The translations under genes and the position numbers were made by a program. Shown in pieces: positions 1 through 64,000 of a DNA stretch of 64,000 nucleotides. The DNA is from the human T2T-CHM13v2.0 reference genome, Homo sapiens. Location of the stretch: NCBI RefSeq assembly GCF_009914755.1, contig NC_060927.1. One strand, given 5' to 3'. The notes beneath the pieces are model-generated. The model was not told where the DNA came from, did no database searches, and saw nothing but the letters and a program-made list of their open reading frames with translations. How positions within the stretch are numbered: the stretch's first letter is position 1; the number at the start of each line of letters is the position of its first letter.

Positions 1-453
1 CCCCTTGCCTACCTTCCCAGGGAGTCCTGCACCCACAGCTGCTGGGCCGGGGTTGGCCTAGGGACCAGCGTCTTCTCCCATGGTGACACACATATAGAAG
101 TAGCTCCTTAGGGAGCTTTCTGACAGCCAGGGAGAGGGAGGGTGCAGAGAGGCTGGAGCAGGGCCAACCTTGTGAGCATCTGCTCACACCACAAGCTGGC
201 CTCCACTCCGAGCAGGACCAACCTGGCCCTATAAACCCCTGTCGGTTGCAGGAGGGTGGGGAGCAGTGGAAACCATGTTGGTGTTCAAAGGCAACTCACC
301 ACTGCTCCCTGCCTTTCTGCATTCAGGGAGCAATCGCACACACATGTGTGTGCACACACATGCGTGTGCACACACATGCACACAGGCCTGGCCAGGGTCA
401 CACCTGGGCCCTGGACCCCCTATGAGCCACCCTCCCTTAGGAGCAGAGCCTCA

Positions 454-699
<246 letters not shown>

Positions 700-783
700 T
701 CAGTGGTGCCCAGCTAAGGGTCCTAGGGGATAAGCCCAAAGGAACCCTCCCTGCCCCTCCCAGTCCTGATATTAGGTGCTCAC

Positions 784-837
784 CGTGCGGTCCTCCAAGT
801 ACATGGTTTTTGACAAGAAGTCAATCCCAATGGTTGC
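784..837 (-). CDS. RAB6B: RAB6B coding exon 3 (54 nt; ATIGIDFLSKTMYLEDRT, switch I)
   Basis: Acceptor TTTTCTCTAACAG/GCA and donor ACG/GTGAGC; contains the RabF1 motif IGIDF. Confidence 0.97.
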
Positions 838-1629
838 CTGTTAGAGAAAAGCACAGAACGGTCAAAATCAAAAGGTCTCATGCAAAGGGGCAAAAGCCTA
901 GCGACCACAGGTGGTGGCATAACCAGCAAGAGGGGACGCTCATGTCAGGTCTAATGTGGCCATGCTCTGTCCTCCCTGCCCCTCCCTGCTACCACTCAGC
1001 GGCTCTCTCACTGAGGGATCAAGCTGAGGAAAGATGAGGGTGGCCTTTATAGGGTGAGATCTTCTCTGGAGAGGGCAAGTGCTTCAGAAGCAGTGAGAGC
1101 GCAGTGGTGAGGAGGCCTCCCCAGGAGCAAGGCCACTCAGGCCACTCAACGCACATATCCTGCCCTCCCCACCTGGACTCCCTGCCTTGTTCCCTTCATG
1201 GCCTAACCTGCAGCTTCCAAAGCCTCTTCCCTCTGCCCTAAAGCATGGGCCTGGGCTCAACACTGACCTCGGGAGGGTGGGAGGCAGGGGGCAGGAGCAG
1301 GCAGCTTGCTGCTGTGTGGGTGCAAACAGCAGCATGGCTTTTCTCAGGTGCAGGCACTGCAGACCACCCAGAGTGGCCTCTCGCTGGGAGGCCCCACTGG
1401 CTCTTTTCTCCCCAAGCCAAAACACTGGAAGCTGTCACCAGCTCCCCTGTGCCACACCTATGCCTCTTCTGCCCTGGCACCTGTGAGAGGCAGCCAGCCT
1501 TGTGGCCAGATGGCCAGGACCCACCACTCACTTGCTGTGTGGCCTTGGGCAGGCAACCAACCTCTCTGGGCCTCACAGGCACCCGGTACCTGTCAGTAGG
1601 ACTGAGATGCTGTCAATGTAAAATGGAGA

Positions 1630-2070
1630 TATCACTGCTATGTAATCAATAATAACAAAGACTTGGACACAGCCTGAATGTCCACGGCACTAAATAAGCA
1701 TAGTGTGGTATATCCATGTGATTAGAACCCTTGGCAGCTGTTAACAATCACATTCTTGAAAAAATATTTAAGGATTTGGGGAAACGGTTATCCAGTTAAA
1801 AAAACAAATAAACAAAAAACAGGTTATAAAACATCATGTGGCGAGTGATCCCAATTAGATTAACTCAAATAGATCTATGAGTATTTTTCATGTTTTCTTA
1901 GACACTGAAGTGAAGGGAATCTGCTAACATGTTAATAGCATCACGGTCTGAATAGTGACAGAGCATTTTCTTTCCTTCATTACACTCCTTCATTACACTT
2001 TTCTCTACTTTCCACAATGAACATATAACAGTACTAAAATTAGAAAAAGTCCTTTGAAATAAAGTTTAAT
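1630..2070 (+). mobile_element. Old L1 (L1ME-like) 3' fragment
   Basis: A-rich; degenerate match to the L1M 3' end (CAGCCTGAATGTCCA...TGTGGTATATCCAT). Confidence 0.55.
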
Positions 2071-2758
2071 AAATAAGTTTAATTGTGTGGAATGCCATGA
2101 TTTTTGACTGCAAAAAACACAACCAAAGGAAGCCCAAGAAAATAGAAAAGGTCATATCTCCAGTCCCCCCAGGCTGAATGCAAAGGTATGCACCAATGTG
2201 TGTGCACAAGTGTGCATGTTTACACAGTCACACTCCCAACTCGTTCCACAAAGGACTGAGACTGGCTTGCACCCTCCTGGAAGCTTGCCTCATAACACAA
2301 AGATATGGGGGGTCATTCTACGCTCTGGAGCATACGATGCTAGAATGTGGGCACTAGACAAAACACCTTAGATACAATCCAATCAATCCCTTACTTTGGA
2401 GATGAAAGAACAGACCAGAGGGTTAAAGGACATGCCTAGTGTGACTTCACTCATCAGTAGCAGGGCTGGGAAGATCAGAGCTGCAAACTTGGCAGCACCT
2501 GGGCTCTTTCTACCACAGCTTCGCATAGTGTAGCCACCGAGGCACAAATCTGCAATGACCAGTGCTTGTGGATGCAGACTTTTTCCTTCACAGGTGTATG
2601 TTAGATTGACAATCCTTGTCTTCTGATTCCCTTATGGAGAAATGTGCATAGCAGGTAGAAGTCTCTCAACTCCTCAATGCTCAACAGGCTCCCCAGGAGT
2701 GACATGCTCCTTTTGTAGAGTCACCTTTGAACTAAAACCAGGTGCATGAGCTTAGGAC

Positions 2759-3170
2759 TGGTGGCAGGGACTGCTGGTTGTCCCCAGTATGTAGTTTCCC
2801 TTTCTATAGTAACAGAATTCTGGGTGTGCAGATGGACTCAGGGCTGCCCCAAATAAAGAACATATTTCCCAGCCTTCTTTGCAGCTGGGCGGCTACATTC
2901 TGGTTAATGGGATGTGAACGTGATGTAGGCATCTTTGGGGTCAGGTCCTCTGTGGGTAGGGAGTACCCACAGCTGCTCCCTTTCCCACTGTCCGGTGGGG
3001 ATGAGTCATAGTGGCCCATCCAGATGAGGATGACAGAGGAGCGATGACATCAACGAAGGCTGACTCCCTGACCCTGAGGAGCTACTTCAGCAGCGCTGGA
3101 CTGCTCAGATTGTTCTATTTTGTTTAAGTCACTGTTATTTTGGGTTTCTGTTAACATAGCCTAATTAACA
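2759..3170 (+). mobile_element. ERVL LTR (LTR33/LTR16-like) solo LTR
   Basis: Starts TGTGGCAGG; contains TTTCCCAGCC..TTGCAGCT and ends TTGTTTAAGTCACTG..GTTTCTGTT, typical of this group. Confidence 0.6.
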
Positions 3171-3829
3171 AGCAAAGAACCATGGAGAAACGTATCTCTC
3201 AAAGGTAGGCACCTGATGGTAATGCTACTGATAACTGTAATGATGACAACCCCATCACACCTCACATGTCACAAGGCACTTCTGCTTCCACAAAGGGCAG
3301 AGAAGTCACCAAATGAAACAAGAAATTGTGCCACTTGGATGAAGTCCCAGCAAAGCTCAACCCAGTGGCCTCCATAATCATAAACACCATTACTGAACAT
3401 CCACATACTTTCTCTCACATCCCATAACAGACTAACCAGAGGCAGCAACGAGGAACCTGAACAAGGCCAACATCCCATCTTCTCCAGCTCTCTCTTAATT
3501 CCTGCTTCCAGCTTCCCCAACAGAGAAACCTCTGGTCCCTTAACTGTCCACTCTCTCAGACCTGTTCTAGCCACACTCTCCATCTGACCAGGCCACTGAG
3601 CCACTGAAGAACTTCTATAGCTGTGGAGATGGCGCCAAAGCATAGGCATTGTCTCTGGGTGTAACTGAGCCCTCAGCTCTGCTCAAAAACATATTCCTAA
3701 GTTTTGCTTTCAATAATGGCTGAGTGGCTTGTATCAAACAAACCCTCCAACAGAAAACTATTTTAATATCTGGAAAAATACAAGAAATAACAATTTGCAA
3801 GCACTGAAGAATGATCAAAAGCAGGACGA

Positions 3830-4134
3830 GGCAGGGTGCAGTGGCTCATGCCTGTAATCCCAGCACTTTGAAAGACCAAGGCAGGAGGATCACTTGAGCC
3901 CAGGAGTTTGAAAGCAGCCTAGGTAACATAGTGAGACTTTGCCTCTACAAAAAATAAAAAATGAAAATTAATCAGGTGTGGTGGTGCCTGCCTGTAGTCC
4001 CAGCTACTTGTGAGGCTGAGGGGAAGAATCGCTTGAGGCTGGTGGGGCTGAGGATGCAGTGAGCCATGATGACACTACTGTACTCCAGGCTGGTCAACAG
4101 AGCAAGACCCTGGCTCAAAAGAAAAAAAAAAAAA
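3830..4134 (+). mobile_element. AluJ-type SINE
   Basis: Dimeric Alu with GGAGGATCACTTGAGCCCAGGAG and an A tail. Confidence 0.92.
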
Positions 4135-4341
4135 GTAGGTAGGAGTTACAACCGCTCAAGGAATGGAAGAAAACTAGGCAGATTCTACATTAAATCAATT
4201 TGCCTCCTGACGAAACTCCCCAGTCCCACCAAATTAAAAGAACTTCAAAAACACCTCAGACTCCACTGAAACACCAGAAAGGCTGGCTTTGGGAGGAACA
4301 AGATCATCTCAGGACTGAGGGTTACACCAGAGGACTCAGAG

Positions 4342-4758
4342 AAAACCAAAATAAATCTATCGCTGTGGTCTGAATGTGTCCCCTGTAACCTCAACTTCAA
4401 ATGCTGAAACTTAATCCTCAATGTGATAGTATTAAAAGGCACATCCTTTGGGGAAAGGATTAAGTCATGAGGACTCTGACCTCTTGAATGGGATTAGTAC
4501 CCTTATAAAAGAGGCTTAAGGGAGCACCCTGGCTCCCCTCTGCCATGTGAGGACGCAGTGTTCGTCCCTTCCACCACTGAGGACACAGCATAAAGGTGAC
4601 ATTTTTGAAGCAGAGAGCAAGTCCTCACCAGATGCGGAATCTGCTGGAGCCTTGATCTTGGAAGGAAATCCCAGACTCCTGAACTGTGAGCAATAAATGT
4701 CAATTGCTTATACGTTACCCAGTCTATTTTGTTATAGCAGCCTGAATGGATGAAGACA
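4342..4758 (+). mobile_element. MaLR solo LTR (MLT1A/MSTD-like)
   Basis: GGTCTGAATGTGTCCCC...GAATGGGATTAGTACCCTTATAAAAGAGG...GTTATAGCAGCCTGAATGGATGAAGACA. Confidence 0.8.
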
Positions 4759-5339
4759 TCTGTCTTAACAAGGTCCATACATGATAACTAACCATTCCCT
4801 AAAAAATATTAACTGCCCATCATTTAATTGCCTATTAAGATAAAACAACACTCTTCAGAGGAAGGTAACAAAATCCAAGACTATAACTTATTATTCATGA
4901 GGTCCACTGTACAATAAAAAAGGACTAGAAATGTGAAGAAACAGAAAATTCAAGCCATAATCAAGGGAAAAAACTCAACAGACCCCTACATGATCCAAAT
5001 GTTGAATTAGTAGACAAAGACTTTAAAACTCTTATAAATAGGTAAAAAAAAAAATTAAAAATTAATACAATGGGTGACTGTCAAGAGATTTACGAAAATT
5101 CTAAAACAAAACAAAATGGTATTTTTAACACTAAAAACTATAATATCTGAAATAAAAATGCATTGGATTTAAATAACAGTAGCTAGGACACTGCAGAGGA
5201 AAGCTCAGTGAACCTGAAGACAGGCCAAAATAAATTGTTCAAACTGAAGCACAGAGAGAAAAATGATGGAATAAAAATAAAGAGAGCTTCAAGCACTCCT
5301 AGGACAATATCAAGTGAGCTGACATAAATGGCAATTGGA

Positions 5340-5725
<386 letters not shown>

Positions 5726-6739
5726 TTAGAAACATCAACCCACAGTTCCAAGAAGTTCAGTGAACCTAAAACAGGATAAATCTGTAAAAAACCAAACCAA
5801 GGTATGTCATAGTCAAATTGCTGAAAATAAAAAAGTAGAGAGAAAACCGTAATAGCAGCCAGAAAACAGAACAACACATTACATACAAGGAAACAATGGT
5901 AAGAATTATAGTTGATTTATCATCAGAAACAATGGAAGACAGAAGACAAGGGAACAACGTCTCTAAACTGCTTAAAAAATAAAACAAGACACACACACAA
6001 AAACCCTGTCAGCCTAGAATTCTATAGCTGGTGAAAATTTTCTTCAAAAATGAAGACAAAACATAAACATTTTCACATAAGGGAAAGTCACATAATTTGT
6101 CACCAGCATGCACTCATTATAAGAGATGCTTTAGGCTAAAGAGAAATTTTGTAGATGGAAATTAGAATCTTCAAGGCTGGAATACAAGTGCACCAGAAAT
6201 GGCAAATCTATGGGCAAATATAAAAACACGCTACTTGTCCTTGATTGCGTCCTATCACAGTAACAATGACATCCACAGTAACAACATCTCAGCACTTTAT
6301 CATTTCCCAGCTCTTGTACTAACTGCTTTAAATACATTACTTAATTTAATCTGGACAATAAATCTATGTGATGAGTTAGGCTCTTCTGTATTCTGTGTCA
6401 CTGCTAAGAAAATGGAAGACAAGAGATGCTAAGCGACTTGTCAAATGTCCACAGCTGAGACTGCAGTCAAGATTCAAAAGGTATTTGCAAAGTTGTCTAC
6501 ATATGTCCAGCCTTATCCCCACACGCCTCCAGGCTCTAAGTATTCGTTATTTCTCCTGTTTAAAGAAAGCCTCTTCCTAGGCCCTCTTGGCACTGGCCTT
6601 CTCTGGATGATGCTTTCTCAGCCATCTCCTTTCTCTTCTATATCTCAGTCTCTCATTCTCTACTCACTCTTTCCTTTCATCCAAGAAACATTCTCAAGAT
6701 TCTCACATCTTTTGAGTGGAAAAATCCCTCATTTTCACT

Positions 6740-8400
6740 AAGTTGCTCTCTAGCCATCTGCCAATCTCTCACCTCTTCTCAATGGGCTTGCTTCTTGGAA
6801 AAGGACTTCAAACCCACTGTATCCATTTCCTCTATGCCCACCCATTTCTCAACTAGGTCAGTCTGGTTTCTGTCCCTCTGCCCATAGCTCTTGCTATGGT
6901 CACCAATAGCCATTTGATTATCAAGTCATGAGGACACTGTATAGTCCAGACTCAACACACTTGACCCTGCTGACCATTCCTCTTCTATGGCATTTGTTTC
7001 TTCTTTGCTTTCCACGACTTTACTTGTTTCTGGCTTTCCCTGCCTCTCTAATTGCGGTTCCTTATTGTTCTCTTCTAGGATCTTCTTCCTTTCTTTCCCT
7101 AAAATGTTGGCATTTCCACTGTTTTGTTTCAGAGGGGATCTCATTTACTCTCGATGCTTCAAATATGATATACTGATCAGTTCCCAATCTATAACCCAGG
7201 ACTTACCCCTGTTCTGAGCCCCAAATCTATGCATCCAGCTACTTACTACAAATCCCACTTAATTATCCACTAGACAGCTGACTAAATATAGTATATTCCA
7301 AAAAGAGCCTATCATCTTCCTCCAAACCTGCTTCTGCTATTTTTCCTATTTCAATAAATGGCACCTTGACCATCCAGGCGCCCACGCCTCTGGAAGCCTG
7401 AAAGCCCTCCTGAGTTGCTCCTCTTCACTTGCTGTCTGTTCCCTCACATCAAATGAATACTGAACTGGTTGCTTGGCCTCCTAAGGGCTCTCACCCAGCC
7501 CCCTTTTTCTCCATCCCCAACACCACTGCCCTAGTTTAGACACTGAACTTCTTTTACCTAAATAACACCAACAGCTTTCTGACTATCCCTCATGCTTTCC
7601 ACTGTAATTAATCTTTCATGTAGCAGGCAGGATGTCTTAGTCCATTTTCTGCTGCTGTAACAGAATCACAGACTGGATAATTTACTTTAAAAAGAAATTT
7701 ACTTATCACAATTCTGGAAGCTGCGAAGTCTAAGAACATGGCACTGGTGTCTGGGGAGGGCCTTTGTGCTGTGTCATCCCATGTCAGAAGGTGGAAGGGA
7801 AAGTGAACACACAACAGAGAGAAAAAGGGGCCCAAACTCCGATGGTACCACCCACTCCTGCAATAACTGCATTAATCCATTCATGAGGGTGAAGCCCTCA
7901 TTACCTAATCACCTCTTAAAGGCTCCACTTTTTTTTTTTTTTAAAGCAGCTGCACCTTCTAGGATCACCTCTTAATACCGTCACAATGGGAATTCAATTT
8001 CAATATGAGTTTTGGTGGTGACACTGAAACCATTGCACAGGGTTATTTTTCTGAAATATTAATATGATCATATTAATATGATCTACTGCCTCTAAGAGAT
8101 AGCTCAAACACTTCAAGCTGGCCTATAATGCTGTTCAGGGCCTGCCCCTGGCATTCTATGGACTCATTCCCTCCTTGACCAGCCTCCACTTTATATTTTA
8201 GAAATAATATTCTGTACAGAACTCCTCATAAACAAGTTGCTTTGTATGTCTGGGCCTTTTCTAATAATGTCCCCTTTTCTGGAATGCTCTTCCACATGGT
8301 TTATACTTATTCAGAATTCAAGATTCACCTCCTCTACAAATCATTTTCTGAGCCCTCAGGTTGGTCCAGGGCCCCTCATTTAACACTTTCTCTGTTAAAC
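6740..8400 (+). mobile_element. L2 LINE fragments (split by an MST LTR)
   Basis: CT-rich degenerate L2 motifs (ATATTCCAAAA..ATCTTCCTCCAAACCTGCTTCT..AATAAATGGCACC). Confidence 0.6.
7633..8038 (-). mobile_element. MaLR MST (MSTC-like) solo LTR
   Basis: TGTCTTAGTCCATTTTCTGCTGCTGTAACAGAAT...AATCCATTCATGAGGG...AATTTCAATATGAGTTTTGG. Confidence 0.8.
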
Positions 8401-8436
8401 TGGAAAGATCTCATACTAATCAATCTCTCCCACTGG

Positions 8437-8620
8437 CCAGTGATTCAATGATTCTCAATATGTAGCCCACGAGTCATGTGCATCAGAATCACATCAGGAG
8501 TTTGTTAAACATGTTGATTCCTGAGCTCCACTCAGACAGACAGAATCACAATCTCTGGGAATCAGAATTCCAGACAAGCCCTCAGATAACTCATTTGTGC
8601 AGTAAAGTTTGCAAATTGCC
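8437..8620. mobile_element. MER5-like hAT-Charlie MITE remnant
   Basis: TGCATCAGAATCAC..GGAGTTTGTTAAA...GAATCACAATCTCTGGG. Confidence 0.55.
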
Positions 8621-9129
8621 TTCTGTTGTAATCAGAGTCTGGGGAGGTTGTGCTGTCCAGGAGTGGCAGATGCCCTGTACAGGGTGAGAGACAAGAGGGA
8701 GATGCTTATGCATGAGAAGGTGCTATTCACAGAAGAAAGCAAGGCTTACTCAGAACTAAGGTCACACAGTCAGTAGTGTCAGAATCAGTTTCCCTGAATG
8801 CAAAGTCCCTGCTCTTGACTATTCAGTTGTACTCCCTCTCCTTCCTGAAATCCCTTCATTTCTGAACCTGTCATGCACCCTGAAGCTGTCACTGAATATT
8901 TCTGGGGGTCACAAACTATCTGGCTACCTACTGTCATAATCTTATGGTCATCAGCCATAATAGTTCAGCAGAGCCCACTTAAGGTGAAGTTCATTTCCCA
9001 GAAGAGAAAAGTCAGCTCTCTAAGGACAGAATAGAAACAAGAACTTTTAAGAGGGCCTTGGCTGGGCCTCAGTTACCAGAAAATTTCTAGCTCTTTGACA
9101 TCATCTATTTGCCTCAAATAAGGCACAAA

Positions 9130-10430
9130 CAGTCTTACTGGTTGAGAAATTAGAGAACAATCTGCAAAGTTACTACAGCAGCCAGAAAGTGTGGAAAACC
9201 CTGGAAGTGACATAGATACAGAGAGGTGACCCCAAATTCTCCATATAAATGTTACCCAAATCTCTGACTGACCCAAGCAGACCCTAAGCAGCCTACCTAA
9301 GACTGAAAACAAAATAAAACAGGCAAACAAAAAAATCTGAACATAACTTTCAGTTGCTGCCTACCACGGGGGGGAGAATTGAGAATTTGGGTCCAGACAA
9401 TTTAGCTGCCCACTAAAACCAAGAGTACTCTTCACAGGAACAAACAGAATCCACAGTTTTAACATAATGTATAACCCAAAATTACTAGTCATATGAATAA
9501 GAAAATGTCAGCCATATTCAAGAAAAAAGAGATTAAATGGAGACTAACTCTGAGGTACCCAGATGTTGAAAATAGCCAAGCATTTAAAAATAGTTCATAT
9601 AACTATGCTCAAATATAAAAATAAGCTCATAATAAAGGCGCAGATTTAAAAATCTCAACAGAGAAACTAAAACTCTAAGTAAAGAACCAAATACAAACTT
9701 AGAACTGAAAAATACATCTGAAACAACAGATTCAAAAAGAGAAATGAAATAGTCAGTGAACTTGAAAATAGATCATATAAATTATCCAAAAGGAAGCATA
9801 AAGAGAAAAAAAATTGAGAAAAATTTCATAAACAGAGCCTCATACAGCTTAACATATGTTTAACTGGAGTCCCAGAAGTAGAGGAGATGGAGAATTGGAC
9901 AAAAAAACTAAAGAAATAATGGTGAAAAGTCTTCTGAGTGCAAAATGAGACACATTTACAGATTCAAAAACTCATCCAACTCCAAGCATTACATTAAAAA
10001 AATAAAGAAACAAAATCACATGTCTATTCATAACAGAGTCTAACTGCTAAAAATCAAAGATAAAGAAAAATCTTGACAGTAGCCAGAGGAAAATGACACA
10101 CCTCACGTAAGGAAATAACAGGGATGACGGCTGCCATACTGGAAAAAAATGGAAGCTAGAAAACACTGGAATGACACAATAAAAGTGTTCAAGAAAAAAA
10201 AAAAAAACCGTGGAAACAGAATTCTAAATCCAGCAAAAATACTCTTCAAAAGTATGAAGAAATAAAAATATTTTTAGATAAACAAAAACAAAGAGAATTT
10301 GTGGCAAGCAGAACTTCACTACAAGAAATGTTAAAGGAAGCTGTTCAGGCTGACAGGAAAATATACTAATGGAAACTAGAATTCTCTGGAAGAAATTGTG
10401 AGCATCAGAAATGGTAAATACATGCATGGG
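9130..10430 (+). mobile_element. Old L1M ORF1-region fragment
   Basis: TAACTGGAGTCCCAGAAG, AGAATTCTAAATCCAGCAAAAATA, AAGAAATGTTAAAGGAAG. Confidence 0.75.
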
Positions 10431-11636
10431 TCAATGCAGGACATTGTTTGTTTTAGATAAAAGTGATGGCTTCAGTACACCCTGAGGTGTGAAGCCACAC
10501 AGTTTCTTCAGAAAAACAAAAATGATTCAGGACCAATGGACTGTGAATTGCCTGTAGAGAACAGGATGGAGCCAAAGAACTGATAAACGACCAAAGAAGA
10601 GGGACTTCCATGTAGCTGGGGCTTTAGAAAGATAACCCTGGTTGAAGGATAGTGAATGGGATAAAGGCAAGGGAGACAAAACGGAACCTGCTGCAAAGGC
10701 CTAGACAGGCAAAGAGGTGTGGGCAGAGAAGAGCAGAGTGAGAAGGAAGGAGGACACATGAGTGATATCAAGAAGCAGAGGCAGGACTCCATGGGTGTGA
10801 AAGATGTAGAGAGGCTGGGTGACTAAGATAAGGTACTGTTAACAAGAAAAGGGGGGAGTGGCTTGCACGACTGGGAACACTAACTACACTTTGCAGATAA
10901 GCCAGAGCCACACAGAAGTGAAGTGACTTGCCTGAGGTCCCATAGCAAGTCAGCGAGGTCACAGGAACTAATTTGCATCTTCTCTGATGATAAATCATGG
11001 GCTTTGGGTGATGAAATAAAAGACGACCTTCATGGGCTGACTCCTTTGGAGCACATCCCAGCTAGGGTAGCCACTAAAGGATGGCCCAAGGTGCTGCTTC
11101 TCTGGAAGCAACTGCAACCACACCACTAGAACTAATGAGAAACGACCACACTTGGGTGTCATTCATGCCACCTCCATGGAGAGCCACAAAGTTAGATCTA
11201 CACTGATGGGCATTCTCCTCGTCACAGGGAATGAGCGTGGTCCAGGCGTGGTTTTGCGAGGCAGCTGGGCTTACCAGCCAATACAAGATTGCCAAGCATC
11301 AAAGCCAATGGTGCTCCTGGGATTCCCGGGGCTGCGGGGCTCTGTCTAAGAGCTGTGTCTACCACTGTTCTGCTGGGTACTCTAGTCTCAGACTTGTGCC
11401 AAATCAGATCCTCAGAGACCACGGGCCTAGGCTGCTTTGTCCACACTCTCCAGGATGGTTTTAGCAGCAAGTAAGCCAGATTATGCTGGCATTGCACTTT
11501 GGAGGTCTGTGAGGGTCTGTATCACAAATCATCATGTGAGGAAAGTCTCTATCTTGCTGGTAACACTGTCACTAGATGCCCTACCTGCCAAGCCATTACA
11601 TATACCTCTTTGTAAGCTGGGGCAGAGAAACCCTGA

Positions 11637-11951
11637 TTTTTTTCTTTTTCTTTTTTTTTTTTTTGAGACAGGGTCTCACTCTGTTGCCCAGGCTGGAGTG
11701 CAGTGGCATGAACACAGATCCCTGTAGCCTCGACCTCCTTGGCACAAGCAATTCTCCTGCCTCAGCCTCCCAAGTAGTTGGAACTACAGGAGTGTGCCAC
11801 CACGCCCAGCTAATTAAAAAAACAATTTTCTTTTGTAGAGATGGGGATCTCACCATGTTGCCAGGCTGGTCTCGAACTCCAGGGCACAAGTGATCCTTCC
11901 GCTTCAGCCTCCCAAAGAGCTGGGATTACAGGCGTGAGTCACCATGCCTGG
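11637..11951 (-). mobile_element. AluJ-type SINE
   Basis: PolyT followed by GAGACAGGGTCTCACTCTGTTGCCCAGGCTGGAGTGCAGTGG. Confidence 0.93.
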
Positions 11952-13099
11952 CAAATCCTTGATTCTAAACCTGACCACTCTCCCTGCCTTACTGCGTGAC
12001 CTTGTTCAAGTGTTAGCAATATCTGGCTCAAAATGCAAGCCTGGGAGCATTTTGCCACTAGTATGTGGGAGCCATGCATGGTATTTCCTTTCCCTCCAGC
12101 CACCAGGAAACTCAAAGGTAAATGCTGAGCTCCATGCAGTATTTCTGCTATAGCTATCTCCCCTACCCTCTTTTCCTTTCCGATGCTAGTTTTTCCTCCT
12201 CTGCATCTGTAGTACAGTCATATCTGTGGCTCCTACTTTGGAGGGATATGGGGACATCAGACAAAAAGAACAACTAGCCACCCAGGTAGGCCATATCCTC
12301 CTGAAAAAGGCCCCAGCAACCTTGGTGATTTCCTGTGACCTGCCACAGGGTACATTTCATCTCAAAGGTCACCACAGGCCACAGTGTGTACTGATGGGAA
12401 GGTGGGTATGAGTGTGTGTGAGCAGACACGTGGATGAGTGGGGATACACATGTGTATGTAATTATGTATTTATTTGCATGTAGAAGTATGTGTATGTGGG
12501 TATGAGAGTGTGGGGGTAGGGAGGGAGTCATTTCTTCTTTGAAGATAAAGCCCAGATCCATGATATGCACATAGCCCAGCAATGCCAGGCAGCTGAGGTG
12601 AAGAGGACGCTCCACAGGCCCTTGGGATGGGGAGCATATGTCTGCCGGCGAATCTAGAATGCCTGTCAATGCTCCCCAGGACAGACCATAGCCAGCCCCA
12701 CAGGAGCTACCATGCACCCTGCCCCAGGGGAATGGCCATGCAGCTGGCAGAGTGCCCCACTCAAACATACTTGGATGGGGTAATATGCCAAGGGAGCCCC
12801 AGTCTGTTTTTGGTGACCTCTGTCAGTGTTGGCAAGGTCTGAGTGCTCTGCCAACACCAACACTGGATTGGGAGTGTCCTGGAAAAATGGCTTAGCTTCC
12901 CTGGCCCTTGGCTTCCTCATCTCTAATACATGAAAAGTCACAGCTTCCTTTAAGGACTGTTGGATCAAATGAGTTAGAGAAAGTGAAGATAATGCATACT
13001 CTGTGATATGCTGCGTAAACAAAGATTATGAATTGTTATTAGTGACCGACTGACCTAGAGGTTTAAGAGAAGCTGTAGAACCCACCCCATGGAGACTCT

Positions 13100-13390
13100 C
13101 CAGCAATGTTTCTCAGTGTGGTTATGTGAAACACAGCCCCATGAGACCATCTTTGGAACAAAAGTAAATGGTGATCAAGTATTTCTGGGAAAGGCTACAT
13201 ATTCTAGCCCTGAGTAGATAGCCTCTTTAGTAAAGCCTCTCATAAGGCACACTGGCAAATAAAAGGCTCTGATGAGTTCTGCACTGAAGAAACACGAACC
13301 CAATGTTTCCCCAGCTTCTTTGCCCTAGGAACCTTTGTGGTTGCAATCCCTACAAACATCTCAATAACCGAGTATTCCCAGAGCCTCATG
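13100..13390. mobile_element. MER103-like hAT-Charlie remnant
   Basis: Shares diagnostic segments with 22620-22950 (AAAGGCTCTGATGAG/AGGCTCCGAGAAG..CTGCA..CCCARTGTTYCC). Confidence 0.4.
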
Positions 13391-14820
13391 AAAGGCTGAC
13401 CTTCAGAGAGACGGGTTCTAAAGGAGACTACTTCCCTCTTCTAGCTTGCCATGGAGTCTTGGTCAAAGCATTCTTTCTCTGAACTTCATTTTCTCTTGTG
13501 AGGTACAAAGCAAATTATTTTTGCTGGTAACTATTTTACAGGGATGTAAACGCAGGATATCAACACAGCATGAGCAGCAGGTCTGACCTTGGGGAGTTTC
13601 CTGCCAGCCAGTCCACGATCCCTATGACCCTCCTCTCCCTCCTCGGCTGTGCTGGGCACACCTCCTGCACTGCACCATGTCCTCTCAGAAGGCTGAGCTG
13701 CACTCTGCTGGGATGAGATTGCTCCAAACCTGGCAATGCTTATTTATTCCTTTAATATCTTTGTGCTTACAAACAGCACTGTATATGAGAAATGGCAGGC
13801 CCTTCATTTTATACAAAATGTGAGGAATCTTATGAGCATGGATTTCATAGCTGAATCCACATTTATCTTCTTCTGAACATGGTATTAAACAGTATCTACA
13901 GGGGTTCAGACATACAGTGCAGAATGACAGTACATTACATGCTTCCTTCTGCACAGAAGCTTCCATTGGCCCAGCTGATCCCGGAGGAAAGAGACGTTTC
14001 CTGAGGCACTTGTTGAAGTCTTCTTTGCTATGTGCATTTATTATGAAATACAATTTTGTTTCCACATTCTGACAAGACACAGTAATAAAGTCTGCAATGG
14101 AAATCTGCATGGTAATTTGCATAAATTGACTCAAGATTCTCTTCTCAGGAAAAGAAATAATGAAAAGGCATGTTACGTGCGTCTTCTTTTAGCCTTGGCC
14201 AGGCCTGGGCCCAGGGCTGGGGAAGCATCCATAAGTGGCAGAAAGCAGCTGGGCATGACAAGCCTTTGACAATGAAGTTGCTGTTTGTGCTCTGCACCAC
14301 TAACCATTAAATGAAAGTATCAGGGTAAAGTCATGTAAATTAGCTTGCAAATGAGCCTGCTGAAACTTCAGGTTCCAGACTGGCAAGTGGGTGCTTTGGA
14401 GAGATGAGACAGCAGTCTCTGGCAAATAGGCTGGGCATATCCTTGCCAGAAGCGCAGTAATGCGCCCTGGGGGAGGGGATGTTGGCTCAGAAGGCCACAG
14501 TACGGGTACTTGCATTCTTCCAGATACCTCAGTTTCAAAGTCTGTATGGTCCTGGAGGCCACTTTTCTCCCAATGGAGAGTGGCTTGTACTTTAGTCACC
14601 ACCCAATTTAAATATGTGATTGCTCTTTTATTTCCTGACTGTGGTCTGAAAACAACATACACCTTCAAATTTTAAATAAGGTTAAATTTCATCAATATCA
14701 GTGGGTCCCTTCAAAAGCTACCCATAATGTGCAAGGTCGTGTGGCCTGAAGCTCCCTGAGAGGCCTCCCAAAGGGTGACAAATGGATTCATGTGTGCCAG
14801 CCCTCCCCTCAACTCTTATA

Positions 14821-15948
14821 GCAAAAGATACTCCAGGTGTCGGACTTTTGAGGGCATCTAAGAACTTACTTATGGTAACCTACAAAATGAATTAGGAAAG
14901 ATTACTAAAGCCTGGAGCAGAGAACTGCATCCTGAGTCCATTCCACTTATTAAATGTATCAGGAGCTACTGGTGGGCTCACCCAGCACCCATTGGCAACC
15001 TCCTACTCCCTTGCTTGACTACTTTAGACTGTAAAAGCTAAATTTGGCTTTCCCAGCCTCTCTAGAGGCTAACGGTAATGGTGTGACTCAATTCTGGCCA
15101 ATAAGACACAGGAAGCAGTCTGCTGGAGCGGGGAGGAACTCCAGGGAAGCTCTTGCTTTTTCTGCCTTGAATGTGGATGTGATGTCTGGAGCAGCAACAG
15201 CCAGCACGCACGAAGATGAGAACCCACAGGCCACGACGGCAGAATGGAAAAAGCAATAGTCCAGGGGCCTGATGGTAGCACCACTCAGTGTGCCAACCAC
15301 ATGACTTCTTGCACCTACAAAATTAAAACTCTCCTTCATTTATGCCACTGTTCATCAGCTTTCTGTACTAGGAGGGGACTACATTTCTAATTTGCATGTG
15401 CTGACAAAGAAGTGGACGGGAGGACATAGGAGAGGAGGGAGAGAAAGAAAGGATGTTAGAGCCTGGGCAGTGTGGTTGGCACACTGAGTGGTGGTACACC
15501 AGGCCCCTGGACTATTGCTTATTCTGTTCTGCTGTCGTGGCCCATGGGTTCTCATCTTTGTACAGACTGTCTGTTGCTGCTCCAGACATCACATCCACAT
15601 TCAAGGCAGAAAAAGCAAGCAAGAGCTTCCCTGGAATCCTTCCCCCCAAGCAGACTGCTGCTTGTGTCTTATTGGCCAGAATTGAGTCATATCATTACTC
15701 TTAGCCTCTAGAGAGGCTGGGAAAGCCAAATTTAGCTTTTACAGTCTCTAATCAAGCGAGGGAGTAGGAGGTTGCCAATGGGTACTGGGTGAGCCCACCA
15801 GTAGCTCCTGATACATTTAATGAGTGGAATGGACTCAGGATGCAGTTCTCTGCTCCAGGCTTTAGTAATCTTTCCTAATTCATTTTGTAGTTACCATAAG
15901 TAAGTTCTTAGATGCCCTCAAAAGTCCAACGCCTGGAGTATCTTCTGC
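14821..15948. repeat. Long inverted repeat: arms 14821-15301 and 15471-15948, spacer 15302-15470
   Basis: The reverse complement of the right arm aligns along the whole left arm. Mirror ORFs on opposite strands (15088..15339 minus vs 15453..15704 plus) share peptide sequence. Confidence 0.96.
14960..15395 (+). mobile_element. ERVL LTR (LTR33/LTR16-like); its 5' ~340 bp is included in the inverted duplication
   Basis: TTTCCCAGCCTC..TGTGACTCAATTCTGGCCAAT..TGCCTTGAATGTGGATGTGATGTCTGGAGC; the LTR 3' end (TTTATGCCACTG..TTTCTGT) lies in the spacer. Confidence 0.6.
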
Positions 15949-17546
15949 CGGGTCAATGTTCAGAGGGAACACCTGGATGACTTGCAGTGCCCCAGTGGGT
16001 CTCTGAGGCAGGGTCATCTTGCCAGAGTGATTGGCATTCAGATTTCACGACATAAGAGTGTCACCTCATATTGTGACCCCAGAACATAATGTCTGCAAAA
16101 AATGAAACTCTACTCTATTAATATAAAAAATATCCTCATGTTGCTAGAGTTAACCGAGGACTGCAGTCCAGTGCTCTGCCCGAAGTCTATGGGGTTGAGC
16201 ATCATTTGGCAGAGCTGCAAAGCACAGCACAAGTGCACATGCAGGGATGGTCGGGACACTGTGGAAAGTTGTCATTTGTTTCACTTTATCACTATTATCT
16301 TGGTTTGTTGCAGGGTTTCTGTACAGTAATGCACATTTCTATCAACAGTGGTTTTGGCCCATAATTTTCCATCACCTCGACTTTAATACCTATATGAGCC
16401 ATAGTTCAAATACAAATTAATTACATTCCTACTTCCAAAGTTTAAGGCCACTGGTTTAGGTGATAGACGGGCTAAATTCCATCTGAATAATTTCCAGCTT
16501 AAAAAAAAGAGTAATACTAAGAAACTAAAAAGCTCGGCCAGGGTCTCCCAGCGAAGTGGGACTTGAACCTGGGGCTTAAACCTAGGCCTCTTTTTGAAGG
16601 GAAAAAAAAAAAAAAAAAAAAAAGGACTGAGGCATAGGGGACATTCTGAATCCTCCTTGGCGTGTGCCCTCACTCTGACCACCTCTACCAGGGCAGAAGA
16701 TCCTGTCCCATCTCCCCCAGGTGCTGGGGACGTGCGGCATTTTAGATTCTGTGGGTAAAAGATCCCTTCTGGCACTCTGCCTCCGTTCTACATTCCATTA
16801 GAGAAAACGCACCCATTTTTAGGGCTTTAGGAATCTAGATTTGCCCAGTCTCTCACAGGCTGGCCTGATAGAACAGCCATTTGCAAGCATTTTGGCTGTT
16901 TGATCATTACCTCCCACTGGACTCTTCCTTTTTCTTTGTATTGATGGCACTGATATTCTTCCAGCATTTCTAGACAGAAACCTGGGGCGCATTCAGGCCT
17001 CTTCCTCTTCTCTATGTAACCCACAGACACACTGTTCGTTGGCCCCTTCCACTTCCTGTGCCATCTCTCCTAGGGCCCTCGCTCACCTCCCACACAGCCC
17101 TGCATGGTTCCTCCCTTGCCCCTGCCCTCCTTGCCCTTCCACACACAGCTGTATCTGAGTCTGTGTGCCCCGCCTCAGCTGCCACCCCTGGTCCCGGCCC
17201 AGCCCCTCCAGGCCTGCCTCCCACAAACTCCTTATCTTTGATCCCATCAGTGTCTGGGTCAGGAACCCTCCATGGCGCACCCTTCCTACCCAGGGATCCC
17301 AACCCGCCCTCGGGCCTTCCACAGTCCCAGTCACTGGGGCCAACTCACCCACCAGGCACGAGGGGCACAGAGCCCAGTGCCCGTAAGACACTTAAGGGCC
17401 AAGGAAAATGTTTCCATTTTAATTTCTCTTAAAATCAGGAGAAGAAATGACTATAATTATAATGAATCCAGCCTGAATTACATTCATCTCTATACCAATG
17501 TAGCTGTAAAAATATAATTCTTAACATGTTTTTAAAGGAAGAGACC

Positions 17547-17914
17547 TGTATTTGTTTCCTAGGCCTGCCATAACAAAGTACCACAGACTGGATGGCTTCA
17601 ACTACAGTCATCTCCTCACAGCTCTGGAGGCTGGAGTCTGAGACTGAGGTGTAGGCACAATTGGCTTCTTGAGAGGCCCTCCCTGGCTTACAGATGGCTG
17701 TCCCTTCCTGTGTCCTCACATTGTCTTTCTCTGTGAATGTCAATGTCCTCATCTCCTCTTCTTATAAGGACACCAGTCATATTGAACTAGGGCCACCCTA
17801 ATAATCTCATTTTACTTCTGTAGAGACCCTATCTTTATCTACAGTCCCATGCTGCGATACTTGGGACCAGAACTTCGATGCAGGAATTTTGAGGAGACAC
17901 AATTCAGCCCATGT
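17547..17914 (-). mobile_element. MLT1B-like MaLR solo LTR
   Basis: TGTATTTGTTTCCTAGG..GCCATAACAAAGTACCACAGACTGG...TCTTATAAGGACACCAGTCATATTG. Confidence 0.82.
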
Positions 17915-18129
17915 TAGGGCCCATGAAGCGAAATGCCTGAGGCCCATGAAAGTCAAAATGCAGCCCTGCCAACAGCCCACTCACAGGCCCCACTACTGCC
18001 CTCCACTCCAACATGCCGAGCTTTTCAGCGTCTTAGTACTGCATTTTTTTAACCTGGAAATTAATCAGATGGAATTTAACCCCTGTATCATCTAGACCAG
18101 TGGCCTACTTTAGAGGTAGGAATGTAGCA

Positions 18130-18452
18130 AATATGTATGTATGTATGTATTTATTAATTGACTGACTGATTGAAATAGGGTCTTGCTCTGTGACCCAGGC
18201 TGGAGTGCAGTGGCATGATCATGGCTCACTGCAGCCTTGACCTCACAGGCTCAAGCAATCCTCCCATCTCAGCCTCCTGAGTAGCTGGGACCACAGGCTC
18301 ATGCCACTATATACAACTAATTTTTAAAAAATTTATAATAACAGGGTTTCGTTATCTTGACCAGACTGGTCTTGAATTCCTGGCCTCAAGCAATCCTCTG
18401 GCCTTGGCCTCCCGAAGTGCTGGGATTACAGGTGTGAACCCCCACCCTCAGC
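18130..18452 (-). mobile_element. AluJ-type SINE with (TATG)n tail
   Basis: GGCTGGAGTGCAGTGGCATGATCATGGCTCACTGCAGCCTTGACCTC. Confidence 0.9.
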
Positions 18453-19309
18453 TGTAAATTTATATTTAAACCGTAGCTCATGTAGGTCTTAAAGTCTAGA
18501 TGATGGAAAATTACACCAAGAAAAAAGTGCTCAGTAACCTCAGAATCTTGCCGGAAGTCCTACAGGTGTCTCTTTTCACGCCCCTTTTCTATTCCTGGGT
18601 TGGGGGTGGGTGTCAGGGTCCAGTGTCCATGAGTGTGTGAGTGTGTCCACGGGGAACCTTCTGGCTTGATCCCCACTCAGGTCTGTTTTCATCATTGGGT
18701 CCTACCTCACCTACACCAGCAAAGGCAGTGCGAGGGCTTTTTAGGCCCGAGTCTCTGTTTGTTAAGGTCATGCTGCCAAGGCTGGCAACCCCCTGGGCCA
18801 CCTGAGAATGTGCTGACCTGGAAAGAGATAGCAGAGAACCAAATACCATGTTGAATAAAGCATAGCCTTCCATGCACAGTGACCTCTCCTGTTTGTCCCC
18901 TCCCTAAGCAGCTGGGATGTGCTGTGTGTGGAGCTCAGCTCCTCTCAGAAGGGCAAGATCACTGGGGAGGGGCAGGTGCTGATTTATGGGCTGAGCAGCC
19001 AGATAAGTGGCCTGCAGACACAATGGCCAGGCCCCAGGAAACACTCATATTTATTTCATTAAATCAACGTACAAAATGTTACACAAAGAAATGATCTGGA
19101 GACACCTTGTGAGAATAAAAAGACATGTGGCCAAGAAAGGATCCCGGGGGAAATGGCCTCACCAGGTCGAGATGCTGGGCAGGAGGCACGTGAAGGGCCG
19201 GAGGGGCTCGGAGCCTGCAGGGGCTATGCTGGGGGGTGCGGAGGTGCCCAAGCTGAGGAATAGGCCAGAAGGTCCAGTCCCCATTGGGATCAGACTGGGA
19301 GGTACTAGG

Positions 19310-19730
19310 ATTTTGGAGAGAGTTGAAGGGTATCCATCCCCAAATTCATGCCCACTTGGAACTTCAGAATATGAGCTTATTTGAAAATTGCAGTTTTGGA
19401 CATACGATTAATTAAGGATCTTGAGAGAAAAAATCATCCAGAATTTAGGGTGGGTCCTTAAATCCAGTGACTGGTGTCCTCTTAAGAAGAGGTGAGGACA
19501 CAGAGAGACAGGAGGCCTGCTGAAGACAGAGGCGGAGAGTGGAGTGATACAGCCACTAGCCGAGGAAGGCCCGGAGGCACTGGAAGCTGGGGGGATTCTC
19601 TCCCAGAGCCTTCTGAGAACAAGGCCCTCCATGCCTTGATTTTGGACTTCAACCTCCAGAACAGTAAGAAAATAAACTTCTGTTGTTTTAAGGCACTCTG
19701 CGGCAATTTGTTAAGGCAGCCCCAGGAGAA
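19310..19730 (+). mobile_element. MLT1C-like MaLR solo LTR
   Basis: CCCCAAATTCATGCCCAC..GAACTTCAGAATATGA...CCTCCAGAACAGTAAGAAAATAAACTTCTGTTGTTTTAAG. Confidence 0.82.
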
Positions 19731-22619
19731 GAGAGAGGAAAGCCTCAGGGCGGAGCGGCAGGAATGCAGTGAGGATCACCTGCAAGGCCAGAGCATCTCA
19801 GGCAACCCCTTGGCCTGGGAGGGCAAGGAGGCAGCCACTCTGTTCCCAGGCTCTGTGGGACCCAGGAAAGGATCCAGCGCAGGCAGAGCTTCACAGGCCT
19901 CCAGAAATGCTCCTCCACTCTGAGAGTGTGTCCTCCTGAGAGCAGCTGGATGAGCTCTGGCAGGCCAGGGACCTGCTCCCAGGGACAGCCCGTTAAGTCA
20001 GTGGTTTCCTAATTTGTGCCATGGTGTGAGGCCCAGGGACAAGCCAGTGGCTCTAAGTGCATCACAATCACTGCTGAGGCTTTAAGCATGCTAATACCCG
20101 AGCCCGTGAATCTCGCAAAAGGTGATGCTAACAGGCAGCCAGGAGTGATAGAGGGCCCATGAGAGACCGGAGAAGAGTGCTGCTACCACCAAATCCTCCC
20201 CCTCCATCCCCAGCAGCACCTGCAGAGGCTGAACCCTTCCATGGTGGCATGAGTACAGGTTTCACACAGGCGGCTCACAGACCAGGCCTGCAGAAGGGGA
20301 AGGGGGCTGGCCCCAAAGACAGCCAAGTCTCATCACAATGCACATACTGGAAGGTTTTTTTCTATCATAAATTTTGAAAATTACTTAGTTGGGGTTTTAT
20401 ATGAGAGAACCACTGCAGACATGAATCTCATCTGGCTGTGACTCTTGTTTTTTTACTTCTTCAAGTGAGTGGATTTAGATGAGGTGATGGGCAGGGTGTT
20501 GAGAGGCCAGAGAGTACATGTGTCATGAGAACACATGTGTGTATGTGTGTTTGGGGGTGAGGAGGTAAGTGTGAGGCAAGAGGAGGTAGAAGACCTGCTC
20601 CCCTGAGGCATCTCACGGGGCCTACCAGGTGGACAAAAAGTCTTGAGAGGTCTGTAGAACCCAGCTCCACACACCCAGGTCCTCATGCCAGCCCCTCAGG
20701 GTCTCCTGCATGTTCAGTTTTAGACCGAGAAAGAACTCACCAGCTGTCACTGAGGATAGGGTTAAACGCCCCCTCCCTGTCCTTCATGCCCTGGCTGAAG
20801 GCAGGGCCAGATTCTGTGGCCAGGCCACTTTCTTCTGCCTCTCCAAACATAGAGTAGGCATTTGACAAACATCTTTTGTCAGAATGAGTGAACGAGAGGG
20901 GAGTAGTGGGGCCAGAGACAGAAAGTGTGGGATGGAAAGAGGGAAGGAGGGGTAGATTCCATTCTAGGAACTGTCTGGGCACCTCAGCCAATCAAGGCAA
21001 GACAGCTCTGCCAGGTTGTACTGCTGGAAGGATGTCTGAAGGGGTGGTGGGGAGTGATTGCTGTGCAGGGGCACAACTTGGGGTGAGGTAAGCTGAATCC
21101 CCAAAGACCCTGGGGATCTTGTCTACTTCTCGAATGCCTCTGCCACCATGTTAGGAAAAACAAACAAAATAACATTTCCCCTTCTCCATCTCCAGAGAAT
21201 TCATTAAAATGAGCCTCTGTATACACAGAATTGGAGCCCTGGTCTCCCAGCCTAATTACCATTTTTAAGAGCACTGGGAAAGGAATTCCACCTGCTGCAA
21301 TATTGAAAAAAAAAAAAAGAGAAAGCCTGCGATGGGGAGGGCAGTCCTCTCTGAGGTTTCTCTCCTCTTGTCACCACACTGGGTCCTTGAGGCCTCTTGA
21401 TCTGATGGGTCTAAAACCCGAGGCCAACTCTCCATGCTGTTTTTTTTGTGTGTGTGCCAGCAGGCACTGGTGATACCAACTATGGTCAGGCCCTGTGCTA
21501 GACTCATGAATGCAGTGGTGGGTCCCAGAGGGTCCTGGCCTCAGCCAAGCACAGAGCCCAGCTCAGAGCCAGATGCACACAGGAGCTACTGCACAGTTGA
21601 GAGGCTAAACCAGCCCTGAGGATGATGCTATAGGAAAGATGGTCACGGAGGGGACAGAGGATGAAAGGGCCTCGCTGCTCAGACCAAACATGTGCTCTGG
21701 GCCTTGATGCATCCAGAGAATTCTCGCAGCAGAGAAGAGAGGAAAGGGCATTCCGGCAGAGGCAATGACATGAGTCAAAGTGTGGAGGCATAACAGTGTC
21801 ACTCCAAGGGCAGTAGGAGCAGGGAAGTCGGCTGGACCACAGGATGGGGGACAAGCAGTAGGCAATGGGAGACGACGCTGAACATGGAGGTAGGGCGAGA
21901 TTTTGAGGAACTTGAATGACATGGGGAGGAGATGAGGCTTTGATCCATACTAATGGGACCCACTGCACAGGCCTGGGGGCCCCCTTTGTCACCCCCTTGC
22001 CACTGCCAAGAACACCAACCAACCAAGAGTCTCACTGTTTTCAATGGGACACTAACAAGAAGCATTATATGTAACTTAATAGTAAGAAATCAAAATAATA
22101 TATGAGATCATTCATACACACACATGCATGCACAAAAATAAATGAATACCAAGTCAGACTTCAGAACTAAGTCTGTTGCAGCTGTCATCTTGAATTCAAA
22201 CCGATCCAGTAGAACTCCCCTCATTAGGAGGACAGGCTTGGTGCTACAAAGCCCTGGCCCAGAGAGGATACAACAAAGACAAAGTGTGACCAAGGTGAAC
22301 ATCCCACAGTCCACACCTGAGGCTGTGCACATCAGCCAGGGCCCCTCTCCCAGAGCCTCTGTCAATTCCTATGGTCAGTTTCACCAAGTCCACTGGCTAG
22401 CCAGTATTTCAGACCATAGCAGAGTAGAAGCAGAGGTAAAGTAAAAATTGAGACCACAGCAAAGAAAGAGTAAAAATGAGAGAGAGGCAGACAGAGGGGC
22501 TGTATTTAAGGCAAGGAGGATAATTGGTCCAGAGGGAGACAGACAGACTAAAAAGTAGATACAGAGCTGCAGTCTGCAGTGAGCTGTGCTCCACATACTC
22601 TGTAAATCCAGAAAGGAGG

Positions 22620-22950
22620 AGGGACGTCTTAGAACAGCAGTCCCCGCTGTGTTCTATAAATATTTGTCCTTTGAGAACTCGATAACCAAGGGATTCCATG
22701 ATCAAATACATCTGAGAGATCCTACACACTATATCCCTCTTTCAGTAAATCAAAACTATACACTGATATAGTCAGGCTCCGAGAAGCCCTGCAGCACAGC
22801 AGTAGATTTACTTTTGTTCACCCAGTGTTCCCTAAATCTGTACAAGCTCTGAACCCACCACCCCCTACCTCAACTTTTTTTCAAGTAACACCTACCAACA
22901 CCTCTTGGAATTAGTATCTCACAGAATCCACTAGTGTAGAAAAATGCATT
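22620..22950. mobile_element. MER103-like hAT-Charlie remnant
   Basis: AAGGGATTCCATGATCAAATA...AACACCTACCAACACCTCTTGGAATTAGT. Confidence 0.45.
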
Positions 22951-23293
22951 ATCATTTGTCTCTATCTAAGGAATAAAACAGCACCTTTTTTCTTTAAAAG
23001 AGTTGAAATGATTAAGTTTGGTGCCTTTTGCAAAAAGCTATAATTGCATGGAAAATTCACTTTACTTGCACAAACCTCCCTACTCACCAGTGGTGCCAGG
23101 AAAGTGACATGTTATTAACCCCCAAGAACTTGGCCTTCAGGGCACCTGGAACCACCTCTGGGCCTCTGGTTGACCCCAGACTACGCCTCCAGGGCCAGGA
23201 GCTGCAGAGGTCACCGCATCCAGCCTCCTGCCCATGTAGGGCAGGGCAAGCTCATCGCACCAGCCTCTCCAGGGAAGGAAGTGCCTCAGCAAC

Positions 23294-23365
23294 CGTGTGT
23301 GTGTGTGTGCGCGCGTGTGTGTGTTTGTGTGCGTGTGTGGGGGGGGGCGGGGGTGAGAGAGAGAG
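23294..23365. repeat. Compound (TG)n/(GC)n/(G)n/(GA)n microsatellite
   Basis: GTGTGTGTGTGTGTGCGCGCGTGTGTGTG...GGGGGGGGG..GAGAGAGAGA. Confidence 0.9.
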
Positions 23366-23758
23366 AAGGTCCCAGCAAACATAACCATTACAACCATGCA
23401 TGAGGCGCAAGTTCGCCTAACACTCTCATTTTCATCTTGTTCCTCTTCCACATGATGACTCCCCTGAACAACCAAACACTATCATGGTTTGGATCTGCCT
23501 GTGAGGAACAAGAGAACACAGACTCTCTCTATTTTTAGAATTTTCCTCTGAAAAATGTTCCCTTTACCGAGGGGTGGATTTTCAGAAGGGCTCAAGCTCT
23601 TTACAGGGATGGGGCCAGTATAGAGGTGGGAAGCTCCTCCATAGCAAAATGACAGCCTGGGAACCCAGGGCCATTCCACTCCCACCCCAGCTCAGCAAGT
23701 TTCAAAGAGAGGTCAGCCACTGCCAGATGATATGGAGGGTGAGCACCCAGGACCTCAC

Positions 23759-23817
23759 CTGGTATGTGTTGTCGAAGCTGTCGTACATGAACCTCGTAAT
23801 CAGAGACGTCTTCCCGA
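23759..23817 (-). CDS. RAB6B: RAB6B coding exon 2 (59 nt; (V)GKTSLITRFMYDSFDNTYQ)
   Basis: Acceptor TTGTTTTGCAG/TC and donor CAG/GTGAGG; the peptide is visible inside ORF 23702..24073; completes GxxxxGKT. Confidence 0.97.
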
Positions 23818-24339
23818 CTGCAAAACAACAAGGAGAGAGGTGTTCAGTCATGGCATCTGAGCTAGGCTCTTCTAAACACACTGCATTTGAAGAAAAGATA
23901 ACAAAACCAAAAAGCACAGGGGAAAGGCCGAGTTGCAGAAATACAGAAGTGGGAGACAGGCCCCTGCTAGGGACCCCGTGGTGAGGCCACCGAGTCTCTA
24001 TACCAGGTGGGCTGAGGGCTGTTCCTGCCAGGCACCAGGGTGCTGCCAAGGAGGAGGTATCCCACTGCCCCATGGATTTCCACTACCCAAATCCAGGTCT
24101 TCCTTGACCCAGGAGAACCCAGCTGATGCAAGAACCATCTATAAAGAATCAAGGTAAGTGGGTGCAAAACAGGAGGCTCCTCTCGTACTTGCCCATGTAC
24201 ACCTTGTTGTTGGTCATACACTGGAATGGAAGCCTGCCCTTTATTTCCTGTTAATTCAGCCTGAAGATTGGTGGGGACAGTGGCTTTCTAAGGAACCAGG
24301 GGCGGGGAGGCAAATGTCATTTCCCCATGTCTCTCATGG

Positions 24340-24513
24340 ACAGGACTATTCTTTGTGTATCTGACCGTCCAGCTCATTGCAGGATGTTTAGCATACCTGG
24401 AACCCCGCTAGGTAAATGCCAGGAGGATCCCCAGTCACTGTGACAACTGTAGACTCACTCACACATCTGCAAATGCCCTGTAGGGGCAGTGACACCCCAA
24501 CTGAGAACAACTG
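24340..24513. mobile_element. MER20-like hAT-Charlie element
   Basis: CATTGCAGGATGTTTAGCA..AATGCCAG..GTGACAAC..CAAATGCCC..CCCCAACTGAGAACAACTG. Confidence 0.65.
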
Positions 24514-25403
24514 GAACAGCTGAGAGAAAACAGGACGTCTCTTGGGAATCCTACAAATGCTGCTAATTTCCCAAATTGTAGAATTTGGCTTCTGACCTCA
24601 CCCTGTGCAGCTCCCCTGGGGCCTGGCAGTGACAGAAATGCCAACTGCTGCATTTCTAACCATCTGGGGTGGGGGAAGAGGGCAGTCAAGGGACATTCAT
24701 TAGGACGGGCCCTGCACGGATGCCTGTCTGTACTGTCCTATCATGTCTCTGCCATGACCCTGGGAGGCTCAGTGGGGAATCTGCCCAGCTGTGCTGGCTC
24801 AGAGCCCTTTCTGCACTAGGCTTCAGGAGGACAGGTAATGCTGGCAGGCAAAACAAAAGTACCCTCACCCTCCCATTTCCCAGGCTGGCAGTACATCCAC
24901 AAGCTGTGCCTGGTGGGGTGGCTGGTCACTCCCTGGAGGGAGCAGGACAAGCCAACAGGACCCCTTGGCAAAGGCCCTTTACCAGCTTTGAGGCCTCAAG
25001 AGTGCACCACATAACAGACAAGTGCACTCAGCTCCCAGCAGCCAGCATTTGCTATGGGAAAGATGATCTTCTACCCAGAAGGAGCATCTGACTGACTGTG
25101 TTTGGGCTAAATTCAGAAGACCCCATCTTTAACCCAGATTTGGTTAGCTGGATTGAAATCCTATTGGGGTACTTTTCAGCTGTGTCACCTTGAGGTTATC
25201 ACCATCCCAGGACCTCAGTTCCTCATTTGAAAATGAGTATATTAACATCAAAGACTTCAGGGGGCTGTAGTAAGAATTAAATCAGGTAAAAAGTACAAGG
25301 CACATGGGAAATGCTTAAAAGTGGAAGGAGGCAGCAGGTAACTGAGCAAGGTAAGGCAGTTTCCAGAATATCAGATGGAAAAAATATATGTATCACCACC
25401 ACC

Positions 25404-26779
25404 CCCAGCCCTCAACTCTGGGCGGCACTCAAGTCATCCCCATTTCACACAATGGGCAATTAGGTGGCAGCTCCTGGCCCAGGGTCAGAGCTGAGTGGGG
25501 CTGGGATGTGGCTGCCTGACCAGGTGCTCAGTTCCTATCCAGGTCCTCCTTGATAGGTCATGCTGGGTTCAGGATTCTGCCAGGTCAGGATTCTGCCCTT
25601 GTTGGAGAACGCTGACCACCACGCCAACTCTGGGTGGTCAGTGCCAGAAGTGAATTGTAGGGTACCAGCTGGTGTCAGAACAGCCCCATTTTTAAAACAA
25701 CATTTCTGGGGTGAGCAGAAATGTGCCCAAGATCTCTTCTAATTTTACCTGGAAGCAGCCTTTTCTAAACTTCTGATAGAAACGAGGCTATAAAGAGCAT
25801 TCTGACTGCTTTAAATCTCCCCTTAAATTTCACATGAAGGTGAGAAGTAGGGGGCCTCCCATACCTGGAGGATCAGCTCTGAGGCCATGAGGCCCCAGGC
25901 ACCTGGCTGAGGACCACAGAGGGGAAAGTGGGGCAACCCTGAACTAGCAAGAGGCAGATGCATTGGGGAAAACACAGCATCCTCCTTTTTGAAAGGGAGT
26001 GGAAAGTTACTGCCTCCTTGGGAAGAGAGGCATCCCAGGGCACGCTGGTCACTTCCCTAGGCAGCGACGCTCTGCGTCTTGCACCTTAGGGAAAGGTGCA
26101 TGCATCAGGGATCAGGGTGGGGAGATGGATGGGAAGACACTGAGTCTCTTCTCCCCAGGGCCTCCAAGCACAGAGAGGAGAGAAAGCAGGGTCCCAAAAA
26201 GCCACTAAGGGCACAGAAATTTCATGGAGTAGCTGAAAACTTGGAAATCCCTGCAACACCTTCTAATGCCAAGGTGCCTCTCCATGAGACACCAGCCACT
26301 GGCAGTGGATTAGCACTTGCTCACAGGTCTAGGGGGCAGGAAAACATCCCCTGAAAGTTTTTTACTGGGAATTGTGCAGGAGGAGCTTTTAGGTGTGGGG
26401 TCCTGGCCAGAGCTGATATTTTCTATGCATTCCCGCAGTCACCATAATAGGCAACACATGACCCCAGCATTTACAGAGCATGTTCCAGGCACATAGTAGG
26501 GGCTGAGTCAGGCACAGAATTGACATGAGAACAGTAAACAGAGGAGACGTGGCACCTGCCCACTGAAGCTTGCAGCAACACTGGGTACCATACCTCCCAG
26601 CCCTCAACTCTGGGTGGCACTAATGTCATCCACATTTCACACAACGGGCATTAAGGTGACAGCTCCTGCACCAGGGTCAGAGCTGAGTGGGGCTGGGATG
26701 TGGCTGCATGACCAGGTGCTCAGTTCTTATCCGGGTACTCCTTGATAGATCATGCTGGGTTCAGAATTCTGCCAGGTCA
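25404..26779 (+). repeat. 184-bp direct duplication (25404-25587 and 26596-26779)
   Basis: Both copies run CCCAGCCCTCAACTCTGGG...ATTCTGCCAGGTCA, are colinear and equal in length, and are roughly 90% identical by eye. Confidence 0.93.
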
Positions 26780-28700
26780 TTATTGCCACTGCTGTGGCGC
26801 TCCAGGGAACAGCCCGTCCCAGGCCAAGTCTGGAATTGGGGGCCTTTCCCCACTTGGTAGGGGCTTGATCCAATCTGAAAGGTCAGAAACTGGTCACTGA
26901 GGTGCCCTGGAAGTGCTTTGTGGGGTACAAGGAGGGCTCAGAAAGTGAGGGTTTTAACATCTGGGGCCCAGCACCCCAACTCAGGCTTGAAATGGATGAG
27001 GGACTCATTCTTACTTTGCTGCAAAAGGCAATGACTTTACACTATTCCTCTAGGCTCATTTTTCTCATTTCTCGGAGCTGAAGCCTTCTTCCCCACCTCA
27101 GAGCCCGCTAAGACTACCCATGCCCTCGTCACTTCTGCCAGGGTAATGTGTGTTACACCCCTGCAGTGGTATCCGAGACCCTTGTCCTCCATGCTTTGTC
27201 TCTGGGGAAGTGTCTGCAGACCTGAGGCAGAGCTTATTAAAAGGAGCTCCTCTTGTCCATTTCTGCCCAGCCTCTGCCCATGGTATCACATAAAGGAGCT
27301 AGGTGGGTAAGGGGTTGTGCTGTGCTAAGCTCCTCTCCCCTCTAAATGGCAAAGACCCCTTCCTCAGCCCACACCTGCCCTCAACAACTGCCCGGGGTGG
27401 AAGGTGCTAGAACCTGCAAATGGAGAACTTGCACACTGCATCTACCTGGCTACTTTCTCAGTCCCCCAACCATAAGGGGTGGGCAGAACCCATCCCGAGC
27501 CACCTGACCAGGCACTCCCACTCAGCCTCAGAGGAGCAGTAGCATGGGGCATCCCAGCAGGCCTGCAGCCTGGCAGGTGGAAGAGCCAGGAGCTCCTCCT
27601 GTGTCCCCCTGCCTCGCAACAGCTGCCGGAGTTTCTGCGGGAGCTGTCCTCCTGCCAGCTCTGTTCTCAAGGTCACACCGCTGTGCTTCTACCGCAGCTC
27701 TCGGACACCACTGCAGCAAAGAGGAGCTTTTTCTGAGGACAAAGATTCAGCTCCACTGGCAGGTTTTATTAAAAATAAGCAGGCAAATCATTATTGAGCT
27801 TTTTTATTTTCTCTCTGCTCATGGCTCAGCAATGTTCTTGTAATCTTCTGGTAGTTTAGTCCCACATGATTAAGCAAGGAGATGCATTTCTCCTTTTTCA
27901 ACCAAATGAGGGTGAGAAAATTCATTACTGAGCATTTACCAGGAGATGCTAGAAAGAAGGAGAGGAAACTCAAACTCTTACTGGGCCTCTATTCAGCAGC
28001 AGATGAGAATTTGGCACTTTATTTAGGTTCTCTCATTTAATCCTCATCACGATCCAATGAGTTAGTTATTATTCCAAGGTCACAGAGCTGGGAAGTGGTG
28101 GAGCTGGGATAGGAGCACAGATTTGAGCCAGAGTCGATGCCTCATCACTCTGCTGTGCTGGTTTATGTAAAGGTCTGACAGTAGCAAAGCGGCAGATCCC
28201 AAAGGCAGGGGTGCAGGTGGCCGGGCAGTCAGGACACCTGCAAGGAGGAGGCAGGGCAGCCACGGGACTGGGAAAGGCTGTGGGTGGGGGTGAAGGGGAA
28301 TTCCAGACAGAGGGAACAATGTGTGCAAAGGCACAGAGACAGGGAGAGAAAACACTCGTGAGAAGAAACAGAAGGCAACAGGCTAGGTTGCTATGGGGGA
28401 CACACTTGGAGGCCCCTCAGACTGAGGTTCATCTCAGGGCAAGTGAAGCCAGACAGTGTGTGAGGAAGAGTGAGTAGCAAACATTGTTCATGGAAGCTCC
28501 ATGTGGCTGTCAGGTTGATTTAAGCCAAACCCATCTCTGGGGCCAGTTGTGGAGGGAGGGAGGGGCAGACAGAGAGAAGTACAAAGGCAGGGGCAGGGGC
28601 CACATGGCACAGGCCATGTCAGCCACATGGAGGAGCATGGATTCTCGCCCAAGGGCAGTGGGAGCTTCAGAAAGGATCTTCAGCAGGATGGTGTGAACAG

Positions 28701-29191
28701 GTGTGGCAGTTCATAATTTCCATAGTGGGCTCATAAAATATTTCCCATCCCATGTGCTCTTCTTACAATCTAACCCTGACATTCCATCAGGGGGTGAATC
28801 TGGGCAGGCCTGTGACTATGGCAGAAATGGCCCTGTGGGAATCCCAAGGCTAGCTTAGAAAAAATAGCACAGCTTCTGCCTGGAGTGTGCTCACACTGAC
28901 ACACTCTGGAAGCCAGCCCTGCAACCCAGCAACCATGCTGTGAGGAAGCCCAAGAAGGCCTACAGGAGGGAGACACGCATGCAGCAACCAGCAGACCTGT
29001 GAGTGAGCGAGCCTTCAGGTGACTCCAGCCGGCAGACTTCAAGCCGCCTTCAGTGCTGCATGGAACAAAGCCACACCTTCCCTGCCAGGTCCTACTCAAA
29101 CTACAAATTCGTGAGCGATGTAAATATTTTTATTGTCTTGAGCCACTAAGTTTTGGGGTGGTTTGTTACACAGCATTAGGTAATCAGAGCA
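28701..29191 (+). mobile_element. MLT1F-like MaLR solo LTR
   Basis: CCATGCTGTGAGGAAGCCCAAG...AGCCACTAAGTTTTGGGGTGGTTTGTTACACAGCA. Confidence 0.75.
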
Positions 29192-29220
29192 ATAGACCTG
29201 TGCTTTAGAAAAAAGAAAAC

Positions 29221-29577
29221 ATGTTAGTCCATTCTCACACTGCTATGAAGAAATACGTGAGACTGGGTCATTTATAAAGGAAACAGGTTTAACTGACTCA
29301 CAGTCTGCCATTGCTGGGAAAGCCTCAGGAAACTTACAATCATGGCAGAAGGCAAAGGAGAAACAGGCACCTTCTTCACAAGGCAGCGGGACAGAGTGAG
29401 GGCAAGCAGGGGAAATGTCAGATGCTTATAAAACCATCAGATCTCATGAGACCTCACTATCACGAGAAGAGCATGGGGGAAACCGCCCCCATGATCCAAT
29501 CACCTCCACCTGGTCCTGTCCTTGACACGTGGGGATCATGGGGATTACAATTCGAGGTAAGATTTGGGTGGGGACAC
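29221..29577 (-). mobile_element. THE1 (THE1D-like) LTR
   Basis: TTAGTCCATTCTCACACTGCTATGAAGAAATAC..GCCTCAGGAAACTTACAATCATGGCAGAAGG..GATTTGGGTGGGGACAC. Confidence 0.88.
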
Positions 29578-32500
29578 TCTGCTACAGAATGGCCTACAGA
29601 AGCCAGACTAGGGGCAGAAATCTTGCCAGAGATGGAGGATCTCAGTGAACAATGCAGAGGTGGTGGGGCTGGAGAGAATGGGGAGGAGAGCAGGGTACAG
29701 GACCAGTGACTGGTCAGATTCAGAGAGGAGCCCAGAACTCCTCCCTGTGACCTGGGTTCATGACCATTAGATGCTAGAGCTATCCCCTGAGCCCAAGACA
29801 ACTGGACAAGGAACAGACACCAAGCAATCACCTTGGATTCAGTCACTCATAAAAGCCTTCTTCATAATTGTCAGAGCAAAAGCACAAATGCCAGCACTGC
29901 ATTCAGAAAAAACAATTAACAATAATCATTCAATCCCTTGTCCTAAAGATGTAAGCTTATTTTTCACTATTGGCATCAGCATGAAACAGTTATTTTTCTT
30001 ACCCTAGTGAGAACTACTGGCCCAGGGGTCTTGCACATCCATGGGGATGTCCAGAGGAGCTTGGTCCCATGTACCCTGGAAATCCCACCAATGCAGGGTG
30101 CACTGGATGCTGGCCCTTCACAATCAGCTACCACTGCCTACCTGGACCTCACCAACAGGGGCCATTCACTCCACCAGTGCCCCATGGGCCCCAGGCCCCC
30201 ATCTCACTGGCAGGTCCCAGGTAAACAGATTCTTGTACATTCTGGTGGTTTCTAGGTAGCTGCAGAGGCCAGTGAGGCTTCTCCAGCCACTCAGCAAACA
30301 CCCACTGGGGCTCACTGTGTGCCAGTCCTGTTGTGCAGGGCACAGAATTTGTAGTGACAAAGCAGATGCACCTCTGGCCTCAAGCAGTCCATATCCAGTG
30401 GTGAAGTGAGACCCAGATCCAAATACTAAAATGCCAGGCAATACGGGAAGGGTCTCCTGAGAGGCCCATGCAAGGAAAGGCCGCTCTGCTGGGGAAATCA
30501 CAGTAACCTCCTGAAAAAGGCACCATTTGGGCTGAGCCTTGATTGATGGAGATGAGGGGGTCACAGGGAACAACATTCCCGGGGAAGGGACTGGATGAAA
30601 CGACAGTCATGTGAGGCTGAGATTCCTCTGCTTAAAATCATTTGCCCACATTTCTCCACAGCTGCCACGTGACGCCAAATCCACCCACAGCTTTGGGGCC
30701 AGTGGCTATGAGGACTTCTGGTCTTGTCTTGTGCCCACATCACAGTCTGAAAGCTGAGTGGGCAGTAAGTCCCCAGACTCCTCCACTGACACTGCCTCCC
30801 TCCACGAAGGACAGCTCTTCTCCCTGTCGCCTCCACAGCGGGTGTGGGTGTGGGTGGAGAGGCTGCTGTAAGGGCCAGAAACTGGGGAGAGCAGGGGGCA
30901 GAGCACAGACATTAGCCAGAGACTGCACGGAGGGTTTGCCAGGACCTGGCAGAAGGTGTACCACCCACTAGCTAGCCCCTCACAGAGCCAAGCCAGAACC
31001 CTGGCCCACAGTCTGCTCTCGGCTGTGCATCCACACTTACCACACACACCAGCTCTTCAGAGCTCCTGGCCAAACAGTGGGATCCTGATCCTCCTGGGGT
31101 CCACAGAGCTGGGCTCAGGGCCTAGGGCCCCAGGAGTTCCGGGAGGAGAGGGCAGGCAGGACAGATGTGGCATAACTCACTGCCATTTCTAAGCCATCTT
31201 GGTGGGCTGCCCACCTCTCAGATGCCTGTGTTTTCAGGAAATCAGTCCCTGAGCCAGGAAAAGAATCTCTGCATCCCCGGCCCACAGCCCCCAGCAGCCA
31301 GGCCCATTTCAGATAATGTCTGCAGCTTTCAGAAGGTGGTGCTCAGGGCTGAAAAGGCAAGTCTGCTTCCTCATTGTGCAGACCAGTAACCCAGTCCTAG
31401 CAGAGACCCGCTGACTCAGCCATCCCATCAGCTCAGTTTCTAGAACAGAAGTGGGAATTGCTGGTATAAATGCTAGGAAGGACCTGCAGAGGGACTCGGC
31501 CCTTGCCATGCAGCTGGGAAGGAGGCCAGGCTACCCGCATCCCTGCTGCACAGGGCCCTTGGGGTGAGGCCTGCACCATCCCTGTAACCTCTGCTCATAG
31601 TCTACCATTCCTGGCCTGACTGTGAGGTACGGCCCCCAGGCCCTGTGGTGACAAGTGAAACAGTTAGAGACACCAGCTATATCCATCTGAACCTTGTTTC
31701 CTTTGGCTCTGTTTTCACCAAACACAAAGTCCAGCCCTATTCTTCCTCAAAGGTGGGTAAGCTTGGTAGCTGGGCTATCTGCTCCACACCCTACCCTGCC
31801 ACCCTGGACTCCAAAAGGCAGCCCCAAACTGGGCATGCATCTTTGGCAGCTCCCACTAGAGCCCTGAGGGGCTGGCTGGCTCACCGTAGGCTAAATGAGG
31901 AAACACGTAAAAAACCCCATTTCAAACCATCCCCCAAAAGACTCAGATGGTAATTAAGAAATATGCAAAGCTCTTCATTGGACATTTTAATTAAGTGTGT
32001 TAATTCCCTCTGCTAGAGGACGCTCAGCCGCCTGGGCCTCACCCAGGGATCCAGAGAAGATGGAAAGGGGAGGGTAGAGGGGAGGGAGGAGTCAAAAGAA
32101 GGTGAGGGAGGGAGGGGTTAGCCAGACAGTGGCACAGGCTGGTCTGGCCCAGGCCCTTCTCCTGCACCAGCTAGGAGGCGGACCGATGCCTGACCCTCTC
32201 ACTTCTCCACTGAGTGCCCCGTCTCACTATCCTGCACCCACCCCATCTCCTCTATCCAAACAGGGGGCCCAGTAAGCCTGCCCACTACAGCAAGAAGGAA
32301 CAGGGCGAGTGCATCCTAAAGGATCCCATCCACGTAACAGTACATGGACAAGAGCAGAAAAAGGAAAGGCAAAATAAAGGTCCCTTGTCATCACGAAAAC
32401 TAAGATTCTAGACAGGAGTGTTCCCAGGATGGCTGGTCCTCCAGCTCCTCCTGAACACTTTCAGCAGCTCTGTGGTTGCTGGGGACATGACGGTCTGCTG

Positions 32501-32885
32501 GGGCTCCACAGGGTGACTGGCTGGAGACTGGAAGATTTAGTCTCAGTTTTCCTTCCTATACCAACACCCTGGACCTCCTCCTGCTTTTTTTCCCCCAGAG
32601 GCTCCACCTTTAACACAAAGAGGCAAATTCCAGAGAAACATGCTGCCAGCACAGCTGGGCTGGGAGAGGCCCCATCCTCAGGTACCTGACCAAAGCCCCA
32701 GCCGCCACAGAGGAGGGCTCGGCCCCCTCTCCTGCCCTGCAAAAGGTGCTATCATCTTTGGTTTTCTTCTTTTCCTCTCTAGCTTCCTCTCTTCCTGCCT
32801 CTACCCCAAGGTTTACTGAGGTACAATCAATAAACAAAAAAATTTATATATTCAAGGTGTAAAATGTGACGTTTTAATATATAGA

Positions 32886-33377
32886 GAGTTGACCCTTGAA
32901 GAAGGCAAGAGTTGGGGCACTGATACCCTGCATAGTCAAAAATCCTCATACGACTTTTTAGTCCCACAAAACTTAACTATTATAATAGCCTACTGTTGAC
33001 CAAAGCCTTCCTGATAACATAAACAGTTGATTAACAGGTATTTTGTGTTATATGTATTATATACTCTATTCTTAAGATAAGCTAGAGAAAAGAAAATGTT
33101 ATTACAATCATAGGGAAGAGAAAATAGATTTACTGTTCATTAAGTGAAAGTGGATCATCATAAAGGTCTTCATCTTCATTGTCTTTACGTTGAATAGGCT
33201 GAAGAGGAGGAGGAAGGGAAAGGGTTGGTCTTGCTGTCTCAAAAATGGCAGAGAAGAGGTGAAAGAGGTGGACAGGGAGGCAGGACAGGCAGGCACACTG
33301 GTGTGAATTTTACTGAAAAATATCTACCTTTAAGTGGATATGCATAGTTCAAACCCATCTTGTTCAAGGGTCATCCA
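32886..33377. mobile_element. Tigger2a-like TcMar DNA transposon
   Basis: TIRs AGTTGACCCTTGAA / TTCAAGGGTCA; internal AATAGCCTACTGTTGAC..GATAACATAAACAG; inserted at a TA run. Confidence 0.85.
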
Positions 33378-33389
33378 TCTATCTATCTA

Positions 33390-34380
33390 TAGTCATGCTT
33401 TGCTTAATGAGAGGGATAAGTTCTGAGCAACGCATCATTAGGTGACTCTGTCGTAGTGCAAACATCATAAAGTATACTTCCCAAACCTAGATGGTACAGC
33501 TTACTACACACCTAGGCTATAATGGTACCCTATTGCTTCTAGGCTACAAACCTGCACAGCACATTATTGCAGTGAATACTGTAGGCAATTGTAACTCAGT
33601 GGTATTTGTGTATCCAAACATATCTAAACAGCAAAGGTACAGTAAAAGTATGGTAAAAAACATAAAACATGAACAGAGCCATAGGACTGGAAGTCGTTCT
33701 GGGTGAGTCAGTCAGTGAGTGGTGAGTAAATGTGAAAGCCTATGACATTACACTACAATAGACTGTACATTTAGGCTACACTAAATCTATTTAAAAATAT
33801 TTTTCTTTAATAATAAATTAACCTTAGCTCACTACAACATTTTTTACTTTATAAACTTTTTAACTTGTTTTAACATTTTGACTCTTTTGTAATAACACTT
33901 AGCTTAAAATACATACACTGTACAGCTATGCAAAAATTATTTCTTTATATCTTTATTCTATATGTTGTCTATTAATTTTTTTTTTTTTACCTTTTAAACT
34001 TTTTTTGTTAAAAACTAAGACACAAGCATACACATTAGCCTAGGCCTACATGGGGTCAGGATCACCAATATCGCTGTCTTCCACCTCTCCGTCTCCCACT
34101 AGAAGGTCTTCAAGGGCAGTAACACACACGGCGCTGTCATTTCCTGTGATAACAATACTGCTTTCTGGAGGTCCTCCTGAAGGACCTGCCTGAGGCTGTT
34201 TTACAGTTCCCTTTTTAAAAAAAGTGAGTAGAAGGTGTACACTCTAAACATAACAACATAAAGTATAGCATAGGCAATACTAGACAACAGGAATTTTTGA
34301 GCTCCATTATAATCTTATGGGACAACCTTCATACATGCGGTCTGTCGTTAACCAAAACATTGCTATGCAGCACATGACTA
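33390..34380. mobile_element. Tigger3 (Tigger3b-like) TcMar DNA transposon
   Basis: TIRs AGTCATG / CATGACT flanked by TA; internal CCTAGATGGTACAGC..CACCTAGGCTA..GGCTACAAACCTG. Confidence 0.85.
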
Positions 34381-36094
34381 TATATACATTGTGAAATGAT
34401 TACCACAATCAAGCTAATTAACATATTCATTACTTCACAGTTACACGTGTGTGTGTGTGTGCATGTGTTAAGAATACTTAAGATCTACTCGACAAGACAC
34501 AGACAAATATTGCATGATCTCACTTATATGTGGAAACTAAAAAAGTAGAACACATACAAGCACAGGGTAGAAGGGTGGTTACCAGGGGTCAGAGGTGGGG
34601 AAATGGAGGAAATGCTGATTAGAGGGTACAAATTTGCAGTTATAAGAGAAGTTCTGGAGACGCACTATACAGCATGGTGACTCCAGTTAATAATAATATA
34701 TACTTGATATTTCCAGCTTTTCTTCTTCACTTTCCAAAGCCCCCAGGCCCAGCCTGCACATCAGTCTTGGCCTCAGCCCTTCCATACTCCCATAGAGCCT
34801 TATGAGCTCTCAGGACACTGCAAATCATCCCTGCCCTGGGGCTTCTAAACTGAGAGTCCACACCTGACTTGAGATTTCTTCTTGTCCCCCAGCCTGAAGC
34901 AGACACTCAGGGCACTAGGGACAATCCATTTCCCTACCTGCTACAGCCAAGTCTGCTGTGAGGACTAATGACTTGGGGTACATTGCCCACAGAATGCATC
35001 CCATTACCTTACCCTAAGAAACGCTGGTGCCAAGAGTCAACCCCAGCTTCAAAATCAGGCAGAGGAGAACCGAACGCACTCGTGTGGAGGGAGAGGCAGT
35101 ACTATCCGGCATGCGACTACTGTGCACAAGGAGTACTTGTACTTATGACTCATGAAAATAAGATTTGAAAACGTAATTATTTAAAATAGTATCAGAATAA
35201 AGTAGCTATGTATCAATAACAATGAAAAGCCTCCCAATCCCTCTGAATACCCCTACTGTGTTTGGGGAGGTCCAAAACCATTCTCCCCAGTGTAGGAGCC
35301 TCCTCTGCAGCTATTTTGTAGGCAAATAACTGAGGCTTCTCCCAACAGATGTTCACGTAAGACTCTACCAGATTCAACTGACATGAATCTGGTGAGACTG
35401 AGAATTCCCTCTGTATTCTAAATTCAGGGGCAGCCATGACATGCATTTCAACATTGGCACCTGCCAGAACACAGCATAGGAGCTGTGTCTCCCCCGGACC
35501 AGTTCTATATGACTCGGGCTGCTGCTCCAAGCCCAGATCTCTGACCCTCCCAAGGATTCTATGAACTTCCCAATCATTCCTCTAATACATTCACTGCTTG
35601 CTCAAATCTGCTGTATAGAGAGAGTTTCTCTCTCTTATTCACAACTACAAATGCTGAGAGAGATAAAATATAAGGCAAAAGTTATGTAAGCTAAAAAGAG
35701 AAAGCTGGACCACAAATTTGCTTACAAAAAAAATCTTGAAAAATCTTCCCTAATTATTGAAGGTAGACTAAGAAACTGTCTAAGCTCCCTGGCAGTCAAA
35801 GGGGAAAAAAAGAAGCACAACCAAGGGTAAGATTCACAGTGTTCAGGAGATAAAACTATATCAATTGCCAATATTGAGCTTTTTATAAGAGCTGGGCAGC
35901 AGAAAGTTCTCAAAAAGAGTCTGGAGTGCAGAAATTTTGTTGCCACTTGGAGGGCAAGTCTACATATTTATACAATCAACTGGATGAACATCCCAGATGA
36001 AAATCAAGGCTGATAACCAGACCACGCAACACTGCCTGCCCAGACTGATGTTCCCTATAAACAAATGAATACACACACAAAAAAAAAAGGTCCC

Positions 36095-38115
36095 AAGACT
36101 TTAGCTCTGGTCAAAATGGAGTAACAGGGACCAGATTTAGCCTCTAACCTGAAACAACCAAAAGACAGACAAGATATATGAAACAACAATTTTCAAGCCA
36201 CAGGATATTAGGTAATGATGACCCCTGAGATACATGAAACAGAGGAGGGGAGCCCCACAGATTACTGCCCTCAGAAAATTCCAGGCCACAGCACAGGGAG
36301 TGGGGACCCAGGTGAAACCCACTGGAAACCCTAGGTTGAAAGGATAGGGCTGAGGCTCAGAGAAAACACAGCAGCTAGAGTTCAGAAGATGGAATACCAG
36401 AGAGAGGGAGATGCAGAAAGGGAATGGCAGAGACCTGCAAAGGGTTTCCCTCAAGCCTTCGGCTGAGCACTGATCAGCAAATGTATATGAGGAAACTACT
36501 TGAGACTGGGGAAAGACTGCCCAAATGGACTAGAGGAAACAGTGCTTGGCATCCACACCAGGCTGGAGACTGTGCTCTTGCCCAGCAGCCAGAGTGGAAA
36601 GTCTCATCATTTACGGGATGCTGGGGAGAGTCCTCAGAAGGGCTGGGCCTCACAGTGGGTAATAATTAGCCATACACTGAGCCCTACTCTGGCCACAGCT
36701 AGCAAATCTTAAGAATATTTATAGGAACAGAAAAACTATCCACACACAACAAGGCAAAAATCACAATGTCTGGTATCCAATAAAAAATTATCAGGCATGT
36801 AAAAAAGCAAGAAAATAGACTCATAAAGAGCAGAAAAAACAATCAACTGAAACCAACCCCAAACTGACAGAGATGTTATAATTAGCAGATAAAGATATTA
36901 AGAAATAGTTATTATATATTATAACTGTTATATAATATATATTATATATAACTTAGTTATTATATATAGAATATATGCTATATACTATATGTTAGTATAA
37001 TAACATATAGTATAATATGTTTAAGAAGTTACACGGGGTAAAAAATAGATTTTCAAAGACACAAATCAAACTTCCAGAGGTAACAACTACACTGGCTGAC
37101 ATGATTAAACAGATTAGATGTTGCAGAAGAAAAGATCAATGAACCTGAAGACAGTAATAAAAATTACCTAAAGTGAAACACAGTGAAAAAAGAATGACAA
37201 TAAATGATAAGAACACCAGTAAGCTCTATGATAATGTCAAGTGGTCTAACATCCATGTAACTGGAGTCTTCAAAGGATGAAGGGAGAGGCAGTGACAGAA
37301 AAAATATTTGAAGAAATGACTGAAAATACTCCAAAATTAAAGAAAACTATACATCCACAGATTCAAAAATCCCAAGCACAGGAAACATAAAGGAAATTAC
37401 AGCAAGGCACATCTTAGTCAAATTGCATAGTCAGTGACAAAAAAAATCATAAAAGTAGTCAGAGAAAAAAAGACACATTATGTACAGAGAAACAAACATA
37501 AAAAGGACAGTATATTTCTCCTCAGAAACAATGCAAGCAAGAAGGCAATGGTGCAATATCTATAAAGTACTGAAAGAAAAAAACCTGTTAACCTAGAATT
37601 CTATGTCCAGGGACAACATCTTTCAAAAACAAAGGTGAGATAAAGACTTTTTCAAACATACAAAAGCTGACAGAATTCATCACCAGCACACTCTCACATC
37701 AAGAAATGTTAAAGAAAGTCCTTCAGGAAGAAGTGAAATGAAACCAGATGGAAATGCGGATTTATACAATGGAATGATGAACACAGGAAATGGTCACTAC
37801 ATGTGTATGTAAGATCTTTCTATTATTTGAGTCTCTTTAAAAGATAATTGACTATTTAAACAAAATTAGCAACAATATATTAGATCACAGACCTAAGAAA
37901 ACATAGAGAAATATCTGCTACCCTGTCAGACGCTATGCAAACCGGAAGAAAATGAAGTGCCACCTTTGCAATACTATAAGAAAAATATTGTCAACACAGA
38001 ATTCTATACCTAGCAAAAATCTTTCAAAAATGAAGGTGAAATAAAGGCATATGTTGAGACAATTCACTGCTAGCAGATCAACAATACAAGAAAGAAAGCT
38101 CTGTGGGCAGAAGGA
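36095..38115 (+). mobile_element. Old L1M (L1MC/ME-like) 5' end and ORF1 region, with an AT-rich low-complexity insert at ~36905-37020
   Basis: AAAATGGAGTAACAGGGACCAGATTT 5' motif; ORF1 landmarks AACCTAGAATTCTAT and AAGAAATGTTAAAGAAAGTCCTTCAGG. Confidence 0.8.
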
Positions 38116-41050
38116 GCAGGATACCCACACATTCACACTTACATCACATGGGGTCAGCATGTGCACTAAAGTCTGACCGACCTGGGTTTTAATCCTGGCT
38201 CTGCCACTCATTTCTTGTGTGATCTTGGGTTAGTTCCTATTCTCTCTGAGGCTCAGCTTTCTTCATACATCCAATAAGGACAAAAATGCCTATCTCACAG
38301 AATTGTTATGAATTCTATGAAAGCAGTAACAAGTTAAAATTCAGGGAATCTGGGTGAAAGGCATATGTAAAGTCTTTGTATAATCCTAAAACTGTGTCAA
38401 AATAAAAAGTTACAGAAAAAATTATTTTAATTACACGCACACATCCATGTTTCTTAGATTCCTAGCACATTCAGAAAATGGCTTGTTCTGACTAATTAAA
38501 CATTCTGGTCAGCATGAAATTTTCCTAAGGAACTAGAGTATAACTGTACTTGGCATCAACTCAGGCTTCATGAAGGACCAAGACTTAGCTGGGCACTGGA
38601 GAACTGCTCTGCGCCCTTCTAACCACAGGCCAGGAGACAGAAAGCCTGGATCAATCAATTCAGTGGCCAGGGTCCATGTGTAACCACCATGTCTGCACAT
38701 GCACAGAGATGCATGCAAGTACACATACACACACATGCTCAACTCAGCAGGCATCACAGGCCCTGGTATGGTAGGAACTCTTTAGTTCCCCAGTGTCTTA
38801 GCTATGAGGACCGACAGTCAAGGGCAATACCTTCAGGGTTACTTGAAAATCACCTGAGATCTGACCAAACAGCTTGTGTAGACTGCATACCTCCATGGTC
38901 AGCTCACTTATGTTCTGAATCCTCTCTGCCTTGCTAAGCCTTCTCACATACACTTGGCAGCTTCAAAAAGGAGCAGGATCTTTCCTCTTGGACCTAAGAG
39001 CAGCAGCAGCACCAGCTAGCTTTGAATGCTAGCCACCCTATTCTCATAGCTCAGAGAACAAGAGTCTACATCCTTAGCACACACAGTTACCCTCTGCCAT
39101 AGCTTCCCTGGAGAGCTAGACTGAAGCAGGCAGAATACAGTCTATTTCAATTGGTTTGAGGCTCAACCCAACTCTGGCCAGACCCTACACAGGCCAATCC
39201 TGCCTGTGCATTTGAGCAGTTGCATGGGTGCTGTGAAGAATTAATTCACAGTGAGTATGCATAGTTGTAGAGAAGGAGGAAGTTAAATTCCCACCACCAT
39301 CTGATCTTTGACAAGGCTAGTATTAATGTAACTTGGTAGCTTATTTAACTGACAGAAGTCTTGGCCCATCCAACCAGCATGGAGTTTGGCAAAGTAATGT
39401 ATATGCTTTAATACCCAAGGCTTATATACCCAAGGCTTAACTGCTAGTAGTGTTGATGTTAAAAGACTCAGTAATAGGAAAAGAAGGCTGAGGCAGGGAG
39501 AATGAGTAAACAGAGTATTGAGAGCGAAACTTGTGTTTCCCAGGTTGTCAGCTGAGACCCAGTCAGAAGGTCTGTGACAAGGCCAATGGGCCCGTAACAC
39601 CCAACAGTGATGACACAGCTGTGGCCTCGCCATGAGACAAAGCTTGCTCAGGCAAGTGGAAGGAGGCCTCTAGACTGCAGGCTGATGCAGGCAAGGCATC
39701 ATCCCGGATGCCTGCCCCCTTCTCAGAGGAACCCTTGGCCTTGGCAGCCATAGTGCTGACCTGCTAACCCAGGAAGCCCTGCGGTCTCCATCAACACAGG
39801 AAGCTGTCCCTGCACTTCTGCAGCCCCAGCTTCTCTTCCTGTCCTTCCATACACCCTCACACAGCCTGCTCGCTGCTGCTCAACTTTTCTACTTTGCCAA
39901 GGAGGAGGGCACAGGCCCTGCCCCTGCCCCTGCAGAGCCAGGTGGTGAGGGGAGCACAAGGGGCAGAGTGAACTTCTAGACCTCTCATTCAGTCAACAGA
40001 AAGAACTCTCCTCCTGCCCCCAGAAGGACTCAATGTCACCTGCTCAGGATTGATTCAAGAGTAGTGATGGCCTTTCCAGTGAAATTTAAGAGATGAAGAC
40101 CACTGACTCTGGGGTGGAAAATGCACTTAGATCCCAAGGACCCTGGACCCGGGAGTAGGCACAGGACCACCAAGCAGGCCAGGAGGCCCACTGTGTCTCT
40201 AGCCCTTATGGACTGAGACTGCTGGTCAGGCATTAGGGTCAACAAAGGGCCAGGCTGGGGGGTGGATCAAGGGGAGCTGCGTCAATGTCCACATATCCCC
40301 CACTGGACTTGGATGCTTGGGCACCAGGGCAAGGAGATGGTGGCCAGGCTCACCTGTCCCCATGCTGCGAGCTCTGGGTCCCTAAGGTTAGCCCTTCTCA
40401 AAAGCAGCACTATAGATGAGCCACAGAGGAGACTGGAGCTGATCTTATCAGAGGAGATGTGAAGAGGGGCCACAGAAGAGGGACCACTTGCCCAGGATCA
40501 CACAGCACCAGGGTCATGGCCAGACACTATCTCTTTCGGTGCACAGCCAAGGGCTTGACCTCAGAGACTGCTCTTCTTACTCCTGCTTTTGCCACTAATC
40601 TGAGCCCAGAAGGCTTACCAATGTGTCCCTGTGTCATGAGGCCCAAATGGAAACACACAACATGGGAAGTGCCAAGGAGCAGCAGAGAGTGAACCACACT
40701 AATGCCTGGAGGCCCAGCTTCTAGAAGGATCACAGATGATCAGAGTGACCTCAGAAAATCACGTCATGGCAAGAAGGGCCTAGAGAATATGTGGTCTAGC
40801 CCTGCATGCCACAGAGGAAAAATCTGAGGCCTAGAAAGAAGGAGGGTTTACTCAGAACACAAAGACAGAACAGGAAGAAAGAACAATAGCAGATCAAGAA
40901 CCAGGGCCTGACCCCAATGAGTGCTTCACAGGTTGGACCAGGCTGGCTACTTAACCTGACAGGTCTCAGCTCCTCCTGGACACTCCAATGTCTTCTGTGT
41001 AAAATGAGGCCATCTCAGGTGTCACCTTCCTCTAAAATCTTCACCCTATC

Positions 41051-41621
41051 TGTATTAGTTATCTGTTGCTTTTACAAATACCAGGAATTCAGTGGCTTAA
41101 AACAATATATTAATACATTTATTATGTCATATTTCCATGGGTCAGGAGTCTGGACATGACTTCACTGGATCCTCTGCTCAGCATGTCACAAGGATGTAAT
41201 CAAGGTGTCAGCTGGGCTACATTTCTTTCTGGATCAGGGAGTCATTTTCCAAGCTTGTGTGCTTGTTGACAGAATTTGGTTCCTTGTGGTTGTAGGACTT
41301 CCCCCCACGGGCTGCTCTTATTTCCTGAAGGCCACCCACATCCCTTGCCACGTGACCCCCTCACAGGCCCTCTCTCAGCACAGCAGCTTACTTCTTCAAG
41401 GCCAGCAAGAGGAGTCTCATAAAGAAACATAATCATGGGAGGGACTATCCCATCACCTTTGAACCTTTGCCGTACAACATAACCTGATTGAAGGAATGCC
41501 ACCTATCACCTTTGCCACACTATATTTGCTACAAGCAAGTCACAAGTTCCATCTGCACTCTGGGGAGGAGGCTATGCAAGGGTATGACTCACCTGGGGTC
41601 ACCTTAGGTTGTGTCTACCAC
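41051..41621 (-). mobile_element. MLT1E-like MaLR solo LTR
   Basis: TGTATTAGTTATCTGTTGC..AGTGGCTTAAAACAA..GGGTCAGGAGTCTGG..TTCCTTGTGGTTGTAGGACT..CTACCACA. Confidence 0.75.
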
Positions 41622-43829
41622 ACCATCTCACAGTCAGGTTCCTAAGAGATGCAGCCTTTACTCTTTACTCCACCTCTGCCTTTTCTCCCACTGTGGTGAA
41701 CCGGGCTGATCACCTGGAACAAAACCTCACAGGTCTCTGCCTTGAGACTAAAGCGCTCCTAGCTGGCCTGGGCAGAGGCTGAGTCCTGCCTGTGTGCTTC
41801 ACTGGGCATCTGCATGCTGCTCTATCCAGTTCTCCCACATCACACCCAGCCCTCCCCCAGGCAGAGGTGGAAGGACCAGCAGACACAGCTGCCCAGGCCA
41901 CAACTCCAGCTGAGTGTGGTCTTCTTGCTACATGATAGAGGCAGGAGAGGAGCTGAGTTCTTCTGGCCCAACATCTGGGGTGCTATCCTCTTCTGATGAA
42001 GATGGGTGAGAGTCAGGGTCAGGTGGCTAGCTAGGTACCTCTTCAGGTCTCCAGTTCACTTCTAATCTGGGCAGCAGCCTGCAGTGTTTGGGTTGAATGT
42101 AGGGGAGGGAGGGGAATTTAATGAATCAGAATCAGGGGATAATTTCCAGATCTTGGTGCCACAAGTAGGATTTGCTAATATCCTTAAAATAATTTGGGAG
42201 TGGTTTCTCCCCCAAAAGAAACCCTTTGGAGGTTTGCTCTGTTCACAGAAGTGCAGAACCAAACAAAGATCACTAGTGCCAAGACCTGACTCTACTCACA
42301 GCAGCCCAGAGACAGTCTGGGAACTGCAGGGTCACAGTGAGGCAGAGCCAGACAGCCTTGGGGAGGAAGAGACAAAGCTCAGTCTGCTCCTCAAAGCCAG
42401 TGCTGGCAGCACAGAGGCAGTGTGCTGGAAAACACCCTCCCTCAACCTCCAAGGCAAGGTAACAGCCTTTCTCTCTTCTCATTTCCCCTGCTTTGCTGGG
42501 CTGGAGCTCCTCATCTTGTCCTCCACACAAACACAGAACTGGTCCATCGTCCTGTGCCCCCATACTCATCAGTGGCTCCATGGGAACCTCCAGCCTTTCA
42601 TTAAATTTGGTTAGGACCCTGGGATGGACAGCACCCTGCCCGGACCTTGACCCACCCTGGCTCCCAAGGGCCCTGTGCATGGCCAACAAGCCCCCATCTG
42701 TGTCTGGTAGGAAGCAGTGTCTGTGAGCCTCTCCCTTCGGTCTCAGCACTTCTATGGATCTCTCTTCCCCAGTGCCCCTTGCTTCCCCTGTTTGCCCTCT
42801 TAGCCCTCCTCTTTTACTGAACAGGGGAAAGAAACAAGAAATGTGTTCTAAGTGCCTCACTTACTGTTTAGTCTATGCAGTGTTTATTCCCCCCACTCAC
42901 AGACAGGGTCAGAAAAGAACATTTTCTCTTCCTTTCTCAGAATTAGCACAGCCACTCCCAGAGAGAAAGGTTTTCCTTATCTCTAGGGACTTGTCCCTGG
43001 TGCACAGGCCAAAGTTGCAGCTCTCCAATCCTGAGCCAAAATGGTCCTCCTCCTGCCTGCCCCAGGGTTGGGGGAAACAGAGGGACCAGAGGAGGCTGGA
43101 AGAGGTCAAAGCTGGGCTGTGTTGTTTGTGGCCCAGCCTTCCAAACCAGTTTTTCTCTGGGCCAGCTGCTTCAGGCAGAAGAGCCACCTCTGCTGAGCAC
43201 CAAGATGAGGGGGCAGCTCTCCTTACCCACCCTGAACTCACAACCTGGCACTGCTCAAAGAGGCCAAGGGTGGTGACTGAAAAATGCTGTAATCATTGAT
43301 GCTGCAAAATTAGGATTACTCCATGCACCAGCTACACTGGCAAAGGAATACCAAGGTGGTGCTCAGTAACGTCCAGTGGGCACTGCCTATGCAGAAGAAC
43401 AGGAAGGGCAGGGAGCAAAAGTCATCAGGCCTTTAGAGGGTGGGGTTTCAAAACTTAAAGCAGATCATGAGCTGACCCGTGAGCAGGGGGGTGCACCAAT
43501 TGACCTGAACAGGCTGCCTTCTCTGGGTTAGGGGAGGGTTCAAAACGGCAGTGTCTGCCTCTACTCTGGCCCCTTGGCTTTCAGCCTTAGCTTTTTGTGC
43601 AGCCAGCTTAAGATGGGTCTCTGTTCTCCAAGGCATGGAAAGGGGCACTCCCTTCTACAATGCTGCTCTCTCTCAAGTCCTTGGGGACTCCGGAGCTTGC
43701 TGGGGTGATGGAACCCAGCAGACAGGCATAGGGGAAAATATCCAAGAAAGCAAAGGAAGTGATCAAGTGTCCACTGGAAGAGAAGTCCAGTGAGACAGGG
43801 AGGGACAGGAAGCTGCATAACAGGGCTAG

Positions 43830-44720
43830 GGGGCCTCATATAACTAATGACCAGAGGACGGGGGTGCTCACACACCCAGTGCCCAGAGGACAGGACACAA
43901 ACACACCTAATGACAGAGAATGGAGGACTCACATACCCAGTGCCCAAAGGACAGGGGGCCCCACATATCCCAGTAACCAGAGGATGAGGGGCTCACACAC
44001 CAATGATCAGAGGATGGGGGGCTCACACACCAATGATCAAAGGACGGGGGATTCACACACCAAATAATCAGAGGACGGGGGGGCTTATATATCCCAATAA
44101 CCAGAGGATGGGGGGCTCACACACCAATGATGAGAGGACGGGGGACTCACACACCAAATAACCAGAGGACGGCGGGGCTCATATATCCCAATAACCAGAG
44201 GATGGGGGGCTCACACACCAATGATCAGAGAATGGGGAACTCACACACCAAATGACCAGAGGATGGGGGACTCACACACCCAATGACCAGAGGATGGGGA
44301 ACTCACACATCCAATGGCTAGAGGATGGGCTGCTCACACACCAATGATCAGAGGACAAGGGGCTCACACATCCAACAGCCAGAGGATGGGCTGCTCGCAC
44401 ACTAATGATTAGAGGACGGGAACTCACACACCCAATGACCAGAGGAGGGAGGGCTCACATACCCAATGACCAGAGTATAGGGGACTCACACACCTAATGA
44501 CCAGAGGACGGGGGACTCACACACCCAATGACCAGAGGACGGGGGACTCACACATCCAATGGCCAGAGGATGGGCTGCTCACACACTAATGATCAGAGGA
44601 CGGGAACTCACATACCCAGTGACCAGAGGACAGAGGACTTACACACCCAATGACCAGAGGATGGGGGACTCACACATCCAATGACCAGAGGATAGGGGAG
44701 CTCACACACCCAATGGCCAG
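43830..44720 (+). repeat. Minisatellite/VNTR, ~30-31 bp unit (consensus about CACACACCCAATGACCAGAGGAYGGGGGRCT), ~29 copies
   Basis: Tandem units are directly visible; ORF 43759..44067 shows the periodic HTNDQRMGGS; left-hand units are more degenerate. Confidence 0.95.
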
Positions 44721-44745
44721 TTTCTGGTCATATGCCACATCCAAC
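44710..44745 (-). CDS. RAB6B: Candidate alternative RAB6B exon: either a 36-nt in-frame cassette (GWMWHMTRNWPL) or an alternative start (MWHMTRNWPL, ATG at 44740)
   Basis: Pyrimidine tract CTCCTCCCTCTCTGCTACCTGCTCAG/, then GTTGG ATG TGG CAT ATG ACC AGA AAC TGG CCA TTG G/GTGTGT. It ends in phase 1, as exon 1 does, so it joins exon 2 in frame. Confidence 0.5.
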
Positions 44746-47329
44746 CTGAGCAGGTAGCAGAGAGGGAGGAGTCCGGAAGGGCTGCCAGCAGTCCCGCAGA
44801 ACACCCATGGAAGGCCAGAGCAGTCAGGGAACCCAGGGCACTGTGGAGATAGGATGGACAGGGGAGCTTAAAGGGGCTAGCTTTGGTCCATCTGCGTACA
44901 GTGTGGCCTTGCAGAGAGAGACAATAGTCCCTCCCCTACAATCCTTCATTGTTCCTGAGGCCTCATTCTAAGAGAAAGAATCAAGAAAATATACATCTGC
45001 AGTGGAGCTGAGCTTCAGAACTGGAAGGAAGCTTAAGTTTACAAGCCCTCTCTATAAATTCCATCCTCGGAACGTTTCTGTTCTGACCTAGTTCAGCCAC
45101 CTGGATCTCCTGCCTCCAATCAGAACACATTCTGCCTTCACCTTCTAATCCATGAGCATGTCCCTCTGGGTCAAAACTCCCCAGTGGATCCCCACTGCCT
45201 GCAGGGAGGTCCTCCAGGGCCTGACCCTACTGACTCCCCCAGGCTCAACCCCTTCTCCCCCACTATTTCTCCACCCGCACCAGAATCCCACCACCCTGAA
45301 CCACACCCGATTCCCCAGAAACCCCAAGCCTTTCACTGCCTGGGCATGGTCAGGCCCTCTGCCCTCAGTGCCTCCCCTTCTTTGCTGGTGAGTTCCTGCT
45401 CACTATGCAAAACCTCCTCCAGAAAGCCTTCCCTGACTCCTCCAAGCACATCACGCCCATAGCCTTGCTTGTGTATGTAATACTAATCTTAATACTGGCT
45501 GAGATTTGTTGCCTGCTTATTGTGGGCCAAGTACTACCGACCTCACACATCTGAAGGCATATAACCCCAATGCTGCAAAGCCTCTGCCCTTATACTCCAC
45601 CCTGGCTGAGCTCCTTACAGGAAGTAACGGAGCTGTGAAGATGAGGTACTCTTCCCCTGAGCAGGTTTGGTGGCCCCAGAGGAGCAGGCATGGTGAGTCT
45701 GTCCCACTTTTTGCCAGCCTGTCTCTGAGCAGGGATGGGGAGCTGGGGAAAACACTGGCCAGGGAGTCAAAGGGTCCTTCCATCTGTGTAAAAGCCTTCA
45801 CCTGGCAGACCTTCGCTTTCTTTATAAAATGGGATGAGCAGCTCTTCCTGCCAGATCACGAGGATGTAGACCCCACAGTTCACAATACAGAAATGATCAA
45901 TGATTCTCAAAATCTCGCACCCTACTTCTGCAATGAGGGAGGAGATGGAGATTGCTGTTACTATTTCATTAACAAAATTACCTATCACCTGAGCTTTTAT
46001 CATGTGAGCCTTAATCACATGCCATGTATAGATGTACTTGATCTTCCTGGAACCCCAACAAGGTAATGATCAACTTCCTGCACAGGTGAGGAAAATGAGC
46101 ACAGGTGGTGCCATTGCACACCAACACCATCCATTCAGCAGAGGGGTGGGCTGAGGTGGAAGCCCAGGATGCAGGAGGACCAATATGGTGATGGGGTGGG
46201 GGTGGGAGCTGGGGCTGGGGCCGGGTCTCTAAGCCCTCCTAGGTCTGCTGGGGACACCATATACCCCTCTTGGCTCTGTCCTTTCCCTGCCCTCCCAGCT
46301 TACCCCTCCCACCAGGCTGTGGAAAGGGGTGCCCCTGGGCTAGGAGCACCTGGGAGGTGTCACCTGCCCTGTCGTCCTAATCATGGTTCCTCTCTGTGTG
46401 GAAGACACACCTCCTGGAAGCAGAAGTGCAGGATAGCCCCATCCTTGTTGCTTGGCAACCAGAGCCAAGCACATCTTCAGAAGAAGGGAGCCAGCATGCC
46501 CCTCCCCCACATTGTGCCCCCAGGGAGGGTTGCACTCAGGTGTAGGGGGCCAGGAATGCCTCCCAGGAGAGGAGGTGGTAGGCTGGAGAAGATCCTGCAT
46601 GTGGGACCCAGGACAGTTCTGGGGGCAACAGTCGCAGAGCCCCTGATCCCCCATCTCACTCCTGCAGCCCCTCTCACCAGCAGCATGCTTGTCTCCAGGC
46701 TGGGAGTGTTATTGGCTTGGCCTCATACTCAGAGCTGGCACTGAATTGCAGAACCAGAGTTAGAGCTCCACTGGCCCAAGGGGTCACCCAGCCCAGTAGC
46801 CTTGAGGGGATACACGGAGAAAGCCAGAGATGGGCTGGGGCTTATCCAACATACAGCCAGCCAGTGACAGACCGGGAATAGAATCAGGGTCTTCAGGGCC
46901 CTGGTATCTCCAAGCCAGAAGGGAGGATGTGGCCAGGAAAGGGTTACCCCAGAGTAGGTGGGAACCAGCCATTTAGTTTAATTGGTTCTTCCCTGGTTAG
47001 TAATTAGTTCTCAGCTAGAACCATGGCAGTGGGCTGAGGGCTGACTTGGGAGGGATTTAGCTGCCCCCATAGGCTCTATCAACTCCCTTCAAAGCACCAC
47101 AAATGGAAGAACAGGGTGCCTGCTGTGCAAGACCAGCTCCAGCAGCTCCCACACGGAGACCCTGCTTCCCTCCTCCCTGCTCAGGGCCCCGCAGGTTCCT
47201 CTTTAGCAAAGAGCTTGGCACAAACACTCCCCACGAGTCATGCACAGCAGACCTCGTGTCCAGAAGACCTCAGTGTTCTTCTGTCTCCTCCGCTCCAGTC
47301 CTAGGCCAGAAGCTGCCTTTGAGGCAAGA

Positions 47330-47545
47330 GGTCTGATAGTCCACTGTGTTTCTCACAGTGACCTGGGTCTGAATTCTAATTCTGCCACACTCACAGTGAG
47401 TCCTTGGGCAGGGCCAGCTCTCTCTGAGCCTCTGCCTCCTGACCCACAAAACAGGGATGATCCCACATCCGTCACAGGGTGGCTGGGAAGATAAAAAGTG
47501 CCCTGTGTGGAGCCTCCGGCATAGTGGATGTTCAATAAATGCCAC
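47330..47545 (+). mobile_element. MIR SINE
   Basis: GACCTGGGTCTGAATTC..TCTGCCAC..CCTTGGGCA..CTCTCTGAGCCTC..TTCAATAAATG. Confidence 0.65.
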
Positions 47546-48562
47546 GTGAGTGAACTCATGTGAGGAAGGACACAGGCTGCCATTCTTTTTATGCATTTCC
47601 TGGAAGTAACCTTTGCTTTGAAAGCTCTATTCTGCCCTCAGGGGTGAGGTAACATCTGCCTCCTCAGGACTTGGGCCTGTCCCTTAGGTATGTCAGCCCC
47701 TTGGGACAGGTGATGGCTGGCCCAGAGCATGTGATCTGGTCACCTGGGCTCCCTCTGGCCTTGTTACCAAGAGATCAGAATAAATAAGTTTTTCTACAAA
47801 AAATAAATCACTTTATTAAAATGCTAAATTATGTATATCAGTCAATATTTTTTAAAAAGATCTTACTTTGTTTAGGGCAAAAGTTATGAAAATAATGAAA
47901 ACAATTTTGAAATCTCAAGCCCCAAGATATGGTAAAGAACATCCTAGGAGTCCTTAAGAGTTGTGAGTCTTCATCTTTTCCTTCCCTTGTTCTAGGAAAC
48001 AAAGACTGGACTGGCATTCCAAGTTCCCAGGGGCTTCCAGTCCCCAGGCCCTGCTTGGAGCCCCATTTCCTGGCAGCCTGTCTTTCCACCCTAACAAAAG
48101 CTGTCCATTTCAGGGCGTGTCTGGTACTTCTCCCTGGCAACCTCCACCAGAGCTCCCTCGGCTTCTCTTCCCTGTGGTGAGAAATGGAAAAGAATGGCAG
48201 ACGCAGAGAAAATGCCCATCAGCTTTCCCGGTAGTCCACCCTGAATGTTTATGAATTCTGCTGTTCTACCTAGCCTTCTGTCACCTTCCCCAGTGGTTCT
48301 GTCCAATAATTTCCCAAAGTTAACCACACTGAAACCAGACAGCCCTACACATTCAATGGCCGATGCATTCGGCAACAATGGACGACTTGGGTGGGGAGGA
48401 CAGGGGAAATCTGCAGCCTGGATGGGATACAAATGTTACCACCCTTGGGCCTGGCCCCGGCCAGTCTGCAAAGTTTGCAATGTCGGGGCAACATCTATAA
48501 AGATAGTCATAGACTGATTTTAGGGATAGAATAAGGAACAAAAGGACAATAAGGTTATTTTG

Positions 48563-48567
<5 letters not shown>

Positions 48568-48618
<51 letters not shown>

Positions 48619-48912
48619 TTTGGGATGGAGTTTTGCTCTGTTGCCCAGGGTGGAGTGCAGTGGTGCCATCTCGGCTCACTGAAACCTCCGCCTCCCGGGT
48701 TCAAGCGATTCTCCTGCCTCAGGTTCCCAAGTAGCTGGGATTATAGGCATGCGCCACCATGCCTGGCTAATGTTTGTACTTCTTAGTAGAGACAGGATTT
48801 TGCCACGTTGGCCAGGCTGGTCTCGAACTCCTGACCTCAAGTGATCTACCCACCTTGCCACCTTGGTCTCCCAAAGTGCTGGGATTACAGGCGTAAGCCA
48901 CCACGCCCAGCC
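48568..48912 (-). mobile_element. AluS-type SINE whose tail has become (TA)n
   Basis: Alu body at 48620-48912, (TA) run at 48568-48613, TSD TTATTTTGTT on both sides. Confidence 0.94.
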
Positions 48913-49491
48913 TTATTTTGTTATAATTTAATGTGATTCATTATAATCTGGGGGCTGCAAATGATAATGATCATCAGATCATGCAAAAGACAGTAATTAT
49001 TATTACATCTACGCAGCCAGAACATATTCTAAGTTTCTTTTTTCTTTGCTGGCAAGTTCTCTTGCTATGCATCATCAGATTAAAGGTGCCACCTTCCTCT
49101 TATACCAAGTACAGGTTAATTCTCATCCTGGTGTCTGTCTGACTCTCTCACTCACACACATCTGTTTAAACAAATAAAAAAGCAAAGGTTCTGGGCCTGT
49201 ACCCAACCTCCACAAAGGTGCCCCTTCTTATGCCAGCCACTGAGGAAAGGAGAAAAATTGGGAGGAGAGAAATCAAGAGAAGGAAGCTAAGGCTCAGGGC
49301 AACAGGGTGATTTCTTCCAGATGTCAAAGTGAGCTCTGGCAAGCTGAGGTCTGGTGTGTCCCTTTCCACCTCTGGTGGCCTGGTTGTTCTCATGTATTTC
49401 TTCAGAGACTAGGAATGAGGAAGTGCCCCCCAAGAACTTCAGGTTTTTTGAGATGAATTGTGAGTTGCGCATGACCAAGGTTACATGATCC

Positions 49492-49728
49492 AGCTGGGCA
49501 CCATGGCTCACACCCATAATCCCAGCACTCTGGGAGGCTGAGGTGGGCAGATCACTTGAGGTCAGAAGTTCGAGACCAGCCTGGCCAACATAGTGAAACC
49601 CCATCTCTACTAAAAATACAAAAATTAGCCGGGCGTATTGGTGTGGGCCTGTAGTCCCAGCTACTCGGGAGGCTGAGGCACAAGAATTGCTTGAACCCGG
49701 GAGGCGGAGGTTGCAGTAAGCCAAGATT
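49492..49728 (+). mobile_element. 3'-truncated AluS-type SINE
   Basis: Alu sequence stops at GCAGTAAGCCAAGATT with no A tail. Confidence 0.92.
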
Positions 49729-52700
49729 CTTAAGATATTGCTGGTAAAAAATCTGGCTTAAAAAAGCAGCAGGTGTCAGGAATTTGAAATAGGAATCCTA
49801 TTTCAAGCCACCTCAACTTCCTTCACTTTTAATCTACTGATGGGCCATCAGCAAATCTCACACAGCAAGGATAATCTCATCATTTTCAAATCAAGATACT
49901 TAATAAGCACAAACTACCTGCAGGTGGGGAGGGGTGAAATGATGACTAAGACATAGACCTCAGAAGATGCTTAAAATTCAATTACGGTTTTTGTACCTGA
50001 AAAAGTTAACATTTTAAAATCCTTAGCTAACAGAGACAACAGAAGACAGGTCATGGGGAAGCATATGATTGTATTGTATTTAAGAAATGTTCAGAGAAAA
50101 CCAAAGCTATGCCATGGTGTGTGGCCAGGTGGGCTGGTAGCCCAGGGGAGCAGGAGTGGAAGTGAGCACCTAAGAGCAGGTAAGTCTGGAAATTGGTGGG
50201 AGGAGGAAACTTGCTAGGAGGGGCTGCTGGCACATCTACCAGGCTGATGAAGGGCTCCCTGCAGGAGGGCAGGTGTTCCATGGTGTGGCTAGTGGGAGGG
50301 CAGGGGTCAGGATGGGTCAGGCTGCGGGCAGAGGAGTGAGCCTTCCAGGCAGTGGGGGCCACTGAATGATCATTAACCCTTAACCACAGAGGAATGGGCT
50401 GAAAGTACAGGGACAGCCCCAACTCAGTACCACCAAGCCAGATACCTGAGAGTCACCCTTGTCCTCTGAACCTCCACCTCATACACTTTCTACAGGGCAG
50501 AGCAGAAGAACAGGCAAGGCCCTCTGGGTAGGGTGGGCTTGTTCCAAGACCTACTTTCTACACACAGCCCAAAGATGAAGTAGCAGTAGCCTACTGCCTA
50601 TAGAAGCATCCCTTGCTAGCCTACGGAAGCTGCCTCTGACACCAGCCCCCAGAGGCGGGTCAGGCGCCCCTGCTCTAGGCCCCAGTAGCAGCTGTTCTTC
50701 TCTCATCATGGCTCTCATAGACCTTTACTGTAATTATATCCACAAATGTCTGTGCTCCCAGTGGACTATAAGTTCCAGGAGGGCAGGAATACGCTCAAAG
50801 AATAAATAAATAAACAGATAATGGAGGGAGGACAGGAGAGAGAAGGAGTGGGACGGAAGGATACATGAACAAATGACTAAACAACTGAGCAACAAAAAGG
50901 CAGCTGCCTGCATAGTCGCTTCATTGCACAGCTCCAAGGAATGCTATTCACAGTATGCTCAACATGGACAGCACCTCCAGCAGCACAATACCAGGGGCAG
51001 GGCAGGCAGGTGGCTGGTCAGAGCGAGAAACTGGCCTGCCGTCCTCAGCTAGGAAAGCAGACAGAGCTTTTGCGTCTCCATCCAGTCTTCCTGCTTTTGC
51101 TGGAAGAGTCTTGGGGAAGGGGAGGTCAGAAGAAGACAGTGCACAGCAGACGCATCCCTGACCCTTCCCACCACACACACTGAGATGTGCCAAGTGAGGC
51201 CTAAAAGCCGACAGAATGCCATTAGAGCTTAGGAGGAAGACGTGGGTCCCACAGGCCCACTCTCCCCTCCTCAAACACCTGCTCCTGCTTGTCTTCTCGG
51301 ACGCCATCAAATGCCCCAGTCGGGACTGACATATGTCACCCTCCCATGTCTCCTACCACTGCCATCAGCACAGGGGCATACCCAATAGGCCCAGAGAGCC
51401 ATCTGGCACCAGGGGGACTCCACAGCCTCCCTGCCACAAGGAAATCTCTCATCCTGGGTCCACAGCACCCTCCCCACAATCCCAGCCTGTGCCAAGCTGA
51501 CACTGTCAGCCAGCCTATATTCCACAGGCCAGGGGGACAGCTGCCAGGAGGGGGGCTCTTTCACTGGCTTGAGGTATTTCCTCCAGAGTGGCTTCTCAAG
51601 GGCCTCCCATTCAAACCAGTTCCCTGGTATCTTCAAAGACCTGATGTCCACCTGCGATTATCTGGCCCAGGGTGTGCTCCACACCCTGGTCCATGCACGC
51701 CACTCTTCTTGGGAATCCATTGCCCTTGCCCACCAGGCTAGAGAAATGCCACCATTATGCTAGGCACAGGAAATAAGATAAAGCCACATCCCTCCAGCTC
51801 CTTCCCCTGGCCCATCTCCAGGGCACTCGGCTCATATCGGCAAGCCCATGCTGCTCTGAAAGACTCCGCTGAGCTCAGCTGGCCCAAGTCCCCCATGCAC
51901 AGAAGATAAGGGACCTCTGAGGTCATATAAAAAGAGCGAGCCAGGGCCAGCGTGAGGGCCAGCCCTCAGGTGGCTCTCTCCACTGCACAGGCTGCAGAGA
52001 ATGCTGGCACAAATGACCAACAGATGCAAAACTGTGCAGGCAAGGTAGAAGAAGCGGCTGTGGAGGTGACTCCCCATCCCATAAGGCTTAGAGATGCACA
52101 TACATGTCCCCTACCTAACTCAAAAGCTGTGTAAAACCTAAAAGAACCCACTAACAATGCAACAAATTGGAAACAGGCTTTTCAGGGCCTTGGGACTCCC
52201 TGACAGAAGGCACCAGGGTGGCCAGCAGCCCATCTCACTGATAGCAGTGACTCTCTAATGACCATGTTCCAAGGGCTCACAACCCTGCTCCTTACCAACT
52301 ACTCAGCATTCCTACCAGTCACAAGCCCCAACTATAAGCCTGGCTGGACAGAAGCAACCCTTACTCCCTCTTGGGGAGGCTCCCCAGTTGTTGGCTTCCC
52401 CAATTCAAGGTCATCTTACTTCACAATGACACGCTAGTGAAAAATATTGGACTGGAAATGAGAGGTGGGGCTCCAGCCCAGAAGCATTAGCAACTCACAA
52501 TGGGACTCTGGGACTCCAGGCAAGGCCTCCCTGTTCCCTGGGGCTCAGACTTCCCATTTGAACATATGGGAGAGGTGGTGGGTTCATTTCTTAGGCTTCA
52601 GCTCTCATTTCTGTGATTTTGGGAGCAAAGGGGGTCTGTGGAGCCCAGCAGGGGCCTCCGTTCATCAGGGATTCTGAAGGAGCCCAGATGTTCCCTCAAA

Positions 52701-54551
52701 CTCACCAGAGACACTTTCTTCACCAAACTCCTAGTCCTTTCTGAAGCTTGTGCAGACTTAGAACAAATGTTTGCTGAGAACCTACCAGGGGCCAGGCACT
52801 TTGAGAGGCACTAAAGAAACATGAAGAAGTAAGAGAATTGTCTTCAAGCAACCATTTTTCAGAGACAGAAAGTGAGTCACAGAGAGGCCTCAAATTTTAC
52901 TAAAGACAACACAGCTAAGAATTCAACCCCCAGGCTGCCTGATCCCTGCAGGTTATCTCCCAGGGCTCCAGGCCGGGTGAGACTAGCACTGGGATGTGAA
53001 TACCACCAAAATCCCTTCCAGACACAGGGTATGGTCAGCTCTATGAAACTGGGATCTATTAAAAACAGGCAATCAGAATCCAGGGCAAACGCTGGCTGGC
53101 TGAGTGGATCTTCTTCTGAAATGCCCAGCCTGTCCCCCAAACCCATCTCCATACTGGGCCTGGACACTACCTTCTAACGTCCTTCTCTGAACCATCCATC
53201 TTAGGCAATGAGTATCAGCAGACAAGAGCCAGCCACGTGACCTCCATAACCCTCATGTACACACAGCACAGTAGCACTGTTCCTGGGCCCACCCAGTCCT
53301 CCCACAGCTGCCTTTCTTTTGGGCCCCCTTGTCAGAGAGGCACCAACCCAGGTGAACAGGACTGGTCTGCAGAGGCAGAGCTGGGGTCCTGTCCCGCAAG
53401 GACAGCCTTCTCCCAGAGCAGAGCTGACCAGAGCTCAGTTTGTCTCCCTGCAGCCCCATGCGAGAGGCCTCTGGAGGGATGCTCTGAAAGCCACTCCTTC
53501 CTACAGGTGGCAGAGGGGTCCCTGCCCTTCAATCTGGGCTTCCCGCCTCTAGGGACTAACCTGGTTTTCAGAGATGTTTTCCTGGGGAGGGAGCCGGGCA
53601 GCGGAGAAGCAGTCTCCCCCTCCCCCAGCTCTGGCCGACTGCCAGGGTGACCTCCCCTCCCCCAAGAAGGGCGGTGAGCTGGGAGGTGGGGGTGGGAAGA
53701 ATCCACCGATGCTCTCTGGAGGAGTGCTGGGAAGCTAGGCAGGGCGTGTCGCCTGGGCCTTTCTCTGCCCAGAGCCAGACTTCACAGCCTCTCGGTGTGA
53801 GGTGCCCCTGTATCATTCCCCAAATCGCCTCGAGTTGGGGTAGCCCTCACTGCAATTGCCCAGATCCCTGGGCAGCAAGGAGACTAACAAGCGCCGGCGA
53901 AGGGCAGCGGGTCTAGAACCTTCTGTGCCCAGTCGGACGTGAGCCAGGGGAGGTAGGCGCCCCGTTCCCCCATGGCCTGCACTCGCTCTTTCGAGCAGAG
54001 ACAGGTGTCGCTCTTTTCTCCCCGGTGGCTGTTTGTCCCACGCCCTGGACGTGCCCTTTCGCATGGTTCCCAGCAGGGTCCGCAGGGAACACCCCTCCAG
54101 TGCAGCGGAGTGAGGCCCGGCCAGACCCCAGCTTCGCTTCGTTCTCCAAGGGGGGCGCCCGTCGCTCTCCCCACCCCCGCCAGCACCCAGCCACCTGCGC
54201 GGTCGCCCGCAGCCGGTGCCGCAGTGTGAGCTAGCCAGCGAGCCCGGTTCCTTCACGCCCTGGCCAGCGCCGCGGAGCCAGCCGCCGCCCTCCGGGCCCC
54301 CTGCAGCGCCGCACCTGCACCCACACCCCGGGCCCCCCACCCAGAGCCCACCCTCACCTCCACCCCAGGCTCCAGCGCCTCCTCCGTCCTCACCCTTGGC
54401 CCCTCCCCAGCCCGACCCCGCCCCGACCTCCCCATCCCTGTCCCTCTCCTCTACCCTGGCAAGGAGGGGCCTTTCCGAGCCTGGGCCGGGGGTCCCAATG
54501 GGGTGGGCGATTGGGCGGCGGGGGTCGACTCGGCGACAAGCCAAGAGATTA

Positions 54552-55223
<672 letters not shown>

Positions 55224-57372
55224 CTACCCCTCTTTTGAATCCAGAAAATGACAGAAATTGTCAGGGGACATTTGTTTCTGGTCTTTTAAACCTAGATGCC
55301 AGTCCCTTCCTCCACCTCGCGAGACACCGATGCACAGCGCAGTCGTCCGACCGACAGGGCGGAAAGGAACGAAGGTGGGGGAGAGCCAGGGTGTGGCGAG
55401 GCCCGTCAGGGCGGTCAGACCTAGGGAAACCTGGCGTACTTGGCGCAGATGGGGCTCGACTCTTGCCCCCCGTGGCTTCTAGCCCGCCCTTCCCTCTCGA
55501 GGCCTAGACCCTTTATTTGGGCGGCCTCTTGTGGAGTCTGTGGGTGCCCCCGCAGACCTGGCCAGCGAGAGAGGAGCTGCCAATATCAGGCGCGCCTACC
55601 TCAAACCAGCTGCTCATTTGGATCATTTTATGCCAAATCCTAACCTGCCCCATGGGAGAGAAGGAACGGTGACGCTCTGAATGCCAGTGCCACTATCTCC
55701 AGGACAGTGCCCTGCGTTTCTTGATCCCGGGGTCGCCAGGCTGACAATGCCACTCCCCACCCTGGCAATTAGGTGTATCTGGACAATGAGCTATCTGAGG
55801 ACATGTGGGCGACCTCTCCTTGGCCTCTACTTGCCTGGTCCATCGAGGCACACAGACCAAGTTGTGAGTGAGTGAGAGCAAAGAGCAGACGCCAAGTGCT
55901 AGAAACACTCCCAAGACAGCCCGAGCCTAAGGCATGCTGGTTAATTGAGGTTTTACAAAGCTGTCCCTTACTGTTCTGCCACAGCGTGGTCTTGTTCATT
56001 TATGGCTGTTCAGTGAGCATTTATTTGAGATAATAATCTGCATGTCGGTGAACACGATGGTGTGTGCACGCATGTGTTATAGAAAGAGAAAGAGGAGTGA
56101 GACACAACCTTCACCTCCAGATTTCTCGTGGACACTTGTTACCCCCTTTTTGACTTATGGGGCTTGCTTGGGCAAGCCTATCTGTCTCCCTGGTGTGCTC
56201 ACCTCGAATCTCTTTCCTATTTCTTGTTAGAAACCTGACCACAAGTTCCATAAAAGCAGTAGTTGAAGCTCCACCACTGCATCCCAAGGACATAGCTCAG
56301 AGTTTAAGAAATAGTTGTTGAATGTTTGAATGAACATCTAGAACTCAAATCAAAATAACTGTCCTATTCTCATAATTACCTTTAGTTTGGAACCCCAGGG
56401 ATTGTAAGTCATCACCTAGAATATCTGCCCCGTTGTGGCTGGCACCAGGCTCAGGGTAACCCTCCAGACACCCACCCACTTCTCTGGGGCTCCTGCTCTC
56501 TTAGGAGACCATATCCAGCTTGGGGTTGAAGAAAGCTCTGAAAGGAGAGGAGACTCCCAAGTCACAGCCCTTCCCGTCTCTATAAGTGATCCCTCCAAAG
56601 AAGGGCCAGTGAGCTACTGGCCAAGGTACCCAGCCATGCAACACTCCTCCAACCTGCACCTTCTCCTAACATCTAGTGCTGTCTCCCTGTACCCTCTCAT
56701 CCTGACCTGATGAGATCATCGGTGGCAAGACAAAACAGCTGAGGTGTGCCAGAAAAGGCACCATCTTTTGGGTAAGCCTAGGCAGGTCCTGTACCTCCTC
56801 TGATCATCTGGTCCCGCACATGTAAGGTGGTATGGCAGTAGGGGAGGGAGGGCTGGGGCAGGGCCCCTCTGGGCACCTCTAAGCCTCCAAGTCATCCCAT
56901 ATGCTTACCAGGTCCAGCTGGGCTGACTATGGTCCAGCTTACTTTGGGGGACTCTGTCATAATTCTTCCAGTTCAAATGACAAAAACCCGGCTCCGACTA
57001 CCGGGCTCACGTCGCTGGAGCAGATACTGGCATTGCTCTCAGAATGCAGTCATCATGCTGTGGAAATGAGAGCCTTAGAGACTCCAAGTTTGCTCTGCTC
57101 CAAGTCTCTCTCCTCCAACTATCATTGCTTATCTCCCCTGATTTTGAGTCTTGTCCTTAACCTGCCCTAAAGCAGACAGACTTTCTCCAGGTGGAAAATG
57201 GGGCCACTGAACCTCAGCCTGGCAACCTCACTAGAAAGAGTTTCTTCCATATCATAGAATCTGTGCATTCCATTTAAAAAAATTCTTTAAATCTTCCTAT
57301 TTAGTATGTGCTGTGTATATGTAAGTTACAAAGAAAACCTATCACTCTGAGTGCCCATTTACCCTCTACACA

Positions 57373-59125
<1,753 letters not shown>

Positions 59126-59777
59126 TTTTTTTCACATAATTCTATGGAGATTCACCCAGGTTATTGTTTGTAGCAATAGTTAGCTCCCTTTTACTGCTGA
59201 GTAGCATTCAATAGTATGGACGTACAGTTTGTTTAACCACTCACCTGTGGAAAGGCATCTGAAATTATTTCCAGTTTGGGGCCATTACAAATAAAGCTGT
59301 TATGAACTATCATGTAGAGATTTTTGTGTGAAAGGAAGTTTTTATTTCTCCAGGATAAATGCCCAGGAGTGCACTTGCTGGGTCATATGCATGTTTGTTT
59401 TTTAAAGGAACTGCCAGACTTTTCCAGAGTGGTTCTACCACTTTCCACTCCCCACCAGCAATGGATGAGCGATCCAGCCTCTTCTCACCCTCATCAGCAT
59501 TTGCTGTTGTCAATATTTTAAGCCATTATGAGAGGAATGTAGTAATATCTCATTGTGGGTGGTTTTAATCTACATTTCCAATGACTAATGATGTTCAACA
59601 TATTTTCATGTGATTAATTGCCATCTGTATATCCTCTTAATGAAATGTCTGTTCATGTCTTTTGTCCATTTTTAAATTAGATTCTTTTCTTTACTGTTAA
59701 GTTTTGAGAGTTCTTTATGTATTCTAGATACTAGTTCTTTGTCAGATATGTGATTTACAAATATTTTTTCCCACTCT

Positions 59778-60035
59778 GCTGGAGTGCAGTGGCACAATCA
59801 TGGCCCACTGCAACCTCAAACTCCTGGGCTCAAGTGATCCTTCTGCCTCAGCCTCTTAAGTAGCTATGACCACAGAGGTGCGCCAGCACACCCAGCTAAT
59901 TTTTAAATTTTGTTTTTATAAAGACAAGGTCTTGCTATGTTACCCAAGCTGGTCTTGAACTCCTGGCCTCAAGCAACCCTACCACCTCAGCCTCCCTAAG
60001 TGCTGGGATTACAGGCATGAGCCACCACTCCGAGC
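59778..60035 (-). mobile_element. Tail-less AluJ fragment within L1
   Basis: Begins abruptly at GCTGGAGTGCAGTGG with no polyT. Confidence 0.88.
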
Positions 60036-62954
60036 AATTTAACAAGGTCTCTTTCAAAGCAAAAGTTTTTGAGTTTGATGAAGTCTAATTTACTGATATT
60101 TTCTTTTATGAATTGTGCCTTTTGGTGCCATGTCTAAGAACTCTTTACTAAGCCCTAAGTCCCAAAGATACTTTCCCATGTTTTTTGAAAAAATTTTAAA
60201 AATAGTTTTATGTCTTCCATTTATGTTCATGGTCCATTTTGAGTTACATTTGTGTGAGGTGTAAGACTTAGGCTGGAGGGGTTTTTTTGTTGTTTGGTTT
60301 TGGTTTTTTGCCCATGGATGTCCAGTTGCTACAGCAGCATTTGTTGAAAAGATTATATTTTCTCTATTGAATTGCTCTTGCACCTTTGTCAAAAATTTGT
60401 TGGTCCTCATTACTGTGGGGTGGTGGTAGAAGTCCAGCCTCCCCATGTGGTCTACGCTGACATTGCAGGTGGGAGGCCTTGGTACTGCCCACTGGAGGCA
60501 AAAGTCCTGGCTCCCATCTTGACCTTCTGTGATACCCCCATCCCAGCCAAAGAGTTGGGGCACCTTGATATAGCCTGGCAATGCTAGAAGTCTATATTCA
60601 TCACTTAGACTTTGCTGGCTAGGTAGGTGTGGGGTGGGAACAGCACAGTTTTTTCTGTAGTGTTTGGCTGGAGTAAAACAAACCCTTCCTGGTCCTTTGA
60701 CTAGAGAGATCAAGCTTTTATTGGGGCTTGATTTGGGCCTGTGCTTGTTGATGTGTCTGGGTTGCCACCATCTTCAGCTCCAAGACCCAGATATATATGA
60801 AGTAAAAAGAAAAACCAAAAAGCTCATCACTGTTTCATTCCTTGGGTCCCAGGGTCTCTAACTGGTTCTGCCTTCTTTTCTGCACCTTTCAGAGTTTTCT
60901 TATGTTTGTTTTATTCACAATATCCGGAGTACTCAGTTATATTTAATAGGAGGAATAGGGAAAAGTATCCCTACTTCATCTTTCCACACACACATTTTAA
61001 TACACACTTATATTTAAACATAACATACAGGCATAAAAGTCAACAAATCACAAGTGCGCAGCTTAATGAATTTCAATAGAATGAACGAACATATCCTGGT
61101 AACCACCGCTCAGGTCAAGAAAAAGAATGTTACCAATACCCCAGAAGTCTCCATCATACCCCTCCCAGTCATTACACTGCATTTTCCACAAAGGAAATAA
61201 CTCTTCAGATACATCAGCATAGATTGGTTTTGCCCATATTTGAATTTTAGATGAGTTGAGTCAAACAATATGTGCTCTTTTGAATCTCTTTCGTTCAGTA
61301 TTGGGTTTGTAAGATTCAGCCATAGTATTGCATGTAGCCAAAGTAAATTCATTTTCACTGCTGCATAGTGTTTTATTGTATGAATACATCACGGTTTATT
61401 TGTCCATTCTACTGTAGAAAAATATTTAGGTTGTTTCCAGTGTTTGGTTATTACAAATTTTGCTGTTATGAAAATCTTGTACATGTTTTTGGTGAGCATA
61501 TGTACATGTTTCTTCTGGGTACACCTAAGTGTGGGGTTGCTGAAGCATGTATGTTTTCAGATTTAGTAGGTATTTCCAGCTTTCCAAAGTGGTCATATAA
61601 AGCATTAGTTGTATGTAAGAGTTCCAGTGTTTCATATCCTTGCCAACACTTGCTATTTTATCAGTCTTTTAATTTTAGATATTTTGGTAGATTTGTAGTG
61701 ATATCTCACAGTAGTCTTAATCTGCATATCTCTGACAACTAGTAGTGTTGAGCACCTAATCTTATGTTTATTATCCATTTAGATATTCTCATAAGGAAGT
61801 GTTTGTTCAAGTATTTTCACATTTTTCTATTGGGTTTTCTGGTCTTTTCTTATTGCCATGCAGAGTACATTATGTTTTCTGGTATTTTTAATAATATGTA
61901 TGACAAGAATCTTTTTAAAATCTGGATTGCCTTTTTACTTTCTTAATGATATCTTTTGATGAACAGATTCTTTTTTAAATGTAGTCAAATGTATTGTTTC
62001 CTTTATTGTTAGGACTTTTTGTGTCCTGTTTAAAAAACTTTTGCCCACTCCAAGATCATGCAAATATTTTACTTCATTTAGTAGAAGTTACATTGTATTA
62101 CCTTTCATATTCAGGTTACAGAACACCTGAAATTGATCCACTTTTTACCATAAGGATATCTACTTGATGCAGCAACATTTATCATCCTTTTCTGCAAAAG
62201 GTACTGCAGTTGTACCTTTTTCATAAACCAAGTGACTATAAGTGGTCTGTTTCCAGACTTCTTTTCCGTTAAGTCTGTTTCACTTTCATTGGGCCAACAC
62301 CACACTCTCTAAATTACTATAGCTATGTTGTAAGTAGTGTAAATTAATCTTCAAAAATTGTCTTGTTTCTTTTTTATATTTTCCAAATACGTTTGTGAAG
62401 CAGAGTCTCAATTTCCAAAGACACACACACACACAGACACACACACACACACATACTACAAACTCCTCTGAAAGGGTTTTGATTGAAATTTCATGGACTC
62501 TATAGATCAGACTGGGGAAAGTTGACATCTTTATGACATTGAGTGTCTCAACCCATGAACACAGTATTTGCTTCCACTTATTTGTATCTTTAATTTGCCT
62601 CAGTGATGTTTTATAATTTTATGTAGAGGCCTTATCATGGATTGATCTTATTGATCTTATCCAGTATCATGTTAAATTCACTTATTTATTGTAGTAGGTT
62701 ATCTATAGATTCCTTTTGGATTTTCTACATATACAATCATGTCATATGATCAGTTTTTAAAATTGTAGTCATTCTAATAGATGTATAGTGGTATCTCATT
62801 GTGATTTTAAATTACATTTTCCCAATGAGTAATGGTATTAAGCATCTTTTCATGTATTTATTAGCCATCTATATATCTTATTTGATTGTAGTTACAGTTT
62901 AAAAACTTTGCCAATTCAGTTTCAGTTATTTGTTTTCTTATTGTTTGGTTTTGA

Positions 62955-63341
<387 letters not shown>

Positions 63342-64000
63342 TAGAATTGGCATTACTGTTTTTAAAAATTTGGTAGGATTAACCAAGGAAGCCATTTCGT
63401 TCTTTTCTTTGTGGGAAGGTTTTTTAAATATGTTAAATTTCTTCAATAGATATTAGATCTTTAGGTTATCTAGTATTTTCTTAAGGTAGTCTTGGCAGTT
63501 TGTGTCTATCAAGGGATTTCTCTATTTAAGATGTATAATTTATTGATATATAGCTGTTCAAATATTACTGTTCAAATATTATTATCCTTTTAATATGTAT
63601 AGAACCTGTAGTGATATCACTTCTCTTCTTCCAGATACTGGTAATTTGTGTATTTTTTCTTTTTTTCTCTCAACATTCTGTCTAGAAGTTTATTGATTTT
63701 ACTGATTATCTCAAAGAATAAACTTTTGGTTTTATTGATTTTCTCTATTATTTTCTCTTTTATTGATTTCTGTTCTTGTTTTTATTATTTCCTTTATTCT
63801 GTTTACTCTGGGTCTAATTTGTTCTTATTTTTCTACTTTCTTATAGTGGAGGCTGATTTATTGATTTAAAATTTCCTTCTTTTCTAATATACAGATTTAT
63901 TGCTCTAAATTACATTCCAAGTATTAGCTGCATCCCACCAGTTTTAATATGTTGTGTTTTCATTTTAATTCAGTTCACAATCTTTTATAATTTTAATTTT

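What the first reader, a model, noticed from the sequence alone, without database searches (positions are those of the whole stretch)
14821..15948. ~480-bp local inverted duplication predicted to form a long intronic RNA hairpin
Seen: arms 14821-15301 and 15471-15948 with a 169-bp spacer. Each arm contains ~140 bp of apparently non-repeat flank plus the 5' part of an old ERVL LTR, whose 3' end exists only once, in the spacer. This is therefore a true duplication (the right arm is the derived copy), not two independent insertions. Established: long intramolecular dsRNA in pre-mRNA is an ADAR substrate, and close inverted repeats favour cruciforms and inversion. Inference: a non-Alu editing hotspot or hairpin small-RNA source in a brain-enriched gene.
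Basis: partly seen in the sequence, partly recalled or inferred. Interest (0 to 1): 0.7.

Follow-up and report, generated by a model that had tools for sequence, protein, structure and literature searches.

The report
Old fold-back duplication in RAB6B intron
Two 91%-identical 480-base copies of one DNA stretch face each other inside an intron of the human gene RAB6B; they likely arose in one old copying error and are predicted to fold the pre-mRNA into a long hairpin that RNA-editing enzymes would likely mark, probably an ordinary by-product with no job of its own.

Summary
Observation confirmed: arms 14821-15301 and 15471-15948, 442 of 485 columns identical, 169-base spacer. Only these two full-length copies were found in the genome, so this is a local duplication, not two insertions. 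An old dispersed-repeat (LTR-like) core lies inside the arms; that its 3' end lies in the spacer stayed unproven. Arm distance 0.071 suggests roughly 20-45 million years (rates assumed). The RAB6B-strand fold has 452 pairs and is the strongest inverted match in the 55 kb of the gene in view, but at about 94% paired it is under the >96% 'immunogenic' class. No sign of selection for pairing (12 G-U against 12 A-C). I found no editing, small-RNA or inversion record for it. Unexpectedly, the two RAB6B editing sites I could locate (neuronal nuclei, PMC9151768) map, through recalled coordinates, to a second, older inverted duplication 400 bases away. Cruciform and small-RNA readings are unlikely. 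Verdict: a strong but ordinary intronic inverted duplication, a likely passive ADAR substrate.

The parts
14821..15301 (.). Left arm of the inverted duplication (IR1), 481 bases; 3' arm of the predicted hairpin in RAB6B pre-mRNA (minus strand)
15302..15470 (.). Single-copy spacer, 169 bases; predicted loop (-32.5 kcal/mol alone). May hold the 3' end of the LTR-like element (unproven); ATTAAA at 15322
15471..15948 (.). Right arm of IR1, 478 bases; 5' arm of the predicted hairpin; likely the derived copy
14821..14965 (.). Outer part of the arm with no match elsewhere in the genome search (97% identical to its copy at 15805-15948): shows that flank was copied together with the repeat
15045..15203 (+). 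Core of an old dispersed repeat, LTR-like (ERVL LTR16/LTR33 type by recall); its copy lies at about 15568-15728 on the other strand
16362..16538 (.). Left arm of a second, older inverted duplication (IR2); overlaps a short element 16346-16453 bounded by CAGTGG ... CCACTG (hAT-Charlie-like ends by recall)
16391..16393 (-). Likely places of two published A-to-I sites (hg38 chr3:133857216 and 133857218); 16391 is a paired A in UAG, 16393 an A opposite C in the IR2 duplex. Mapping rests on recalled hg38 gene ends; 16393/16395 is the alternative fit
18015..18138 (.). Right arm of IR2, inner piece (81% to 16410-16538)
18139..18456 (-). Alu with its tail, inserted into the right arm of IR2 after the duplication
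18457..18513 (.). Right arm of IR2, outer piece (84% to 16362-16418); predicted partner of the edited adenosines

Best explanation
This is a 480-base local inverted duplication inside RAB6B intron 2, likely made by one fold-back template switch in a primate ancestor, and predicted to fold the nascent RNA into a 450-pair hairpin that ADAR likely edits as a passive, probably neutral substrate. Mechanism: a polymerase that had reached about 15470 would have turned back onto sequence at 15301, copied it in reverse to 14821, and resumed at what is now 15949 (a 3-2-1-4 / 1-4-3-2 event in the four-point model). The arms then drifted apart to 91%. Because the arms are 169 bases apart and far more stable than any Alu pair in view, the duplex should form during transcription, attract ADAR1/ADAR2 in neuronal nuclei, and be discarded with the 23-kb intron. 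Shown: the repeat, its two-copy status, its divergence, the computed fold. Inferred: origin, direction, age, folding in cells, editing, neutrality.
For: Two full-length copies only, unique flank included. Geometry matches the event types that 'generate single inverted repeats' (PMC7954356 passages). K2P 0.071 +/- 0.013 with 24 transitions and 8 transversions; 29-36 My at assumed rates of 1.0-1.25e-9 per site and year, 16 My at 2.2e-9. Sense-strand fold -892 kcal/mol, 452 arm-to-arm pairs, longest helix 67 pairs; strongest of 20 inverted self-matches in window 1-55051, -861 against -462 for the next and -394 for the nearest Alu pair. Edited human duplexes have medians of 297 bp, 31 contiguous pairs, -410 kcal/mol (PMC11838218 Table 1); this one exceeds all three. 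The intron is transcribed and edited in neuronal nuclei: 9 sites in glutamatergic, 4 in GABAergic, 0 in oligodendrocyte nuclei, two of them likely in the much weaker IR2 next door. Neutrality: the transitions split 12 G-U to 12 A-C on the sense strand, p = 1.0; arms lie 7.8 kb and 14 kb from the flanking exons (gene table); no Rfam match.
Against: No editing site was found in these arms in any supplement I could read; the only two located RAB6B sites map elsewhere. The copied tract (478) is far longer than the great-ape short-range switches (median 12, maximum 128; PMC7954356), so a longer-range repair route (MMBIR type) may fit better than a switch inside one fork. The LTR-end argument for direction failed to test. 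Divergence is uneven (6 events in the outer 191 bases, 32 in the inner 290), which a single clock does not predict; p = 0.006-0.03 uncorrected, but 0.23-0.75 once clustered changes are merged. No orthologous mammalian sequence was available, so age and neutrality are not tested directly.
Confidence: 0.7

Rival explanations
1. The duplication is older than its average divergence says, and the arms exchange sequence (gene conversion, or inversion of the spacer by crossover between arms); the outer 190 bases would be a converted tract.
For: Outer 191 bases differ at 3.1% of sites, inner 290 at 11%; minimum-events scan p = 0.0055, max-chi p = 0.027; 97% identity over the outer 142 bases.
Against: The signal fades when neighbouring changes are merged (multi-window p = 0.032, 0.23, 0.67, 0.75 for merging distances 1, 2, 4, 6); longest identical run 68, p = 0.10. 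No paper tying RAB6B to an inversion among 13 that hold both words (the one read, PMC9732337, concerns large duplications). 91% identity over 480 bases is a poor substrate for crossover (own knowledge).
Confidence: 0.15
2. The hairpin is a selected regulatory element of RAB6B: with the neighbouring IR2 it would recruit ADAR or other dsRNA-binding proteins, or slow transcription or splicing, tuning RAB6B in neurons.
For: Strongest duplex in an Alu-poor gene (Alu fraction 4.3%, one close inverted Alu pair); two RefSeq enhancers flank it (14049-14550, 16509-17123; gene table); neuron-biased editing of the gene, and up to 47-71% editing at a site likely in IR2.
Against: No bias towards pair-preserving changes (12:12); far from splice sites; neuron bias in editing is genome-wide (PMC9151768 passage); conserved duplexes are typically short and weak, median 65 bp (PMC11838218 Table 2); no paper holds RAB6B with editing terms.
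Confidence: 0.08
3. The hairpin is a source of small RNAs (endo-siRNA or microRNA-like).
For: Long stem with helices up to 67 pairs; long inverted repeats give siRNAs in flies and plants (PMC8728187 passage).
Against: No match to any of 4227 Rfam families in the window; no small-RNA gene in the gene table; expressed long hairpins are poorly processed into siRNA in mammalian somatic cells (abstract start of PMC3903663); an intron stays in the nucleus, away from Dicer (own knowledge).
Confidence: 0.04
4. The repeat acts at the DNA level as a cruciform or fragile site.
For: Long, close inverted arms.
Against: Cruciform extrusion starts at the centre and is disfavoured by spacers; inverted Alus stalled forks in eukaryotic cells with a 12-base spacer but not with 52 (PMC7999016 passages). 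Here the spacer is 169 and the arms differ by 9%.
Confidence: 0.02
5. Two independent insertions of the same LTR family in opposite orientation, or an assembly artefact.
For: The arms contain a dispersed repeat.
Against: Arms are 91% identical over 485 columns while the best other copy is 73-75% over 81-155 bases; flank with no other match is shared; an assembly error would give identical arms, not 38 differences with a transition bias.
Confidence: 0.01

Closest known systems
Inverted duplicated sequences in pre-mRNA (Barak et al. 2020, PMC7006430; parts 1-2 of 5 read)
   Same: Long reverse-complement match within one transcript, intronic, predicted duplex over 300 bp; such structures are tolerated in introns and absent from mature mRNA.
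   Different: Made by local duplication rather than by two repeat insertions; 91% identity puts it outside their class of 197 human structures over 300 bp and over 96% identity.
dsRNAscan human dsRNA catalogue (PMC11838218; passages read, tables closed)
   Same: Would be predicted by that method; longer, tighter and with a shorter loop than the median edited duplex. About 1 million predictions exceed 300 bp.
   Different: [quoted passage not shown] Whether the locus is listed as edited could not be seen.
Inverted Alu pairs (IRAlus), the standard ADAR substrate
   Same: Intramolecular intronic duplex expected to be edited promiscuously.
   Different: Not Alu; 1.6 times longer, 91% against 71-81% identity for the Alu pairs in this gene, about twice the pairing energy; much rarer (0 non-Alu against 51 Alu inverted pairs in 200 kb of background).
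Template-switch events of type 3-2-1-4 / 1-4-3-2 (Walker et al. 2021, PMC7954356; passages read)
   Same: One reverse-complement copy of nearby sequence giving a single inverted repeat with a spacer.
   Different: Copied tract 478 bases against a maximum of 128 in their great-ape set; far older; no ancestral sequence here to place the switch points or see microhomology.
Hairpin-RNA (long inverted repeat) siRNA loci of flies and plants (PMC8728187; passages read)
   Same: Long transcribed inverted repeat.
   Different: Intronic in a mammalian somatic gene; no small-RNA evidence seen.

Membership tests
Local inverted duplication (template-switch type) | Two nearby reverse-complement copies, more alike than any other copy in the genome, sharing non-repeat flank | tested here: met
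Local inverted duplication (template-switch type) | Outgroup has one copy, with switch points and microhomology recoverable | not testable with these tools
   no other mammalian genome is held (no relatives)
Intronic dsRNA, ADAR substrate | Both arms on one pre-mRNA, long duplex with more than 30 contiguous pairs | tested here: met
   gene table (intron between exons 23759-23817 and 784-837); 452 pairs, helices of 67, 63, 47, 42, 41; computed, not measured
Intronic dsRNA, ADAR substrate | A-to-G changes observed on both arms | tested here: inconclusive
   no site in the arms in readable supplements, but full lists were too large or cut; 2 of 9 glutamatergic RAB6B sites located, both likely in IR2
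Long, highly paired (putative MDA5) dsRNA | More than 300 bp and more than 96% paired or identical | tested here: not met
   length met; 91% identity, about 94% paired with G-U; cut-offs
ERVL solo LTR (LTR16/LTR33 type) | Similarity to dispersed copies of an old repeat | tested here: met
   five dispersed hits to 15045-15203; the family name is recalled, no repeat library was available
ERVL solo LTR (LTR16/LTR33 type) | Both LTR ends and target-site duplication placed, 3' end in the spacer | tested here: inconclusive
   no signal, positive control also failed
microRNA / endo-siRNA locus | Match to a curated small-RNA family | tested here: not met
   0 matches to 4227 Rfam families at gathering score
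microRNA / endo-siRNA locus | Phased 21-23 nt reads dependent on Drosha or Dicer | not testable with these tools
   no read data
Conserved structural RNA | Changes between arms favour retained pairing; covariation across species | tested here: not met
   12 G-U against 12 A-C on the sense strand; cross-species covariation not testable

The most novel reading that the evidence does not exclude
RAB6B intron 2 carries two back-to-back fold-back duplications of different ages that form a non-Alu ADAR landing pad between two enhancers: the very stable young hairpin recruits ADAR and drives the high (47-71%) neuronal editing of the weak older duplex beside it, while conversion between its arms keeps the stem from decaying, so that a copying error became a primate-specific regulator of a neuronal trafficking gene.
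Probability: 0.07. Interest if true: 0.6.

Novelty: new member of a known kind. Interest (0 to 1): 0.25.

Why it matters
If it is what I think, it matters little by itself: one more intronic duplex among about a million predicted ones over 300 bp. It is a clean example, though, that fold-back duplications rather than Alu pairs can supply the dominant dsRNA of an Alu-poor neuronal gene. It also poses a cheap test: a weak 18%-diverged duplex appears to be edited at up to 70% while its far stronger neighbour has no record I could find, which would reflect either read-mapping and reverse-transcription blind spots for tight hairpins or real ADAR selectivity.

Tried and rejected
Gene conversion: uneven divergence looked significant but not after merging clustered changes; left as a rival. 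Selection for pairing: no G-U excess. LTR 3' end in the spacer: pairwise tests against five dispersed copies gave nothing, nor did the control; one copy (L006) was used in the wrong orientation, so those rows are dropped and one search is the valid run. Base rate: only 200 kb of background (four 50-kb blocks), AT-richer than the window; 0 non-Alu inverted pairs and 4 non-Alu direct pair rows there, against 2 inverted and 2 direct in the window; too little to call the window a hotspot, and one of the two inverted pairs is the reason the window was picked. Literature: no paper with RAB6B + intron + A-to-I editing or RAB6B + editing sites; none of the 25 listed holds RAB6B; the RAB6B rows in PMC9732337 are 160-316 kb duplication calls, unrelated. 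Supplements without RAB6B: PMC12203800, PMC11208617, PMC3637798, PMC10081846. PMC9704047 gives per-gene hyper-editing counts for RAB6B but no positions. Right flank 15930-16360 and spacer gave no outside match, so no repeat spanning a junction could be used to fix the direction. The bacterial promoter scan has no bearing.

Full report
THE OBSERVATION. Self-comparison of the window gives 14821-15301 against 15948-15471, 485 columns, 90.9%; a global alignment has 442 matches, 32 substitutions and 6 indel events, and similarity ends sharply at both ends. The spacer is 169 bases. A search of the whole T2T genome returned 7 matches: the two arms and five hits of 33-81 bases on other chromosomes. 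The outer part of the arm matched only itself and the other arm, at 97%. The tool warns that its first look is loose, so this shows no close third copy, not absolute uniqueness. The pattern excludes chance, two independent insertions and an assembly error.

WHAT IS IN THE ARMS. Positions 15045-15203 align to the five dispersed hits, best 73% over 155 aligned bases, scores 64-101 against shuffle maxima of 28-34: an old interspersed repeat. I recognise it from memory as ERVL LTR16/LTR33-like; no repeat library was available to name it. The claim that the LTR's 3' end lies in the spacer is what makes the right arm 'derived'. I tested the spacer from both sides against the sequence downstream of the five copies: z = -0.16 to 0.30 from the left, 1.20 to 1.28 from the right, none significant, and the copies did not match each other significantly either. 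By eye the left arm continues into the spacer in register with L003, L005 and L007, and there is an ATTAAA at 15322. So the direction is plausible but unproven, and a later inversion of the spacer would flip it.

AGE AND ORIGIN. The arms differ by K2P 0.071 +/- 0.013 (24 transitions, 8 transversions). With assumed neutral rates of 1.0-1.25e-9 per site and year this is 29-36 My (range 18-48), with 2.2e-9 it is 16 My: most likely a monkey-ape ancestor. The layout is that of a 3-2-1-4 or 1-4-3-2 template switch, the types that generate single inverted repeats (PMC7954356, passages). The tract is longer than any in that study (median 12, maximum 128), so a longer-range repair switch is as likely. 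Without an outgroup the switch points and microhomology cannot be read.

THE RNA. Both arms lie in the 23-kb intron between RAB6B exons 23759-23817 and 784-837 (gene table), 7.8 kb and 14 kb from them. On the sense (minus) strand the region folds at -892 kcal/mol with 452 arm-to-arm pairs, 12 of them G-U, longest helix 67 pairs; 231 of 248 arm adenosines are paired. It is the strongest of 20 inverted self-matches in window 1-55051: -861 against -462 for the next (43 kb apart) and -394 for the closest Alu pair. The first 16.6 kb of the gene's 3' end lie outside the window and were not examined. Edited human duplexes have medians of 297 bp, 31 contiguous pairs and -410 kcal/mol (PMC11838218, Table 1), so editing is the expected fate. 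At about 94% paired it misses the >300 bp, >96% class (2,018 genome-wide; 197 within RefSeq transcripts by identity, PMC7006430), whereas about a million predicted duplexes exceed 300 bp.

IS IT EDITED? I found no record either way. No paper holds RAB6B together with 'A-to-I editing' and 'intron' or 'editing sites'. In PMC9151768 (passages and supplements; the full site lists are too large to read and file 2 is cut) RAB6B has 9 sites in glutamatergic, 4 in GABAergic and 0 in oligodendrocyte nuclei; two are given with positions: hg38 chr3:133857216 (31% and 6% in two data types) and 133857218 (47% and 71%), both labelled intronic, hAT-Charlie-DNA. No RAB6B row began with 133855 or 133856, where IR1 should lie. 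PMC9704047 lists RAB6B among hyper-edited genes (values 15.75 and 12.7 under 'Number of hyper-edited sites'), without positions; one file gave no answer. Four other supplements had no RAB6B. The unseen lists and REDIportal could settle the point. Absence is weak evidence here: tight hairpins hinder reverse transcription and near-identical arms are filtered by editing pipelines (own knowledge).

THE UNEXPECTED NEIGHBOUR. A second inverted duplication starts 414 bases to the right: 16362-16538 against 18015-18138 plus 18457-18513, 81-84% identical, again two copies only, K2P 0.179 +/- 0.037, its right arm split by an Alu. The recalled hg38 ends of RAB6B differ by 71,647, the gene length printed; anchoring on either end puts 133857216 at window 16385-16411. 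In that range the only T-n-T fits are 16391/16393 and 16393/16395. In the fold of 16300-18560, 16391 is a paired A in UAG and 16393 is an unpaired A facing C in the IR2 stem, both classic ADAR contexts (own knowledge). The left arm overlaps a short element 16346-16453 with CAGTGG ... CCACTG ends, which fits the hAT-Charlie label by recall. So the located RAB6B editing most likely belongs to IR2, not to the finding. This mapping is inference from recalled coordinates; gene lists bound it independently only to 15537-26855 (hand arithmetic). It does show that this intron is present and edited in neuronal nuclei, which raises the odds that the far stronger IR1 is edited too.

FUNCTION OR BY-PRODUCT. 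If pairing on the RAB6B strand were selected, transitions between the arms should favour G-U over A-C; they split 12 to 12. Divergence is uneven, 6 events in the outer 191 bases and 32 in the inner 290 (scan p = 0.0055, max-chi p = 0.027), but this falls to p = 0.23-0.75 when changes within 2-6 bases are merged, so conversion is possible, not shown. There is no Rfam match in the window. Expressed long hairpins are poorly diced in mammalian somatic cells (PMC3903663, abstract start only). A 169-base spacer and 9% mismatch argue against a cruciform: a 52-base spacer already removed fork stalling by inverted Alus in eukaryotic cells (PMC7999016, passages). The two RefSeq enhancers nearby do not overlap IR1.

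HOW COMMON. In 200 kb of blind background (four blocks) there were 0 non-Alu inverted pairs (at least 100 bases, at least 78%, gap up to 5 kb), 51 inverted Alu pairs and 4 non-Alu direct pair rows; the window has 2, 1 and 2 (plus a tandem array). The sample is small and AT-richer than the window. Such repeats are uncommon, but they belong to catalogued classes.

VERDICT. A real, old, two-copy fold-back duplication predicted to give the dominant duplex of RAB6B pre-mRNA; likely edited (my odds about 80%), likely without a selected role (about 85%). New member of a known kind; interest 0.25. The most useful by-product is the adjacent older duplication that appears to carry the gene's known neuronal editing sites.

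Noticed in passing
window 16362-16538 / 18015-18138 + 18457-18513: Second, older local inverted duplication (81-84%, K2P 0.18), two copies in the genome search, right arm split by an Alu; likely carries the published neuronal editing sites hg38 chr3:133857216 and 133857218.
   Followed up: yes
window 25404-25587 / 26596-26779: Local direct duplication, 184 bases at 91%, 1 kb apart, two copies in the genome search; similar age to the finding.
   Followed up: partly
window 57373-57677 / 58821-59128: Local direct duplication, 311 columns at 86%, upstream of RAB6B; contains an old dispersed repeat (eight other hits at 70-81%).
   Followed up: partly
window 43843-44720: Tandem array of a 31-base unit, about 28 copies, with 94- and 184-base higher-order periods, ending at the alternative exon 44710-44840; probably variable in length.
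   Followed up: no
window 16603-16626: Run of 24 A just after the inner end of the second inverted repeat, inside the RefSeq enhancer 16509-17123; origin not examined.
   Followed up: no
window about 17550-17915: Another old LTR-like element (MaLR type by recall) in the spacer of the second inverted repeat, with a weak inverted match to 19445-19500.
   Followed up: no
window 48668-48911 / 49493-49727: The only close inverted Alu pair in the gene (80%, 581 bases apart, -394 kcal/mol); a candidate for the remaining unlocated RAB6B editing sites.
   Followed up: partly
L025-L029 (G000:C2:50004898-50005285 / 50006846-50007239): In the background sample, a 394-base local direct duplication at 91%, 1.6 kb apart: duplications of this size and age are not peculiar to the window.
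   Followed up: no

What the first reader, a model, noticed from the sequence alone, without database searches (positions are those of the whole stretch)
44700..44845. Minisatellite-born alternative exon that would rewrite the RAB6B P-loop
Seen: on the gene strand, a pyrimidine tract + CAG (AG at 44747-44746) precedes GTTGG ATG TGG CAT ATG ACC AGA AAC TGG CCA TTG G, then GTGTGT. The donor (GT at 44709-44708) lies inside the first VNTR unit and is phase 1, like exon 1. There are three possible outcomes. (a) A 36-nt cassette (44745-44710) between exons 1 and 2 inserts GWMWHMTRNWPL into GEQS|VGKT with no stop. (b) Initiation at ATG 44740 gives MWHMTRNWPL-VGKT..., 13 aa shorter than canonical and lacking beta-1 and the first half of the G1 box. 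(c) A second acceptor (TCCTATCTCCACAG/, exon start 44840, 131 nt) puts a TGA in the exon-1 frame. Established: GxxxxGKT/S is required for nucleotide binding. Inference: the products would be nucleotide-binding-defective or NMD targets, giving a dial on RAB6B dose. I have an unverified recollection of a curated shorter RAB6B isoform with an alternative N-terminus, so the exon itself may already be annotated; its VNTR-supplied donor is the point of interest.
Basis: partly seen in the sequence, partly recalled or inferred. Interest (0 to 1): 0.8.

Follow-up and report, generated by a model that had tools for sequence, protein, structure and literature searches.

The report
Known RAB6B exon with repeat-derived donor
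An already annotated alternative exon in the first intron of human RAB6B takes both its downstream start codon and its splice donor from the edge of a 31-base tandem repeat, and including it most likely gives a transcript marked for decay or a crippled protein, which is an ordinary by-product of splicing.

Summary
On the gene (minus) strand, RAB6B intron 1 contains a 131-nt exon (44840-44710) with a strong acceptor and a weak TGG|GTGTGT donor. RefSeq already lists exactly this exon in a second transcript.

- **Repeat origin:** The donor lies 11 nt inside a 31-bp x 28 tandem array (43843-44720). I add that the 31 nt upstream (44743-44713), which carry the short isoform's ATG, are a degenerate further unit in register. 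Start codon and donor are therefore two variants of the same repeat motif, one period apart.
- **Canonical frame:** From the canonical ATG the exon gives a TGA after 28 codons, 114 nt before the next junction. That predicts an NMD substrate.
- **Short isoform:** ATG 44740 is the third ATG, in poor context. Its product would lack beta-1 and the first P-loop glycine.
- **36-nt cassette:** This is hypothetical and is not in the gene table.
- **Dose dial:** Nothing shows that the array varies in copy number or tunes inclusion. Its units are only 76-80% alike.

I found no paper on the exon or the array. Junction use, expression and conservation could not be tested here.

Verdict: a known exon and ordinary unproductive splicing, with a neat repeat-derived anatomy. 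Interest is low.

The parts
44710..44840 (-). Alternative internal exon ('exon 1b', 131 nt) of RAB6B, between exon 1 and exon 2
   Evidence: The hub's RefSeq table lists exon 44710-44840 in another transcript. AG and GT boundaries were read.
44841..44870 (-). Acceptor of the 131-nt exon: pyrimidine-rich tract ending CACAG
   Evidence: Simple acceptor score 15; 52 of 2356 intron-1 AGs score as well or better.
44746..44775 (-). Internal candidate acceptor (CTCTGCTACCTGCTCAG) that would give the hypothetical 36-nt cassette 44745-44710
   Evidence: Score 16; 22 of 2356 AGs score as well or better. One of 3 microexon-like candidates among 2349 AGs. Not in the hub's gene table.
44701..44709 (-). Intronic half of the donor (GTGTGTGAG) after exon end TGG, inside the first unit of the array
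   Evidence: Weight-matrix score 1.35 bits, against 5.5 and 7.0 for exons 1 and 2. U1 duplex -6.7 kcal/mol, against -10.7 and -11.6.
44824..44826 (-). TGA in the canonical (exon 1) reading frame. It comes after 28 codons, 114 nt upstream of the exon 1b/exon 2 junction.
44806..44808 (-). Second ATG of the alternative mRNA. It opens a 26-codon ORF that stops at 44730-44728 and so overlaps ATG 44740.
44738..44740 (-). Third ATG (context GGTTGGATGT: T at -3, T at +4). It is in frame with exon 2 and would start the 13-residue-shorter isoform.
44713..44743 (-). Degenerate 'unit 0' of the array, exactly one period upstream of unit 1. It carries ATG 44740.
   Evidence: 19 of 31 bases are identical, ungapped and in register, to unit 44680-44650. 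Only 3 of 29756 31-mers of intron 1 outside the array reach 19.
43843..44720 (.). Tandem array: 31-bp unit, about 28 copies, with higher-order periods 94 and 184. The gene-strand unit contains TGG[G/A]TGTGTGAG.
   Evidence: Within the whole assembly it matches only itself. The identical 9-mer TGGGTGTGT occurs at 6 units.
54566..54635 (-). Coding part of exon 1: residues 1-23, ending GEQS plus one base (phase 1)
   Evidence: It matches the N-terminus of Rab-6A and Rab-6B chains in the PDB.
23759..23817 (-). Exon 2, which begins with the second half of the P-loop (VGKT)
   Evidence: and the hub's gene table.

Best explanation
This is the already annotated alternative internal exon of RAB6B (131 nt, 44840-44710, minus strand).

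Anatomy. The last 34 nt of the exon are built from the proximal, degenerate edge of an intronic 31-bp tandem array. The repeat motif TGG[A/G]TGTG supplies the ATG in a decayed 'unit 0' (TGGATGTG). One period later, in unit 1, it supplies the GT donor (TGG|GTGTG).

How it is spliced (inferred). A good single-copy acceptor upstream pairs by exon definition with the first donor-like motif of the array. That donor is weak, so inclusion should be low.

Fate of the mRNA (inferred). Ribosomes starting at the canonical, well-placed ATG stop after 28 codons at TGA 44826-44824, 114 nt before the next exon junction. The transcript is therefore mainly an unproductive, NMD-prone by-product. Only ribosomes that re-initiate or leak past two upstream ATGs would make the 13-residue-shorter protein. 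That protein lacks strand beta-1 and the first glycine of the GxxxxGKT loop, so it is unlikely to fold or to bind nucleotide.

Shown versus inferred. The anatomy, the frames, the repeat origin and the annotation are shown. Low inclusion, NMD and loss of function are inferred.
For: - **Annotation:** The exon's coordinates equal the RefSeq exon in the hub's table.
- **Array and donor:** One search gives the array and shows the donor inside it.
- **Unit 0:** It is in register with 19 of 31 identities. Only 3 of 29756 background 31-mers do as well.
- **Motif recurrence:** The ATG variant occurs at 5 places (44740, 44677, 44555, 44371, 44310). The GT variant occurs at 6 places (44712, 44649, 44527, 44434, 44282, 43878).
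- **Site strength:** The donor is weak and the acceptor strong.
- **Only usable donor:** In the ATG-44740 frame a TGA (44704-44702) follows the donor at once. No later unit's donor can therefore give an open frame.
- **Premature stop:** The stop is 114 nt upstream of a junction. This meets the 50-55 nt NMD rule, which is established knowledge that I recalled.
- **Start codons:** The canonical ATG has A at -3, whereas ATG 44740 has T at -3 and T at +4 and is the third in line. The ORF from the second ATG overlaps it.
- **What is lost:** Exon 1 residues 1-23 match Rab-6A and Rab-6B chains in the PDB. All 7 matched sequences cover query residues 8-23 in the alignment, and the crystallised constructs start within residues 1-8. 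This fits that stretch belonging to the folded core.
Against: - No expression or junction data could be consulted, so low inclusion and NMD are inferences.
- My splice scores use recalled frequencies and a home-made acceptor score, not MaxEntScan or SpliceAI.
- As far as I recall (unverified), RefSeq annotates the second transcript as coding. That would mean curators accepted the downstream ATG.
- A melanoma study names RAB6B as the top isoform switch between nevi and melanoma. ENST00000486858.5 goes up and ENST00000285208.9 goes down. If the former is the exon-1b transcript, which I could not verify, inclusion is regulated and can be substantial.
- The 83 nt between the short upstream ORF's stop and ATG 44740 would allow some re-initiation.
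Confidence: 0.6

Rival explanations
1. The short isoform is really made from ATG 44740 and has a role of its own. One example would be a nucleotide-free or unstable Rab6B that sequesters a GEF, an effector or the prenylation machinery in a dominant-negative way.
For: The frame from ATG 44740 into exon 2 is open and keeps VGKT and everything downstream. Only the first-unit donor preserves this frame. The 83-nt gap after the 28-codon upstream ORF allows re-initiation. As I recall, unverified, databases list a coding isoform 2.
Against: ATG 44740 is the third ATG, has no purine at -3 and no G at +4, and is overlapped by the ORF of the second ATG. The product lacks the residues that align to Rab6 1-23, including the first P-loop glycine. 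No paper mentions the peptide or the recalled accessions (0 papers).
Confidence: 0.12
2. The array is a regulatory module, the first reader's 'dial'. Either its copy number or sequence variants set how often exon 1b is included and hence the RAB6B dose, or proteins do so by binding its GU-rich and pyrimidine-rich units. By recall, such proteins would include TDP-43, CELF or PTB types.
For: The donor is part of the array. 17 of the 38 GTGTGT hexamers of the 30.7-kb intron lie in the 981 nt from 43780 to 44760, directly downstream of the donor. Five further identical donor 9-mers could act as decoys. A possible isoform switch has been reported in melanoma.
Against: No evidence of copy-number polymorphism; only one haplotype was seen. 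Units are only 76-80% alike, and by recalled general knowledge this goes with low instability. Searches for RAB6B with VNTR (0 papers), tandem repeat (8 papers, none on this by title or abstract), cryptic exon (2) and TDP-43 plus splicing (7) gave nothing on this exon. The GU runs are short, three dinucleotides each.
Confidence: 0.1
3. The internal acceptor at 44747-44746 is used in neurons to give a 36-nt in-frame microexon. This would insert 12 residues into the P-loop.
For: The 36 nt are open in frame. The acceptor has a strong pyrimidine tract, with 22 of 2356 AGs as good. It also has two TGC motifs and a CTCT run just upstream, features I recall for SRRM4-dependent microexons. Only 3 of 2349 AGs in intron 1 meet my ad hoc criteria.
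Against: It is not in the hub's RefSeq table. My criteria are recalled and home-made, and two other intron-1 sites meet them too. The donor is weak. A 12-residue insert between GEQS and VGKT would break the nucleotide-binding loop, so there is no obvious selective reason.
Confidence: 0.04

Closest known systems
RefSeq's second RAB6B transcript (exons 54566-55016 and 44710-44840 in the hub's table)
   Same: It is the same exon with the same boundaries. The finding's options (b) and (c) are two readings of this one mRNA.
   Different: Nothing differs in the sequence. The hub's table does not say whether the transcript is annotated as coding. My recollection of an 'isoform 2' with an alternative N-terminus is unverified, and 0 papers hold the recalled accessions. 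The repeat origin of the donor and the ATG is not in any paper I could find.
Poison (NMD-coupled) cassette exons, for example in SR-protein genes or SCN1A exon 20N (recalled)
   Same: Inclusion puts a stop codon in the main frame more than 55 nt upstream of a later junction.
   Different: Classic poison exons are highly conserved and demonstrably regulated. Here conservation, regulation and NMD sensitivity are untested, and the donor is weak.
Repeat-derived exonization: Alu and SVA exonization (recalled), and exonization of the C9ORF72 repeat by aberrant splicing (PMC10680656, seen only as search listing and start of abstract)
   Same: A splice site supplied by repetitive DNA inside an intron creates a new exon end.
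   Different: The source here is a local, single-locus 31-bp tandem array, not a transposon or an expanded disease repeat. Only the edge of the array is exonized.
Latent intronic 5' splice sites preceded by in-frame stops (PMC3510495, abstract start in listing and one passage)
   Same: Consensus-like donors abound in introns and their use gives prematurely terminated mRNAs. That paper's heat-shock table even lists a RAB6B site.
   Different: Their RAB6B site (chr3:135041993 in their build) was not mapped to this window and is probably in another intron. Their events extend an upstream exon, whereas this one is a separate cassette exon.
Rab6 P-loop mutants such as T27N (recalled)
   Same: Both alter the G1 loop (GEQSVGKT, residues 20-27 by counting) and are expected to impair nucleotide binding.
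   Different: T27N is a point change in a folded protein. The short isoform replaces 23 residues including beta-1, so misfolding is more likely than a clean dominant-negative state.

Membership tests
Annotated RAB6B alternative exon | Coordinates coincide with an exon of a curated or predicted transcript | tested here: met
   The hub's RefSeq table lists 44710-44840. The AG and GT boundaries sit at exactly these places.
Poison (NMD-coupled) cassette exon | Inclusion introduces a premature stop in the main reading frame | tested here: met
   TGA 44826-44824 after 28 codons.
Poison (NMD-coupled) cassette exon | The stop lies more than 50-55 nt upstream of a downstream exon junction | tested here: met
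   114 nt to the exon 1b/exon 2 junction. The rule itself is recalled.
Poison (NMD-coupled) cassette exon | The isoform rises when NMD is blocked, and inclusion is regulated | not testable with these tools
   No expression data here. The only hint is an isoform switch in melanoma for a transcript whose exon structure I could not see.
Repeat-derived exonization | The splice site lies inside a repeat and the same motif recurs in other copies | tested here: met
   The donor is 11-12 nt inside the array. The identical 9-mer occurs at 6 units. The ATG-bearing unit 0 is in register.
Repeat-derived exonization | The repeat predates the exon (order of events) | not testable with these tools
   No other primate or mammalian genome is held. 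The first unit could equally be the seed from which the array grew.
VNTR / minisatellite | Head-to-tail array of units of about 10-100 bp | tested here: met
   Period 31, 28.3 copies, 76% matches.
VNTR / minisatellite | Copy number varies between individuals | not testable with these tools
   Only one haplotype was seen. 0 papers hold both RAB6B and VNTR.
Functional Rab GTPase (for the short isoform) | Intact G1 loop GxxxxGK[ST] | tested here: not met
   The eight residues ending in GKT read NWPLVGKT instead of GEQSVGKT. The first glycine is lost.
Functional Rab GTPase (for the short isoform) | Complete GTPase fold including strand beta-1 | not tested
   The spliced protein could not be handed to the fold tools, because it is a joined sequence and exons 5-8 lie outside the window. 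Loss of beta-1 is inferred from replacement of residues 1-23.
SRRM4-type neuronal microexon (for the 36-nt cassette) | Length up to about 51 nt, in frame, with UGC and UC-rich motifs just upstream of the AG | tested here: met
   36 nt and open in frame. The motifs are present, and 3 of 2349 AGs meet the criteria. The criteria are recalled.
SRRM4-type neuronal microexon (for the 36-nt cassette) | Observed junctions, neuron-specific inclusion | not testable with these tools
   It is not in the hub's gene table, and no RNA data are available here.

The most novel reading that the evidence does not exclude
The 31-bp array both created exon 1b and controls it. Its motif supplies the start codon and the only frame-compatible donor. 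Its 17 GU hexamers and five decoy donors just downstream form a binding platform for GU-binding splicing repressors. Loss of such a repressor, or alleles with different unit number or sequence, would then switch neuronal or melanocytic RAB6B from the productive mRNA to an NMD-prone, P-loop-less one. That would make this a repeat-encoded dose switch for a Golgi Rab.
Probability: 0.07. Interest if true: 0.55.

Novelty: already known. Interest (0 to 1): 0.2.

Why it matters
As it stands it matters little, because the exon is annotated and its most likely fate is unproductive splicing. It is a tidy example of how the decaying edge of a tandem array can supply a start codon and a splice donor one repeat period apart. 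It is also a concrete, testable locus for asking whether intronic tandem repeats modulate splicing of their host gene.

It would matter more in two cases:
- Array alleles or GU-binding proteins shift exon-1b inclusion.
- The RAB6B isoform switch reported in melanoma (PMC8268681) involves this exon.

Tried and rejected

- RAB6B with VNTR: 0 papers.
- RAB6B with cryptic exon: 2 papers.
- RAB6B with tandem repeat: 8 papers.
- RAB6B with isoform 2: 5 papers.
- RAB6B with TDP-43 and splicing: 7 papers, 6 listed.
- RAB6B with nonsense-mediated: 9 papers.
- The peptide plus three recalled accessions: 0 papers.
- Tandem repeat, exonization, splice donor and intronic: 568 papers, 20 listed, none specific.
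- RAB6B with alternative splicing and exon: 19 papers, 18 listed.
- ENST00000486858: 1 paper.

By title and abstract, none deals with this exon or array.

**Passages read that did not bear on it.**
- PMC9732337: large duplications spanning RAB6B.
- PMC4798961: nELAVL binding to the 3'UTR.
- PMC13341655: an intronic SNP.
- PMC1249572: a pig BAC map.

Supplements of other papers, and catalogues of tandem-repeat or splicing QTLs, were not seen and may hold this locus.

**RNA structure around the donor.** A 9-nt inverted repeat brackets it. The 71-nt fold is no better than shuffles (z 0.78; 159 of 200 shuffles fold at least as well), so I rejected it.

**Other negative checks.**
- Rfam: one match at E 0.45, below its gathering score, outside the array.
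- ORFs: none of 60 codons or more inside the array.
- Transposon origin of the exon body and acceptor: no other copy in the assembly at BLAST sensitivity. Old repeats could be missed.
- Stronger donors inside the array: 4 sites score above 2 bits, and all lie behind stops in the ATG-44740 frame.

**Steps not taken.**
- Folding the short isoform, because a spliced protein is a joined sequence and half the gene lies outside the window.
- MaxEntScan or SpliceAI scoring, because the models are not available.
Full report
**1. What is in the sequence**

I read the minus (gene) strand of window 44400-45100 and rebuilt the transcripts from the hub's exon coordinates in a script.
- A pyrimidine-rich tract ending CACAG precedes an exon that starts at 44840.
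- A second tract, CTCTGCTACCTGCTCAG, ends at AG 44747-44746.
- The exon ends ...CCATTGG at 44710 and is followed by GTGTGTGAG.
- The coding part of exon 1 is 70 nt (phase 1). ATG 44740 to 44710 is 31 nt (phase 1), so it joins exon 2 in frame.
- Exon 2 begins with the second half of the P-loop (VGKT).

The hub's RefSeq table lists an exon 44710-44840 in a second RAB6B transcript whose first exon is 54566-55016. The 131-nt exon is therefore already annotated. Outcome (a), the 36-nt cassette, is not in the table.

**2. The tandem array**

Tandem Repeats Finder reports one array at 43846-44720 with period 31, 28.3 copies, 76% matches, 3% indels and score 852. It also scores as periods 94 (79%) and 184 (from 43843, 80%, score 1004), so it has higher-order structure.
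- It is the only array of score 150 or more in the 64-kb window.
- A search of the window's own assembly with 44560-44900 found 7 matches, all inside this array region of chr3. The array and the exon are therefore single-locus at that sensitivity.
- A second search with 44721-45460 found only the locus itself plus two 38-50-nt matches to 45411-45459. The acceptor and exon body are not an obvious repeat copy.

The donor GT (44709-44708) lies 11-12 nt inside the array's first unit.

**3. The repeat reaches further into the exon**

Laying the gene strand out in 31-nt steps shows that 44743-44713 is in exact register with the array. This stretch carries ATG 44740.
- It shares 19 of 31 bases, ungapped, with unit 44680-44650. 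The matches cluster at both ends: TGGATGTG at the 5' end and CTGG.CAT at the 3' end.
- Among 29756 31-mers of intron 1 outside the array, only 3 reach 19 identities.

I read this as a decayed 'unit 0'.

The motif TGGATGTG, which holds the ATG, recurs at 44677, 44555, 44371 and 44310. The motif TGGGTGTG, which holds the donor, recurs at 44649, 44527, 44434, 44282 and 43878. The short isoform's start codon and its donor are therefore two variants of one repeat motif, exactly one period apart. The 31 isoform-specific coding bases equal one repeat unit.

I could not tell whether the array came first or grew out of this seed, because no outgroup genome was available.

**4. Strength of the sites**

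I used a position-weight matrix whose frequencies I recalled, so the numbers are crude.
- **Donor score:** The donor TGG|GTGTGT scores 1.35 bits, against 5.5 (exon 1) and 7.0 (exon 2). 148 of 1793 GTs in intron 1 score as well or better.
- **U1 pairing:** Its duplex with the U1 5' end is -6.7 kcal/mol, against -10.7 and -11.6.
- **Acceptors:** By a simple home-made score, 52 of 2356 AGs are as good as the 44840 site and 22 of 2356 as good as the 44745 site. Both sites fall in the range of RAB6B's real acceptors (12-16).
- **Background:** 44 acceptor-donor pairs spaced 50-250 nt in intron 1 are at least as good on both sides.

From sequence alone this would be one pseudo-exon among many. The annotation is what says it is used.

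Six units carry the identical donor 9-mer. Choice of the first unit fits exon definition from the nearby strong acceptor, which is an inference.

**5. Coding consequences**

- **Canonical ATG:** It has A at -3. From it the 131-nt exon gives a TGA at 44826-44824 after 28 codons, 114 nt upstream of the exon 1b/exon 2 junction. By the recalled 50-55 nt rule this marks the mRNA for nonsense-mediated decay.
- **Second ATG:** ATG 44808 opens a 26-codon ORF that stops at 44730-44728 and so overlaps the third ATG.
- **Third ATG:** ATG 44740 has T at -3 and T at +4. It gives a 10-residue N-terminus, MWHMTRNWPL, joined to exon 2. This replaces 23 residues, so the product is 13 shorter.
- **P-loop:** GEQSVGKT becomes NWPLVGKT, so the first glycine of GxxxxGK[ST] is lost.
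- **What the replaced residues are:** They align to the N-terminus of Rab-6A and Rab-6B chains in the PDB. Of the 7 distinct sequences matched, all cover query residues 8-23, and the constructs start within residues 1-8. Loss of strand beta-1 is inferred from established knowledge of the small-GTPase fold.
- **Later donors:** In the ATG-44740 frame a TGA (44704-44702) follows the donor immediately, so no later unit's donor could give an open frame. The 4 array donors scoring above 2 bits all lie behind stops.
- **36-nt cassette:** It is open in frame and would insert 12 residues between GEQS and VGKT.

**6. Most likely mechanism**

I commit to unproductive splicing with confidence 0.6.
- The exon is included at a low level because the donor is weak.
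- Most ribosomes start at the canonical ATG and terminate early.
- The mRNA is then degraded.
- The short protein would need leaky scanning past two ATGs, or re-initiation 83 nt after the short upstream ORF. If made, it would probably not fold or bind nucleotide.

The anatomy and frames are shown. Inclusion level, decay and protein fate are inferred.

**7. Rivals**

- **A functional short isoform (0.12).** The frame is open, and only the first donor preserves it. The start context and the lost core residues speak against it.
- **The array as a dial (0.10).** 17 of the intron's 38 GTGTGT hexamers lie in the 981 nt from 43780 to 44760, just downstream of the donor. They could bind GU-binding splicing factors, which is a recalled idea. 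There is no evidence of copy-number variation, the units are only 76-80% alike, and no paper links RAB6B splicing to TDP-43 or to a repeat.
- **A 36-nt neuronal microexon (0.04).** The acceptor has TGC and CTCT motifs that I recall as typical. However, 3 of 2349 intron-1 AGs pass my ad hoc filter, and the cassette is not annotated.

**8. Literature**

By title or abstract, none returned a paper on this exon or this array. The peptide and three recalled accessions occur in 0 papers.

Two leads are worth recording.
- **PMC8268681** (passages, supplement passages). It ranks RAB6B first among isoform switches between nevi and melanomas (q = 2e-14). ENST00000486858.5 goes up and ENST00000285208.9 goes down, labelled 'intron retention loss'. 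The paper does not give the exon structure, so I cannot say whether this is the exon-1b transcript.
- **PMC3510495** (one passage). It lists a latent RAB6B donor at chr3:135041993 in its own build, activated 1.59-fold by heat shock. I did not map this site, and by rough reckoning from recalled coordinates it lies in another intron.

Supplements of tandem-repeat and splicing-QTL catalogues were not seen and could hold this locus.

**9. Comparison with what is known, and novelty**

The feature is a member of known kinds: an annotated alternative exon, a PTC-introducing ('poison'-type) cassette by sequence criteria, and a repeat-derived exon end. Its defining sequence features were met. NMD sensitivity, regulation, conservation and copy-number variability could not be tested here.

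The short isoform fails the G1-loop criterion of a functional Rab. The exon itself is already known. The repeat origin of both the ATG and the donor seems not to be in print, as far as my searches reach, but it is descriptive detail.

**10. Other checks**

- The 9-nt inverted repeat bracketing the donor gives no fold better than shuffles.
- There is no Rfam family.
- There is no ORF of 60 codons or more in the array.
- GC is 0.53-0.57 across the array.

**Verdict.** This is a known exon and probably ordinary unproductive splicing. Interest is 0.2. The boldest reading left open is a repeat-encoded splicing switch for RAB6B dose, with probability about 0.07.

Noticed in passing
window 44681-44689 and 44723-44731: A perfect 9-nt inverted repeat brackets the exon-1b donor with 33 nt between the arms (ATGACCAGA in the exon, TCTGGTCAT in the first array unit). 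Many other units carry the same or a closely similar second arm. The 71-nt RNA fold is no more stable than shuffles (z 0.78).
   Followed up: yes
RAB6B transcripts as a whole (window 459-55051): PMC8268681 ranks RAB6B first among isoform switches between melanocytic nevi and melanomas. ENST00000486858.5 goes up and ENST00000285208.9 goes down, labelled 'intron retention loss'. The exon structure of the up-regulated transcript is not given, so its relation to exon 1b is open.
   Followed up: partly
RAB6B, not mapped to window coordinates (chr3:135041993 in the paper's own build): PMC3510495 lists a latent intronic 5' splice site of RAB6B that is activated 1.59-fold by heat shock. It is probably in a different intron from the finding.
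   Followed up: no
window 45411-45459: A stretch about 570 nt upstream of the exon-1b acceptor has short matches elsewhere in the assembly: chr3 near 8.73 Mb (97% over 38 nt) and chr19 near 5.30 Mb (86% over 48-50 nt). It looks like a piece of an old interspersed repeat. The family was not identified.
   Followed up: partly
window 44900-45600: GC skew on the plus strand drops to between -0.23 and -0.43, so the gene strand is G-rich. It has many GGGG/GGAGG runs just upstream of exon 1b. I assigned no function.
   Followed up: no
RAB6B intron (rs140798517, position 133878284 as printed in the paper; not mapped to the window): PMC13341655 reports this intronic RAB6B SNP as a new prostate-cancer locus in a Taiwanese cohort, with a very large odds ratio (216). 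Its relation to the exon or the array is unknown.
   Followed up: no
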